From: Alphaproteobacteria bacterium
GTDB lineage: Bacteria > Pseudomonadota > Alphaproteobacteria > UBA7887
Assembly: GCA_965216755.1 (NCBI GenBank)
Contig: CBDCGL010000011.1
Coordinates: forward strand, 4,416,001 to 4,480,000
Direction of reading: 5' to 3'
Length of the DNA stretch: 64,000 nucleotides
Part shown: positions 1 to 64,000 of the stretch, piece after piece
Numbering within the stretch: position 1 is the first letter of the stretch
How the letters are laid out: each line of letters opens with the position of its first letter
Position numbers and translations under genes: made by a program
Notes under the pieces: generated by a model
Told to the model about the DNA's origin: nothing
The model's input: the letters and a program-made list of their open reading frames with translations, nothing else
The model's database searches: none

Positions 1-876
1 GGCGTAAGCGCATTCACCAAGGTTTGGGATCTGCTTGCCCAGCGCTTACGGGCGGTCCCTGAATATGTCGACTTGTTCAAAACGGCGTACCCTGAAATTG
101 CGCGGCCGGACAATATCACCCTGGTCGACGCCGCCAACGCGATCGCTGCTTTTGAGGCAGTTGCCTTTCGCGCCGATAACAGTCCTTTCGATCACTACCT
201 CCGAACCGGTGATCCTGCGACACTTGACCCCGCGGCCCGACGTGGCATGGCGGTGTTCTATGGCAAAGGCGGATGCAACCAATGCCACAGCGGCAGCTTC
301 CAAACTGATCACGGGTTTCATGCCATTGCGATGCCGCAAATTGGCCCGGGCAAAAGCCACGGCACAGACAATGGCTACTGGAATCGGACGGGGTTTTTGG
401 AGCGCCTGGAGGATTGGGGACGCTACGGGTTTACCAAGAAGGCGGACGATAAGTTCCGGTTTCGCACGCCCAGTCTGCGCAACGTCGAACTAACCGGCCC
501 ATGGGGGCATGACGGGGCGTATCGATCGCTTGAAGCTGTGGTTCGTCACCACCTTGATCCCGTGACGGCGCTGCACAACTTTGTTATGGCGGAATCGCGG
601 CTGTATGACTTTGCCAACGCCATTGATCGCCTATCGTTCGAAATTATTGCACCGACTCGTATGCACGACTATCGACGGCGGGCCGAATGGGTCCATAATG
701 CGCCTCGCCTTCGCGCGGCGATCGCGGCTGCCAACGAGCTTCAACCCCGCACGTTGAGCGACGCTGAAATCGCCGACCTGGTGGCGTTTCTTCGCGCGCT
801 CACCGATCCGGCCAGTCGTAACCTCGGCCATTTGATCCCCGATAGGGTGCCGAGTGGTTTGCCGGTCGACCAATGA
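1..876 (+). CDS. Di-heme cytochrome c peroxidase / MauG-family protein, 3' part (5' end outside window)
   Basis: Frame open from base 1. CxxCH heme motif (CNQCH), FRTPSLRNV-x-x-TGPWGHDG motif and LVAFLRALTD C-terminus typical of the CcP/MauG family. Confidence 0.85.
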   Translation, partial: GVSAFTKVWDLLAQRLRAVPEYVDLFKTAYPEIARPDNITLVDAANAIAAFEAVAFRADNSPFDHYLRTGDPATLDPAARRGMAVFYGKGGCNQCHSGSFQTDHGFHAIAMPQIGPGKSHGTDNGYWNRTGFLERLEDWGRYGFTKKADDKFRFRTPSLRNVELTGPWGHDGAYRSLEAVVRHHLDPVTALHNFVMAESRLYDFANAIDRLSFEIIAPTRMHDYRRRAEWVHNAPRLRAAIAAANELQPRTLSDAEIADLVAFLRALTDPASRNLGHLIPDRVPSGLPVDQ

Positions 877-1174
877 AAACCGCAACAATCGCCCGTCGGC
901 GGTCAACCAACTGCCGGCCGGCGGCGCGCAGCGTCCTCATCGCCACAACTCGGCCGCGATCACCATGCCGCTGCAGGGTAGCAATTGTTATTCCGTCATC
1001 GACGGCTCCAGGGTCAATTGGCAGCCGCACGCGGTTATGGTGACCCCACCGGAACTTGTCCATTCGCATCACAATGCGGGCAATGAACATATGACTTGCT
1101 TGATCGTGCAGGACGGTGGTCTCTACTATCATTGTCGCACTATGGGCTTCGCCTATGACGACACGGCGTCCTGA
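854..1174 (+). pseudogene. Cupin-domain protein (gentisate dioxygenase-like), apparently lacking its N-terminal part
   Basis: Cupin motif 1 QRPHRHNSAAIT and motif 2 VTPPELVHSHHN. No convincing start or RBS; the only in-frame start (GTG 854) lies inside the upstream gene. Confidence 0.55.
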
Positions 1175-1232
1175 TCCGTTTGAGAAACGCACCGCGCGCG
1201 CTGCCGACCACGCCTAAGCCGAGGAGGACCCT

Positions 1233-1997
1233 GTGAATCGATTTGATCTGACCGGCCGGGTCGCGGTTGTGACTGGCGGTAATGGCGGCATAGGTCTTGG
1301 CATGGCCCGTGGGCTCGCCGAGGCCGGCGCGAACATCGTCGTAGCCGGACGCAATGAAACGAAGTCGGCCGAAGCTGTTGCCGAACTCCAAGCCCTGGAT
1401 GTTGAAGCCGTGTCCGTGACGCTCGATGTACAGTCGTCGGATTCTTGCGCCGCTTTGATCGATGAGACGGTGTCCCGGTTCGACCGGCTCGATATTTTGG
1501 TCAATAACGCGGGTACGAACATTCGCAAACGACCGGAAGAATTATCTTTGGCCGACTGGCGCACTGTCTTGGATATCAACCTGACCGGTGCATTTTTGTG
1601 TTCTCAAGCAGCGTACCCGGTCATGGCCCGCGCCGGCGGGGGCAAGATCATTAACATTGGTTCGATGATGTCGATATTCGGTGCGTCTTTCACCGCTGCC
1701 TACGCGGCCAGCAAGGGCGGCATTGTGCAAATGACAAAATCCATGGCTTCGGCCTGGGCGGCGGAAAACATTCAGGTGAACGCGGTATTGCCGGGCTGGA
1801 TCGACACCGATCTGACCCGCATCGGCCGGCGCGAGATCGAGGGCCTGCATGAGAGAGTGGTTGCGCGCACACCGGCCGGGCGTTGGGGAGTCGGTGAGGA
1901 CATGGCCGGCGTCGCAGTCTTTCTGGCCAGCGCGGCATCCGATTTTGTCACCGGCACCGCGATCCCAGTTGACGGGGGCTTTTCGGTACAAGGCTAA
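1233..1997 (+). CDS. SDR oxidoreductase (KduD/gluconate dehydrogenase-like)
   Basis: TGGNGGIG Rossmann motif, NNAG, YAASK catalytic motif; RBS GAGGAGG before GTG. Confidence 0.9.
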   Translation: MNRFDLTGRVAVVTGGNGGIGLGMARGLAEAGANIVVAGRNETKSAEAVAELQALDVEAVSVTLDVQSSDSCAALIDETVSRFDRLDILVNNAGTNIRKRPEELSLADWRTVLDINLTGAFLCSQAAYPVMARAGGGKIINIGSMMSIFGASFTAAYAASKGGIVQMTKSMASAWAAENIQVNAVLPGWIDTDLTRIGRREIEGLHERVVARTPAGRWGVGEDMAGVAVFLASAASDFVTGTAIPVDGGFSVQG

Positions 1998-2039
1998 GCG
2001 CATTGATTGTCTAGAGAATTGCAACATTGGGGGCAGCTT

Positions 2040-2630
2040 ATGAAAGTTCGATGTGGCGTCGTGATACTGGCTTTGTTCGGCGCCGGATTGGCGGCGTGTA
2101 CAGGAAGTCCGATTAGTCCGGTGACTTTGGCGCAGCGGGCGCTTGAGGACCGAAGCAGTGAAGATATTGCGACCGATACGGCAATATTCACGGCCGCCAA
2201 TACGATCATGGCCGGAGAGAAGACCCTGTCACTGTCAACGCTGGTCTATGAACAGGTGTTGGTGGTCTATGGCTTGGAAACCGATCGCGAAACCTACGAT
2301 ACGGTCCGCGCGGAGATGGCCGAGATCGAGGATGTCAAGACTCTGCATTGGGAAGCCGTCTATATGACGGAGGCTGAAAAAGAAGCCGCCGACGAGCAGA
2401 TTCTTGGAATCGCCGATACCTTGCGCATCCAAGCCGAGGTTGAGGCCGACTGGCTCGATACCGAGGGTATTGAAAGCCTGAATTTTCGCGTCGGCGTCGA
2501 TCCCCAAGGCACTGCCTTCTTGTTGGGGCGGGCAAAGTCCGCCGAGGAACATCAAAAGGTGGTCGATGTCGCGCGCGCCATCGACGGCGTCCAAAGGGTC
2601 GTTGACTACACATATGTCATAAGCTCGTAG
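2040..2630 (+). CDS. BON-domain lipoprotein (OsmY/DolP-like)
   Basis: Signal peptide with lipobox LAAC; EDRSSEDIATD and C-terminal ARAIDGVQRVVDY are BON-like segments. Confidence 0.7.
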   Translation: MKVRCGVVILALFGAGLAACTGSPISPVTLAQRALEDRSSEDIATDTAIFTAANTIMAGEKTLSLSTLVYEQVLVVYGLETDRETYDTVRAEMAEIEDVKTLHWEAVYMTEAEKEAADEQILGIADTLRIQAEVEADWLDTEGIESLNFRVGVDPQGTAFLLGRAKSAEEHQKVVDVARAIDGVQRVVDYTYVISS

Positions 2631-2936
2631 TTTTCGCGGTCTCGTGCTGCAATCCGACGACGAATGGCGGTGAGCCCCACAGCCGGCAGGTGCGCGAATC
2701 GAGCCTGCCGATCGCCGTAAGGCCTTTTGGTCTTTGGCGTTGCCGTCTTGGCGTCGGCGATTGTGGTGAACGCCCGCACAGCCAAGGCGTGTCGTTGGTC
2801 CTAACCTATGTTAAGGCCGAGATAGACACCGGGATCGAGGAATAGGCAACAGTGCCGCGTCAGTTCGCCTCGGCTGATCTTGCGAGGTTGACGTCAACTG
2901 TGCACTGGGTGCAGAACTCAAAAGGGGGGCCGCAAC

Positions 2937-3809
2937 ATGCGGGGTGTTCGATTTAATTTACCCGGCAGTCTCTTATGCCGGCATGTCCTCGCAATTCTCA
3001 GCGCATGGATGGCCATCCCGGCGGCGGCCTTGGCCCAAGAGACAGGACAGCCATTTGATTGGCAATTGGGGCTGCAAGGTGCCGCGTCCCCGATCATGGA
3101 ACAGATGGTTGGTTTCCATGACATGCTGCTGGTGATCATCACCTTGATCGCATTGTTCGTGTTGGCACTGATGGTTTACGTGCTGGTGCGTTTCAATGCC
3201 AAGGCCAACCCGGTTCCGTCCAAGACCACACACAACACGTTGCTCGAAGTGCTGTGGACCGTGGTGCCGATCGCCATCCTGGTGCTGATCGCGGTGCCCA
3301 GCTTCAAATTGCTGTACTACCAAGGCGTGTCGCCACCCGCCGATATGACGGTCAAGGCGATTGGACATCAATGGTATTGGACCTACGAATATCCGGACGA
3401 AGGGTTCACGTTTGACGCGTTCATGTTGGACGACGACTCGCTCGAGCCGGGCCAACCGCGGCTTCTTGCCACCGACTACGACGTCGTTTTGCCGGTGGGC
3501 AAGGTCGTTCGACTGATTACCACCGCCGACGATGTTATTCATTCCTGGGCGATCCCAGCTTTGGGAATCAAGCTCGATTCGATTCCGGGTCGCGCCAACG
3601 AAACGTGGCTCTATATCGATCAGCCGGGCATGTATTACGGACAATGTTCCGAGCTGTGTGGCGTCAATCACGCGTTCATGCCGATCGCGGTGCGCGCGCT
3701 GTCGGAAGATGACTATAACGCTTGGCTTACGACCGCACGTGAGGAGTTTGCTCGCATCGGGGATGGGCCAATCGTCGCGCAGAGCGCCGCATCAGCCAGC
3801 AACGAATAG
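2937..3809 (+). CDS. coxB: Cytochrome c oxidase subunit II (aa3 type)
   Basis: GHQWYWTYEY, DVIHSW and CuA motif CSELCGVNHAFM. Confidence 0.97.
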   Translation: MRGVRFNLPGSLLCRHVLAILSAWMAIPAAALAQETGQPFDWQLGLQGAASPIMEQMVGFHDMLLVIITLIALFVLALMVYVLVRFNAKANPVPSKTTHNTLLEVLWTVVPIAILVLIAVPSFKLLYYQGVSPPADMTVKAIGHQWYWTYEYPDEGFTFDAFMLDDDSLEPGQPRLLATDYDVVLPVGKVVRLITTADDVIHSWAIPALGIKLDSIPGRANETWLYIDQPGMYYGQCSELCGVNHAFMPIAVRALSEDDYNAWLTTAREEFARIGDGPIVAQSAASASNE

Positions 3810-5438
<1,629 letters not shown>

Positions 5439-5488
5439 AAAACGTTCCAGATCCCTTTCAAGGGGGCTTCAATCGACGCAAATTTGGG

Positions 5489-5520
5489 GTGTGCCGCACG
5501 CTACGGCACACTCTTTTTTT
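5489..5520 (+). terminator. Rho-independent terminator after coxA
   Basis: Stem GTGTGCCG / CGGCACAC with 7-nt loop, followed by TCTTTTTTT. Confidence 0.85.
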
Positions 5521-5536
5521 ATTGTCGGAAAGCGCG

Positions 5537-6934
5537 CTAAATGGCCTTCGCATGTCGCGCCGCGTCGTCCCGCAAGTAAGCATCGAACGCGGCGCAGGCG
5601 GCGCGTACAAACGGCCGGCCGGCTTCAGTCACTTGAATACGCCAGCCATCCCGCCGTACCAGGCCGTCCGCGGCCATGGCATCGAGCGGCGCCAAGCTCG
5701 ATTGGAAGTGGGAGGTCGGTACGTCATAGGCGTCACATAATGCCGCGACGTCGACGTTCAGCGCACACATCAATTGTTCAATGATCGCACGCCGAAGGCG
5801 GTCGTCGTCATCGATTGACCGGCCCCGAACCGTCGCCAACGCGGACGCATCGATAGCCTCGACATACGCACGCGGGTCCGGCTCGCTCTGAACATATCCT
5901 TGTGGCAGGGCACCGATGGCTGAAGCGCCGAAACCAAGCAAGGCTGTGCCACGATCCGTCGTATAGCCCTGAAAATTCCGCCGCATCGTACCAGCGGCCG
6001 CGGCGACCGCCAGGGGGTCATCGGCGCGGGCGAAATGATCCAACCCGATCGGCTGGTAATCGGCAGCGCGCAGTCTATCGTAGACCGCGTCAAATTGACG
6101 CAAGCGCTGATGGCTGCCGGGCAAGGCGTCATCATCGATCAGACGCTGGTGTCGTTTCATCCAGGGCACGTGGGCGTAGCCGAACAAGGCGATGCGGGCT
6201 GGTGCCAAACCGATCACCTGGTCGACAGTGGCGACGACGTCATCCAAGGATTGGTGCGGCAAGCCATACATCAGATCGATGTTGATTGCGGTGATCCCGG
6301 CGCCGCGTAGGCGCGCCACGGCATCGGCCGTGACGTCGTATGGCTGAATGCGGTTGATCGCCCGTTGGACACGCGCCGACAAGTCTTGCACGCCCAGACT
6401 CGCACGTGTGAAGCCAAGTGCTGCGAGCGTTTCGACAGTTTCATCCGACAATGTTCGCGGGTCGATCTCGATCGCCCATTCCGTCATGTCGTGGCCGGCA
6501 AAGCCGGCGCGCACGTGCTCGGCCAGTCGTTGCATCAATTCCGGTGGCAAAATGGTCGGTGTGCCGCCGCCAAAATGCACATGATCGACCTGGCGATGTG
6601 AACCCAGCGCGTCGATCACAGTTTCTACTTCGCGGATTAGGGTGTCGCAGTAGGTTCGCAATGGTGCGTTACGCCGGACAACCCGCATATTGCAGCCGCA
6701 GAACCAGCACAGGCTGCGACAAAACGGCACGTGAAAATAGAGCGACAGGGACATATCACGCGGTAAATCGGCCAACCACGCGCGATAAACCTCGCGGGTC
6801 ACGCCGACGTGGAAATGGGGCGCGGTTGGATAGCTGGTGTAACGCGGCAGGCGCCGGTCGTATTTTGCAGCGAGCGTTTCGCGGTTCATGGCGCGCATCA
6901 TGGCGGCTGTATGCCGCTCGGCCTTAAAATGCAT
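5537..6934 (-). CDS. hemN: Oxygen-independent coproporphyrinogen III oxidase (radical SAM); true start may be 6889
   Basis: PRYTSYPTA, CxxxCxxC (CRSLCWFC), HFGGGTPT, DLMYGLP, RRNFQGY. Confidence 0.95.
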   Translation of the reverse strand: MHFKAERHTAAMMRAMNRETLAAKYDRRLPRYTSYPTAPHFHVGVTREVYRAWLADLPRDMSLSLYFHVPFCRSLCWFCGCNMRVVRRNAPLRTYCDTLIREVETVIDALGSHRQVDHVHFGGGTPTILPPELMQRLAEHVRAGFAGHDMTEWAIEIDPRTLSDETVETLAALGFTRASLGVQDLSARVQRAINRIQPYDVTADAVARLRGAGITAINIDLMYGLPHQSLDDVVATVDQVIGLAPARIALFGYAHVPWMKRHQRLIDDDALPGSHQRLRQFDAVYDRLRAADYQPIGLDHFARADDPLAVAAAAGTMRRNFQGYTTDRGTALLGFGASAIGALPQGYVQSEPDPRAYVEAIDASALATVRGRSIDDDDRLRRAIIEQLMCALNVDVAALCDAYDVPTSHFQSSLAPLDAMAADGLVRRDGWRIQVTEAGRPFVRAACAAFDAYLRDDAARHAKAI

Positions 6935-6964
6935 TAGCGGATTAAGATGACATCCGAGGCGGGG

Positions 6965-7222
6965 TCAGCATTCGTTGAGTGTGCCATCCGGCGCGTGACA
7001 GGCGGGTCTGAGAACGTATTCCGGTGGGCAAGTCGCGTCGCCGGTTTCGGTCCAAACGACCGGCTGTGGTGGGTCGGTCAGGGATGACCGCGCGACCGGC
7101 ATGCAGACGCAATCGCGAAATTGGCATGCTCCTTCCAAGCCTTCGGTGGGCGCCCGTGTGCCCACGCATCCCGCCGTCGCGCACCCGAGTGCCGCCCACA
7201 TCGCGGCGATCCGCCACATCAT
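6965..7222 (-). CDS. Small Cys-rich putative lipoprotein
   Basis: AAGGA upstream, hydrophobic N-terminus ending in lipobox-like TAGC, six further Cys; 30 bp upstream of hemN on the same strand. Confidence 0.55.
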   Translation of the reverse strand: MMWRIAAMWAALGCATAGCVGTRAPTEGLEGACQFRDCVCMPVARSSLTDPPQPVVWTETGDATCPPEYVLRPACHAPDGTLNEC

Positions 7223-7335
7223 CTTGGTCCCATTCCTTGCTCTTTCTGGTCATAAATGGTGGTGTATAAGTTTATGTAAGTCAGTAAGTTTCATCTATTG
7301 TCTTAGGCTGTATCTTAAGTTCAAAGGCGCCCGGA

Positions 7336-8487
7336 TCACAATTCTGCGGCGGCGATATCGGCGCCTTCGCGCAACGTTCTTAACTTTGCCCAAACCACGT
7401 CGGGTGCGACAAAAGAATCTCCAGCCAGGGTCCCGAAACCGCAGTCGGTGCCGACGATGATTCGCGTGCGGTCACCCACCGCGGCCACAGCACGGCCGAT
7501 GCGCTCGGCGACAACGCGGGGATGTTCAACATAATTGTTCGTGGTCTCGATGACGCCCGGCACCAAGGTCACGTCGTTCGGCAGTGTCGCCGTGCGAAAC
7601 GCGTCGATCTCGTGTTGGTGGCGCGGGTTGGCATACGGCAAACAGATCGCGCCGACATGCGCTTCATAGATCAGCGGCAATATGTCTGGACTGGGGACAT
7701 CGTGAACATGCGGGCTATCGCGATTGCCCCAGCAGGCGTGCAGGCGCACCCGATCCGGCGGGATTTCACCCAGCGCGCGATTGATCGCGGCGATGTGCAT
7801 TTCCACACATGACAGAAATTCAGTGTGGCTCTTGTCTTGAAAGAAGCCGGCCCGTTCCATGGCAATGTCCGGCGCATCGACTTGCAATGTGAAGCCGGCT
7901 TCAACGACCAGCCGATACTCTTTGGCAATTTCGTCGGCGACTGCGAACAAATATGCCTCGTGGCTGTCGTAATACTGATTCATCAATGTCGTGGTCACTA
8001 TTCCCGGTGACGCGGCGGTCACGAAAGCGTCCGTGACGGTGCGGCCCCGTGCCTGCAAGCAATCACGAAACATCGCGCATTCGTCGCGTGCGGGACCCAA
8101 ATCATGATATTGGACGGGCGCGATGGCAGCTGGCGCGTCATAGACCCGGGCACGCCGCACGCCGCTGCCGCGAATTTGTGCCAACCATTCGGGAAAGAGC
8201 TTGGCATCCAGTGGCAATGGCCGGTTCGATTGGCCGCCAAAGCCGGCCATGCGCTGGGCGACGTAGGTCGAAAAACTAATGCGCGGGATCTCTCCATCAC
8301 CGATGATGTCGATGCCGCATGCGATCTGTTTATCCACTGCGCTGGCCATCGCCCGCGCGCATTCGTCACGGAGGGCCACGGGGTCGACGGTCTCGTTGTT
8401 TTCCGTCGCCAGCAACAAGGTGGCGAGCGGTTCACCGCGCGGCAGGCTGCCCATATGGGTGGTCAGGAATCGGTCGGAAGAAGCCAT
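7336..8487 (-). CDS. Cobalamin-independent methionine synthase II family protein (MetE C-terminal-like)
   Basis: TTHMGSLPR, GDGE, LQVDAPD, Zn ligands in LHACWGN and GTDCGFGT, PGVIETTNNYVEHP. Confidence 0.9.
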   Translation of the reverse strand: MASSDRFLTTHMGSLPRGEPLATLLLATENNETVDPVALRDECARAMASAVDKQIACGIDIIGDGEIPRISFSTYVAQRMAGFGGQSNRPLPLDAKLFPEWLAQIRGSGVRRARVYDAPAAIAPVQYHDLGPARDECAMFRDCLQARGRTVTDAFVTAASPGIVTTTLMNQYYDSHEAYLFAVADEIAKEYRLVVEAGFTLQVDAPDIAMERAGFFQDKSHTEFLSCVEMHIAAINRALGEIPPDRVRLHACWGNRDSPHVHDVPSPDILPLIYEAHVGAICLPYANPRHQHEIDAFRTATLPNDVTLVPGVIETTNNYVEHPRVVAERIGRAVAAVGDRTRIIVGTDCGFGTLAGDSFVAPDVVWAKLRTLREGADIAAAEL

Positions 8488-8520
8488 GCTGCATTTTCGA
8501 CGAAATTCGTTGTCGGTTCC

Positions 8521-8967
8521 ATGAGCATGGCGGTGCATGGCGTTGGCTGGTCATTTGACGCCGATAATATGCCGGCGGCAAAAGGCGCTTATGTCTTGTG
8601 GCTGAGGATCCAACCCGACCTTTGGTTAGCGCGGTTTGGGCGCGTTCTGGCGCGGGGCTCATATTGTTATGTCGGCAGCGCCCGTGGGCCCGGGGGGCTG
8701 CGCGCTCGGTGCGGGCGCCATTTGCGCGGAGACGGGCGGCGCCACTGGCACGTTGACGATCTAACCGCTGTCGCCGCTTCTCGTGCCGTTTTGGCGGTCG
8801 TCGACGGCGATGAATGTGCTTTGGCGCGACGACTGGTTCAGCGGTGTGGGGCGCAGCCTGAAATATCGGGCTTTGGCAGCAGCGACTGTCGCAGCTGTGT
8901 GACCCATCTTCTCCGCATGCCACAGGTTGCGACAGGCCAACCACCGCCGCATTCGCTGTTCGATTGA
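8521..8967 (+). CDS. GIY-YIG (Uri superfamily, DUF123) nuclease-like protein
   Basis: GAYVL...YCYVGSARGPGGL.AR..RH, HWHVD, EC.LA, GFGSSDC..C..HL. Confidence 0.8.
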   Translation: MSMAVHGVGWSFDADNMPAAKGAYVLWLRIQPDLWLARFGRVLARGSYCYVGSARGPGGLRARCGRHLRGDGRRHWHVDDLTAVAASRAVLAVVDGDECALARRLVQRCGAQPEISGFGSSDCRSCVTHLLRMPQVATGQPPPHSLFD

Positions 8968-9162
8968 AGGATTTGAACTTGGCGCCGTCGGCCATGCGTA
9001 GGGATCACGCCAGCCCATTGGGGTTTGGAATGCCAGCTATTCACTGAATATCGCAAAATCCAGGCGTTAGAATTGGCACGAACATGGCGCTCGGGCACCT
9101 GGCACGGCTGTCGCCCGGGTGCGCCGAGAGAAACGTCCATGCGATGTGAAGGAGGTTTGTTC

Positions 9163-10989
9163 ATGTTATCGCGATCGGTTGGCAGAGCGGCCGCCTTGTT
9201 GCTTGGCGGGTTTTTGATGCTATCTGTTGCGGCGGGCGCCGCCGCGGCGGCGGACTGGCAGGGCGATCTGTCACCGATTGGGCCTGAAGACTGGACCCGA
9301 GACCGCGCGGCGCATCTGTTGGAGCGCGCCGGCTTCGGAGGTACGCCGGCGGATATCGATCGTCTGGCCGCGATGAGCCCGGACGCTGCCGTACGACATC
9401 TCGTAAATTATGAGTCCGTTGATAACAGCCACTTGCCGGCATTCGATCATTCCGGAGTTCATGATCCAGGGCTGATTGATTTTCCGCCGAGCCGGCCGGC
9501 GACGACGCAGCTCGCCAAAGAAGCCGGTGAGGCGCTTGGCATAAAAGTTAAGCCGTCTGGCAACCGGCCACTGCAACCTGTTGTTAATAAATTCTTTTAC
9601 TGGCTGCGCGCCAGCATGCTGGAGACCCGCCGCGTGGCCTATTGGTGGGCCGACCGCATGCTCAATGGCGAACGCCCTTTGGAAGAAAAAATGACCCTGT
9701 TCTGGCATGGCCACTTTGCCAATAGCGAAAGCAAGGTGCGCGATTACCGGAAGATGCTGCAGCAAAACGAGACGTTTCGGCGTCACGCCACGGGGAATTT
9801 TCGCACTTTGATGGTCGCTGTCGCGCAAGATCCGGCGATGCTCTATTTCCTCGATGCTGGCGTTAATGTGAAAGGCGCGCCGAACGAGAATTTTGCCCGC
9901 GAGATCATGGAACTGTTCACGATGGGCGTGGGCAACTACAGCGAAACGGATATTCGCGAAGCGGCGCGGGCCTTTACGGGATGGAATTCCGACGACCTCA
10001 CGTTCATCATCCATTCCGACCTGCACGACGAAAGCGAGAAAACTGTCTTGGGTCGAACCGGCGCGTATGACGGCGTCGAGGTTATCGACATCATCATGGA
10101 TCAGCCGATCACGGCCTCTTATGTGTCAGGCAAGTTGTATCGCTATTTTGTGCGCGATGCGCTGTCGGAGGATCTGCGTGATCAACTGGCCGCAATTCTC
10201 CGCGACAGTAATTATGAGCTGAAACCGCTGTTGCGGACTATTTTCCTGTCGCGAGATTTTTACAGTGAGGCGACGATTGGCACCCGCTTCAAGGGCCCCG
10301 TCGAGCTTGCAGTATCGACATACAAAAAGCTTGGCCTTTCCGAGATCCCGGGCATTCCGGATTTCAACGAAGTCACGTCGAGTCTGGGGCAAACTCTTTT
10401 TTGGCCGCCGACTGTGGCTGGTTGGGCGCACGGGCGAAGCTGGATCACGCCCGGCTTGTTGTTGGAGCGTGGCAACTTCGCACGTAACGTTTTGTTTCCT
10501 GATATCAACTTTCTGCCGCACGATCGTTATCCTGCGGATGGCACGATTCGGGCCGTCAATGAACGCATCAAAGATGGTGCAGACATCACGAGGGCGACCA
10601 TTCCCCAGTCGGATGCCTCCGGCGGCATGATGGCTGAATCGAACATGATGGCTGACCGCGACGAGGACTTTAACACGCGCTTTGGATCGTACCGTGGCTG
10701 GCAGATGGCCATACAACGGGTTAAGCAGATCCCCCGCGATACCGCGCGCATTGACTTGTCGGGTATGGTGCTGGATGCGGGCTTGCAAACCAGCGAGCAA
10801 GTCGTCGACTATTTCTTGGCGCGTTTTCTGGCGGTGCCGATCGGCGCGAAAGAACGCGATATGCTAATCGCGTTTTTGGATGAAGAATTGGGCACGGCGG
10901 ACATCGCGCGTGCCGAAACCTATTTGGAGGATCCTTTACGGATGCTTCTGCACTTGATTATGAGCCAGCCGGAATATCAACTTGGCTGA
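9163..10989 (+). CDS. DUF1800 family exported protein
   Basis: Signal peptide; AAHLLERAGFG, LEEKMTLFWHGHFA, PNENFAREIMELFTMG, PPTVAGW, C-terminal PEYQL; RBS GAAGGAGG. Confidence 0.9.
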   Translation: MLSRSVGRAAALLLGGFLMLSVAAGAAAAADWQGDLSPIGPEDWTRDRAAHLLERAGFGGTPADIDRLAAMSPDAAVRHLVNYESVDNSHLPAFDHSGVHDPGLIDFPPSRPATTQLAKEAGEALGIKVKPSGNRPLQPVVNKFFYWLRASMLETRRVAYWWADRMLNGERPLEEKMTLFWHGHFANSESKVRDYRKMLQQNETFRRHATGNFRTLMVAVAQDPAMLYFLDAGVNVKGAPNENFAREIMELFTMGVGNYSETDIREAARAFTGWNSDDLTFIIHSDLHDESEKTVLGRTGAYDGVEVIDIIMDQPITASYVSGKLYRYFVRDALSEDLRDQLAAILRDSNYELKPLLRTIFLSRDFYSEATIGTRFKGPVELAVSTYKKLGLSEIPGIPDFNEVTSSLGQTLFWPPTVAGWAHGRSWITPGLLLERGNFARNVLFPDINFLPHDRYPADGTIRAVNERIKDGADITRATIPQSDASGGMMAESNMMADRDEDFNTRFGSYRGWQMAIQRVKQIPRDTARIDLSGMVLDAGLQTSEQVVDYFLARFLAVPIGAKERDMLIAFLDEELGTADIARAETYLEDPLRMLLHLIMSQPEYQLG

Positions 10990-11011
10990 TGGCGTGAGGA
11001 GGGTTGATCCC

Positions 11012-12247
11012 ATGACAAGGCAAAACAATCACGGCGCGGCGGCCTCGCGTCGACAAGTGTTGCGCGCTGGACTTGGGGGCGCCGCCTTGGGCGCGGGCAC
11101 CGTGCTGTCGCCGACACTATTGCGCAAGGCCTTGGCGGCCGATGCTGCGACGCGCAATCGCATTCTCGTCGTGCTCGAGCTCTCTGGCGGCAATGACGGT
11201 CTGAACACGGTGGTGCCCTACGCCGACGATGCCTATTACAGGCTGCGACCGACCATCAGCGTGAAGCCGGAGTCGGTTCTGAAAATCGACGACCACTTTG
11301 GCTTCAATCCCGGTTTGGTCGGGTTTGAACGGCTCTACAAGGATGGGCAATTCGCGGTTTTCCACGGCTGCGGCTATGAAAACCCCTCATTCTCGCACTT
11401 TACGTCGATGGCCTATTGGCACACCGGTGCGCCAAATTCCGGCGCCGAGTATGGCTGGGTTGGTCGTTTGGCGGACGCCACGCAGCCGGGTGGCGCGCCC
11501 AACTACATCGTTAATATCGACGCCACGCAGTCGCTTGCGGTGCGCAGCCGCGACCATGTTCCGGTTGTTTTCGACGATCCGACGAAGTTTGCGCGCCAGG
11601 GATTCTTTCAAGAGCAATCCATGTTCCAGCATGTCGCGCGTGGCGATGACGCGACCAATCCGTCACGACGATATCTGCTGGATATCGCGCGCAGCGCCAT
11701 CGATGCCTCGGCCCTGGTGCGCGAAGCTTGGAGCACGTATCGCACGCCGGTCGACTATGGGCTGGTCCCTCTGGACATGGACAAGATCGCAGCCCTGATC
11801 GCGGCGGACTTGCCAACCCGGCTCTACTACACGTCGTTTCGGAACAATGCCTTCGATACCCATGTTCATCAAGGCGCGCTGCATCAGCGTTTGTTGACCT
11901 ATGTTGCGGATGCGGTCGCCGGTTTCATGACGGACATGGAACGTATTGGTCGCGCAGATGACGTCGTACTGTTGATGTTTTCTGAGTTCGGCCGTCGGGT
12001 GCCCGAGAATACCAGCCTGGGTACGGATCACGGCGCCGCCGGCATGATGTTTCTGGTCGGCAAGCCGGTCAAGGGCGGACATTATGGCGATGTACCGCGC
12101 CTGACGACTCTGGACGACGGCGACAATCTGGCGTACACGACCGACTTTCGCCGGGTCTACGCAACGGTGATCGAAGGTTGGCTTGGTCACCCGAACGCTG
12201 CGGAGGTCTTGGGCGAGGGATTTGAGACTTTCCCGGTCTTCGCCTAA
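11012..12247 (+). CDS. DUF1501 family protein, Tat-exported
   Basis: SRRQVL twin-arginine signal; LSGGNDGLNTVVPY, SFSHF, FDTH, FSEFGRRV.EN...GTDHG, DFRRVYAT. Confidence 0.9.
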   Translation: MTRQNNHGAAASRRQVLRAGLGGAALGAGTVLSPTLLRKALAADAATRNRILVVLELSGGNDGLNTVVPYADDAYYRLRPTISVKPESVLKIDDHFGFNPGLVGFERLYKDGQFAVFHGCGYENPSFSHFTSMAYWHTGAPNSGAEYGWVGRLADATQPGGAPNYIVNIDATQSLAVRSRDHVPVVFDDPTKFARQGFFQEQSMFQHVARGDDATNPSRRYLLDIARSAIDASALVREAWSTYRTPVDYGLVPLDMDKIAALIAADLPTRLYYTSFRNNAFDTHVHQGALHQRLLTYVADAVAGFMTDMERIGRADDVVLLMFSEFGRRVPENTSLGTDHGAAGMMFLVGKPVKGGHYGDVPRLTTLDDGDNLAYTTDFRRVYATVIEGWLGHPNAAEVLGEGFETFPVFA

Positions 12248-12256
12248 AAGGAACGA

Positions 12257-13939
12257 TTATCGTTTCTGCGTTTTGGCCCAGCTGTCGCGCAGCGCTACCG
12301 TGCGATTGAAGACGGGGTGGCCGGGTGTGCCGTCGCGATCGGGGGTGAAATAGCCCAATCTTTCGAACTGAACGGTCTCACCGGCTTGCGCGGCGGCGAG
12401 CGCCGGCTCCAATTGCGCGTCGGATATGACCTCGATTGATTTGGGGTTGAGGTCGTCGAGCACGTCGCCGTCGGCGCCGGGATCGGGTCGCGCAAACAAG
12501 TGGTCGTACAGCCTGACCTCAGAGGTGACCGCGTGTGCTGCTGATACCCAATGCAACGTCGCCTTGACTTTACGGCCATCGGGGGCATTGCCGCCGCGAG
12601 TTTCGGGATCATACGTACAGCGGAGTCCGATGACGGTCCCGTCGGCATCCTTGATCACTTCTTGGCACGTGATGAAATACGCATAGCGCAGGCGGACTTC
12701 GCGACCCGGTGCCAAGCGAAAGAATTTTTTTGGCGGATCTTCCATGAAATCATCGCGCTCGATAAACAGCTCGCGGCCAAATGGGATCGACCGACGCCCC
12801 GCCGTGTCATCGTTGGGATTGTTGACCGCATCCAAGGATTCCGTGTGATCGTCGGGATAGTTGTCGATAGTAATTTCTAGTGGCCGCAAAACGGCCATGC
12901 GACGTGCCGCACGTGTGTTGAGATTTTCGCGCACGCAATGCTCCAACATCGCATATTCGACCACACCCTGGCTTTTGGCGACGCCCAGCCGCCCAATAAA
13001 ATCCCGAATGGCCGCAGCCGGGAAACCCCGTCGGCGTAGCCCCGACAAGGTCGGCATCCGTGGGTCATCCCAACCCGCGACGTGACCGTCCCGCACAAGT
13101 TGGAGCAAACGCCGCTTGGATAAAACCGTATGGGTTAGATTCAGTCGGGCAAATTCATACTGTCGGGGGTGTGACGGCACCGGCAAATTGTCCATAAACC
13201 AGTCATAGAGCGGCCGGTGATCTTCGAACTCCAAAGTACACAACGAATGGGTGATACCCTCGATGGCATCCGATTGGCCGTGGGCGAAATCGTAAGTGGG
13301 ATAGATTTTCCACGCTGTCCCGGTGCGCGGATGTTCGGCGTGCAGAATCCGATAGATCACCGGATCACGCAGGTTGATATTGCCCGATGCCATGTCGATC
13401 TTCGCCCGTAGCGCGCGGCTGCCGTCGGCGAATTCACCGGCGCGCATGCGGGCAAACAAGTCCAGGCTTTCGGCGATCGGCCGGTCACGAAAGGGGCTAT
13501 CGCGGCCGGGCTCGGTCAGCGTGCCGCGATGCGTGCGAATTTCGTCGGCCGATAGATCATCTACATAGGCCAGTCCATTTTCGATCAAATGGACGGCCCA
13601 TTGATACAGCTGCTCGAAATAATCGGAGGCGTGATATGTGTGCGCGCCCCAGTCAAAACCGAGCCAACGGACATCGGCTTCAATTGCTTTGATATAGGCC
13701 AGCTCTTCCTTTGTTGGGTTGGTATCGTCGAATCGCAAATGACATCGGCCACCAAATTCCCGAGCGATTCCGAAATTGAGACAAATCGATTTGGCGTGGC
13801 CGATATGAAGATAGCCATTCGGTTCCGGGGGGAACCGCGTCACGATGCGATCGTGTTGGCCGGTCTTGATGTCGTCGCGAATGATGTCGCGAATAAAATC
13901 GACGTTTTCGGGTGCGTCGGTCGTGGCGTCGGCGGTCAT
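12257..13939 (-). CDS. glnS: Glutaminyl-tRNA synthetase
   Basis: [63 protein letters not shown]. Confidence 0.97.
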
Positions 13940-14161
13940 GGTTCGGCTTTCACGCGACATGAGACTATGGGTCGAGGCGTCAACTGCGGCGGACGGGGGC
14001 GCAGCGACGACGGGACTTGTTTAGTCTCGGTTGGCAACAACGTCCAGGTTTTGGGGTGCGGGCGCCCATTCGACAAGGGCGCGATCGCACCGTGCCAGAG
14101 CCAACGGATGCAGGTTTGGCACGCCGCCATTGGCATCGATGCGGAGATTGAGCGTGATGCG

Positions 14162-15316
14162 TTAGTCTTCGAGGATAATTTCGACGCGACGGTTTTGTGG
14201 TTCGCGCACATCGTTGGCGGTTTGAACCAGCGGCTCTTCTTCACCCCTGGCCACCAGCATGATCGAAGTGGCCGGCACGCCTTCGCGCATCAGGATCGTT
14301 GCGACCGCGTCGGCGCGCCGCCGTGACAGATTCTCATTGTATCGTTTCGCTCCGGAACTGTCGGTGTGACCGGCGAGCAAGATCTCTGTGACGCTATAGG
14401 CATAGGCCGTCGTTGCGGCACTGACCACCACTTGCTCGGCTTCCGCTGTCACGGTCGCGCTGTCCCAATCGAAGAACACCAAATAGGACCTTTGGATATC
14501 TTGGAGTGATTCTGGTTCCGGTGTTGGTTCCGGCGCGGGCGCGGACTCAGTCGCGGTCTCCGGTTTCGGTTCGGGCCTCGGCGCCGTGCTTGCCACCCCC
14601 GACACCGGTTCCGCTGGCGTCACGGGTGCGCCAAACTGGTAGCGTATCCCCAACAGCAGATTGTGGCTGGCGAAGTCGGTCTCGATATCCAAACCCGCCG
14701 CGGTATCGAACTCGGCCCCATGGGTGCGGAAATACCGATAATCGAGAGACAGCAAAAGCGCCGGCGTGAGCGCGTAGCTCGCGCCCAGGAGCCCTTGATA
14801 GGCCACTGTCGTGGCCTCGTCGCGCATGGTCGTGCCGCCAATCCCCAGGTTATCGATGTCCAAATGCGCGCCGCCGACGCCTAGCCCGGCATAGGGCACG
14901 ATCCGGCTGTTCGGAATCAAGTCGATCACCGCGTTGGCCATCATGGAAATGGCGGTCACCGCGCCACCCGACGAAACCGAGCCCACCGCGTCCGCATCGT
15001 GGTCGCGCCAACCAAGTTCCAATTCAGTACGCAGTCCGAATCCAGGCAATGCAGCCTGACCAAAATTGTAGCCGGCCGCAGCAATCGCGACGAGACCACT
15101 GTCCCATTCTATGTCTGTATTGATCCCGGGACCTTCGGCATCCGCGTCAAGTGGCACGCTCACACCTGCACCGGCGCCAACATAGAAGCCGCGCAGCTCC
15201 CACGCGATGTCGTCGGCAGGCTGGGCCCACGCTAATGATCCGAGGTAGCAAATCGCTCCGGCCACACACCCCACCCGTAACAGCGGTTTGTCGCTGTAAC
15301 GAGCGCCAAACGCCAT
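14162..15316 (-). CDS. OmpA-family protein: outer-membrane beta-barrel + Pro-rich linker + OmpA C-terminal PG-binding domain
   Basis: Signal peptide, barrel strands (PYAGLGVG, AYQGLLG, LGIRYQF), PEP linker, VFFDWDS, GHTD, NENLSRRRA, NRRVEI; RBS AAGGA before 15316. Confidence 0.9.
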   Translation of the reverse strand: MAFGARYSDKPLLRVGCVAGAICYLGSLAWAQPADDIAWELRGFYVGAGAGVSVPLDADAEGPGINTDIEWDSGLVAIAAAGYNFGQAALPGFGLRTELELGWRDHDADAVGSVSSGGAVTAISMMANAVIDLIPNSRIVPYAGLGVGGAHLDIDNLGIGGTTMRDEATTVAYQGLLGASYALTPALLLSLDYRYFRTHGAEFDTAAGLDIETDFASHNLLLGIRYQFGAPVTPAEPVSGVASTAPRPEPKPETATESAPAPEPTPEPESLQDIQRSYLVFFDWDSATVTAEAEQVVVSAATTAYAYSVTEILLAGHTDSSGAKRYNENLSRRRADAVATILMREGVPATSIMLVARGEEEPLVQTANDVREPQNRRVEIILED

Positions 15317-15755
15317 CGTTTTCCTTGTCTTAACAATCAAGCGCGACACGCTAAGCCACATCTCCTAATGTGTTACGGAAAAAGTAATGCAGCTATGAGG
15401 TAGCCAATACGTGAATTCGTCCTCATGCACCTTACGAATTGTTGCCCGTGACCGGCAATTGATTTCTCGCATGGGGGGTCACCGACTCGGGCTTGGTGTG
15501 TGGGTCCGCGATGCGTCACGATCAGCGCGTGCAATCGACCCCGGCCATCGCACCGCGCTCAAGAAAGCCGCTGCCGCGCCGGATACAAAAAAGGATGCCC
15601 GCCTGGCCGTGGCGCCTGGTTTGATCATGTTTTGTTCTCGCCGTTCCTCACCGCGATCGGATTGATGCAATTTGACAACAATTCTTGTAAAATTATCGAA
15701 TTGATGGGGAAGAAAACCGGCGTTGGGGGGGCCGGAGAACTTTAAGAGGGGGCCA

Positions 15756-18497
15756 ATGACCCGCATGCAAATTCAACACGGATTGACGGTCTTGGGCCTC
15801 GCCGTGGCGTGTGTCTGTTTGACCGGACCGGCTTACGGCCAATTGATACCGCCGGGCGCAACCGCTGATCTGGCGGTCATACAACGTGATTTGAACACGG
15901 CCCTGGAGCAAGCGGAAACCGACGCGGTCGCGCGCTGGACCAACCCAGCCACAGGTCACCATGGTGAAATCACGCCTCTTGAGACCTTTCTGGCGGATGC
16001 GGTAACGCCATGTCGTAAGTACCGGCGTACCTGGGACGACGGTAACAGGACACTTATCTATGAAGGCGCCGGGTGTCGGAATTTTGATGGCACGTGGCGC
16101 ATTGTCGACGAGCGACAGGTGGCCCACCAAGCGGCGCAAGCGGACGGCGCATGGGTGCCGCCCGACGCCGAAACCAATGTTGAACCGCGTCCCTTGTCAC
16201 GCGGCGGCATTGTCGAGGCACAGCGCTTGTTGGCCCAGCTGGGCTACGACCCAGGGCCGGCTGATGGTGTTGCCGGACCCAAGACTGGCCGCGCCGTCGA
16301 AGCTTTTCAGCGCAAAAATGAAATGGACGTGACCGGCGAGCTCGACTCCCAAGTTCTGGCGGCCATGCGGCGTGGGGTCGAAAGCGAGGAAAGCAGCGCG
16401 GCCGACGCAGCCGAAGTGCGCGATGAAGGTGAAGAACCGGTCGAGGCCCAGGATGATGAGCCGATTTCCGGTATCGAGGAGGCGGAGCCAGAGGGGGCGG
16501 ACGATGCGGTTGATCGGTCTGAGGCCGAAGACTTGCTTTGGGCTGATGCCGAAACGGCAGAAACAGATGGCGATCCGGTGATTTTTGAGGTGCAAGAGCT
16601 CCTGACCGTCTTGGCGTTCGATCCGGGACCGATCAATGGCCGAAACAACCCACGAACAAAGCGCGCCGTGCAGCTTTTTCAACGGAGCCAATACGACGCG
16701 GCGACCGGTATTGTTGATGGCGCTCTGCTTGAGTCGCTGCGGGCCGCGGTCGTGAACGCGGCGGACGAAGGCTTGGAAGCGCCGGCGGATAGCATGGCCG
16801 CGGATGCGCGCGACGATGCGAGCGCCGCTGAGGCGGCAGCCGACGATGACGGTACCGCTGAGGCAATGGCCGATGATGGCGCTGTCGAGACCGATCAGGA
16901 CGATGAGGATGTTGCCGATGCAACGGACGCCGCCGCCGCGGCAGAGACTTTTGAGATTACCCCGGCGGTCGTGAAGGAAGTGCAGGAACGTCTGACCGCC
17001 CTGGGCCACGATGCCGGCAATGCTGACGGTGTTGCCGGCGCAAAGACCCATGCGGCGATCGAGTCCTATCAACAGGCACGATCGCTGACGGTCGATGGCG
17101 CGATCAGCGAAAGCTTGTTGCGCACGCTTTGGGAAGATGACGAGACGGCTAGCTTGGTAACCAACGCCGATGCGGCGTCCGACGACAGTGTCGAAGAGCA
17201 TTCGCCGGATGACACGACCACGGTCGCGGTAGCCGAGCCCGATGACGCGGAGCCGGACGCGGCGGATTCGACCAGATCACAGGTTGCGCCAGCGGCTCCG
17301 ACCCCGATTGCCGATCGTGTTGTTGCCTCGCCGGCGCCCAAAGATGGGCGGGTCGCAGATCCGACCGGTGGGGCGCCAGCCGAAAACGTCGCCCGCCCCG
17401 CCCCGGCAACGGAGGACTCCGTCGAACCGATCACAATTGCGGCGAGTCGACCGAAGGATCCGCTTGCACTGCCGGTTGACATCGAAATTCTCGACGCAAC
17501 GTCACAGGCGGCGGAAACCCTTGAAGGGGATGGCGACGCCGCCAGCGATGAGGAACCTTTGCGAATCGGGGAGCTGGCGATTCCACCATTGCCGTATGGC
17601 ACGATCCCGGTCGCCGCGCCGATTACACTGCCGTCACGCATGTCTTATTTGTTGGTTGCCCTAGGTGATGTGGCCAAGCGCGGCGATGGCGGCGACGATA
17701 TTGTGTTGAACAACGAAGAGGCGATGGTGGCGCGCGTGGCGAAGGCAGAGGCGGATACGCTCGCGTTTTGTGCGCTTGGTGCAGAAGATGAGGGGTTCCA
17801 TGCGGCGCAAGCGACCTACGACTTCATCGACCGCGCTCAAGTGCGGGCTAAATCGGTCGAGGCCGTAAGCGGCGCCGGCGCCGAGCAAGCCGTCACTGAC
17901 GCTGCGTGCGATGTATTGATCGGACTAGAGGCGTCTGTCTTGGCGTTGTTCGGTGACGACATGCCGAACGACGCGGTGGTCGTCTCGATGACGCCGCGGC
18001 CGTCGCGAAGTCTGGCGGGTGGCTTGTACGCCATGGATGTACGCGGCATTCGGTTGCGCGATTCGATGTACAAGGTTGCCGGTCGCGTGCCGTTCCAGCC
18101 CCGTCCGCAAATGCTGGATCGTGACCACAGTATCGTCGACATCTATGACGCCAAGGCCGAGCATGACGGCGCCCAATTTGACCTGACCTTTGATCGTGAT
18201 CGCAGACTCGTGGCGCTGGAGGTGAGTTGGGATCTGACATCGCCGGAATCTGCGCAGAACATTGCCAATGCGCTGGCCGAACAGTATGGCGATCCGGTCA
18301 AGAAGCAGGACACCGATGCGCAAGTGACTCTGTATTATGCATCGCCTCCGATACCCGACCAAGGCGCGGCGGACGCCTACGCGGTGTTCACGGTGGACGG
18401 CGCGGATCGTCGGGTACGGGTCAGTCTCGTTGACAATATCGGCATGCGGCGCAACGATGCTGCGGGCCGGAGCTATATGGCAACGCTCGATCGATAA
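15756..18497 (+). CDS. Large acidic exported protein: RT0821/Lpp0805-like domain, three PG_binding_1 repeats, unknown C-terminal domain
   Basis: Signal peptide; WTNPATGHHG...PCRKY...GCR; three Q..L..LG.D.G..DG..G.KT..A...FQ repeats; Asp/Glu/Ala-rich linkers. Confidence 0.8.
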   Translation: MTRMQIQHGLTVLGLAVACVCLTGPAYGQLIPPGATADLAVIQRDLNTALEQAETDAVARWTNPATGHHGEITPLETFLADAVTPCRKYRRTWDDGNRTLIYEGAGCRNFDGTWRIVDERQVAHQAAQADGAWVPPDAETNVEPRPLSRGGIVEAQRLLAQLGYDPGPADGVAGPKTGRAVEAFQRKNEMDVTGELDSQVLAAMRRGVESEESSAADAAEVRDEGEEPVEAQDDEPISGIEEAEPEGADDAVDRSEAEDLLWADAETAETDGDPVIFEVQELLTVLAFDPGPINGRNNPRTKRAVQLFQRSQYDAATGIVDGALLESLRAAVVNAADEGLEAPADSMAADARDDASAAEAAADDDGTAEAMADDGAVETDQDDEDVADATDAAAAAETFEITPAVVKEVQERLTALGHDAGNADGVAGAKTHAAIESYQQARSLTVDGAISESLLRTLWEDDETASLVTNADAASDDSVEEHSPDDTTTVAVAEPDDAEPDAADSTRSQVAPAAPTPIADRVVASPAPKDGRVADPTGGAPAENVARPAPATEDSVEPITIAASRPKDPLALPVDIEILDATSQAAETLEGDGDAASDEEPLRIGELAIPPLPYGTIPVAAPITLPSRMSYLLVALGDVAKRGDGGDDIVLNNEEAMVARVAKAEADTLAFCALGAEDEGFHAAQATYDFIDRAQVRAKSVEAVSGAGAEQAVTDAACDVLIGLEASVLALFGDDMPNDAVVVSMTPRPSRSLAGGLYAMDVRGIRLRDSMYKVAGRVPFQPRPQMLDRDHSIVDIYDAKAEHDGAQFDLTFDRDRRLVALEVSWDLTSPESAQNIANALAEQYGDPVKKQDTDAQVTLYYASPPIPDQGAADAYAVFTVDGADRRVRVSLVDNIGMRRNDAAGRSYMATLDR

Positions 18498-18535
18498 CGC
18501 GTGCGACGGGCTCGGGTTGCGCATTGAGGGGGCAG

Positions 18536-19225
18536 ATGTCGCAAGAAACCGCTTTGATCGTCGGCGCGGGAGCGGGGCTCAGTGCGTCGCTGGCGCGACT
18601 TTTTGCACGCGAACAAATGGGCGTCGCTGTCGCTGCGCGTCAGCCTGAAAAACTTAAGGAATTGGTGGCGGAGATCGACGGCCGGGCTTACGCGTGCGAC
18701 GCCACGTCGCCGGACGCGGTGGCCGCCCTGTTTACGTCATTTGAAGCGGATTTCGGCACACCGGATATCGTTGTCTATAACCCGTCGGCACGGCAACCCG
18801 GCGGGATCGCCGAAATCGATGCGGACGCGGTGCGCGACGCTCTTATGGTCACGTGCTTCGGCGGTTTCCTGGTTGGCCAGCAGGCGGCGCGGCGCATGCG
18901 TGATGCGGGCCGCGGCTCGATCCTGCTTACGGGTGCCTCGGCGTCGGTCAAGGGCTATGCCAAATCGGCATCGTTTGCCATGGGCAAATTCGGACTACGT
19001 GGGCTTGCACAAAGCATGGCTCGCGAATTGGCGCCGCAAAACATCCATGTCGCACACTTTGTTATCGATGGCGCGATTCGATCTGCGGCGCGCGGGCGCA
19101 TCGACGAGAACGACAGTTTTCTTGATCCCGATGCGATCGCCCAAAGTTACTTAGACATTCACCGCCAGCATCGCAGCGCATGGACGTGGGAGATCGAATT
19201 GCGTCCATGGGTGGAAAATTTCTAA
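18536..19225 (+). CDS. Short-chain dehydrogenase/reductase
   Basis: VGAGAGLS, TGASASVKG, FAMGKFGLRGLAQS, HVAHFVIDG, WTWEIELRP. Confidence 0.9.
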   Translation: MSQETALIVGAGAGLSASLARLFAREQMGVAVAARQPEKLKELVAEIDGRAYACDATSPDAVAALFTSFEADFGTPDIVVYNPSARQPGGIAEIDADAVRDALMVTCFGGFLVGQQAARRMRDAGRGSILLTGASASVKGYAKSASFAMGKFGLRGLAQSMARELAPQNIHVAHFVIDGAIRSAARGRIDENDSFLDPDAIAQSYLDIHRQHRSAWTWEIELRPWVENF

Positions 19226-19261
19226 AGTAACGATTGGCCGTTGGAGCATAGACCAACGGGG

Positions 19262-20086
19262 TCAACTGCCCGCTTCGATCATGTGTATATCGCGTTGTGG
19301 ATAGGGGATGTTGACCCCGGCCGAATCGAGCGCTTCCTTCATGGCGCGGGTAAGGTCGAATTTCACGTTCCAGTAGTCGCTCCGATTGCACCATACGCGG
19401 AGCATGATGTTGACCGAACTGTCGGCCAGCTCGGTAACAGCGGTCATGGGATCCGGGTCGGCCAAGACGCGTTTGTCGTCTTGGGCCAGCTTGAGGATCG
19501 TGGTTGCGGCCTTGCCGATATCGTCGCCGTAACCGATGCCGACGACCAGATCGATGCGCCGCGTTGGATTGAAACTGTAGTTGCGCACCGGCGTATTCCA
19601 CACTTCTTTGTTAGGCGCGACGACATGGACATTGTCCGGCGTGGCGAATTCGGTGACGAACAAGTTGAGCGATTTCACAGTGCCGGCGATGCCGGCCACC
19701 TCAACGAAATCACCGACCCGAAACGGCCGAAATACCAGCAGCATGACACCGGCGGCAACGTTGCTCAGTGTCCCCTGCAATGCCAAGCCCACGGCTAGAC
19801 CGGCGGCGCCCAGAACGGCTATCAGGCTGGCGGTTTGGATGCCGACTTGCGAAAGTGCGGCGAGCAGCACGACCGTCAGCACCAGATAGCGGGCCAAACT
19901 GGCGAAAAAGCCACGCAATGTCCGATCGAACTTTGACGTCTTGCCGAGCGCATTGTACACGGCGCGGCGGACCCAACCGGCAACGATCCAGCCAACGACG
20001 ATGATGACCAGCGCGCCGATGATCTTTAGTCCGTAGACGGATAGCATTGTCGTTGCCATTGCGGCGATATCATCAAAGTTGGTCAT
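19262..20086 (-). CDS. mscS: Small-conductance mechanosensitive channel
   Basis: GAAGLAVGLALQGTLSNVAAG, RPFRVGD, T.DN..V..PN, IPYPQRDIH. Confidence 0.93.
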   Translation of the reverse strand: MTNFDDIAAMATTMLSVYGLKIIGALVIIVVGWIVAGWVRRAVYNALGKTSKFDRTLRGFFASLARYLVLTVVLLAALSQVGIQTASLIAVLGAAGLAVGLALQGTLSNVAAGVMLLVFRPFRVGDFVEVAGIAGTVKSLNLFVTEFATPDNVHVVAPNKEVWNTPVRNYSFNPTRRIDLVVGIGYGDDIGKAATTILKLAQDDKRVLADPDPMTAVTELADSSVNIMLRVWCNRSDYWNVKFDLTRAMKEALDSAGVNIPYPQRDIHMIEAGS

Positions 20087-20311
20087 CAAGCTTTGCCCCT
20101 TCGCGCAATTTGTGGACATGTCTGGTGCTGCGGATTTTCGCCAACACATGTCATGATAATCATTTGACGGCACAGACCATAGCGGAGATCGCGTTCACGA
20201 TCACGAGTCACGCGCGCGTCATTGGCCACCGCCGTGCCCTTGCCCTTGCCGTACCCCGGGCGGGGATGCGCCGCGGATTCAAATCCTGTACGATTGCGGC
20301 AGGAGGACGAG

Positions 20312-20725
20312 ATGGCAGCGAAACAACAACGACAATTTCGACGATATGCGGGATGTGGGTCGAATGTGGTGCGGGCGTGTTTGATGGCAGCCAGCATGGC
20401 GGCGGCAACTTCGGCTTGGGGCCAGGTCGTCGACGATCAAGGGTTTGATGATTTGGCCTATATCGTTCAGGCTCTTAATACGGCGTTGGAGACCACGCGT
20501 TCGGGCACCGAGACAACTTGGCACAACCCGTCCAGCGGTCACCACGGCATAGTGGTGCCGTCCTCGACTTTCTCCGACGCCAAAGGGCGGCCATGTCGAA
20601 CCTATAAGCGGACGTGGCGTGGCGGTGGAGCGTTTGCCGTCTATCGCGGCGCGGCCTGCCGGAGCGGCAACCAGGTTTGGCACATTCAAAGCGAACGCCA
20701 GGACTCGTCTGTCGGCGAGGTCTAG
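20312..20725 (+). CDS. RT0821/Lpp0805-family (17-kDa surface antigen-like) exported protein
   Basis: RBS AGGAGG; signal-like N-terminus; ALE...WHNPSSGHHG...PCRTY...AACR...W; paralog of the N-terminal domain of 15756..18497. Confidence 0.7.
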   Translation: MAAKQQRQFRRYAGCGSNVVRACLMAASMAAATSAWGQVVDDQGFDDLAYIVQALNTALETTRSGTETTWHNPSSGHHGIVVPSSTFSDAKGRPCRTYKRTWRGGGAFAVYRGAACRSGNQVWHIQSERQDSSVGEV

Positions 20726-20772
20726 ATCAATCTTCGTTCAAACGGATTCGTTTGGACGAAGGTAAATTGATC
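20725..20772. terminator. Hairpin between convergent genes (possible bidirectional terminator)
   Basis: CTTCGTTCAAACG-gatt-CGTTTGGACGAAG (13 bp, one G-U), extended by GATCAAT/ATTGATC. Confidence 0.55.
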
Positions 20773-20817
20773 GATATCAGTTAGATATGGAGGCTCAACA
20801 GTCTAGGTTTGGGATCG

Positions 20818-22011
20818 TTAAGCGGCGGATACGGCGGCGCGACGGGCCGGAACGGGGGATAGTGGCTGCGGCGGGCGGTTCAATGGTTGAGACAGTTGGA
20901 TGAACATGGTCCGCCCGGTCGTGACCGCGAGACTTACTGACTCCCAATGCTGGCTGACGAACTTGTTGACGGTTTGATGAACAACGTCTTCGGAGCAGCC
21001 ATCATAGTTACGAAACAAGATCCAACCATGGGGGACAACGCGCGCGCCCCATGTCGCCAGGATCCGATTCAGGTCGCTGGGTGAAATCGCGGTGTCAAGG
21101 GTCAGCACCGAAATCTCGCCACGATACTCGGTGCGCCCGAACGCCCGCGATTCAAAAGTGCGGCTTTTGGCGTAGGTTGCCAAAGCCGCCTCGGCAGGCG
21201 CGCGGGTGTAGTTCAGGCGGCCTTGGAAGCTGGGCATCAGATTGATCATGAAATAGAGCAAGCCGTGGTCGGTTTCCGGCGCGTTCGCCTTAGCCCCGGC
21301 GCCGGGCTGGTTGGCCGGCGTCGCCGTATGGGTGGCATCAACACACAGTACGTTGCCAATGTCGTATTGGCTCGCAAGCCAGCTCAACACAAAGGCCAAA
21401 CGACCACACAATTCGCCCACCGCAACGAAGTCGCCACGGGGTGCCGCGCGCGCGACGTCGGTCAGCAGCCAGGCCATCGCCTCGTCGACATCACCGTCGA
21501 CCTCGGCAACGCGCTTCAAAAACGCCATGCGTTCGATCTGACTCGATTTTGGGCGCAGCTTGATCCGCGGGCTGCCGCCGAACAGAAAGCTTTCCGCCTG
21601 TGATCGCCGCGCCAGATCGATCAACGCCGCGGCCTGCCGTTCTGCCGGGCTCGGTCGCACCAATTCTGTCGCCGTCTGACAGCGCGCGAACAAGGCCTCC
21701 AAACGATGCCAAAGGGCTTCGACTGGGCAAAAGACCGTGGCGATGTCTTCGCGTGCCAAAAGAGCCATCAGATTGTCGTCGAAGGTTGGGTGGCTGGGTG
21801 CCGGCAGATCCGCCCAACGGCGGTAGTTGGCGGCCGCCGGATCGCCTCTTTGCCAGGACGCGCCGACCACATCCTGCCCCGCGGCCTCGGCGATCGCTCG
21901 GTAGCATTGCGATTCCGGCAGTTCGCCCGGCAGCAGCAGCAGACGCCAGCGCGCTTCCGGCATGGCCAGGGTGGGCTCCGGACCGCAATCCTCCGCCGCC
22001 CAGCCCATCAT
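20818..22011 (-). CDS. Class I SAM-methyltransferase-like protein (Methyltransf_24/TylF-like), degenerate motifs
   Basis: GDFVAVGELCGRLAFVL (motif I-like), VLCVD, ISVLTLD, VVPHGWILFRNY. Start uncertain. Confidence 0.55.
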   Translation of the reverse strand: MMGWAAEDCGPEPTLAMPEARWRLLLLPGELPESQCYRAIAEAAGQDVVGASWQRGDPAAANYRRWADLPAPSHPTFDDNLMALLAREDIATVFCPVEALWHRLEALFARCQTATELVRPSPAERQAAALIDLARRSQAESFLFGGSPRIKLRPKSSQIERMAFLKRVAEVDGDVDEAMAWLLTDVARAAPRGDFVAVGELCGRLAFVLSWLASQYDIGNVLCVDATHTATPANQPGAGAKANAPETDHGLLYFMINLMPSFQGRLNYTRAPAEAALATYAKSRTFESRAFGRTEYRGEISVLTLDTAISPSDLNRILATWGARVVPHGWILFRNYDGCSEDVVHQTVNKFVSQHWESVSLAVTTGRTMFIQLSQPLNRPPQPLSPVPARRAAVSAA

Positions 22012-22295
22012 GCGGTCGCGCCAGGATTTGCCGTTTTGTCGCTTTGACCGGCCTGTCACGTTATGCCCCATTCCCAACACAGTGCGGGCGTCATGCCACG
22101 CCCATCCCAAGGGGATACGACAGAGACATTAACCAATTGCAAATGAATGAGATCGGGGCGCGAGCATGACGTCTGAGCACGTAGCCGACTTCCCGAACCA
22201 TTTACGAGAATAAACTTACTTAATGACTAGTATGGGTTGTATTTTATAGCTAGAATACCTCCGTCGGGGCGGAATGATCGACAAGGAGAATTGTC

Positions 22296-24440
22296 ATGCT
22301 TGGTTTTGCCAAAACCCGAGCATTGCTGCTCGGCGCTTGTTTCTCTGTCGCTAGCATCTGCGCTTTTGCGCAAGAAGATCTCTTCGCGCCTTATATGGCC
22401 GCGCCGCCGGAACTGACCGAATTGTTTGCCGATGTATCAGTGGCACCGACGGCGGAGCTCGCTGAAACCGTTGTCGCGACATCAACCGCGCGGACCGCTC
22501 TAGGTGGGGAGGCACGCGCACATGTTCTGCTTTCGCTCGATGAACCGCTGACCGCGGCGCGGCATGCGGAGCTCGCGGACAATGGTATTCGAATCCTGGA
22601 CAAATATGATGAATCCACTTGGATCGCTGCGATGGATCTTACTGGCGCTGATTTCGCCGTGAGTGACGGGCCCGTTCGCGGTGCTACAATCTATCCACCA
22701 CAAGCCAAAGTTTCTGAGACGATTTCACTGGAGTCGCCCTATGAATGGCAGCGGCGCGAGGATAGCGAAGCACTAGGCTATACAGTATTGTTTCACAAAG
22801 GCATTTCCGCGGATGAGGCAGCGGGTGCGCTGTCTACGGTTACTGACGACCAATTCGATACCGTCGACAATGCGGCGTTTCCGTACGTTCGCTCATTGAC
22901 GGTGACGCTGACATCAGACGAGCTTGTCGCGGTTACCCAGCTTGACGTGGTTCAGTTTGTCGAGCCTGAAGCCCCGCCGAACATCGATCAAAATTTCACC
23001 AATACACAACCCATCTCAAATGTCGATGACGTGCAAAATGCACCCTACAACCTATCGGGAATTGGTGTGACTGTCGGTGTTTGGGAACACGGAGATACGG
23101 TGCGTGCGACGCATGTGGACTTGGCACCAAGGGTTACCGTTCAAGCGAATCAAACCACAAGTCAGGATGGCCACGCACTTCACGTGTCGGGCACAATTGG
23201 TGCCAGCGGCGTAAACTTTCCGGCGGCGGAGGGCATGGCACCGCAAATCGACATACTGAGTTGGGATGCGGACGGCGACACGGCCGAAATGGCGGTGGCG
23301 GCGGCACCGGGCAGCGCCAATCGCATTGTCGCTTCAAATCATTCCTATGGCGCAACTATCGGGTGGCGCCGTCCCGGGCCTGTCTTCATTCCAAATCAAG
23401 ATCAATTTGGTCGATATACCGCGCGGTCGGTCGCCTTTGACACGATCGTTGCCGGCGACGGCGTGAGCGTCGCCGGCACGGACCTGGTCATCGTCAAATC
23501 AGCCGGCAATGACAGAGGGAATGGCCAAGGGTTTGGACCAGAGCCGGCTGATTGTCGACAAGGTGGGCTCGGTATTGACGCCGATTGTATTGGGCCGGTG
23601 GCCTCTGCAAAAAATGTTATCACGGTTGGGGCGATGAACGGGGGAGCGTCTGTCGCGCACTTTTCGGGTTTCGGTCCCACGGACGATGGCAGGATTAAAC
23701 CCGACATCATGGCCAATGGCACGAATGTCCGGTCGCTCGGCGATGCAAGCGCGACGACCGACGATATCCCACAGACAGACGACGGAACATGGGTGGCTCA
23801 GGGTACGTCCATGTCGGCGCCGGCGGTTACGGGCATCGTCTCACTGCTGAACGAAGAGTTGTCCAATCTTGCACTGACGGAGCCGCCGTCGGCTGCCGCC
23901 ATAAAGGCTATCCTTATTCAAACGGCACGCGATGTGGCGGGTACCGACCAGGCGACTGTCGGCCCTGACTATGCAACAGGTTGGGGCATCGCCGACGCCC
24001 AAGCCGCCGCCGATCTAGTTCGTCGGCAAGGTGGTCCAGGTTTTGCCGAGGGTACCGTCACGGATACAGGGCTCGCGGGCGCGTGGGAATTTCCGTTCGT
24101 GGTCCCGGCAGGTGAAGCTGACCTGCGTGTGACGCTCGCTTGGAGCGACTTGCCCGGCATTGCGGAAGATGCCGCATCTGACCTTAGAAACGATCTGGAT
24201 TTGCGATTGATCCCACCAGGCACGGGCGCACCCCAGCAACCTTGGACCTTGGATCCGACGAATCCCGGCGAGGCAGCGGTTCGCAACGGCGGCGACGATG
24301 CCACGAACAATGTCGAGCAGGTATTGGTTATAGACCCCGCCGATGGGACATGGCTTGCGCGGGTTACGGCGAAACCGAACAGTCTCGGGCTCGGGCCTCA
24401 ACGATTTGCCATAGCTGGCCCCATAACCCCGGATACGTGA
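22296..24440 (+). CDS. Secreted S8 (subtilisin-like) serine peptidase with pro-domain and C-terminal beta-sandwich
   Basis: RBS AAGGAG, signal peptide, GHALHVSGTI, SNHSYG, KSAGND, GPTDDGRIKPDI, GTSMSAP, LRVTLAWSD...NDLDL...NNVEQV. Confidence 0.92.
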   Translation: MLGFAKTRALLLGACFSVASICAFAQEDLFAPYMAAPPELTELFADVSVAPTAELAETVVATSTARTALGGEARAHVLLSLDEPLTAARHAELADNGIRILDKYDESTWIAAMDLTGADFAVSDGPVRGATIYPPQAKVSETISLESPYEWQRREDSEALGYTVLFHKGISADEAAGALSTVTDDQFDTVDNAAFPYVRSLTVTLTSDELVAVTQLDVVQFVEPEAPPNIDQNFTNTQPISNVDDVQNAPYNLSGIGVTVGVWEHGDTVRATHVDLAPRVTVQANQTTSQDGHALHVSGTIGASGVNFPAAEGMAPQIDILSWDADGDTAEMAVAAAPGSANRIVASNHSYGATIGWRRPGPVFIPNQDQFGRYTARSVAFDTIVAGDGVSVAGTDLVIVKSAGNDRGNGQGFGPEPADCRQGGLGIDADCIGPVASAKNVITVGAMNGGASVAHFSGFGPTDDGRIKPDIMANGTNVRSLGDASATTDDIPQTDDGTWVAQGTSMSAPAVTGIVSLLNEELSNLALTEPPSAAAIKAILIQTARDVAGTDQATVGPDYATGWGIADAQAAADLVRRQGGPGFAEGTVTDTGLAGAWEFPFVVPAGEADLRVTLAWSDLPGIAEDAASDLRNDLDLRLIPPGTGAPQQPWTLDPTNPGEAAVRNGGDDATNNVEQVLVIDPADGTWLARVTAKPNSLGLGPQRFAIAGPITPDT

Positions 24441-24706
24441 CCAATTGCTGGACCGAAGCAAAACATTCTTGAGGCACGCGAAAGGCCCGACTCGATACAG
24501 TTGCGGGATGCCACCGTGGGCTTGACCACGCTTCAATCCATGCAAGCAAGTGGTTGCCGCGAACAAGGTCGATCGCGGTCGGGCGCATCCAGACGGATTA
24601 TTGACGCGCGAAACGTTGTCGAGCTTTGTTATGCGCTGATCGGGCGTGGGCGATAGATGTCCGGGTCGGACAAGCATTGTGCGACCCAGACCAACTCGTT
24701 GCGCCC

Positions 24707-25555
24707 CTAAAAACGTCCCGCGCGGAAATCGGCGATGGCCTGTTCGATCTCTTGGCGGGTGTTCATGACAAATGGCCCGTAGCGGGCCACGGGTTCGTGC
24801 AGCGGCCGGCCCGCGACCAGCAGCACGCGGCCGCCGGCGCCCGCGCCGCGCAGGCCGACCCCATCACCGACGCCAAGAATACCAAGGGCTTTCGGTTTGA
24901 GTGCAGTGTCTGCCTTGCCCGGGCCGGTGACGACACTGGCAGAGCCGTCAATGAGATAGACAAAACCCGCGTGGCCGAGCCGGATAGGCTGTTCAAAGGT
25001 CACACCGGTCGGGATCGCAATATCCAGGTATAGCGGATCCACCGCGATGCCAGTGACCGCGCCGCTGGTCCCGCCGACCATGCCAGCAATCACCCGTACC
25101 GTGACGCCGTCATCGCAATGCACTTCCGGAATCTCGTCCGGCTCCAAGTTTTGATATCGGGGCGCGCGCATCTTGTCGCTGGCCGGCAAATTGACCCAAA
25201 GCTGAAAGCCGCGCATCAGGCCGTCTCGCTGTTCGGGCATTTCGGAATGAATGATGCCGCGGCCAGCTGTCATCCATTGCGCGCCGCCCGGTTTCAGGCT
25301 GCCGCCAGCACCAGTCGAGTCCTGATGCCGCATGCGTCCGGCAAGCATGTAGGTGACGGTTTCAAAGCCGCGATGCGGATGGTCCGGAAATCCGGCGATA
25401 TAGTCAGCGCCGTCTTCGGATGCAAACTCGTCGAGCAGTAGAAATGGATCCAGATCGCTGAGATCCGGCATACCGATCGTGCGGTACAGCTTGACGCCAG
25501 CCCCGTCGCTGGTGGGTGTCGCCGGCACGATCCGCTCAATTGCACGCAGTTCCAT
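24707..25555 (-). CDS. Pirin family protein
   Basis: DPFLLLD, FPDHPHRGFETVTY, QWMTAGRGIIHSE, QLWVNLP, YGPFVMN; RBS AAGGAGG. Confidence 0.95.
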   Translation of the reverse strand: MELRAIERIVPATPTSDGAGVKLYRTIGMPDLSDLDPFLLLDEFASEDGADYIAGFPDHPHRGFETVTYMLAGRMRHQDSTGAGGSLKPGGAQWMTAGRGIIHSEMPEQRDGLMRGFQLWVNLPASDKMRAPRYQNLEPDEIPEVHCDDGVTVRVIAGMVGGTSGAVTGIAVDPLYLDIAIPTGVTFEQPIRLGHAGFVYLIDGSASVVTGPGKADTALKPKALGILGVGDGVGLRGAGAGGRVLLVAGRPLHEPVARYGPFVMNTRQEIEQAIADFRAGRF

Positions 25556-25698
25556 GATCGGCCTCCTTGTTGTCCGACACGTTCCTGAAAGGGCTTCGCG
25601 TCGTCTGTCGACCTGTCAGGTAAATCCTAGCGCTTTGCAAAACAATAAGGCACGGGGAAATAGATTGTTGCCAAATAGGCAACAGCCGCGGGCCCAAA

Positions 25699-26382
25699 CT
25701 AGTTCGATTCGCCGGATCGGACGCGTCGGCGGTTGGCCCAGACTTGCAGCCCATAGGCCACCAATAACGTGGCGGCGACCGCGGCAATGATGACGGTGAT
25801 CGTTTTTGGGTTCGGATCGGCGATCAAGGCTTGCAGACGATCGCCGAGGACCACAAGAGCGATTGTCAGAGGGGCCAGGCCGCACAGGGTGCCCACCAGA
25901 TAGTCGCGAAATCGCATCTCGGTGGCGCCCGCAACCACGCTGACCACGCTGAAAGGCGCCGGGATATTCCGGATCATCGCCGTCGCGATAATGCCTTGAT
26001 GGGCAAGTTGCCGGTTGATGGCGGCGAAAAACGCGCCGCCGACCCGTCGTGCGAATGGTTGACCGGAGAGACGTCCGATCCAAAACAGCAAGCTGGCACT
26101 GCTCGCGATGCCCAACGAACTGACGACCAAGCCGAAAACAGGGCCGAAAAGTAGGCCGGCGGCCGCCATCAAGATGGTTGCCGGAAAGGAAATCAGGCCC
26201 AGCAGAGGAAAAGCCACGATCACCAATAGGGGCATATAAGGCACGCTACGAATGCGCTCGAACCAGGCGACGACGTCATGGATACTGGGCGCGCCGGCCG
26301 ACCAGTAGTACGCCAGGCCCACGAGGGCAGCCACGCCCAGCGCCGCACAAATGGCGAGACCCACCAGCCGTCGTGATGTCAT
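25699..26382 (-). CDS. TVP38/TMEM64 (VTT/DedA) family membrane protein
   Basis: FP...L..AAGLLFG, IR.IPAPFSVV..VAG, F..YL.GTL.GL.P; multiple TM helices. Confidence 0.8.
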   Translation of the reverse strand: MTSRRLVGLAICAALGVAALVGLAYYWSAGAPSIHDVVAWFERIRSVPYMPLLVIVAFPLLGLISFPATILMAAAGLLFGPVFGLVVSSLGIASSASLLFWIGRLSGQPFARRVGGAFFAAINRQLAHQGIIATAMIRNIPAPFSVVSVVAGATEMRFRDYLVGTLCGLAPLTIALVVLGDRLQALIADPNPKTITVIIAAVAATLLVAYGLQVWANRRRVRSGESN

Positions 26383-26453
26383 CGAAACTGCGTCATGCTG
26401 GGAAAAGTTCGCGGACCAATGCGAATGACAAGATTAGGGGAGTGATATAGCGG

Positions 26454-27623
26454 ATGAAGATTACATCTGTCGAAGACCTGCATTGCAACGCCGGCTGGCG
26501 TAATTTCTCATTTTTGAAGGTCACCACCGACGACGGCGTTGTCGGCTATTCCGAATACAACGAGAGCTACGGCAGTCGCGGGCTGACGGCCGTTATCCGT
26601 CGACTTGCCGAAGGGCTGATCGGGCAAGATCCGCGGCCGATCGAGCGAATCACGTCGCGGCTTTACGCCCAAACCCGACAGGCGCCGGGCGGCGTCAACC
26701 AACAGGCGATCGCCGCGTTGGAAAATGCGCTATTGGATGTCAAAGGCAAGGCCCTCGGCGTGCCCGTCTACGAGTTGTTCGGCGGGCCGGCGCGCGATCG
26801 CTTGCGGCTCTACTGGTCCCATTGCGGCACCTATCGCCTGCACCATGCGGCGGTCATGGGCTGCCCGCCGTTGCGTAGCTTGAATGATGTTGAGGCACTG
26901 GGGCGTCATGTGCGCGGGCAGGGGTTTACCGCGCTGAAAACCAACATATTCATGTTCGATGGTGAGGCGCCGGAACTCTATATGCCCGGCTTCAGCTATT
27001 CGGGCGATGGCCCTGAGCTGAATATCGACAATCGGGTCTTGTCGGCGTTGGAAAGCCAGATTGGCGCTTTACGTGATGGTGCCGGAGATACCGATATCCT
27101 GCTGGATCTCAACTTCAATTTCAAAACCGAGGGCTATATCAAAATTGCGCGCACTCTGGAGCGGTTCGGCCTCATGTGGCTGGAGATCGATTCCTATGAC
27201 GCGGCTGCGCTAGGCCTGATCCGTCGCTTGAGCCCGACCCCGATCGCCTCGTGTGAGTCGCTGTATGGCCGTCGCGCGTTCAGGCCATTTCTCGAAGGCC
27301 ATGCCATGGATGTCGCGATAGTCGACGTACCGTGGAACGGTCTGGCCGAATCCTTGAAAATCGCGGCCATGGCCGAGGCCTTCGAAGTCAATGTCGCGCC
27401 GCATAATTTTTATGGCCATTTGTCGACCTTGATGAGCGCGCACTTCTGTGCAGCTGTGCCGAATTTTCGGATCATGGAGATCGACATCGACGATGTGCCA
27501 TGGAAAGACGACCTGGTCACCAAACCGCCGGTCGTGGAAGATGGTCATTTGTTGATCCCGACCGGGCCTGGTTGGGGCGCGGATGTCAACGAGGAGGTCG
27601 TGCGCGCGCACCCACCGAAATAG
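26454..27623 (+). CDS. Mandelate racemase/muconate lactonizing enzyme family protein
   Basis: AIAALENALLDVKGKALGVPVYELFGG, KT motif, LLDLN, WLE, CES, APHN, IPTGPGWG. Confidence 0.92.
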   Translation: MKITSVEDLHCNAGWRNFSFLKVTTDDGVVGYSEYNESYGSRGLTAVIRRLAEGLIGQDPRPIERITSRLYAQTRQAPGGVNQQAIAALENALLDVKGKALGVPVYELFGGPARDRLRLYWSHCGTYRLHHAAVMGCPPLRSLNDVEALGRHVRGQGFTALKTNIFMFDGEAPELYMPGFSYSGDGPELNIDNRVLSALESQIGALRDGAGDTDILLDLNFNFKTEGYIKIARTLERFGLMWLEIDSYDAAALGLIRRLSPTPIASCESLYGRRAFRPFLEGHAMDVAIVDVPWNGLAESLKIAAMAEAFEVNVAPHNFYGHLSTLMSAHFCAAVPNFRIMEIDIDDVPWKDDLVTKPPVVEDGHLLIPTGPGWGADVNEEVVRAHPPK

Positions 27624-27628
27624 TCGGC

Positions 27629-28501
27629 TTATGCGGAACCGCCATCAAGGCTGAGAAGGGGGGCGTAGAGATCGGGTCGGCGATCGCGAAATAACCCCCA
27701 CGATGCGCGCGCCGCCCGGATGCGGTCGAAATCGAGGTCCGCTGTGACGACTTCGCTGCCGTCGTTCGATGCTTGCGCAACAATGGCGCCGGTTTCATCG
27801 GCAATAAACGATGTGCCGTAAAACGTCATCGTCGCGCTGTCGGAAACTTCGGTGCCAATTCGATTGGCGGCGACCACGGGAACCATGTTTGCCGCCGCGT
27901 GACCTTGCATCACGCGCCGCCAATGGCCAGAAGAGTCGAGGGTGGCATCTTGCGGCTCATTGCCGATCGCCGTCGGGTACATCAGCACGTCCGCGCCTTG
28001 TAGAGCCATGGCGCGGGCGCATTCCGGAAACCACTGATCCCAACAAACGGCCGCACCGACCCGACCATGGCGCGTCGGCCATACGCGAAAACCAGTGTCG
28101 CCGGGGCTGAAATAGAACTTCTCTTGATATCCGGGGCCGTCCGGAATGTGGCTTTTGCGGTATTGGCCCATCACGGTGCCATCGGCGTCGATCATGACCA
28201 GGGTGTTGAAATAGGCGTTGTGGGCCCGCTCGAAAACGCTGATCGGCAGTACGACGCCCAACGTGCGCGCCAGCTCAGAGAATCTCCCTATGGTCGGATG
28301 GCCATCGATGGGGCGGGCAAACTTGAACACGTCCTGTTTTTGATCCGGACAAAAATAGGGTGTCTCAAACAGTTCCTGGAGCAGAACGATAGTGGCACCG
28401 CGCCCGGCGGCTTCGCGCACCAGGCTTTCCGCCCCGGCGATATTGGCCTCTACGTCCCAGCCACACGCCATCTGCGTGGCGGCGACCGTGACGATGGTCA
28501 T
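27629..28501 (-). CDS. aguB: N-carbamoylputrescine amidase
   Basis: Nitrilase triad LQELFETPYFC, YRKSHIPDGPGYQEKFYF, CWDQWFPE; YPTAIG.EP; WGLFRDRRP. Confidence 0.95.
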   Translation of the reverse strand: MTIVTVAATQMACGWDVEANIAGAESLVREAAGRGATIVLLQELFETPYFCPDQKQDVFKFARPIDGHPTIGRFSELARTLGVVLPISVFERAHNAYFNTLVMIDADGTVMGQYRKSHIPDGPGYQEKFYFSPGDTGFRVWPTRHGRVGAAVCWDQWFPECARAMALQGADVLMYPTAIGNEPQDATLDSSGHWRRVMQGHAAANMVPVVAANRIGTEVSDSATMTFYGTSFIADETGAIVAQASNDGSEVVTADLDFDRIRAARASWGLFRDRRPDLYAPLLSLDGGSA

Positions 28502-29883
28502 GCGGCGATGGCGACGCCAAGGTCGCGCGCGGTTAGATCCAAACAGTGGCGGGCGACGTGCACCAATTCGTCGATCTGTGCCGGTTCGATAATCAGCGCG
28601 GGCGACATCACCATCGTGTCGCGCACGGCCCGCATAACAAGATTATTCGCAAAACAATGATCGCGGCATATTTGACCGGCGGCCTCGGAAAACCGTTCGC
28701 GTGTTGCCCTGTTTTGCACCAGTTCGATCGCCCCGAGCAGGCCGATTGACCGGACCTCGCCAACAATCGGATGGTCGGCTAAAGATCCGAGCGCCTGGGC
28801 CAGATACGGACCGGTTTCGTCACGGACTCTGTCAACCAGACCCTCGCGCGCGATGATGTCGATGTTTCGCAAAGCCACCGCGCAAGCAACAGGATGACCG
28901 GAATAGGTATAGCCGTGGGTGAACTCGCCGCCCTGGTCGATCAGTACGTCGGCGACCCGATCTTTGATCGCGACCGCCGAGATCGGCACATAGCCAGACG
29001 ATAGCCCCTTGGCCATGTTGACCAGATCCGGTTCGATGCCAAACGTCTCAAGGGCGAACCAATTGCCGGTGCGGCCGAAACCGCAAATCACTTCGTCATC
29101 GACCAACAGCACGTCGTACTGTTTGCAAATGCGATTGATCTCGGGCCAATAGGAACCCGGGGGGATCACCACGCCGCCGGCACCTTGTACCGGCTCGCCG
29201 ATGAAAGCCGCCACGGAGTCGGCGCCAAGCTCCAATATCTTGTCTTCCAGCGCGCGGGCCGCGCGGCGGCCGAAGTCGGCTGGATTTTCGTCGCCGCCTT
29301 CTTCAAACCAATAGGGCTGGTCGATATGCACGACCCCCGGTATCGGCAAATCGCCTTGGGCGTGCATGCCTTTCATGCCGCCCAGACTGGCCGCGGCCAT
29401 GGTCGAGCCGTGATAGCCATTCCAGCGGCTGATGAAAGTTTTCTTCGTCGGCTTGCCCATCAGGTCCCAATAAGTGCGCACCAAACGCATGGCCGTGTCG
29501 GCGGCCTCGGACCCTGAGTTGTTGAAGAAGACATGGTTGAAACCATCCGGCAGCAGTGCACTGATTCGCGCGGCCAAATGAATGACGGGCGGAGTCGCGG
29601 TTTTGAAGAAGGTATTGTAATAGGGAAGAGTCAGCATTTGCTCGCGGGCCACGTCGGCAAGTTCGGCGCGACCGTAGCCGACATTGACGCACCACAGCCC
29701 CGCCATGCCGTCGAGGATCCGATTCCCGTCGGTATCCCAGACGTAGCAGCCATCGGCGCGGTTGATAATCCGGCTGCCGCCGCCGGCTATCATAGTTTTG
29801 GTGTCGGTTTGGGCGTGGAAGTGGTGATCGGCGTCCAGTTTCCGCAGCGCCTCAGTGTCGTTGGTGCCGTACAGCTGTGCCAT
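28498..29883 (-). CDS. Class III PLP aminotransferase (putrescine:pyruvate transaminase SpuC-like)
   Basis: LDGMAGLWCVNVGYG, NSGSEA, YHGST, EPVQGAGG, DEVICGFGRTG, AKGLSSGY, HGYTYSGHP; overlaps aguB start. Confidence 0.92.
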   Translation of the reverse strand: MAQLYGTNDTEALRKLDADHHFHAQTDTKTMIAGGGSRIINRADGCYVWDTDGNRILDGMAGLWCVNVGYGRAELADVAREQMLTLPYYNTFFKTATPPVIHLAARISALLPDGFNHVFFNNSGSEAADTAMRLVRTYWDLMGKPTKKTFISRWNGYHGSTMAAASLGGMKGMHAQGDLPIPGVVHIDQPYWFEEGGDENPADFGRRAARALEDKILELGADSVAAFIGEPVQGAGGVVIPPGSYWPEINRICKQYDVLLVDDEVICGFGRTGNWFALETFGIEPDLVNMAKGLSSGYVPISAVAIKDRVADVLIDQGGEFTHGYTYSGHPVACAVALRNIDIIAREGLVDRVRDETGPYLAQALGSLADHPIVGEVRSIGLLGAIELVQNRATRERFSEAAGQICRDHCFANNLVMRAVRDTMVMSPALIIEPAQIDELVHVARHCLDLTARDLGVAIAA

Positions 29884-29967
29884 TGCGCGAGCGACTCGAC
29901 GTTGGGTTTCGGGGCCTATAAGGATAGGAGTCAAGATAGAAGCGAATGCGCAGATTGCGAAGGGCGG

Positions 29968-30498
29968 ATGTGCGAACGGGGCGGTGATGCCGCACTTGGC
30001 CAACAGGCTGGTGTGGTATTGATGACCATTGGCTATCAAGGCTGTACGGCGGATGTCTTTGTGGAGGCGCTGCGGAGCGCGGGTGTGCGGACTCTGGTGG
30101 ACGTGCGTGATGCGCCGATTTCGCGCAAGGAAGGTTTCTCGAAAAAGGCGCTTGCCGCGACCCTCGCACGGGAGGGAATCGATTACGTTCATCTGCGCGG
30201 TTTGGGCAATCCGAAGCCCGGACGCGACGCAGCCCGTGCCGGCGACATGGCCGGGTATCTGCAGGTCTTTCTCACTCATCTTGATTGCGCCGAGGCCCAA
30301 GCCGATATGGTCCGATTGCGATGTTTGGCGCGCGCCGGCGGTACATGTTTAATGTGTTTTGAATGCGATCCGCGCAAATGTCATCGCGTAATCGTGGCCG
30401 AACGCGCGGCCCATGGCGCTGATATCGCTCTGGTACACTTGGATGCCACCGCGCCATTGTTTGCCTATGGTGGAGATCGCTGTTGTCATGTCGGATGA
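29968..30498 (+). CDS. DUF488 domain protein
   Basis: TIGYQG, LVDVRDAPISRK.GFSK, Y.HL..LG, CLMCFE.DP..CHR. Start uncertain. Confidence 0.85.
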   Translation: MCERGGDAALGQQAGVVLMTIGYQGCTADVFVEALRSAGVRTLVDVRDAPISRKEGFSKKALAATLAREGIDYVHLRGLGNPKPGRDAARAGDMAGYLQVFLTHLDCAEAQADMVRLRCLARAGGTCLMCFECDPRKCHRVIVAERAAHGADIALVHLDATAPLFAYGGDRCCHVG

Positions 30499-30904
30499 TG
30501 TCTCCGGCAAAGACGATGCGGTCTTTTTCCTGCGGGCAACGCCGGTTTTGCGCACGAACGATTATGCGCGCGCGCGTGGCTTCTATCATGACGCACTGGG
30601 ATTCGAGATCGTCGAGGAAGGCGGTTCGCCGCCGCACTTTGGGATCTTTCAGCGTGGCGGCAGTATCGTTTTTGTGAATGGGTGGGAAGGTGCGCCACCG
30701 GCGCTGCCACGTGGTTGGCACGCCTATATGCACGTGCAGGGTCTGGCCGCGCTGTACGCGCAGTTTGTTGCGGCCGGAGTCGAAGTTAGCCGACCCATTT
30801 CGGAAACGGTCTATGGCATGCGCGAGTTTGAGGTGATCGATCTAGACGGTAATGTGTTGTGTTTTGGCGAAGATGTCGCTGGAGTTGGAGCGCAGCAACC
30901 ATGA
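30488..30904 (+). CDS. VOC family (glyoxalase/bleomycin resistance) protein
   Basis: PVL...D..RA..FY...LGF; YGMREF.V.D.DGN.L.FG. Confidence 0.85.
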   Translation: MSDDVSGKDDAVFFLRATPVLRTNDYARARGFYHDALGFEIVEEGGSPPHFGIFQRGGSIVFVNGWEGAPPALPRGWHAYMHVQGLAALYAQFVAAGVEVSRPISETVYGMREFEVIDLDGNVLCFGEDVAGVGAQQP

Positions 30905-31284
30905 GGGGCTTTCAGGTCGCTATGACACGGGTATTGTTCGCCGGGATCGCCGTGACGGCACTGAGCGGCGCGCCCGTGCTGGCGCAAGACGATGCGGCTT
31001 TTGTTGGGCCGTCGACGGAAGGCTTCGTGCGCAATCAGAAAGGGATCTTCGACTTCGACGACGATGGCGAGCCGGAGACCTTCGCGCAAGGCTTCACCAA
31101 TCGTGCCGGCGACCAGCTGATCGAGTACGCGGCGCTGGGCGGAATCATATGGGCTGTGTTGTTCAAATCCGCCGGATCCGATGAGAGCTATGTGCTCAGC
31201 GACACGGACTGCGACGGCAGGTTCGACCAGCGCGCGCCGATCTCTGAAGGAGTCGTCCGACCAAGCTGTCTCGATAGTCATTGA
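30901..31284 (+). CDS. Hypothetical exported protein with two DxDxDG motifs
   Basis: ATGA overlap with the VOC stop; signal peptide ending VLA-QDD; DFDDDG and DTDCDG. Confidence 0.6.
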   Translation: MRGFQVAMTRVLFAGIAVTALSGAPVLAQDDAAFVGPSTEGFVRNQKGIFDFDDDGEPETFAQGFTNRAGDQLIEYAALGGIIWAVLFKSAGSDESYVLSDTDCDGRFDQRAPISEGVVRPSCLDSH

Positions 31285-31335
31285 GGCCGCGCCCGACGCG
31301 GTCCCGGCCGTGCGGTGTAATAAGTAACCTGGCGC

Positions 31336-32547
31336 TTATTCCGCCATGGCGGGGGCGGTTCTTGGCTGGCGCCCGGGCAAGAGCGTGGCGGCCAACGTAA
31401 TCGCGGCGGCGAGCCCGGCAAGGATCAAGAACAGTCCATAGAATCCGTATGAGCTTGTTTGCATAAGCGCCACTAAATAAATACCAATCGGCGCAGCACC
31501 AAAGGCGATCACGAACTTGACCCCAAACATCAAGCCTTGTCGATGTGAGGGCGTATTGCGTGCCAGCAGCATGTTCTCGGCCGCCATCGTGGTGGCATTG
31601 GTGGCCAACACCGTCGTGACCAGGCCGACCAAAAGTGGCCCCCCATATAAGGCTGCCAACCACAAGAACGGAACCTGGACCAACCAACCAAGCAGATAGA
31701 CCTGCTTCAGCGGATAGCGATCGGCCAAATGGCCGCCAATCAATTGGGTTGCGCCGGCGATCGCATAGACGACCGCGACCGCCGCGCCGACCCCGAAGAT
31801 GCCTGTACCGAACAAGTCTTCAAGCCGTTCATCGAAGATCTTCGGCATGGCGGTTTGCATTGACTGATAGATTAATCCCCCCGCGGCCATCGCGAACATG
31901 AGCACCAACAGGACCCGCCAGCGTTCGCTGCGCGCGGCAGCAGCTTGCGCGGCGGATTCGCGCGCGACCGCCGGACCTTCTGCCAGTCGACCCGTCGCCC
32001 AGGCGAAGGCCATCATCAGGCCGGTTGCAATGCTGATGAGACCGGGCGCGATAAACGCCGCACGCCAGCCGGCTAAATCGATCAAGGCACCGGCCACCAA
32101 AGCCGCGCTGGCGATTCCGGCCGCGCCGAAAATACCGTTTAGCGCCAAAAGTTTGCCGGTGACATGCGGGGGCGCATTGCGAATCAACCAGGGCAGTCCG
32201 ACCGGATGATAAACGGCGGCAAACAGGCCGATGCCGGCCAAGGCGACCAGCAGGCTGGTGGCGTTGTTGCAAAAGCCGGCGATCACCGACATCGCGCCCA
32301 TGCCGATAAACAGCACGATCATCATCGGGATCGCGCCCATGCGGTCAGCCAGCCAGCCGGCCGGCAAGGCGCCGGCGCCTACAATGATCGCGGCCGGTGT
32401 CCACAACGCCAACAGTTCGGCGTAGCTCAACGGCCAGGCGCGATCCAACGCCAGTACCACGGTGAAGTAAAAGGCCGTGAACAGATGCGTGTAGGTGTGT
32501 CCGACGCTTGAGAACCCAAGCGCCAGTTTGGCCGGGCCTGCGATCAT
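31336..32547 (-). CDS. MFS transporter
   Basis: About 12 TM helices; GWLADRMG and GHLADRYP MFS motif A; YHP. Confidence 0.9.
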   Translation of the reverse strand: MIAGPAKLALGFSSVGHTYTHLFTAFYFTVVLALDRAWPLSYAELLALWTPAAIIVGAGALPAGWLADRMGAIPMMIVLFIGMGAMSVIAGFCNNATSLLVALAGIGLFAAVYHPVGLPWLIRNAPPHVTGKLLALNGIFGAAGIASAALVAGALIDLAGWRAAFIAPGLISIATGLMMAFAWATGRLAEGPAVARESAAQAAAARSERWRVLLVLMFAMAAGGLIYQSMQTAMPKIFDERLEDLFGTGIFGVGAAVAVVYAIAGATQLIGGHLADRYPLKQVYLLGWLVQVPFLWLAALYGGPLLVGLVTTVLATNATTMAAENMLLARNTPSHRQGLMFGVKFVIAFGAAPIGIYLVALMQTSSYGFYGLFLILAGLAAAITLAATLLPGRQPRTAPAMAE

Positions 32548-32628
32548 ATGCTATTCCCTGGGCGCGAGATGTGGGCGCCAGCCTTGTTATCTTGCCGTTC
32601 CGTCGGCTGTGCGGCAAGCACCGACGAG

Positions 32629-32964
32629 TCAATCGGTGGTGCGGCGAAAGCCATAAGCGCGCTCAACCCGCGCCACGCGCAGTTCAAACGCTTGGTACCA
32701 GCGCGCGCGGCCCAACTTTTGCGCCACGGCGTGCTCGGCATTGGCGCGCCAGGCGCCGATGGAGTCGAGATCGCGCCAATAGGAAACCGTGATGCCGATC
32801 GCGCCGCGGGCGGTCTCGATACCAAGGAACCCGTCTTGACGTTGGGCGAGGGCGACCATGGCCTCGGCCATGTTGGCATAACCGTCTTGGTCGTCGACGT
32901 TGGCTTTGCTGGAAAAAATCACCGCGTAATACGGCGGTTCGGGGGTTGTTGCCAAACCGATCAT
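32629..32964 (-). CDS. Antibiotic biosynthesis monooxygenase (ABM) family protein
   Basis: PPYYAVIF, GFLG.E.AR...GITVSYW, H..AQ..GR..WY, RVARVER; RBS GAGAGG. Confidence 0.9.
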   Translation of the reverse strand: MIGLATTPEPPYYAVIFSSKANVDDQDGYANMAEAMVALAQRQDGFLGIETARGAIGITVSYWRDLDSIGAWRANAEHAVAQKLGRARWYQAFELRVARVERAYGFRRTTD

Positions 32965-32980
32965 GCGTCCTCTCACTCAG

Positions 32981-34765
32981 TCACAGCGGCCAGACGATAC
33001 TGATCATCGGTACGGCGACCGCGACAATGAGTATTTCCAGGGGCAGACCCATGCGCCAATAGTCGCCGAAATGATAGCCGCCGGGGCCCATGATTAGGGC
33101 GTTGTTCTGGTGGCCAATGGGGGTCAGGAACGCGCATGACGCACCAACCGCCACGGCCATCAGAAATGCGTCGGGATTGCTGCCGAGATTCTCGGCGATG
33201 CGCAGCGAAATCGGCGCCATCACCACGGCTGTGGCGGCATTGTTCAAAATGTCGCTGAGGGTCATTGTAACAATCAGGATCAGGGCCATTAAGACAATCG
33301 CGGGCGCGCCGGCCGACGCCGCCAAAATGGCCTCGGCAATCAATTCGGTGCCACCGGTCGCTTCCAGCGCTTGACCGACCGGTATCAGCCCGCCCAGCAG
33401 CACGATCACCGGCCAATCGACGCCGTCATAAAGCTCGCGGGGATTAATCACGTCGGCGATCACCATGGCCAACACAGCCAAGCCAAGGGCCACGGCCATA
33501 GACAAAAACCCAAATGATGTGGCCACGATGGCGGCCGCGAAAAAAGCGACGGCCAGGATTGTCTTGCGGCCGCGTCGACCATAAGCCAGACCACGTTGGG
33601 CGAGCGGCAGACAACCAAGCCGACTGACCGCGTCGGCCAATTCGTCGCTTTCGCCGTGCAGCAGCATCACATCGCCGACGCGAAATCGAAACGCTTTGAG
33701 GCGGCCGCGATAGGGCCGACCCTGGCGGGCGACGCCGAGCAGATTTACATCGTAGCGGCGCGCGAACCGCATCGATTCCACGGTTCGCCCCTCTAAGCGC
33801 GATTCGCGAGTCACGACCGCTTCGACAAGACCCGTGTCATTTGTCGTCAGCAGGCCTTTGTCCGGTTTTTTCGTGCCAACGATCTCTAGATTGAGCGCCG
33901 ACACGATTTTGTCGATTTCTTCCGGACCGGCTTCGATGATCAGAATGTCGCGGCTACGCAGAGTCTCCTGATGAGGAATGGTGGCGTAACGTTTGCGGCC
34001 TCGGATCAGGCCGATCAATTGGGCCGACTCGCTTTCCATCAGCGCCTCGACTTCCGACGCCGTCTTGCCGACCGCCTTGCCGCCTTTCACCACGCGCGCT
34101 TCCGTGACATAGCCTTCGATGTCGATGACATCACCGGCCGATCCACGCGGCGGCGTGCGCACCGGTATGAGTCGCCAACCGATCAGGGCGACGAACAAAA
34201 CACCGACCAATGCCACGGCAAGCCCGACCGGCGTGAAATCGAACATTTGAAACGGTTCGCCGAGCCGCTCACCGCGAATGCCGGCCACAATGATATTCGG
34301 CGGCGTGCCGATCACGGTAACCAGCCCCCCTAATATGGAGGCAAATGCCAGGGGCATCAGGACGACGCCCGCGGCGCGTTGTGCCTTGGCCGCCGTTTGC
34401 AGCGCAATCGGCATCAGCAATCCCAGTGCGCCGACATTGTTCATGAACCCTGACATGGCCGTTGCCGGCACCGACAACGCACCGATATGCGCACCCGCGC
34501 TGCCGGTGAAGGGGGCGATGCGTTTGGCGATGACATCAGTGGCGCCGGTGTCGGCGAGGGCCCGACTAATCACCAATACCGCGGCCACCGTGATCGTGGC
34601 AGGGTGACCAAATCCCGCGAAAGCGTCCACGGCAGGGACCAGGCCGACAATGACGGCCGCAAACAATGCTGCCAGAGCCACCAGGTCGTAGCGCCATCGG
34701 CCCCATATGAAGAGGCCGAAGGCACAGCCCAAAATGCCAAATATGAATGCTTGATCTAACGTCAT
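32981..34765 (-). CDS. SLC13/CitMHS family permease with two TrkA-C domains
   Basis: RYDLVA, GFGHPA, FMNNVGA, IGTPPNII, two TrkA-C repeats, NNAATAV, TPIGHQNN. Confidence 0.92.
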   Translation of the reverse strand: MTLDQAFIFGILGCAFGLFIWGRWRYDLVALAALFAAVIVGLVPAVDAFAGFGHPATITVAAVLVISRALADTGATDVIAKRIAPFTGSAGAHIGALSVPATAMSGFMNNVGALGLLMPIALQTAAKAQRAAGVVLMPLAFASILGGLVTVIGTPPNIIVAGIRGERLGEPFQMFDFTPVGLAVALVGVLFVALIGWRLIPVRTPPRGSAGDVIDIEGYVTEARVVKGGKAVGKTASEVEALMESESAQLIGLIRGRKRYATIPHQETLRSRDILIIEAGPEEIDKIVSALNLEIVGTKKPDKGLLTTNDTGLVEAVVTRESRLEGRTVESMRFARRYDVNLLGVARQGRPYRGRLKAFRFRVGDVMLLHGESDELADAVSRLGCLPLAQRGLAYGRRGRKTILAVAFFAAAIVATSFGFLSMAVALGLAVLAMVIADVINPRELYDGVDWPVIVLLGGLIPVGQALEATGGTELIAEAILAASAGAPAIVLMALILIVTMTLSDILNNAATAVVMAPISLRIAENLGSNPDAFLMAVAVGASCAFLTPIGHQNNALIMGPGGYHFGDYWRMGLPLEILIVAVAVPMISIVWPL

Positions 34766-35015
34766 GGAGGCCGCGTCATTGTGCCCGCGAGCGTGTGGGC
34801 GGGCAGACTAGAGCAGTATCGGACAATATTGAACCATTGTGCCGGTGATAGCGGAATTGGTACATTCAAGTGGGCCGGGCCCTCAGTGCAGGGGAACGGC
34901 TTGGTTGCGGTCAATCGCTGTTCGGCCATAATTGGTTACGGATTCTCGCGTCGGCGGGGGAGATGCGCGGCAGGCCCGCCGGCCGTTGCCATCTGATGGA
35001 TCTAGGTGAACCGCC

Positions 35016-36967
35016 ATGTCGCCAGAAAAGGTGCAACCAAAACTCGCGGTCATTTTGTGCGCCGAGATCATCGGCTACGACCGGTTGAACAAAGATGACG
35101 CCGATCGGACCGGGGCCACGATCGCGCGTTACCACGACATGGTGGAACGGCGTTTGGCGGCCCGTGGTGGCGCGGTTATACGCAAAGCGGCAGACGAAAT
35201 GGTCATGCGATTTGCCAGCGCCGTCGACGCCCTGCGCACGGCAGTCGCAATCCAGGCCGATTTAACGGAATCCAATGCCGCGCTGCCCAGTCACCGTCGC
35301 CTCCATGTGCGCATGGGGGCCGATCTGGGCGAAGTCAGCGAGGCCGGCGATGGCGGGCTTGCAGGTCCACCTTTGGCGGTCGCCACCCGACTGATGTCGT
35401 TTTCCGCGGACGAAGCGATATGTGTGTCGGAAGCGCTCGTCGCCCAATCGCGTCGCGATCTCTATCTGACTTTCGAGTTCCTTACGGCCCTGTCCATAGC
35501 GGGTATTGATAGACCGGTCAATGTTTACCGGATCACCACGGGTATTGCGCGTCCGGCAACACCAGGCGCGCATGCGTCGCGGCGGATGTCGGCCGTGGGG
35601 TTTGGCGCGATCGCTGCCGTTATGACACTCTTGGCGGCAGCTGGCGTATGGCTGTGGTGGACCCAGCAGGGTGCGGTGAACGTAACCGCACCGGCGCCGG
35701 CGCTCGATCAACAGACAAACGAGCACGCGGACGCGGATGATCCCGTATTCGCTATGCCGAGTGGGCCATCGATCGCCGTATTGCCGTTCGTCAACCACAG
35801 TGGCGATCCCGACCAGGCCTATTTTGCCAGCGGACTGGCTGTGGATATCACCACACGCTTGTCGCGCTATCCGGAACTGCGCGTGATCACAGGCCGCGCC
35901 GGCTCACAGTTTGACACGCCGCTGGCCATAGATCGGAATATGGCGAGCCAAATCGGCGCGCGGTTTTTACTGGAAGGCGGCGTACGCAAGAGCCGAGACG
36001 ATGTGCGGGTCACGGTGACGTTGGTCGACGGTACCAGTGGCGAGACTCTGTGGGGCGAGACCTATGAAAGGGCGCTCACCGCGGCCAACTTGTTCGCCGT
36101 CCAAGACGATATCACCGAGCGTGTGGTCGCCGTGGTTGCCGATGTGCATGGCATGATTCGCAAGGTGCAGCTTGAGGAATCGCTAAAACGCTACGTGGAC
36201 AACCTGGCTGCGTTCGATTGTGTCTTGCGGGCCAACGCCTACTACCATGTGTTGACCGAAGACGAACACGGGCGGGCGCGCGACTGCCTCGAACAAGCTA
36301 TTCAAGATGAGCCGGACTATGTCGAAGCTTGGTCTTTGCTGGCATCCATCTATGTCGACGAACATTCTCTCGGCTTCAATCCCCGCGCGGATTCGCTGAC
36401 GAGGGCGGTCGACGCAGCCCGCAAGGCCGTGTCTTTGGATCCGAACAGTCAGCTTGGTCACTATATGCTTGCTCATGCATATTTTATCCGCCGGGAGATG
36501 AATGCGTTTCGCACGTCATCGGCGCGCATTGAAGCTCAATCCGAACAATACCGATGTCTTGGCAAATGTTGGCATGGAGCTCGCCTATAGTGGCGACTGG
36601 GCCCGGGGTATCGCGTTGGTTGAGAAAGCGCGCACGCTCAATCCATTTTTATCCCAGCTGGTATTATTTTCCCCTGTTGCTGGATGATTATCGCAAGGGC
36701 GACGACCAGGCCGCGCTGGCAGATGCGTTGAAACTCGATACGCCGGAGTTCTATTGGACTCAGATCATGTTGGCGCAGATTTATGGTCAACTCGGCGAGA
36801 CGGGGGCGGCGCGCGAAGCCGTCGACAAATTGGCCGTGCTGTATCCCGGTTTCAGCCTTGACGCCGCGCGCGACGAATATCGCGTTTGGAATATTTCCGA
36901 TGAGCTGATCGGGCGAGCCTTGGACGGCTTGCGCAAAGCGGGCGTGCCGGAAGGCACGTGGAATTGA
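35016..36967 (+). pseudogene. Class III cyclase-like/TM/TolB-like/TPR protein, split by two frameshifts (~36521-36528 and ~36646-36650)
   Basis: Cyclase-like N-terminus, TM helix, PSIAVLPF.N.SGD. The TPR region continues across ORFs 35016-36590, 36502-36687 (RALKLNPNNTDVLA) and 36554-36967 (YPSWYY...GLRKAG). Confidence 0.8.
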
Positions 36968-36982
36968 CATTCTCGAGGGCAT

Positions 36983-38869
36983 ATGCGCGAAGATTCTCAC
37001 AGACGCCTTGCGGCAATCATGGCCGCCGATGTTGCTGGCTATTCGCGCCTGATGGGGGATGACGAGGCCGCAACGGTTGCTACGCTGACGGACTATCGGG
37101 CGGTTTTCGCGGATCATGTGGTTCGGCATCGCGGCCGGGTGGTCGACAACGCCGGTGATAGCGTCTTGGCTGCGTTCGACAGTGTGGTCGAGGCAGTGCA
37201 GTGCGCGCTTGCCGTACAAGATGATCTTGCCGCGCGCAACAAGAGCTTGCCCGAAGTACGCCAAATGCATTTTCGTATCGGTGTCAACTTGGGCGATGTT
37301 ATTGCCAAACCTGATGGCACTGTTTACGGCGATGGGGTCAATGTTGCGGCGCGGCTCGAGAGTCTGGCACCGCCCGGGGGCGTCATGGTCGCCGACATTG
37401 CGCGACGCGCCGTCGGTGATAAGCTCGCGGTTCATTTCCATGACGCCGGCCGCCACGCGGTGAAGAATATCGCTGAGCCGGTGCATGCATTTCGCGTTAG
37501 CGATCAGGCCTCAGGTCCGGCTCCGGGCGCTGGCGATCGACGCACCAAGATGTTTGTCATCGGATTTGTCCTTGTGCTCGTCGCCTTTGCCGGCGCCGTC
37601 GGGATCAGTAAATGGCGCGAGTCGCATCGCGATGCGGCAACCATCGCAACGGATATGGCGTTGGACCCGACCGTCAGCTCACGGTCCGATCCGTCGATCG
37701 CCGTGCTGCCGTTCGATAATCTTTCGGGAGACCCAGAGCAGGACTATTTTGCCGACGGCATCACGGAAGATCTGATCACGGATCTGTCAAAGTTGCCGGG
37801 ATTGTTTGTGGTCGCGCGCAATTCGGCATTTGCTTACAAGAATCGCGCTACCGACGTACGCCAGATCGCCCGCGAGCTCGGCGTGCGTTATGTGCTCGAA
37901 GGCAGTGTGCGCAAGGCAGACCGTCGGGTCAGGATCAACGCGCAGTTGGCCGATGCCGACAGCGGTGGTCACGTTTGGGCCGAACGGTACGACCGTGAGC
38001 TCAACGACATCTTCGCGCTCCAAGATGAAATCGGCCAAGAGATTGTCGATGCTCTACACATTACTTTGGACGAAGGCGCCATCGCCCGCTTGGCCCACAA
38101 AGAAACAGAGAGTCCGGCGGCCTACGATGCCTATCTGCGGGCGCGGGCCTATCTTTTCAGTTTTTCACAACAAGGCATTAGCGAAGCGCGAAGATTGGCG
38201 GAACAGGCCGTCGAACGCGATCCAAATTACGCGCGCGCCTTTGCACTACTCAGTATCATCCATTTTGTTGCCTGGGAGTTTCAGTGGCTTTCAGAATCTG
38301 ACCTCTTACAAAAGGCCATCGAATTCGGCCAGCGTGCGGTTAACCTTGACGATGGTATGGCCGAGGGCCACACCTGGCTCGGCTGGGCATTGCTGTGGAA
38401 CAAGGAGCATGATCGGGCGCTTGCGGCGCTTGAGCGTGCCGTCTCGTTAGAGCCAAATTTTGTTTATGGGCTAGCCATGTTGGGGGAAGCCCTGAACTTT
38501 AACGGCCAGCCGGAACGGGCCATGGCTTTCCTTCAAAAGGCCATTCGGCTCGATCCGCACTACGATTCTAGCATCGTCCATGACCTTGGTCATGCGTACT
38601 TCCTTTTGGGCCGACATGACGAGGCCGTTGAGGCCTACCAAGACGCACTTGCGCGCGGCCCCAATTTCATGCCGGCCCATAGGGGGCTCGCAGCGACATA
38701 TGCGGAGCTGGGCGACACCGAACGCGCCAAGGCTGCCGTCATTGAGTTGCTCCGCATCAATCCGCGAGCGTCATTGGCCGTATGGATGGAAAGACTGCCA
38801 TACCGAGACGAAGCCACTTTGACGCGCCTTATTGCCGCCCTCGGCGACGCCGGCATCCCAGCACAATAG
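36983..38869 (+). CDS. Adenylate/guanylate cyclase-domain protein with TM helix, TolB-like domain and TPR repeats
   Basis: RRLAAIMAADVAGYSRLM, AGDSVLA.F, FRIGVNLGDV, YGDGVNVAARLE, KNI..PV, PSIAVLPFDNLSGDPEQDYFADG, TPRs. Confidence 0.93.
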   Translation: MREDSHRRLAAIMAADVAGYSRLMGDDEAATVATLTDYRAVFADHVVRHRGRVVDNAGDSVLAAFDSVVEAVQCALAVQDDLAARNKSLPEVRQMHFRIGVNLGDVIAKPDGTVYGDGVNVAARLESLAPPGGVMVADIARRAVGDKLAVHFHDAGRHAVKNIAEPVHAFRVSDQASGPAPGAGDRRTKMFVIGFVLVLVAFAGAVGISKWRESHRDAATIATDMALDPTVSSRSDPSIAVLPFDNLSGDPEQDYFADGITEDLITDLSKLPGLFVVARNSAFAYKNRATDVRQIARELGVRYVLEGSVRKADRRVRINAQLADADSGGHVWAERYDRELNDIFALQDEIGQEIVDALHITLDEGAIARLAHKETESPAAYDAYLRARAYLFSFSQQGISEARRLAEQAVERDPNYARAFALLSIIHFVAWEFQWLSESDLLQKAIEFGQRAVNLDDGMAEGHTWLGWALLWNKEHDRALAALERAVSLEPNFVYGLAMLGEALNFNGQPERAMAFLQKAIRLDPHYDSSIVHDLGHAYFLLGRHDEAVEAYQDALARGPNFMPAHRGLAATYAELGDTERAKAAVIELLRINPRASLAVWMERLPYRDEATLTRLIAALGDAGIPAQ

Positions 38870-39000
38870 AATCAGAGCTTGTTGACAAAAAGCATCCCCT
38901 CATCAGCGAGGTTCAACTTGAAGTATGCGTTTCAGGAGGCGTTCTTGGCGTCGGCCTGACCTGCTGGCGATGCCAGCCGCGAGGCACTTCTTCTGCACGC

Positions 39001-39170
39001 AATCCTGCCGATTGCGACTATTGCGCCCCTGAGAACCGCAAACGGATCGAGCGCGTTTTCAACCGTCTCATACCGCCCCGCCGCCTTGCCACGCGCTACG
39101 ACGATTACGCGAAACCCTTCTTTGGCTGCCTATAGCTTGCCGTCGAAATGCTGCAGTTATGCGACTTGCA
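39001..39170 (+). mobile_element. IS5-family transposase relic (C-terminal fragment)
   Basis: NRKRIERVFNRL...RRLATRYD...FFGCL*LA matches the IS5/IS427-group C-terminal signature R.RIER.FN.LK.FRR.ATRYD; contains a stop and has no N-terminus. Confidence 0.7.
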
Positions 39171-39927
39171 GTAGGTCGTTTGGGAGGAACTGATATGTGC
39201 GTTCGTCCGGTCAAATGCGCGTTCCGCGGCGGCGGCGTTGCAGGGGTCGGACTGGGCAGTATCCGCAAACCAGTGGCGAGTTTCTCGATAGTCAATAGCC
39301 GTATACGCGCATTTTGCTTTGAATAATACACGTTCCATGTTTCGTCTCGCCGACTTACTCACCCACGGATCATTTTCAGCAAAGTGGGCCAGGAACGATG
39401 CCTTGTTTTGCGCAAGACATCCCGCTCGCGCGGCGTAGTACAGAATGTTGATCGAACTGGCAGCTAAAGCCGACACTACTAACTGTCTGCGTTTGGCCGC
39501 GGCCGAACGTCAGTAGTTCGTCGATGTTTGAAATGAGCGACTTGTACATTGGCACCTTGCGCGGCATCCGGCGCAAATGCTCAGCTTCCGCATCATGTGA
39601 AGCGGTTCGGCCACTGAAAAGATCGCTCAAACCGGCCGCAAATCCCTGTCCGGACAGTTGGTCGGCAAAACCGTAAAAGGACTGAGCCAATCGCCGCCAT
39701 GAATGGATGACTAAACCGAACCAACCGGCGACCTTACATTGCAGATGATTTTTATCGCAAGTTTGCCGGTGGTGCTCAGGACCGGGTTCGCGAGGAACTA
39801 CAAACCTGCTGGCACCCCTTGTCAACGGGGACAGGAACAATATCCAATTCACTGCGCATCACTCTCGCTGCAGGGTACCGATGGTACATAGCGGCGATGT
39901 GATTAGGTGGATCGTCCGTTTAACGTC

Positions 39928-39970
39928 AAACACAAAACCCCGCGGGCTATTCAGAGCCGCTGCGGGGTTT
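39928..39970 (-). terminator. Rho-independent terminator
   Basis: AAACCCCGC...GCGGGGTTT stem with inner GGCT/AGCC, followed by TGTGTTT on the minus strand. Confidence 0.7.
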
Positions 39971-40157
39971 CAATAGGGCGATCACCCAATTAGCTCGCTT
40001 GTTCAAGCGAACATTACCACTCAAACGTGGTCATAAGAACGTATGACACACTATTCCGTCGGGCGGTTGCATGGTTTTTAAGCACCCTCCTTGCAACAAG
40101 TCGTCAGATCAGAATAAGAAGTGTTTCCTATACGCATCCCCTATTTCATCGCAACTA
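39928..40157 (-). ncRNA. Candidate multi-hairpin small RNA (~230 nt)
   Basis: Upstream sigma70-like promoter, four adjacent hairpins (40047-40030, 40031-40016, 40012-39993, 39991-39972), terminator 39970-39928; G-U pairs valid on the minus strand; no long ORF. Confidence 0.55.
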
Positions 40158-40161
40158 AGTA

Positions 40162-40190
40162 ATTTTGATCATCACCAAACGATTCGTCAA
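40162..40190 (-). promoter_or_regulatory. Putative sigma70 promoter
   Basis: Minus strand TTGACG (40190-40185), 17-nt spacer, CAAAAT (40167-40162). Confidence 0.55.
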
Positions 40191-40262
40191 GTATTTTCAT
40201 GCGCCATCGTAGTACACAGGATGTTATTTGTGGCGTAAAGGTTTGTGCACCAACGAAAAGAC

Positions 40263-43256
40263 TTAACCGACAGCGCCCATGATGTGGGTCAGTCCGGTCG
40301 ACACCCGGCGCACAAGATCATAAAGCCGGTACAGCGGCACGAACAATTCACGATGTTCCTTGTCGTAGCCCTGTTCGACATCGGTGCGATAGGTCGCCGG
40401 CTCACCGAAGGCATCGCCGGCAACCGGTTCGACCGCGGCCGGGAAGGCGCGGCGCAGAACCTCTAGTGCACGATCGACATCAAGCTGCAACAAGTCGGTG
40501 ACCACATCATGGGTGGTGGCGTCGGGTTGGCTTGAAAACCGAGGAATGCGGACGGCCAACAGGAATATTTCCTGGACGAGCGCGATACGTAACGCGTGCA
40601 GCAAAGCCAAATCGGCACGACAGGCTTCTACGATCGATGGCAGAGTCTTGGCAGCGTTGATGGCGTCGAAGCCCGCGCGCAAGTCAATCATGTCGGCAAA
40701 GAATGTGCGCATGACGCGATTGAGGCACTCATGACGCTGCGTTTCCTCCAAGAGCCGTGCCAACCGACGCATTTCTTGGGCGCGGCGCGGCTCGTCGGTG
40801 GTGAAGGCGCGCCGTAGCCAAGATACCGGGTTGAGCAGGGCGACATAGGCGCCCAATACGTCGAGGCTACTTAGCCGCTCCGCATGACGGACCAAGGACA
40901 TGATCCGTCGGCAACGGTCTGAGCCTTGATGGACCTCAACAAACCGATCCAGGTCGCGCGCGATCGCACGGCCAACGCCGCCGATACTGTTCGCCAGTAG
41001 TCCCGATTGCTGCAAAATCGAATTGTGTGGAATTGCCCGCATTTGCGTCGGATGGGCGTGGTCGATTCCGGCGATGGAATCGTGCTGGCGCCGCACCCGG
41101 CGTGATCCGGTCGGATACAAAAGATTGGTGCCAAAGGCATTCAACAAGACAGCATAGTCCGGATCGTCCATCATCCGTTCGTTGAACGTTTTGGCGGTAA
41201 TAAAGAACTCCAGCGAATAGTCGGTGTCGCGATAGAAAACATCATCGTGCGCGCCAGGCGGTGCCGCGCTCAGTCCATGTTCAAGCAAGCGACATACGGT
41301 TGCAAAGGCGATCGTGGGTGTCGTGAAATAGACATAGCCATCTCCGCCCTGAAAGCTGAGTTCCTGTTTGACGGGCAGCTTGTCGTGGGCGAATTGTGCG
41401 CGGCTGGCCGGCGTGGCGACGTAGTCGAGGCGGTCACGAAACGAAACCGGATGGGCGCCTCGACCGATCGACTCACCGTGGGTGTCAAAAATCACCAACT
41501 CGATCGATTGCCCATCGGCGGCGCGGATGTCGGCTTGCGTCAGTGCCCGGCCTACTTTGATACGTAACCGTTCAATGGCTAACGAAGCCGCAATTTGGCC
41601 CGACATGCGCCCAGCATCGGAAAAGCCGGTTTGAATCGCGATGCGGCCGCGCTGTTGCACATAGGCCCGATAATGTGGGTTGCCGAGCAGTTCGGCGACA
41701 ATGTCATGACCATGTTCCAGTGCGCGCGGCGTTTCAAATAGTGGCGAAATGTCGATGCGATCTTCAATGCCAAACAGCTTGGCAAAATAGAGCGCCGCCA
41801 GCGGCACAAAGGCGGAATCGGTTTCGGCGATCAGAAAACGAATTGGAGTCTCCGAATCGGCGAATTTCAACATTTGTGCGACCAGCATGAACAGACGCTT
41901 GGCCGACGTGCGTTCGGTCATCACCGAGCCGAAATTGATGGTCTGGGGCTGCACGCCGTCAAGCAGCTCGTTGAGGTGGCGCAGGTCACGGCGCCGACTG
42001 CCTGGGTCGTCGGGTGTCGTGTCGACGGGCATGTGGCGGCGCACCGCGTTTTCAATTTGAGTGGCGTTCAGGCGGACGTGGGTGTGCGCGACGCCGATGC
42101 CGTATATGGTCATTTCCGCGCGCAACACAGCCAACCGGCGTTGATGGCTGTGCGGCGGATTGAGGCTGATCACGCGTGACAGTAACGCCGTGAGCTCATG
42201 GGCGTTGATCAACCGGGAGTCGCTGTTTTCCGCCATTTGCCGCGCGAAGGCCTGAACCTCTTCTGGATCGTCGGCGTCGTCGGGCAGGGCGGCAATGTCT
42301 TCCTCCACGATCCGCAGGGCCAGAACCAGGCGGCTCTCGATCAGCTTCAGGTTGGGGCTGATATCCGCATCAAGTGCGTCATCGCCGTCCATGCTGGCAA
42401 TGATTGTGCGCACTTCGCCGAGAAAATGTTGATGTTGCAGGACGGCGACACGAAGCCGTGCGCGCAAGGTGTCGGTCCAGCGAATATCGGCGCGTCCGTC
42501 CAGGTCATAGCCGACCCAACTGGCGACGGTAAGCGGTGCCGGAACGAGGTCAGTCCACGTGTCCGGATAGGCGTCGGCCGCGACGCCAAACAACACGTCC
42601 AATGCGCGGCGCACCGCATCTTGAATATTGGCTATGGCACGTAGCGCGAAGTCTTGTTCAGTCGCTAAGTCGAGCGGTGCGCGGCGGCCGTGCCGGCGCG
42701 CCGCAGTCCGCGCCAGAATCGCATCACGGTCGGAGTCGTTCAGGGCTTTACCCTTTACGTCAGAGTCGGTGGCTAGCTGGACCAAGTCCTCCGTCAGGCC
42801 TTCCGACATGCCGAAAGTCGGATGTGCCGTGATCACGATTCCCAAGGCGGCTCGCGAGGCTTGCCGTGCAAATTGTTGAAACGACAAAGATTTCCCTTTG
42901 CCGTCACGCGTCAAGCCTTCAAACAACTTTTGTAGTTGTCGGGTGTTGTGGGTCAGCCGGGTCTCGCCGAGATAGGCACCTAATCGTGTCGCCCGAAACC
43001 GAAAGGCACGCAGGTTGAGCAGGCGAACCAGGCCATCAAGGTCGTCGAGACTGACCGCGCCGGTTTCGAATCGCCGTGAAATATCTAGCGCCAGCCGCTC
43101 TACGGGGTTCTGATAGGGATTGTCAGCCGCCTCAGCGTGATAATCGTCAAGGGCGGTGCTGAGCGCGGTTCGCAACGTTTCAGCCGGGGCTGTGTCGGCG
43201 CGATCCTGTTTGGTCTTGTTCGATGGTTTCCGGGAGGTCGGGCTTTTCGCGGGCAT
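40263..43256 (-). CDS. ppc: Phosphoenolpyruvate carboxylase-family protein (divergent type)
   Basis: ITAHPTF, SWVGYDLDG, ISPLFET, GFSD, SIGRG, RAIP, C-terminal G; RBS AAGGAAAGG. Confidence 0.8.
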   Translation of the reverse strand: MPAKSPTSRKPSNKTKQDRADTAPAETLRTALSTALDDYHAEAADNPYQNPVERLALDISRRFETGAVSLDDLDGLVRLLNLRAFRFRATRLGAYLGETRLTHNTRQLQKLFEGLTRDGKGKSLSFQQFARQASRAALGIVITAHPTFGMSEGLTEDLVQLATDSDVKGKALNDSDRDAILARTAARRHGRRAPLDLATEQDFALRAIANIQDAVRRALDVLFGVAADAYPDTWTDLVPAPLTVASWVGYDLDGRADIRWTDTLRARLRVAVLQHQHFLGEVRTIIASMDGDDALDADISPNLKLIESRLVLALRIVEEDIAALPDDADDPEEVQAFARQMAENSDSRLINAHELTALLSRVISLNPPHSHQRRLAVLRAEMTIYGIGVAHTHVRLNATQIENAVRRHMPVDTTPDDPGSRRRDLRHLNELLDGVQPQTINFGSVMTERTSAKRLFMLVAQMLKFADSETPIRFLIAETDSAFVPLAALYFAKLFGIEDRIDISPLFETPRALEHGHDIVAELLGNPHYRAYVQQRGRIAIQTGFSDAGRMSGQIAASLAIERLRIKVGRALTQADIRAADGQSIELVIFDTHGESIGRGAHPVSFRDRLDYVATPASRAQFAHDKLPVKQELSFQGGDGYVYFTTPTIAFATVCRLLEHGLSAAPPGAHDDVFYRDTDYSLEFFITAKTFNERMMDDPDYAVLLNAFGTNLLYPTGSRRVRRQHDSIAGIDHAHPTQMRAIPHNSILQQSGLLANSIGGVGRAIARDLDRFVEVHQGSDRCRRIMSLVRHAERLSSLDVLGAYVALLNPVSWLRRAFTTDEPRRAQEMRRLARLLEETQRHECLNRVMRTFFADMIDLRAGFDAINAAKTLPSIVEACRADLALLHALRIALVQEIFLLAVRIPRFSSQPDATTHDVVTDLLQLDVDRALEVLRRAFPAAVEPVAGDAFGEPATYRTDVEQGYDKEHRELFVPLYRLYDLVRRVSTGLTHIMGAVG

Positions 43257-43408
43257 CGCGCCTTTCCTTTTTGGCCGTGGCCACAACGATGAAGAAAGTC
43301 CGTCAGCGTCTGACGGTAGCATATGCTGCGACGCACAAAAGACCAAGGCCGTACGGACGCGGCGCGGCCCTCTTGACCGGCATGGGCCAGCTACGCTCAT
43401 ATGACACG

Positions 43409-43960
43409 ATGACAGACGAACCACAGATCCGCGATGTTCTCGACTTTTGGTTTTCGCCGGACGTCAAAGCGCAATGGTGGAAACCGGAAGAGGGGTTCGA
43501 CGACTTATGTCGCGAACATTTCGCCGCCCTTCATGGCCGGGCGGCTTCCGGCGCATTGGATGCCTGGGCCGAAACGGCGGACGGCGCTTTGGCGCTGGTG
43601 ATCCTGCTCGACCAGATTCCACGCAATATCCACCGCGGGACGCCGGGGGCTTTTGCCACCGACGCAAAGGCACGCATCGTCGCCGAGGCTGTCATCGACA
43701 AAGGCTTGCATGAATTGCAGCCGACCGGTCGCCGTGTCTTTTACTTTATGCCTTTCGAGCACAGCGAGGACTTGGCTGATCAAGAGCGTTCAGTGGCGCT
43801 GATGAAAACCCTCGGGGACGAGGGCTGGAACGGCTATGCCCAACAGCATCGCGATATCGTCGCCCGTTTCGGCCGTTTTCCCCATCGTAATGCGATCTTG
43901 GGGCGGGAAAGCACGCCGGAAGAGATCGAATTCCTGAAGCAGCCCGGCTCGTCGTTTTAG
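43409..43960 (+). CDS. DUF924 family protein
   Basis: VLDFWF, LALVILLDQ.PRN..R, FYFMPFEHSE, H..IV.RFGRFPHRNAILGREST.EE. Confidence 0.93.
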   Translation: MTDEPQIRDVLDFWFSPDVKAQWWKPEEGFDDLCREHFAALHGRAASGALDAWAETADGALALVILLDQIPRNIHRGTPGAFATDAKARIVAEAVIDKGLHELQPTGRRVFYFMPFEHSEDLADQERSVALMKTLGDEGWNGYAQQHRDIVARFGRFPHRNAILGRESTPEEIEFLKQPGSSF

Positions 43961-44160
43961 CGCGGATTGGCCGGGGGCGATGCTTCTGTGGCGCCAGATC
44001 CGCGCTGCAGCTCGAGCCATTTGCTGACCCCGACAGCACCACCAAACAGCACCAATACGGCCACGAACCCGACGACAAAGATCTTGGTGCGGCGATCGCC
44101 GGCATGGGCCGACGACCCGTCTTCGCGGTGTTTGGCGTCCGGCAGATGTGAACTTGCCAT
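43957..44160 (-). CDS. 67-aa single-TM microprotein homologous to the TM segment of the cyclase at 36983..38869
   Basis: RBS GAAGGGGG 5 nt before ATG 44160; 24/31 aa identical to the cyclase segment encoded at 37529-37621, with 11 synonymous codon differences. Confidence 0.7.
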   Translation of the reverse strand: MASSHLPDAKHREDGSSAHAGDRRTKIFVVGFVAVLVLFGGAVGVSKWLELQRGSGATEASPPANPR

Positions 44161-44269
44161 GCTGTCCCCCTTCGCGCGCTCATTATGGTGGCTTTGGCCC
44201 ACTGCGGCCAAGGCCAATTGTGGTCTGGCTGGGTGAGCGTGTATTGGGGGAAGGGAGTGGGTGTGGTTG

Positions 44270-44430
44270 GTAAATAAAAATACCGCCAATCAATGTAGTC
44301 AATAAGTTGGGATCGCAATATGTGATCACTATTACATATTTATATACAACTTTAATAAAATAACACTCCACTTTCCCTCAATTGTGTGACCACCATTACA
44401 TAAAACTTTATTGAATAATTACGCACCTTC
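44270..44430. promoter_or_regulatory. AT-rich divergent promoter region (microprotein / cpaF)
   Basis: Strongly AT-rich tract (ATTACATATTTATATACAACTTTAATAAAATAAC) in a GC-rich genome, between divergent genes. Confidence 0.5.
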
Positions 44431-44482
44431 CGCCAAATTACTTCTCGATTGCTGTTGGGTTTTTCGGAAGGGACTTCGCAAA

Positions 44483-46318
44483 ATGTTCGCTCTGCGCAAA
44501 AAGAATTTCGATGACAATCCGGGCCGTGACGCCGCCGTCAATGATCGCCTCAATCGCCTCGCCGAACGCGCCCATGCCGTTCAGGTCGCCCGCGCCGAAT
44601 TGGCCGCCAAAGCCCAGTCTCACGACACACACAATGTCGAGACCGCGCCCCACGCCAACATCTCTGGCGCCAACCCGGTCTCCATGCCGGCCCCAGAAGC
44701 GCCGGTCGCCGATCACACCCCGGCCGTAGACGCCGCGCCCGCGCCCGCCACCGTCTCCCTCGCCGAGGCCGAGGATCTTGAAGTTCGCGCCGCCATGCTC
44801 GCCCAGGAGCGCGATCTCATGGCCCAGGTCATGGCCGTCGCCGACAGCTCGGTCACAGGTCCCGCACCTCAGGCCGCCGCACCGGCACCCGCCGCCGACA
44901 CGGCCCACAAGCCCCATCCGCGCCGCCGCGCCGCCGACCAGCTCGCCACCTTGGCCCCCAATGCCGAGGCCACAGGCGCCGACACCAGCACCAATCTGCC
45001 CGCCGTCGCCAATGCCGCCCCCGTAACCGCCGCCAAACCCCGCGCCAAGCGCATCTCACCCGTCGTCCAAGACCTCCAAGAGCGCGTCCAGCTCACCCTC
45101 ATGGAGCGCATCGACGCCGAGAAAGCCCTGACACTGGTGCGCGACGACCTGATCCGCCAGATCACAGATCTGGTCGCCGAGATCGTCGATGAAATGGGCG
45201 TCGTCCTCAACGGCTCCGAGCTCGACCAACTGGTCGACGTGCTGGTCGACGAAATGATCGGCTTGGGCCCGCTCGAGCCCTTGCTCGCCGACGAGGCCAT
45301 CACCGACATCATGGTCAATGGCTGCAACCGGGTTTACGTCGAACGTGGCGGCAAGCTCGAGCGCACCAATGTCAGCTTCCGCGATGACGAACAGCTGATG
45401 CAGATCGCCACCCGCATCGCCACCGCCATCGGCCGCCGCATCGACCGCTCACAGCCTTTGGTCGATGCCCGCCTCGTCGACGGCAGCCGCGTCAATATCA
45501 TCATTCCGCCGCTCGCCATCGACGGCCCATCGATCTCGATCCGTAAGTTCTCCCAGCACACCATCACCCTCGATCAGATGGCGTCGCAGGGCAATATCTC
45601 CCCGGCCATGGCCGTGGTCTTGAAAATCGCCGCCCGCTCGCGCCTCAACATCCTGATCTCAGGCGGTACCGGCTCCGGTAAAACCACCCTGCTCAACGCC
45701 ATGTCGCAGCTGATCGACAATGACGAGCGCATCGTCACCATCGAGGACGCCGCCGAATTGAAACTCCAGCAGGACCATACCGTGCGCTTGGAGACCCGGC
45801 CCGCCAATCTCGAAGGCCAGGGCGAGATCACCATGCAGGACTTGGTCAAAAATGCCCTGCGTATGCGCCCCGACCGGATCATCCTGGGTGAGACCCGTGG
45901 CGGCGAGGCGATCGACATGCTGCAGGCCATGAACACAGGCCATGACGGCTCCTTGTCGACCATCCACGCCAACCGCCCGCGCGAGGCCTTGACCCGGCTC
46001 GAGAACATGGTCGCCATGGCCGGCCTCAATCTGCCCTCGCGCGCCGTGCGCACCCAGATCACCGAGGCCATCGACTTGATCGTGCAGGTCCAGCGCATGC
46101 GCGACGGTGTCCGCCGCGTAACCTCGATCCTGGAGATCGTCGGCATGGAAGGCGACATCATCACCGCCCAGGAGCTGTTCAAGTTCGAATATGACGGTGA
46201 CGATGAATCGGGCCGTATCACCGGCAACTTCGTCGCCTCCGGCCTGCAACCCAAGTTCCTCGAAAAGGCCCGCTATTTCGGCCTCGATCGGGCCCTGCAG
46301 GACGCCATGGGCGTCTAG
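44483..46318 (+). CDS. cpaF: CpaF/TadA pilus-assembly ATPase with long Ala/Pro-rich N-terminal extension
   Basis: GLGPLEPLL.D..ITDIMVNG, DARL.DGSRVN, ISIRKF, Walker A GGTGSGKTT, TIEDAAEL, ALRMRPDRIILGE, AMNTGHDGS..TIHAN. Confidence 0.93.
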   Translation: MFALRKKNFDDNPGRDAAVNDRLNRLAERAHAVQVARAELAAKAQSHDTHNVETAPHANISGANPVSMPAPEAPVADHTPAVDAAPAPATVSLAEAEDLEVRAAMLAQERDLMAQVMAVADSSVTGPAPQAAAPAPAADTAHKPHPRRRAADQLATLAPNAEATGADTSTNLPAVANAAPVTAAKPRAKRISPVVQDLQERVQLTLMERIDAEKALTLVRDDLIRQITDLVAEIVDEMGVVLNGSELDQLVDVLVDEMIGLGPLEPLLADEAITDIMVNGCNRVYVERGGKLERTNVSFRDDEQLMQIATRIATAIGRRIDRSQPLVDARLVDGSRVNIIIPPLAIDGPSISIRKFSQHTITLDQMASQGNISPAMAVVLKIAARSRLNILISGGTGSGKTTLLNAMSQLIDNDERIVTIEDAAELKLQQDHTVRLETRPANLEGQGEITMQDLVKNALRMRPDRIILGETRGGEAIDMLQAMNTGHDGSLSTIHANRPREALTRLENMVAMAGLNLPSRAVRTQITEAIDLIVQVQRMRDGVRRVTSILEIVGMEGDIITAQELFKFEYDGDDESGRITGNFVASGLQPKFLEKARYFGLDRALQDAMGV

Positions 46319-46449
46319 CCGCCACACCCAAACCGCAGCACACAATCGCAAGGATTACCGCGCAGCCGATAACCAAAAACAACCCTTATCCCCGACGTTC
46401 GGCAACCCCTCAGCACCACGTCCCTTCCCATACCGTTCGTCGGGACCTC

Positions 46450-46490
46450 GCCCCGTTCCCCCTAGCAATCAGGGAACGGGGCTTTTCTTT
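46450..46490 (+). terminator. Rho-independent terminator after cpaF
   Basis: GCCCCGTTCCC / GGGAACGGGGC stem followed by TTTTCTTT. Confidence 0.85.
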
Positions 46491-46523
46491 CACAGCACCC
46501 GCCGATAACACCTTCCGTATTAA

Positions 46524-46605
46524 GGTGACAGTTTACTAAATATACGAAATATGGTGCTCGAAATACCAATCACACCGTATATCGTATATTTAGTAAACTG
46601 TCACC
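46524..46605. repeat. Perfect 24-bp inverted repeat element (REP/REPIN- or MITE-like)
   Basis: GGTGACAGTTTACTAAATATACGA (46524-46547) and its exact reverse complement (46582-46605), 34-nt spacer partly paired, AT-rich. Confidence 0.85.
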
Positions 46606-46612
46606 GGAATGC

Positions 46613-47443
46613 TTATAGGGTTGGGCCGGGTTCCACCAAGCCGTGGCGGGTGAGTTCCGTAACCAAATACTCAAACGCGTCGTCGACCGAATCGGTGCGA
46701 TGAAAAATATCCAAATCGGCCGGGTCGATCGTGCCGTAGCGGGCGAGGGCGTCGAAGTTGATGACCGAGTCCCAATATTCGGTGCCGAACAAAATGGTCG
46801 GCAACGGTTTCTTGATTTTGCCGGTTTGGATCAGCGTGAGCAGCTCGAAGATCTCGTCCAAGGTACCGAAGCCCCCGGGCATGACCACCACGGCCTTGGC
46901 AAGATAATTGAACCAGTATTTGCGCATGAAGAAATAGTGGAACTCCAATGCCAATTGGCGCGTGATATATTCATTAGGAAACTCATTGGTGTCGATCGAT
47001 ATTGTCAGTCCGACATTTAACCCCTTGGCCTCGGACGCGCCGCGGTTGGCCGCTTCCATGATGCCCGGGCCGCCGCCGGTACAAATCACAAAACGTCGGT
47101 TGTTGCCTTTCAATTCCTTCGACCATTCGGTCAACCGTCGCGCCAGCTCGCGCGCATCTTCGTAATAGCGCGCCATGGTCACGTCCATGCGGGCCTTTTC
47201 GACATCGCCGCCGTTGGCTTCGGCGTCTTTAAGCGCTGCCGTGGCGACATCCACAGGCAGGGTGCGGGCCGAGCCTTGAAATACGATCGTGTCGGCGATT
47301 TGTTGGTCGCGAAACCGCGCTTCGGGCTCCAGATATTCGGCCAGAATACGCAGCGGCCGCGCGTCGCGGCTATTGATGAAGTCTTCATTGCGATAGGCCT
47401 TGATCGGGCGTACGACACCGTTCGGAAACGTCTCGTCATCCAT
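46613..47443 (-). CDS. LOG family protein (TIGR00730 Rossmann fold)
   Basis: GSAR, TGGGPGIMEAANRGA, FHYFFMRK, PGGFGTLDE. Confidence 0.93.
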   Translation of the reverse strand: MDDETFPNGVVRPIKAYRNEDFINSRDARPLRILAEYLEPEARFRDQQIADTIVFQGSARTLPVDVATAALKDAEANGGDVEKARMDVTMARYYEDARELARRLTEWSKELKGNNRRFVICTGGGPGIMEAANRGASEAKGLNVGLTISIDTNEFPNEYITRQLALEFHYFFMRKYWFNYLAKAVVVMPGGFGTLDEIFELLTLIQTGKIKKPLPTILFGTEYWDSVINFDALARYGTIDPADLDIFHRTDSVDDAFEYLVTELTRHGLVEPGPTL

Positions 47444-47533
47444 GGCTCGCGTCCATTCTTCATTGCCGTCAGGTCAAGTGGGCGGGTGCCCCAAGCAGTG
47501 TTGCCGGCTTCCGGTTAAGCGACTGTAAATGGC

Positions 47534-48484
47534 TTAGCTTTGGGCGGCGGCGCGTTGTTCCTCGCGCAGGATCTCGAGGGCCATGCGCAATAGGCGTTTG
47601 GTCGACGCATCGGTCATGAAGCCGGCATGGGCGGTTAGCGTCACATTGGGCATGGCGGCCATCGGATGGTCGGCGGTCAATGGTTCACTCTGGAACACAT
47701 CCAAGCCCGCATGGCCGATGTGACCGGATCGCAGTGCGGCGCAAAGGGCCGCTTCATCGATCAGTCCACCTCGCGCGGTATTGATCAGCAACGCGCCGGA
47801 CCGCATGGTCGCAATGCGCCGCTGATCGAGAAAGCCTTGCGTCTCGTCCGTGAGCGCCAAATGCAAGGACACCACATCCGCGCCTGCCAGCAGGTCATCC
47901 AAGGGCACCGCTCGGCACGGCAACCCATCTGCGACGCCGCTGCGGTTCCATGCCAAGACGGTCATGCCGAGCGCGGCGCCGAGACGCACCATTTCACGGC
48001 CGATGCCACCTGTCCCAACCACTCCGAGGGTTTTGCCGGCAAGCTCCAGTCCGTCCAGGGTTTGCCAATGGCCTGTACGGAGATCGCGATCCATGGTGGC
48101 GACTTGGCGGGCGGCGGCGAACATCAACGCGACGGCATGCTCGGCTACGGTGCGATCGCCATAGCCACGTATTGTTCGCACGCGAATGTTTTGTCCATCC
48201 GCGGCCGCCAAGTCGACGTAGCTCGACGCGCCGGTTCCCATGAAGACGATCACGCGCAGCTGCGGCGCGGCCGCCAAGATCTCCGCGGTCAACATGGTAT
48301 GGTCGAGCACGGCAAAGGTGCAGTCAGCGAGTAGCGCTTTGGCTTCCTTCGGCGTCGGGTCGCCGGTCAACAGCTCAAGTGACGGTGCGATGGCGCGCAG
48401 CTCGTCATCGTAAAAGCCGGCCATAAAGGGCGGGCAGTCGATAAATCGGGCGACGGGCTGGGCGCACATCGGTTGTCGGTCCAC
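47534..48484 (-). CDS. D-isomer-specific 2-hydroxyacid dehydrogenase family protein
   Basis: VAEHA, GVVGTGGIG, VSLHL, INTARG, GLDVF..EP, H.GF.T. Confidence 0.92.
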   Translation of the reverse strand: MDRQPMCAQPVARFIDCPPFMAGFYDDELRAIAPSLELLTGDPTPKEAKALLADCTFAVLDHTMLTAEILAAAPQLRVIVFMGTGASSYVDLAAADGQNIRVRTIRGYGDRTVAEHAVALMFAAARQVATMDRDLRTGHWQTLDGLELAGKTLGVVGTGGIGREMVRLGAALGMTVLAWNRSGVADGLPCRAVPLDDLLAGADVVSLHLALTDETQGFLDQRRIATMRSGALLINTARGGLIDEAALCAALRSGHIGHAGLDVFQSEPLTADHPMAAMPNVTLTAHAGFMTDASTKRLLRMALEILREEQRAAAQS

Positions 48485-48496
48485 TCCCTTGCAAGC

Positions 48497-48532
48497 CGCC
48501 TAGCTATCAACGGTCGCCTAGCTATCAACGGT
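48497..48532. repeat. Tandem 18-bp direct duplication spanning the korB stop codon
   Basis: CGCCTAGCTATCAACGGT x2 (48497-48514, 48515-48532). Confidence 0.9.
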
Positions 48533-49552
48533 CCAAGTGTTGCCCTGACGCAGAAGCGCATTGAAATCTGTCGACGGTCTATCGCCGCCGGCGTCGGCGA
48601 TCTGTTGCCGAATCGCGGCGCCAAACGGTTGTGCCGGATCTTCGTAAAGCACCCCGACCGCCATGGGAAAGGTGGGCGGCTGCATATGGGCCAACATGGT
48701 CGCCAAGGCATGGTTGGCCTTGTCGTGGACCAACAAGTCAGCCTCGGTCACGCCATTTTCACCCAGTGTCACGACTTCCAGGGCATGGCGGCTGGGGTCG
48801 ACCACCGCCCGCAATCCGCGGTTCCGATCTTTGCCGAAGGTCAACGGTTTGCCATGTTCAACCAAGATCTGTTGGTCGGCGGCGACAGATCGGTCGGTGA
48901 AGTTGGCGAACACTTTGTCGTTGTAGACAATGCAATTCTGAAAGATCTCGACGAACGACGTGCCTTCATGGGCGCGCGCGGCCTTCAGGACTTCGCCGAG
49001 GGGCTTGATTGCCGTATCAATACCGCGCGCGACAAAACGGGCGCCGGCGCCCAGCGCCAACGTGCACGGCGACACCGGCGCTTCGATGGAGCCAAGCGGT
49101 GTCGACGGAGAGCGCGTCCCTTGACGTGACGTCGGCGAATATTGGCCTTTGGTCAGGCCATAGATCTCGTTGTTAAACAGCAATATCTGCACGTCGATAT
49201 TGCGCCTGAGGCTATGGATCAAATGATTGCCGCCAATGCTCAAGCCGTCGCCATCGCCGGTGATAATCCAGACGTCGAGCTCTGGATTGGCGAGCTTGAC
49301 ACCCGTGGCGACGGCGGGCGCGCGGCCGTGGATGGTGTGAAACCCATAGGTTTCCATGTAATAGGGCAGGCGTGACGAACAGCCGATGCCCGAGACGAAC
49401 ACAGTCTTCTCGCGTTGTGCGCCGGCCTCGGCCAGCGTCTTTTGCAGTGCACGCAAAATGGCATAGTCGCCGCAGCCGGGACACCAACGAACTTCCTGGT
49501 CGGTTGCGAAATCGGCGGGTTTTAAGCCCTCGACCCGGGGGGTGATGGTCAT
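48518..49552 (-). CDS. korB: 2-oxoacid:ferredoxin oxidoreductase beta subunit
   Basis: WCPGCGD, SGIGCSSR, HTIHGRA, TPP motif GDGD...NNEIYGLTKGQYSPT, QNCIVYN. Confidence 0.93.
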   Translation of the reverse strand: MTITPRVEGLKPADFATDQEVRWCPGCGDYAILRALQKTLAEAGAQREKTVFVSGIGCSSRLPYYMETYGFHTIHGRAPAVATGVKLANPELDVWIITGDGDGLSIGGNHLIHSLRRNIDVQILLFNNEIYGLTKGQYSPTSRQGTRSPSTPLGSIEAPVSPCTLALGAGARFVARGIDTAIKPLGEVLKAARAHEGTSFVEIFQNCIVYNDKVFANFTDRSVAADQQILVEHGKPLTFGKDRNRGLRAVVDPSRHALEVVTLGENGVTEADLLVHDKANHALATMLAHMQPPTFPMAVGVLYEDPAQPFGAAIRQQIADAGGDRPSTDFNALLRQGNTWTVDS

Positions 49553-49553
49553 G

Positions 49554-51449
49554 TCAAACCTCCAGCTCGGCGCGGATCGCCGCGTCCAATTCGGCAACTT
49601 TTAGCGGTTGTCCGTTGACTTTGCTAAGCCCCTTGGCGGGCAGAAGATATTCGCTGCGCAGCATCCGGACCAATTGTCCGGTGTTGAGTTCGGGCACCAA
49701 GATCTTTTCATAGCCACGCAACAATTCCTCGAGATTTCTGGGGAACGGCCACAGATAGCGCAGGTGCACATGGGATACGTCGAGGCCTTGCTCGCGCGCC
49801 ACACGCACGGCCCGATCGATCGGACCATAGGTGGATCCCCATCCGACCACGACCAGACGACCACCGGGTTCGCCGCAGTCGACTGTCTGTTCAGGGATAT
49901 GCTCAGCAATCCCCGCGATCTTAGCGACTCGGGTATCGGTCATTTTCTGGTGGTTGTCGGGGTCGTAGGAGATGTTGCCGCTGTCATAGTCCTTCTCGAG
50001 GCCGCCGATCCGATGTTCCAGGCCCGGCGTTCCCGGCACCGCCCAGGCCCGGGCGAGGGTCTGCGGATCGCGCAGGAAAGGATGGAAGCCGTCCGGATCC
50101 GTGTGGAACTTAACCGGGAATCGGTCATAACCGTTGATGTCCGGAATCAACCACGGTTCGGCCGCGTTGGCGAGAAAGCCGTCGGTGAGCAGAATGACCG
50201 GTGTCATGAACTGGGTCGCCAAACGCGCCGCCTCGATCGCCATGTCGAAGCAGCTGGCCGGCGTGTACGCGGCCAACACGGCCAAGGGCGTATCGCCATT
50301 TCGGCCCCACACCGCTTGGAACAGGTCGGATTGCTCGGTCTTGGTCGGCATGCCGGTCGACGGTCCGGCACGTTGCGAGTTGACCACGATCAACGGCAGC
50401 TCGGCCGCGACGGCCAAGCCAAGCGCCTCTGACTTCAAGGCAATACCTGGGCCCGAGCTCGAGGTTACCCCCAGGCAGCCGGCATAAGATGCGCCGATGG
50501 CCGAGCAAACCGCCGCGATTTCATCTTCGGCTTGAAAGGTGACAACGCCGTATTTCTTAAGACTGGCCAAAATATGCAGCAACGGCGAGGCCGGCGTGAT
50601 CGGATAGGACCCGAGAAACAGTTTCAAATCGGCAAAATGGGCGCCGGCCGCCAAGCCCCAAGACAACGCTTCACTACCGGTGATCGCGCGATACTCGCCC
50701 GGCGGGATGTCAGCTGGCGGTACGATATAGCCGTGTAGCCCGGGCGCCATTTCGGCGGTTTCACCGTAGGCATGTCCGGCATTGAGCGCGGCAATGTTGG
50801 CGTTCGCGATGTCGTCGCGTTCGGAAAACTTCGTCTTCAGCCAGTCCGTGGTGGGTGTGCGGTCACGGTCGTAAAGCCACATGACCAATCCCAGCGCAAA
50901 CATGTTTTTGCTGCGCACGGCCTCTTTTTGCGAAAGGCCAAAGGGTTTCACTGCGTTCAGCGTCATCGATGTCAACGGGATGCGGATCGTGCGAAACACA
51001 TCCGCGCCGCCGGTTTCCAGCGGATTCGACTGATATCCGGCCTTGCGCAAGTTCTTGTCGGTGAAGGCGTCTTCGTCGACGATCAGCAGGCCGCCCTCTT
51101 TGAGCTCACCCAGATTGACCTTCAAGGCCGCCGGGTTCATGGCGACCAACGCATCCGGCGCATCGCCGACCGTCAAAATCTTGCGCGCGCCAAGGTGGAT
51201 TTGAAACGCGGACACCCCGAACGTCGTGCCGGTCGGTGCGCGGATCTCTGCGGGAAAATCGGGAAACGTGGCCAAATCATTGCCGGCGAGCGCGCTCGCC
51301 AGTGTGAATTGGCTGCCCGTCAATTGCATGCCGTCACCCGAATCCCCCGCGAACCGAATGACGACCGATTCGCGTGTTTCGCGATCACCTTCTTGCGTCT
51401 CAATCGTGGTGGACGCTCCGACGCTGCCTTCCATAGCCCAATCGCTCAT
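49554..51449 (-). CDS. korA: 2-oxoacid:ferredoxin oxidoreductase alpha subunit (gamma-alpha fusion)
   Basis: RFAGDSGDGMQLTG, FPAEIRAP, YPITPAS, QAEDEIAA, QRAGPSTGMPTKTEQSD, WGSTYG, PELN.GQL. Confidence 0.94.
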   Translation of the reverse strand: MSDWAMEGSVGASTTIETQEGDRETRESVVIRFAGDSGDGMQLTGSQFTLASALAGNDLATFPDFPAEIRAPTGTTFGVSAFQIHLGARKILTVGDAPDALVAMNPAALKVNLGELKEGGLLIVDEDAFTDKNLRKAGYQSNPLETGGADVFRTIRIPLTSMTLNAVKPFGLSQKEAVRSKNMFALGLVMWLYDRDRTPTTDWLKTKFSERDDIANANIAALNAGHAYGETAEMAPGLHGYIVPPADIPPGEYRAITGSEALSWGLAAGAHFADLKLFLGSYPITPASPLLHILASLKKYGVVTFQAEDEIAAVCSAIGASYAGCLGVTSSSGPGIALKSEALGLAVAAELPLIVVNSQRAGPSTGMPTKTEQSDLFQAVWGRNGDTPLAVLAAYTPASCFDMAIEAARLATQFMTPVILLTDGFLANAAEPWLIPDINGYDRFPVKFHTDPDGFHPFLRDPQTLARAWAVPGTPGLEHRIGGLEKDYDSGNISYDPDNHQKMTDTRVAKIAGIAEHIPEQTVDCGEPGGRLVVVGWGSTYGPIDRAVRVAREQGLDVSHVHLRYLWPFPRNLEELLRGYEKILVPELNTGQLVRMLRSEYLLPAKGLSKVNGQPLKVAELDAAIRAELEV

Positions 51450-51852
51450 TGTTTGATTTTGCCGCGCGCACCAGCCCGCCGCACTTGCCAGCGCACCTTA
51501 TCGTCTTGGCTGCTGCCACTCTATCTGGTTTCGTCGACCGCTGTTGCCAATGGCCCACATAGGCGCGCATATGTTGGCCATCGCGCAAACCGGTCCTGCA
51601 AGAGATTCGATGCTGCCCAGAGGCCTCGATTCCTTAGCCTTCTTTGCAGCCCAGATATAACCATATGACCTAGCCGCATACTAGACTATCAAGCGGAAGT
51701 GATGGCCTTTTCGTGCGGATCCGCAACAGCCTGTGTTGTTGTCGTCGCAGTCCCTTGGTGGAGGTCTGCCGGTACGTCGCACAATGGCCGGACTTGCCTG
51801 GGGTCGGCGCGCGCGATTGAATGGGCGTGAGCAGATCGGATGGGAGGTTCTG

Positions 51853-52635
51853 ATGGAGCAGAGAGCAATCGAAGGGGCGGTCGACGTGCTTATGGTCTCG
51901 CGCCGCCAACGCAAGCGCCTGGCGAGCCTGCCGCCCGCGCAGAAGCCGGAGTCGGTCGATGACGGCTATGCGATCCAGAACCAGCTCGTTGCCCAGCTTG
52001 GCAAGGCTGTCGGCTGGAAAGTTGGAGCCACGAACGACGCCGTCCAGGAAATGCTCGGTCTCACCGAGCCGTTTTCGGGTCGGGTGCTGGTGACCAGCGC
52101 GTTCGATAGCCCAGCGGATCTCGATACCAACAACTATTTCATGCGCGGGCTTGAAGTAGAGTTCGCGTTTCGGACCGCCGCCACGCTTTCGTCCGCCGAT
52201 GGCCCATTTGACGAGAGCACGGTCGCCGCTGCTGTCGGCGCAGTGCATCCAGCGATCGAAGTCATTGATTCGTGCTTTGAGAGCTGGACAACGGTCGGCG
52301 CGCCAAGCCTGATCGCCGACAATGGCAGTCATGGCGCGTTGGTGCTCGGGCGTGGCGAATCTAACTGGGGTGGTTGGGACATCGGCGCCGCGGCAGTCTC
52401 GATCACCATCGGCACGGAACGGATTTCCGATGGTCACGGCCGCAATGCGCTGGGTCATCCATTGAACTCGCTGGTGTGGCTGGCGAATGATCTGGCGCGG
52501 CGCGGCCGCGATTTGCCGGCCGGATCCATTGTGACAACGGGCAGTTGCTGTAGCGCGTTGGCCTGGGCGCAAGCTGGCGATTCGGCGGAGGCTCAAATCG
52601 ATGGTCTTCAGCCGGTCGTCATTAATTTCGTGTGA
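51853..52635 (+). CDS. 2-keto-4-pentenoate hydratase / FAH family protein
   Basis: GYAIQ, GWKVGAT, EVEFAF, PAIEVIDS, IADNG, LGHPL, G.IVTTGS; RBS GGGAGG. Confidence 0.88.
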   Translation: MEQRAIEGAVDVLMVSRRQRKRLASLPPAQKPESVDDGYAIQNQLVAQLGKAVGWKVGATNDAVQEMLGLTEPFSGRVLVTSAFDSPADLDTNNYFMRGLEVEFAFRTAATLSSADGPFDESTVAAAVGAVHPAIEVIDSCFESWTTVGAPSLIADNGSHGALVLGRGESNWGGWDIGAAAVSITIGTERISDGHGRNALGHPLNSLVWLANDLARRGRDLPAGSIVTTGSCCSALAWAQAGDSAEAQIDGLQPVVINFV

Positions 52636-52656
52636 CCGGAATTCGAGGGGGTTGAT

Positions 52657-53697
52657 ATGACACAGCGTTGGGTCAACCGGCCACCCGGCTCGAACTGGGG
52701 CGATTTCGGTGACGATGATCGGCGCGGCCGGTTGAATCTCATCACCGCGGAAAAAGTCCGCCAGGGCATCGCCGAAGTGCGTGAAGGGCGAACATTTTGC
52801 CTCAGCTTGCCGCTGGACTATCCCGGCGGCAATGTGCTCAACCCGCGGCGTCATCCGCCGAAGCTTGCCGCAACTTTGCGCGAAGGGCGTGCCAACTATC
52901 TGTACCCCTTTGCCCTAGAGAACCCCGATCATGTCGACATTGTCTGTGACGACACGGCGTTGATCACCCTGCAATACTCGACGCAGTTCGACAGTCTGGC
53001 GCACGTTGGCCAAATGTTCGATGCCGACGGCGATGGTGTGCCCGAACCGGTTTTTTATAACGGCTGGCGCGGTGGCGATCATGTGCGCGGGCCGGACAAT
53101 GGTGGCGGCGGCGTCAACGGTCCACAATTGCACGGCGTGAATGCTGGTCCGCTCGGCATTGACACAATGGCCGAAGCCTGCGCGCAAGGGCGCGCGGTGA
53201 TGATCGACTTGGAGCGCCACATCGGCCGCGAGCGGGTCGCGGTCGACTATGACCAACTCATGCGGATCATGGATGGCGACAGGGTGGTGGTTGAGGCCGG
53301 CGACATGGTTTGTTTGTTCACGGGTTTCGCCGACTTGATCTTGTCGATGGATCGCGCACCGGATGGTGATGTGCTGCACAATGCTTGCGCGGCGCTTGAC
53401 GGGCGCGACGAACGGCTTTTGCAGTGGGTGACAGATTCAAATCTGAGCGTGCTAATCGCAGACAATTATGCGGTGGAGGATGTCCCGGGTCGCCCCGGCG
53501 CGGGCCGACACGCCGCCATGCCGTTGCACGAACTTTGCCTGTTCAAATTGGGCGTACATCTGGGCGAGCTTTTCAATCTGGGAGATTTGGCGCGCTGGTT
53601 GCGTGCCAACGGCCGCAACCGCTTCTTGTTGACCGCGCCGCCTTTGCGATTGCCTGGCGCGGTCGGCTCGCCCGTGCCTGCCGTCGGCACTGTGTAA
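52657..53697 (+). CDS. Cyclase family (kynurenine formamidase-like) metal-dependent hydrolase
   Basis: WGDFG.DD..GRLN, LQYSTQFDSLAH, ADNYAVE, LHE.CLFKLG..LGEL, PLRLPGAVGSP. Confidence 0.88.
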   Translation: MTQRWVNRPPGSNWGDFGDDDRRGRLNLITAEKVRQGIAEVREGRTFCLSLPLDYPGGNVLNPRRHPPKLAATLREGRANYLYPFALENPDHVDIVCDDTALITLQYSTQFDSLAHVGQMFDADGDGVPEPVFYNGWRGGDHVRGPDNGGGGVNGPQLHGVNAGPLGIDTMAEACAQGRAVMIDLERHIGRERVAVDYDQLMRIMDGDRVVVEAGDMVCLFTGFADLILSMDRAPDGDVLHNACAALDGRDERLLQWVTDSNLSVLIADNYAVEDVPGRPGAGRHAAMPLHELCLFKLGVHLGELFNLGDLARWLRANGRNRFLLTAPPLRLPGAVGSPVPAVGTV

Positions 53698-53939
53698 GGG
53701 GACTGCACCATGGCGTTGCGGCCGGCCTAGATGATTGCCGGGGTGGCCCAGCGACTCGGTACGGCGCAATGGTTCATGCCGCCCAACTGGCCCAGTCAAC
53801 TGTTCTTGTGGATTTGCCAAGAGACCACGCCAACGGCATCCGAGGGCCCGAACCGGCTCAAGCGGTTTCCGGACAAGGGTCCGACTGCGTACGTCTTCGA
53901 CATTACGAAGATATACCCGCCATCCAAACCATAAGTGCA

Positions 53940-55241
53940 CTATCCGCCGGCGATGAGGGCGAGGGCATGGTGGGCGGCTTCGGCCACGTCTTTGTCGCTG
54001 TCTTGGGAAACGCGGCGCAGCGCGTCACCAGCAGCGACTGCGGCAGGGCCAATTTGACCAAGAGTGTCAGCGGCGACGCGCCGCACGTGCGCGCGATCGT
54101 CTGCCAAGGCATTGACCAGCGCGGGCACGGCCGCCGCGCCGGCACGTACCAAGCCGCGGGCACTCGACCATCGGACATGCTCGTCGTCGTCTAGGACCCC
54201 ATCACGCAGCACCGATAGCGTCACTTCATCCTCGGGCGCGATTTGACTAAGCGCGCTGATCGCGGCGCGGCGCTGCCTTGGGTCAATATCGCCCGCGGTA
54301 TCGCGCAGCAGATCGAGGCCCGATCGCGCCGGCGGGCCGATGCGACCGAGGGCCGTCGCCGCCGCAAAGCGAATTTCGGGCTCTGGGTCATTCAGGGAAT
54401 CGACCAGTGGGGGCAGCACTTTTTCCAGGTTCAGTCGGTGCAAAAGCGGCGAGTGGTGCGTTCGTACGCTAGCGGTCAGGGGCCGGACGTCGTCGACCAG
54501 CGCCGCCAATTCATCGTCCCAAGCCAGCCCGGCGGGCCAATATTTGTCGGCGCCAACCCGTCCCATCGCCGTGACCACTGCCTTGCGGACATGCACATTG
54601 CGGTCGGCGATTGCGGCGACCAAATCGGGCAGTCCCGCGCGGGCGCCGGCGCCGATGCCGCCAATCGTTTGGGCGGCCAACATACGGACCCCCGGGTCTT
54701 CGTCGGCAAGACGCGCGCGCAGTGCCGGGATTGCGTGCGCACCCATTTTTGCCAATGAAACCGCGGCGGCGTCGCGAACGGCAGAATCCGAGTCTTGCAG
54801 GGCTGATCCGATTGCGGGGATGACCGTCTCTTTTTTGCTCGAAAAAGCGCCCAAGGCCAAGCATGCCGCCACGCGCACCACCGGCGACGGATCGTCGAGT
54901 GCTACGAGCAGTGCCGGAACAGCGATGTCGGGTTCTTCGGCGATACGTTCCAGCGCCACGGCGGCGGCGATTTTGACGGAATCGTTATTTGATCCACCAA
55001 CCAGTTCGGCCAGCTGTGGAACCGCGCCAGAGGCGCTGCGACCATAGTTCCCGAGCGCCTCGGCGGCGGTGACCTGGGCTTCGGCCTGACCTTGACCCAG
55101 CGTTTCCATCAAGGTGTGCAGGCTTCCGCTGCTCTGGGCGTCCTGGCCGAATGCCGGACCGGTGACCGACAGCGAAACCGCCAATATCGCGGCAATCCGC
55201 CGTATCGACGCAGTTCCTGTTCCGGTGATGACAAAATTCAT
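53940..55241 (-). CDS. Exported HEAT-repeat (PBS lyase-like) protein
   Basis: Signal peptide (AFG-QD); about 10 repeats of A.P.L...L.D....VR..AA.ALG.IG. Confidence 0.85.
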   Translation of the reverse strand: MNFVITGTGTASIRRIAAILAVSLSVTGPAFGQDAQSSGSLHTLMETLGQGQAEAQVTAAEALGNYGRSASGAVPQLAELVGGSNNDSVKIAAAVALERIAEEPDIAVPALLVALDDPSPVVRVAACLALGAFSSKKETVIPAIGSALQDSDSAVRDAAAVSLAKMGAHAIPALRARLADEDPGVRMLAAQTIGGIGAGARAGLPDLVAAIADRNVHVRKAVVTAMGRVGADKYWPAGLAWDDELAALVDDVRPLTASVRTHHSPLLHRLNLEKVLPPLVDSLNDPEPEIRFAAATALGRIGPPARSGLDLLRDTAGDIDPRQRRAAISALSQIAPEDEVTLSVLRDGVLDDDEHVRWSSARGLVRAGAAAVPALVNALADDRAHVRRVAADTLGQIGPAAVAAGDALRRVSQDSDKDVAEAAHHALALIAGG

Positions 55242-55418
55242 GGCGCTCAAAATCGGACCCGAATGACGGTTCGGCCCCCTTTGTTATTTTCGTTCACCCG
55301 ACCGGCCGCGTTGGCTGAATCCGGCACGCGTCCGCTGATCTGTCGGCAGTCGCCGACACCGCGTACACTATAGTACAAAGCCATACGAGATTTTATCAGC
55401 ACGATGTAGGGAGCGGTC

Positions 55419-57062
55419 ATGCTACGTGGACTGATGATGGACATGCCTTTGATGGTGTCGTCCTTGATCCGATATGCGGCGGAATATCACGGTGAACGGG
55501 AAATGGTGTCGGTGTTGCCAGACGGCGGTCAGCATCGGACCAATTACGCCGAAATCCATGGTCGTGCGCAAAAGCTGGCCAATATGTTGACGGGCATGGG
55601 GATCGGCGTCGGTGATCGGGTCGGCACCCTGGCGTGGAACACGCACCGCCATGTTGAGCTCTATTTTGGCATTTCCGGCATGGGCGCCGTCTGCCACACG
55701 ATCAACCCGCGGCTGTTCCCGGATCAGATCAATTACATCATCAATCACGCCGAAGATCGCATTCTGTTTGTCGATACCACCTTCGTGCCGTTGTTGGAGG
55801 GGATGGTGGACTCGCTCACCGGCTTGGAAGCGATCGTAATTATGACCGATCCCGCGCACATGCCCGAGACGACTTTGCCAAACGTGCATTGCTACGAAAC
55901 GCTGCTCGCGCCGCACAAAGACAGTTTCGATTGGCCGCTGTTCGACGAGAATACGGCGGCAGCACTGTGCTACACGTCTGGCACGACTGGCAATCCAAAG
56001 GGGGTTTTGTATAGCCATCGCAGCACGGTGATCCACGCGTTCTGCGCCTGCTCCAAAGACACACTGGGCGTGTCGAGCAATGACACGATCTTGGTGATCG
56101 TGCCGCTGTTTCACGCCTGCGCTTGGGGCATGCCGTATGCTGCCGCCATGTCGGGCGCCAAACTGGTGCTGCCAGGGGCCGACCTTGATGGCGAGACGCT
56201 GCACCGCTTGATCCATGCCGAAGGGATTACCGCCAGCGCGGCGGTACCGACCGTTTGGCTGGGTTTGCTGCAATATTTGGACAGTACAGGTAATGATCTC
56301 GGCAAGCTGGAACGGGTCGCGATCGGCGGCACGGCACCGCCGCCGTCGATGATCGAGACCTTACAAAACCGCTACAACGTCCGCGTGATTCATGCCTGGG
56401 GCATGACCGAGACCAGCCCCTTGGGCACCACCGGCACTTTGAAGGCCTCGGCAAAGGCATTGCCGCCGGAAGAGCAATTCCGCCTGCAGCAAAAGCAGGG
56501 ACGTGGCATTTACGGTGTAGAGATGAAGATCGTCGACGATGACGGCCGTGAACTGCCGCGCGACGGCGTGGCGTTTGGCAATTTGCTGGTGCGCGGTCCG
56601 TGGATCGCGTCGGGCTATTTCAAGGGTGAAGGCGGCGACCCCTTGACCGATGACGGCTGGTTCCCGACCGGCGACGTGTCGACGATCGATCCCCACGGTT
56701 ACATGCAAATCACCGATCGCGCCAAGGACGTGATCAAGTCGGGTGGTGAATGGATCAGCTCGATCGATTTGGAGAACGCCGCCGCCGGACACCCGGATGT
56801 CCATGAGGCCGCGGTCATTGGCGTGCGTCATCCGAAATGGGACGAACGACCCCTGCTGATTGTCGTGCCGGCCGAAGGCAAAACACCGGATAAAGATGAC
56901 TTGTTAGGCTATTTATCAGATAAGGTCGCCAAATGGTGGTTGCCGGATGATGTCGTGATTGTTGACGAATTGCCGCACACGGCGACGGGAAAGGTGACGA
57001 AGTTAGCACTACGCGAACAATTTTCGGACTATCAATTGCCAACGGTGTCTGCCGATTCATGA
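55419..57062 (+). CDS. Fatty-acyl-CoA ligase (AlkK/DmdB-like)
   Basis: [16 protein letters not shown]...[33 protein letters not shown]. Confidence 0.93.
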
Positions 57063-57232
57063 GATGTATCAAGGACGCCTTGATGGCCGTCTCGATCGTT
57101 GCCGCCGTGATGATGTTTGATCGGATGGCTCACGCGCCCGTGCTCCCCTTTGTTATCGACAACGGCACCCGGGTGGTGCCGTTGGCACGCACGCTGGACG
57201 CGCTGCGGGCGGAACGCGCCATGGCCGAATGA
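57059..57232 (+). CDS. Small hypothetical protein (57 aa), not in the ORF track
   Basis: ATGA overlap with the ligase stop; [57 protein letters not shown]; stop 1 nt before the protease GTG. Confidence 0.5.
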   Translation: MRCIKDALMAVSIVAAVMMFDRMAHAPVLPFVIDNGTRVVPLARTLDALRAERAMAE

Positions 57233-57233
57233 C

Positions 57234-58007
57234 GTGACCCGCCACGTGGCCCGACGTACGCTTGTGACCGCTCTGTTGGTGTGCCTTGCCGCGGCATTGG
57301 CCGCGACGGGTGGTGCCGGAGAGGTGAAGCTACCGGGAATCATCGGCGACGATAATCGTGAGCCCCTCGACTCGGGCGCGTGGCCGTGGCTGGCGATCGG
57401 CCGCGTGCATCAAGGCACTGGCGCCCATTGTACGGGTATCTTGGTCGCCCCCGATGTGGTGTTGACCGCCGCGCATTGCTTGTATCACGCGCGCACGGGT
57501 CGACGCCTGCCGGCGACGGAAATGCATTTTGTCGCCGGTTATCGACGCGGCGATTACGTGGCCCATGGGCGCGCCCGTGCCGTCCATGCACCGTCTGAAT
57601 ATCGTCTGCTGCGCGAACCGGACGTGTCGACGTTGGCGCATGATTGGGCGTTGCTTTGTCTGCCGATGCCCATGCCGATCACACCGGTGCTGGTGCGCAC
57701 CTTGACGGCGGACGAAATCGGCGCCGGTCGCCCATTGTCACGCGCCGGCTATAGCCAGGACAGGCCGCATTTGTTGTCGGTTCACGCCGGTTGCCGTGTG
57801 ACCGCCGGCGGCGCCGAGGCCGACGTTCTGGTCACGGACTGCGACGCCACACGCGGTGACTCAGGGTCACCGCTGATGCTCTTGGAAGGCGACCATGCAT
57901 GGGTCGTCGGTGTCACGACAGGTGTCGTCAGCGCTGGCCATGGGCGTGGCAGCTATGCCGTCAACGCCTCGCAGTTCGCCGACCCGGCGGAACTCTGCTC
58001 GGGCTAG
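57234..58007 (+). CDS. Trypsin-like (V8/GluC-type) exported serine protease
   Basis: Signal peptide, CTG.L, LTAAHC, DWALL, AGYSQDR, GDSGSP. Start uncertain. Confidence 0.88.
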   Translation: MTRHVARRTLVTALLVCLAAALAATGGAGEVKLPGIIGDDNREPLDSGAWPWLAIGRVHQGTGAHCTGILVAPDVVLTAAHCLYHARTGRRLPATEMHFVAGYRRGDYVAHGRARAVHAPSEYRLLREPDVSTLAHDWALLCLPMPMPITPVLVRTLTADEIGAGRPLSRAGYSQDRPHLLSVHAGCRVTAGGAEADVLVTDCDATRGDSGSPLMLLEGDHAWVVGVTTGVVSAGHGRGSYAVNASQFADPAELCSG

Positions 58008-60130
58008 GCTGTGTGAAATTGACCGCCAGCCTTAGCCATATCGCGCAGCATTTCGGGCGGTGTGAATCGCGCGCCATGTCGCTGAGCCAAAGAGTCACAG
58101 GCGGCGGTAAACGCTTCGGCACCGACGGTGTCGATCAGCGAAAGCGGGCCGCCGGTGTGGGGCGCGAAACCCCAGCCAAGGATGGCGCCGACATCGCCGT
58201 CGGCCGGATCCAATAGCACGCCTTCCTGTAAGCAACGCACTGTTTCGACCGCTTGAACGAAAAGTAGACGTTGTTTGAGTGCTTCGACATCAGGCTGGTC
58301 ACCGCGCGCCGGAAAGTCTTCGCTCAGGCCCGGCCACAGGCGCTTGCCGTCGTTCGACGGATAGTCGTAAAAGCCTTTTGCACTTTTGCGTCCGAGGCGG
58401 CCATGCGTGCTGACCATGGTGTCAAGAACGCCGTCGCCGGGTCCGGGCCCGTAGTCGTCGCCAAGGTCCCTGCGTGTTTGCGCGCGAACTTTGTGCATCA
58501 GATCCAATGACACTTCATCGGCAACCGCCAACGGTCCCACCGGCATGCCGGCCAGCTTGCCGGCATTTTCGATCAGGGCCGGTTTGATGCCTTCGTCCAG
58601 CATGGCCAAGCCTTCTTGGACATAGGTCGCGAAAACGCGACTCGTATAGAAGCCGCGGCTATCGGTGACCACGATCGGTGTCTTGCCAACTTGTTTGACA
58701 TAGTCCATGGCGGCGGCCAGACACGCGTCGGATGTTCTCTCGCCGCGAATAATCTCGACCAACGGCATGCGTTCGACTGGCGAGAAAAAGTGCAAGCCGA
58801 TGAATTGCTCTGGCCGGGCGCTCGCTTCCGCCAAACCAGTTATCGGCAGGGTCGATGTATTGGATGCAAAAACGGCGTCGGGTCCGATCACGGCCTCGGA
58901 TTTGCGCGTCACGTCCGCTTTGATATCACGGTTCTCGAACACGGCCTCGATCACCAACTCGCAGCCGGCGAGGTCTTCAAAGCGATCGGTCGGTGTCAAG
59001 CGGGCCAGCACCGCGTCGCGTGCTTCCGGGGTCGCGCGGCCTTTTTCGACCTGACGCGACTGTAGCGCCGCGGCGTGGGCCTTTCCCGCTTCGGCCTTGT
59101 CTTTTGTCGAATCCAGTAGCACGACATCAAGCCCCGATTGGGCACTGACATGGCCGATACCGGCGCCCATCATGCCGGCGCCCAGCACGCCGATTTTTTT
59201 GAACGCCGCCGGCGCGTAACCGGCCGGCCGCCGCACCAATTTGTTGGCTGCGCCGATGTTGAAAAAGAATGTCCGAACCATGTTGCGGGCCACATCGCCC
59301 AGCAAAGTGTGTGCGAACCAGCGTGCTTCGATGCGCAGGCCGACATCGATCGTGACCTGTAGACCTTCGAAGACACATGACATGATCGCTTGGGGTGCGG
59401 GATAGTTGCCGCGCGTCTTTTCATGGAGCATGGCATTACCCGCCAGGAATGACTCCATCCCTGACTTGGTCCAGACGCCGCCGCCCGGCAGTTTGAATTT
59501 CTTGGTGTCCCATGCTTTGACCGGGTCGATCGTGTCGTCGGCGATTGCCGCTCTGGCGGCTTCGACCAGCATGTCGGGGGCGACAATGTCATCGACAATG
59601 CCTGCCTTTTGCGCGCCCGTGGCCGACAGTTTCTTACCTTCGACAAGCAGCAGCAGTGCCTCGCGCGCACCGACCATACGTGGCAAGCGTTGGGTGGCAC
59701 CACCGCCCGGCACCAGCCCCAAGGTGACTTCCGGCTGCCCGAAACGGGCGTGGGGCACGTCGGCAGCCAAACGGCGGTGGCACGCAAGCGCAAGCTCCTG
59801 TCCGCCGCCCAGGGCACTGCCATTCATGGCGGCGACAAACGGTTTGCCGCCCGTCTCCAACTTGCGCAGCACCGTTTGGAAGGTCTGGCAGGCGGCCATG
59901 GCCTGTTCCGCCGTTCTGACTTGCATGAGCGCGTCCAAATCGGCGCCGGCCAGGAAGGTCGATTTGGCGGATGTCATGACGGCGCCGACGACTGACTGGT
60001 CGCCAAGCACTGTGTCGACCGCCTGGTCCAGCGCGGCCGTAAAATCGGCGTTGATCACATTGGCGCTGCGGCCCGGCATGTCCATAGTGAGGACAGCGAT
60101 GCCGTCGCTGCCCAGCGCATAGTCGATCAT
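58004..60130 (-). CDS. Multifunctional enoyl-CoA hydratase / 3-hydroxyacyl-CoA dehydrogenase (FadJ/FadB-like)
   Basis: AGADL, GSALGGG.E, PEV.LGL.PGGG, GAGMMGAG, EAVFE, SNTSTL, GLHFFSPV. Confidence 0.95.
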   Translation of the reverse strand: MIDYALGSDGIAVLTMDMPGRSANVINADFTAALDQAVDTVLGDQSVVGAVMTSAKSTFLAGADLDALMQVRTAEQAMAACQTFQTVLRKLETGGKPFVAAMNGSALGGGQELALACHRRLAADVPHARFGQPEVTLGLVPGGGATQRLPRMVGAREALLLLVEGKKLSATGAQKAGIVDDIVAPDMLVEAARAAIADDTIDPVKAWDTKKFKLPGGGVWTKSGMESFLAGNAMLHEKTRGNYPAPQAIMSCVFEGLQVTIDVGLRIEARWFAHTLLGDVARNMVRTFFFNIGAANKLVRRPAGYAPAAFKKIGVLGAGMMGAGIGHVSAQSGLDVVLLDSTKDKAEAGKAHAAALQSRQVEKGRATPEARDAVLARLTPTDRFEDLAGCELVIEAVFENRDIKADVTRKSEAVIGPDAVFASNTSTLPITGLAEASARPEQFIGLHFFSPVERMPLVEIIRGERTSDACLAAAMDYVKQVGKTPIVVTDSRGFYTSRVFATYVQEGLAMLDEGIKPALIENAGKLAGMPVGPLAVADEVSLDLMHKVRAQTRRDLGDDYGPGPGDGVLDTMVSTHGRLGRKSAKGFYDYPSNDGKRLWPGLSEDFPARGDQPDVEALKQRLLFVQAVETVRCLQEGVLLDPADGDVGAILGWGFAPHTGGPLSLIDTVGAEAFTAACDSLAQRHGARFTPPEMLRDMAKAGGQFHTA

Positions 60131-60166
60131 GTCATCACCTTGGTTCGCCGGCCGTCGTGCCGGGTT

Positions 60167-61378
60167 CTAGGAAATTCGTTCGATGATCGTTGCAGTGCCC
60201 ATGCCCGCGCCGACGCACAACGTCGCGAGACCGGTTTCCAGGTCGCGCCGTTCCATTTCGTCGAGCAGCGTACCCAAGATCATCGCGCCGGTGGCGCCAA
60301 GCGGATGGCCCATCGCGATCGCGCCGCCATTGACATTGATCTTGTCGTGGGGCACCCCGAGCGCTTCCATATAGCGCAACACGACCGCCGCGAAGGCCTC
60401 ATTGAGTTCATACAGATCGACATCGCCGACCGACATGCCGGCGCGTTTCAACGCCTTTTCGGTCGCTGCGCTGGGGCCGGTCAACATGATCGTCGGCTCG
60501 CTGCCGACCGACGCAAAAGCGCGAATGCGGGCGCGTGCTTTCAGGCCCTGGGCGGCGCCGGCTTCATCGGTGCCGACCAACACTGCGGCCGCGCCATCAA
60601 CGATACCGGAAGAATTGCCGGCATGATGAACATGCGTGATGCGCTCGACATCCGGGTAGCGCTGGATGGCGACACTGTCGAAGCCAAAGCTTTCACCTTG
60701 CGTGGCAAATGACGGGTTCAGCGCCGCCAAAGACTGCATGGTGGCGTCAGGGCGCATATGCTCGTCATGGTCCAACACGGTCAGTCCATTTTGATCCTTG
60801 ACGGGCACCACAGAAGTCGCGAAATGGCCTTTATCCCAGGCATTTGCGGCACGTTTTTGAGACTCGACGGCATAGCTGTCCAGATCGTCGCGGCTATAGC
60901 CGTGGCGCGTGGCGATCAGATCGGCCGAGATTCCTTGCGGTACGAAATACGTCTTGAATGCAACGTCCGGGTCAAGGCCCCAGGCACCACCGGTCGAAAA
61001 CATCGGCACTCGCGACATAGATTCGACCCCGCCGCCGATGGCCATATCGGATTGACCCGACATCACTTGGCCGGCCGCCATGTTGACGGCTTCCAGGCCG
61101 GACGCGCAAAACCGATTGATCTGAACACCCGCGACCGACTCGGCATAATCCGCATAGAGCACCGCCAGACGCGCGATGTCGGCGCCTTCTTCGGCCACCG
61201 GTTCGACCACGCCCAGAACCACGTCGTCGACGGCGGACGTGTCCAGACCATTGCGGTCGCGCAACGCAGTCAGCGCCCCTGCGGCCAGCCGAATCGGTGT
61301 GACCTCGTTGAGGGCGCCATCAGCCTTACCGCGACCCCGCGGTGTGCGCACGGCATCATAGATATAGGCGTCGGTCAT
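60167..61378 (-). CDS. Acetyl-CoA C-acyltransferase (thiolase)
   Basis: [40 protein letters not shown]; RBS AGGAG. Confidence 0.96.
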
Positions 61379-61422
61379 ATTGGATCTCCTTGCGCGGCAA
61401 GTATCATTGCAATTGCACTGCC

Positions 61423-62577
61423 TTACAGGCTTCGGCTGATGAGCTCTTTCATGATCTCAGATGTTCCCCCGTAGATTCGCTGCACGCGGGCATCGGCCCA
61501 GGCGCGGGCGATCGGATACTCCCACATATAGCCGTAGCCGCCATGCAGCTGCACACAACTGTCGATCACGCGACACTGCATTTCCGACAACCACAGTTTG
61601 GCCATCGCGCCCATAGTGGCGTCAAGCCGACCGTCACGATGCAAACGAAGGCAATGATCGACGAACACGCGGCCGACTTCGACCTCGGTCTTGAGCTCGG
61701 CCAAGGTGAAGCGGGTATTTTGGAAGCTGGCGATCGGCTTGCCGAAAGCTGTGCGCTCGCGGGTATAGTCGATGGTCCCTTGCAGCGCGGCCTCGGCGGC
61801 CGCGATCGCGCCGACCGCGATAATTAGTCGTTCTTGCGCTAGCTCCTGCATCAAATAACCAAAGCCTTGGTTTTCTGCACCCAGCAGATTGCTGCGCGGC
61901 ACGCGCACATTGTCGAAGAACAGCTCGGACGTGTCCTGGGCCTTTAAGCCGGTCTTCTCCAGATTGCGGCCCCGGCTGTAGCCCTCGCGTTCGGCTTCGA
62001 CCAAGACCAAGCTGGTGCCATGGGCGCCGCGCGACGTGTCGGTTTTCGCAACCACAATGATCAAATCAGCGTTTTGGCCATTGGTTATGAATGTCTTTTG
62101 CCCGTTGATGATGAAGTCGTCGCCATCGGCTGTCGCGGTGGTCTTAACGCCCTGCAGATCGCTGCCCGTACCTGGCTCGGTCATCGCGATGGCACCGATC
62201 GTGTCCCCGCGGACCATGCGCGGCAGCCAAGTTTGTTTTTGCGCTTCGGAGCCAAAATGCACGATGTAGGGCGCGACGATGTCGGAATGCACGGCGAAGC
62301 CCGGGCCCGACGCGCCAGCGCGGGCGAGTTCATCCAAAATGATCGCCGCGAACAGGAAGTCCGCACCCACGCCGCCATATTCCTCCGGAACGCTTGTGCA
62401 CAGAAACCCGGCTTCGCCGGCTTTTTGCCAGAATTCGCGCGGGACGATACCGTCAGCCTCCCACTTGGCGTGGTGCGGCGTGACCTCTTTCTCGATAAAG
62501 CGCCGCACGGAGTCACGAAACAGCTCGTGGTCGGGCCCGTATAGGGACGCCGCTTCCGGATGGGTCATGCCGGTCAT
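61423..62577 (-). CDS. Acyl-CoA dehydrogenase
   Basis: [50 protein letters not shown]. Confidence 0.96.
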
Positions 62578-62760
62578 ACTATGCCTTTCATGAATATGCG
62601 CATGTACGGCGCGCCGCGTGTCACCATAGCATCTAGCTCGTCAGGCGGGGAATTGCGGATCGGGTCTGTGGCAATTGCGTCGCAGCCTTGACGTCTCTAA
62701 CCAACGCCGAAACCATCGCTGCAATCCGCATTTTTCCCGATCGTGATTAGGAGTTGACCA

Positions 62761-62975
62761 CTGCCGATACCCGCATAAATTGCCACGCGCTTGAGCCTTT
62801 CGGCGATCGCCGCGCCGATGTTTCTCGTGTCCGGTCCAGAGATTGTTGTGGCTGCCTGTCAGGCCGGCGTTGTTGGAACATTTCCAGCGCTTAACGCGCG
62901 CCCCATCGAAACCCTCGATGCTTGGATGGATCAGATCGCGCGCGCGTGTGCGGTCGCGGCGGCGACCGGCGTTAG
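62761..62975 (+). pseudogene. Nitronate monooxygenase-family 5' fragment
   Basis: AGGAG RBS, CTG in place of ATG at 62761, in-frame TAA at 62776, then LSLSAIAAPMFLVSGPE.V.A.C.AG.VGTFPALNARP; homology ends where the convergent gene ends. Confidence 0.75.
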
Positions 62976-63706
62976 GCCGCCGCGGTGCGCGTTGCGGTCG
63001 GCATGTCGATTTCGCGCCAACGGTGGCAAGTCGTGGTGTGGTCCAGGTCGATATGTTGCACCGATAGCGCGGTGGTCGTGCAGGCATCCGTCGCGTTTTG
63101 ACAACGTGATCCGAAAGGGCAGCCGACTGCGATCTGCGGCGTTGGTGCACTGTCACCGGTGCGCAGGGCGGCCCTGTAAGGGTGAACGAATGGGTCGGCC
63201 GCCGTTTCGCGCCGAAACTGCTCAACCAGGCGGCCGCCGCACAACACAGCCGTCGCGGCGCAGGTCGTTTCGAAAAGCTCTGGCCGGCGATCTACGACGA
63301 TGGCCGCGATACCCGTCGCTTGCGCCCAGGTCTGCAAGCCCGAGAGCGGGACCGCCGCACCCGAGTTCTGATGGGCGCTCATACTGTCCACGACGACCAG
63401 TCGAACCGCGGCCTTCTCGGCCGCTTCCAGGCTGTCGCGGTCAAGTTTAGCGATCGACATGATGGCGGTGGTGATGTGGTCCGGTGCGCGCACGAGATCG
63501 CTCCGGCCGCACAGGATCCGGCCGGACACAATCCGCATGGAATCATTTGGGGTCTCGGTCAAAACTCGGCAGAGAACCGTTTTGCCGGCGCCTGCGCCGC
63601 CGCAGACGCCGAGGACTTCGCCAGCTTCGGCATACAGACCTTCGATGCTGAGTACGGTCCGATGGCTGGCAACGACTTCCAACTGATGAATGTAAAGCGC
63701 CGTCAT
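62972..63706 (-). CDS. Degenerate DppD/OppD-like ABC ATPase with oligo_HPY C-terminal domain
   Basis: Walker A GGAGAGKT, Walker B-like LVVVDS, HPY...GCPF..RC...C...CH; no Q-loop or LSGGQ segment. Confidence 0.65.
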   Translation of the reverse strand: MTALYIHQLEVVASHRTVLSIEGLYAEAGEVLGVCGGAGAGKTVLCRVLTETPNDSMRIVSGRILCGRSDLVRAPDHITTAIMSIAKLDRDSLEAAEKAAVRLVVVDSMSAHQNSGAAVPLSGLQTWAQATGIAAIVVDRRPELFETTCAATAVLCGGRLVEQFRRETAADPFVHPYRAALRTGDSAPTPQIAVGCPFGSRCQNATDACTTTALSVQHIDLDHTTTCHRWREIDMPTATRTAAA

Positions 63707-63860
63707 TTCAGAAGCTGGCCCGTAGTTTGGCTACCGATGTGCATATCAGAGACTTTAGGGGCTGGTCCTTAACGTGCCTTGAAAGGCCTTATGGCAAAAC
63801 GCCAATGGCACAATGTTGTCACTGGTTTGGGTGACCATGTCGGCGTTAGGGTCGTGCCCA

Positions 63861-63903
63861 TAAAGAAGCCGCCGAAACCATGGATAGCAGAGGTCCGGCG
63901 GCT
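63861..63903 (-). terminator. Rho-independent terminator on the minus strand
   Basis: AGCCGCCG...CGGCGGCT stem followed by TCTTTA. Confidence 0.55.
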
Positions 63904-64000
63904 AGGGGCCGGCGCGCTGATGGGTGGGGGGTAGCACGCCAGCAAGGCTTATGTCTCCTAAGTGTGTCTTTTATGGCACACATACAAGGGAAGCAAGTTG

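Follow-up and report, generated by a model that had tools for sequence, protein, structure and literature searches.

The window, by which we mean the whole stretch of 64,000 nucleotides analysed here, carries on its minus strand a small gene, P0001, at positions 43957 to 44160 (given, on the basis of its translation, as 67 codons with the stop counted in). Translation of this open reading frame (ORF) yields a protein of 67 amino acids, and the Shine-Dalgarno-like sequence GAAGGGGG (44166..44173, minus strand) is located 5 nt 5' of the ATG, in agreement with the initial annotation, which had described a 67-residue ORF with a ribosome-binding site of its own. A promoter-like element, TTGGCC-18-CATAAT (44182..44211, minus strand), matches the consensus at 9 of 12 positions; it is a consensus match only, and compared with this single site shuffled sequence gives a mean of 0.6. 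The small gene is convergent with a DUF924 gene on the plus strand (43223-43960), the stop of which overlaps it by 4 nt, and divergent from a gene encoding a CpaF/T2SSE-type ATPase (44411-46318), from which it is separated by an AT-rich spacer. A scan of positions 43000-45000 against Rfam returned no match, and nothing conserved was found 3' of the DUF924 gene in relatives. At 59 nt 5' of the P0001 ATG there is a possible point of rearrangement between strains; contigs aligned to this region had the same sequence as the window and thus showed no polymorphism.

Short ORFs are frequent in GC-rich DNA, with 101 ORFs of at least 40 amino acids in 11 kb. Among the six frames at the locus, that of P0001 has the best codon-usage score, which at 0.214 per codon compares with a mean of 0.273 (sd 0.139) for real genes. 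Among real windows of 67 codons it ranks at the 29th percentile, and 2.9% of off-frame windows reach this score. When supplied with the family alignment described below, AlphaFold2 predicted a single helix spanning residues 18-57 of P0001, with block means of pLDDT of 97 and 91 over residues 31-50.

The same window contains a gene for a predicted receptor-type class III cyclase, P0002 (628 amino acids; 36983..38869, plus strand), at a distance of 5.1 kb from P0001 (cyclase stop at 38869, end of the small ORF at 43957). The protein consists of a catalytic domain, one membrane helix and a periplasmic module with TPRs. Its catalytic domain (residues 11-161; 37013..37465, plus strand) scores 39.3 bits against PF00211, for which the gathering cut-off is 21.9, and is thus assigned to the class III nucleotidyl cyclases, while the helix module occupies residues 183-213 (31 codons at 37529..37621, plus strand) and the periplasmic module residues 234-628 (37682..38866, plus strand). 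The initial annotation had proposed that the small ORF reproduces the transmembrane segment of this cyclase, with 24 of 31 residues identical and different synonymous codons at 11 of these 24, and that the similarity ends at the boundaries of the segment. Codon-by-codon comparison of residues 20-50 of P0001 (31 codons at 44011..44103, minus strand) with residues 183-213 of P0002 gave exactly these counts; at the nucleotide level the two segments agree at 69 of 93 positions and differ at 24, of which 15 are third codon positions. The flanks are indeed dissimilar: N-terminal to the segment 2 of 19 residues are identical, and C-terminal to it 2 of 17.

A tblastn search of the organism's own 5.0-Mb genome with P0001 found P0002 as the sole other copy (E 2.8e-12; next match E 0.13). 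Conversely, a blastp search with residues 181-233 of P0002 against the 98,886 six-frame segments of the genome retrieved only P0001, at E 2e-12 with composition-based statistics on. It could be argued that two hydrophobic helices may come to resemble each other by chance or convergence and that the ORF is spurious, as membrane helices are biased in composition and the 101 ORFs present in 11 kb offer ample opportunity. Such a low E value despite composition-based statistics, the failure of any other paralog helix to match, and an alignment that is gapless over about 30 positions and includes the invariant polar residues S46 and E50 make this explanation scarcely credible; chance similarity was rejected by the tblastn and blastp searches of the genome and by the independent profile presented below. 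The predicted cyclase P0002 is thus related to the small protein through common descent of the helix, which it uses as its putative membrane anchor.

By the NG86 method, P0001 and P0002 differ over the 31 codons by 14 synonymous and 10 non-synonymous changes (S 23.8, N 69.2), corresponding to a dS of 1.15, a dN of 0.16 and a ratio of 0.14, although it should be emphasized that, for this estimate as for the neutral test that follows, the codons were picked for their similarity. Neutral drift of the ORF since the split of the two copies predicts 20-30 non-synonymous differences in place of the 10 observed, and a neutral-remnant model was rejected at P 0.003 or, with other assumed values of dS, at values as low as 5e-7. 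These data bear on the view that P0001 is what is left of a decaying third cyclase gene or segmental duplication and has stayed open by accident. In its favour, the genome contains 21 further frames paralogous to the P0002 cyclase, among which C11_2958233 and C11_2957044 are split or truncated, and the possible rearrangement point noted above is close to the start codon. Against it, in addition to the deficit of non-synonymous changes at a dS of 1.15, are the ribosome-binding site and gene-like codon usage of the ORF, the higher score of P0001 than of P0002 with a profile derived from other genera, and the absence of degraded cyclase or periplasmic-domain sequence from positions 43000-45500, where the best match had an E value of 0.04 over 16 amino acids. 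We therefore consider a remnant very improbable. Purifying selection at the protein level, as first suggested from the pattern of codon changes, is shown by this comparison for both copies of the helix, and among small ORFs of the genus referred to here as g6 the dN/dS of the core is likewise 0.05-0.38 in 12 of 15 pairs, while two pairs gave 0.58 and 0.77 and one was saturated. On this evidence the P0001 ORF is a genuine, selected small-protein gene.

P0001 is not confined to this genome. When 41 related genomes were searched with it, genome G003 gave a match at E 4.3e-7 and five g6 genomes gave weaker ones. The G003 member is a 42-amino-acid ORF with a GGAAAGG ribosome-binding site and a GTG start, which forms a GTGA overlap with the stop codon of a gene of the enolase superfamily, and the database protein P0008 is identical to it. 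In g6 an ORF of 50-60 amino acids lies directly 5' of a gene encoding a CoxE-like VWA protein in all six genomes, with a stop/start overlap (CCGTGA or TCGTGA) in five of them. Taken singly, the g6 ORFs match P0001 weakly (E 3e-4 to 4e-3 per genome) and their homology therefore rests on the profile together with the alignment, in which the small ORFs and the cyclase segment are gapless over about 30 positions. A profile search of the 23 genomes of the order, which are also those of the family, found the small ORF in g6 (six of six genomes), in G003 and in this genome; it also gave two weak matches, of 28 bits in G010 and 18 bits in G016, both to helices of cyclases, and found nothing in the genera g2, g5, g7 and g8. 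In G003 and in each of the six g6 genomes there was one profile match, namely the small ORF, and the profile found no larger protein with the helix there. Across the class, a sample of 401 genomes was examined by scoring 16 candidates in each; three had a match at E <=0.001, comprising this genome and two marginal cases (E ~8e-4), one of them in a 549-amino-acid frame and the other containing stops.

An independent profile, built from six small ORFs all of which are from other genomes, was run over the 98,886 six-frame segments of this genome. It scored P0001 at 40.6 bits (E 8e-10) and P0002 at 31.8 bits (E 4.6e-7); the next match reached 14 bits (E 0.17), and the profile matched no other member of the set of approximately 20 cyclase paralogs in the genome. 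A profile run against 1.84 billion representatives produced nine matches, among them known members, the stand-alone proteins P0011 (45 amino acids) and P0009 (68 amino acids), a g6-like record of 103 amino acids, and P0012. The last of these, from another organism, is a 230-residue protein in which a cyclase domain is followed by the same helix and then by a 20-residue tail. The record ends about where the periplasmic domain of the paralogs would start and is possibly truncated. Stand-alone carriers of the helix thus number at least 10 (this genome, G003, six g6 genomes, P0005, P0009 and P0011), compared with two fused ones (P0002 and P0012). Over 32 core columns, P0011 shares 17-19 residues with each of P0001, P0002 and P0012, while members of the g6 group have 19-26 in common with one another and 10-15 with the other sequences.

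The proteins that emerge from these searches are single-helix proteins of 42-81 amino acids that lack annotation; they occur in three genera belonging to a single bacterial family, and a few more are known as database entries. P0001, with its 67 residues, one helix, gapless core and score with the independent profile, is on these grounds a member of this unannotated, lineage-limited family, which is defined by one face of the predicted helix. Scans of eight members against Pfam and NCBIfam found no model for the family and, at E values up to 1, no MgrB or other small-regulator family, and in the ESM Atlas there are unnamed clusters only (scores 0.88-0.90). Word-based homology searches with P0001, at near and at longer lengths, returned P0001 alone; metagenome contig scans with P0001 and with the family alignment found no relative, and a tblastn search of plasmids gave no match. 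Two proteins from a scan of genome contigs were unrelated, 'GAVGISKW' being all that is common to them. A weak match of residues 25-49 to the TadE/TadG-like model PF13400 recalls the adjoining CpaF-type ATPase gene, but at 16.1 bits it falls short of the cut-off of 22.3 and is seen in one of the eight members; a link to a Tad/Flp pilus was likewise rejected, as the scanned neighbours of the CpaF-type ATPase gene include no further Tad genes.

The three genera display three different gene neighbourhoods, and gene context thus gives no hint of function. At the sites in this genome that correspond to the G003 locus (MetE-like and enolase-like genes) and to the g6 locus (5' of the CoxE-like gene) there is no small ORF. 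Conserved linkage of the small ORF to the cyclase was considered and dropped. In G003 the segment that best matches P0002 is at a distance of 5 kb from the small ORF; the full-length cyclase to which this segment belongs, however, has a different paralog as its best match in this genome, and the region shows synteny with another part of the genome.

Twelve sequences were compared along the helix. R23, F32, F39, V43, S46 and E50 are invariant in all of them, and R24, A40 and G44 nearly so, giving the family pattern RR-[ST]-[KR] ... F ... F-A ... V-G-x-S ... E. The conserved positions T/S25, V29, F32, (L36), F39, V43, S46 and E50 follow one another at a spacing of three to four and form a stripe, accompanied by small residues at positions 40 and 44. 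The small-residue motif to which attention had been drawn at the outset, A/G40...G44, thus varies hardly at all among the members. The maximum of the conservation moment is at 100-103 degrees per residue, with a permutation P of about 0.002-0.003, a value to be read in the light of the facts that the periodicity test was picked after the pattern had been seen and that six of the sequences, coming from one genus, are not independent. Six of the eight least variable positions are on the stripe (P 0.003, a post hoc test), and all seven differences between P0001 and P0002 (positions 27, 30, 34, 38, 40, 45 and 49) fall off its eight positions. Since one face is conserved and has small residues beside it, we infer that this face is probably a helix-helix packing surface and the helix an association module. 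The conserved face could also serve membrane insertion or lipid contact instead of contact between proteins.

The constancy of the helix in P0001 and P0002 is best appreciated against the behaviour of the cyclase paralogs of the same genome. Alignment of 18 of these, 16 of which have a helix, provided 120 pairs. In the 84 pairs whose catalytic domains are 55-65% identical, helix identity has a mean of 21% and a maximum of 40%, and even in the eight pairs with catalytic domains 80-99% identical the mean is 48% and the maximum 74%. The catalytic domain of P0002 is 50-64% identical to those of the 15 helix-bearing paralogs, to which its helix is 6-25% identical, compared with 77% identity to P0001. 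P0012 presents a similar picture, its catalytic domain having 41-45% identity with the eight paralogs in this genome that match it best, and its helix and tail 55-56% identity with P0002 and with P0001. The helix of P0001 and P0002 is thus under what appears to be a special constraint, while those of the paralogs drift fast.

A firm claim that the helix was swapped into P0002 is not justified. The periplasmic module of P0002 is closest, at 60.7% identity, to the second of two modules in the 1058-residue paralog C11_42615 (the other paralogs listed are at 36-40%), and the catalytic domain is 60% identical to the same protein, so that the two parts are equally distant from it; the 16% identity between the helices is normal at that distance, and we therefore make no claim of a swap. 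P0002 may instead descend from an old duplication followed by the loss of module 1, which would account for its architecture without any exchange. A search with residues 172-232 of P0002 in proteins of 345-1099 amino acids gave one unrelated weak match, P0013. Judged from the distribution of the homologues, the helix has changed between the free and the fused state at least once.

We propose that P0001 is a small single-pass protein of the inner membrane, with the basic RR(T/S)(K/R) cluster at its N-terminus in the cytoplasm and a short tail outside, and that P0002, like the cyclase P0012, would be anchored by the same helix. As all eight stripe positions are identical in both proteins, P0001 and P0002 should either associate with each other within the membrane or have a third partner in common. 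Since class III cyclases work in dimeric form, either contact could tune the dimer state of P0002, or else its location. That P0001 is a genuine membrane protein whose helix face constitutes an association module in common with P0002, through which it may tune the cyclase, is a reading to which we give about an even chance of being correct. No other carrier of the helix was found in G003 and g6, and the core function of the family therefore cannot be specific to the cyclase, which in turn weakens any reading of P0001 purely as a decoy of P0002.

A second possibility, of some weight although clearly a minority one, is that the helix is a portable anchor without cross-talk, a cassette for insertion, for localisation or for binding a third partner, and that P0001 and P0002 inherited it but work independently, one example of how this could be so being expression under separate conditions. 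The function of P0001 itself would then be unrelated to cyclic nucleotides, and we attach the same limited likelihood to this part of the proposal. Such a view accords with the presence of the family in G003 and in six of six g6 genomes without a larger helix carrier, with its occurrence in operons with unrelated enzymes (the enolase-superfamily gene and the CoxE-like VWA gene), and with the excess of stand-alone carriers (at least 10) over fused ones (two). If the face binds anything, however, two identical faces in one membrane would compete or pair, and full independence would require separate expression of genes that are here 5.1 kb apart. A portable helix module, the alternative already named in the initial annotation, fits the data at least as well as a decoy does.

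According to the decoy interpretation, P0001 is a partial duplicate of the P0002 helix that acts in a dominant-negative manner by blocking productive dimerisation. The two proteins are mutually closest, sharing 23 of the 32 core columns; both copies are under purifying selection, and the small-xxx-small motif is conserved. The principle would also have precedents, in the homotypic microProteins that are described in plants (PMC4807768 and PMC7584889), and in MgrB, which works on the dimeric sensor PhoQ through its membrane region, needed for contact with the sensor (PMC8404706). P0012, on the other hand, is almost as close to P0001 and P0002 (20 and 21 of 32 columns, respectively), and stand-alone members occur in other genera without such a cyclase; the split between P0001 and P0002 must, for these two reasons, be old. 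We thus regard a decoy as unlikely. The same stand-alone relatives, in G003 and in all six g6 genomes, speak against the original idea that the ORF is a simple copy of the P0002 helix. Overall, the real homology at the protein level, the selection and the motif recognized in the initial annotation stand, while derivation by simple copying from P0002 is not supported.

A further, and rather unlikely, version of the association reading is that of a homotypic microProtein-receptor pair, in which the helix of P0001 would pair, through its conserved, heptad-like face, with the identical face of the P0002 helix and so set the balance between monomer and dimer and the output of cAMP or cGMP. P0012 and the stand-alone forms would, under this proposal, be states of an exchangeable dimerisation cassette moving between genes. 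The sequence relationship of P0001 to P0002 is of the same type as that seen with microProteins such as miP1a/b and those of the LITTLE ZIPPER type, P0001 being small, composed of a single domain and related to a domain of the larger, multi-domain P0002. The microProteins of plants and animals are soluble domains of eukaryotic transcription factors, whereas the part common to P0001 and P0002 is a bacterial membrane helix, and proteins of the P0001 type also occur in genomes in which no larger partner with the helix was found.

The nearest working analogy to the proposed association of P0001 with P0002 is that of MgrB and PhoQ. MgrB, a 47-amino-acid inhibitor of the sensor kinase PhoQ, is, like P0001, a small single-pass membrane protein. 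MgrB is not known to be related in sequence to the helices of PhoQ itself, and the best-studied small membrane tuners of sensors are not known to resemble their targets. P0001, in contrast, is homologous to the helix of the sensor, and its putative target is a class III cyclase and not a histidine kinase. Small membrane proteins that tune sensors are already known; in a limited search of open-access literature we found no bacterial small protein described as homologous to the membrane helix of a sensor or a cyclase. If the proposal is correct, a free protein homologous to the helix of its target would represent a simple route to new regulators, in which a contact helix is copied or shared.

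P0002 also invites comparison with other class III adenylyl cyclases, being likewise a cyclase (PF00211) with a membrane anchor. The anchors that have been studied, exemplified by Cya of M. tuberculosis, are six-helix bundles. Unlike Cya, P0002 has as its predicted anchor a single helix, which is followed by the periplasmic TPR module and has a free-standing homologue. According to PMC9433096, it is not known what the membrane regions of cyclases do. Our proposal, if true, would provide an experimental handle on the poorly understood question of how the single-helix anchors of receptor-type cyclases control dimeric catalytic domains. Irrespective of the mechanism, this study defines a family of small proteins for which neither Pfam nor NCBIfam has a model, and describes a genome of approximately 20 cyclase paralogs with otherwise drifting helices in which one helix is held nearly constant.

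A tandem pair of cyclase paralogs (C11:4409966-4411876 and C11:4411873-4413780, in genome-wide contig coordinates) lies just upstream of the window, and here the catalytic domains are 99% identical whereas the membrane helices share only 52% identity. In other pairs of cyclase paralogs the helices are 27-52% identical where the domains are 90-93% identical. Near-identical domains joined to unlike helices suggest that the catalytic domain has undergone gene conversion or, alternatively, that the helices are diversifying. Two further paralogs (C11:4367464-4369314 and C11:4155540-4157300) contain the catalytic domain and a periplasmic-type module without a membrane helix between them.

Directly upstream of the gene for the cyclase P0002 is another paralog, the 524-residue protein P0014 (35016-36590, + strand), which scored 223 bits by phmmer. 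TPR families were the sole matches when P0014 was scanned against Pfam (E up to 0.01), and its helix differs from that of P0002; the protein may be a degenerate, non-catalytic cyclase paralog. Two short overlapping open reading frames on the - strand at 39105-39852 are probably a frameshifted pseudogene, one of them displaying a partial match to dienelactone hydrolase (profile positions 141-209 of 217).

Position 44219, 59 nt upstream of the ATG of the small ORF encoding P0001, may be a point of strain rearrangement. Contigs from runs X3 and X4 match the window across 44219-45200 with one mismatch, while to the left of 44219 their sequence differs from it. Another X3 contig spans 44093-44248 with the exact window sequence, and a TTGGCC...GGCCAA inverted repeat adjoins the position. 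A very AT-rich stretch of ~130 bp (44290-44420, in a window of 60% GC) lies 5' of the neighbouring CpaF/T2SSE-type ATPase gene (44411-46318, + strand), the product of which has an Ala- and Pro-rich N-terminal extension of ~280 residues. The ATPase gene stands alone: it is surrounded by LOG-like, 2-hydroxyacid dehydrogenase and PFOR-like genes, with no Tad/Cpa gene among the neighbours that were scanned.

In the related genus g6 the end of the family small ORF overlaps the start of the CoxE-like VWA gene through the sequence GTGA in five of the six genomes (at loci L003, L004, L005, L006 and L058); no such overlap between the two genes is present in the sixth copy, L007. At L003 the VWA gene is followed by a further, putatively XdhC-like ORF. 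In the genome studied here, the position preceding the CoxE homologue is occupied, instead of by a family small ORF, by a presumed CoxD/MoxR-like gene, so called from its sequence.
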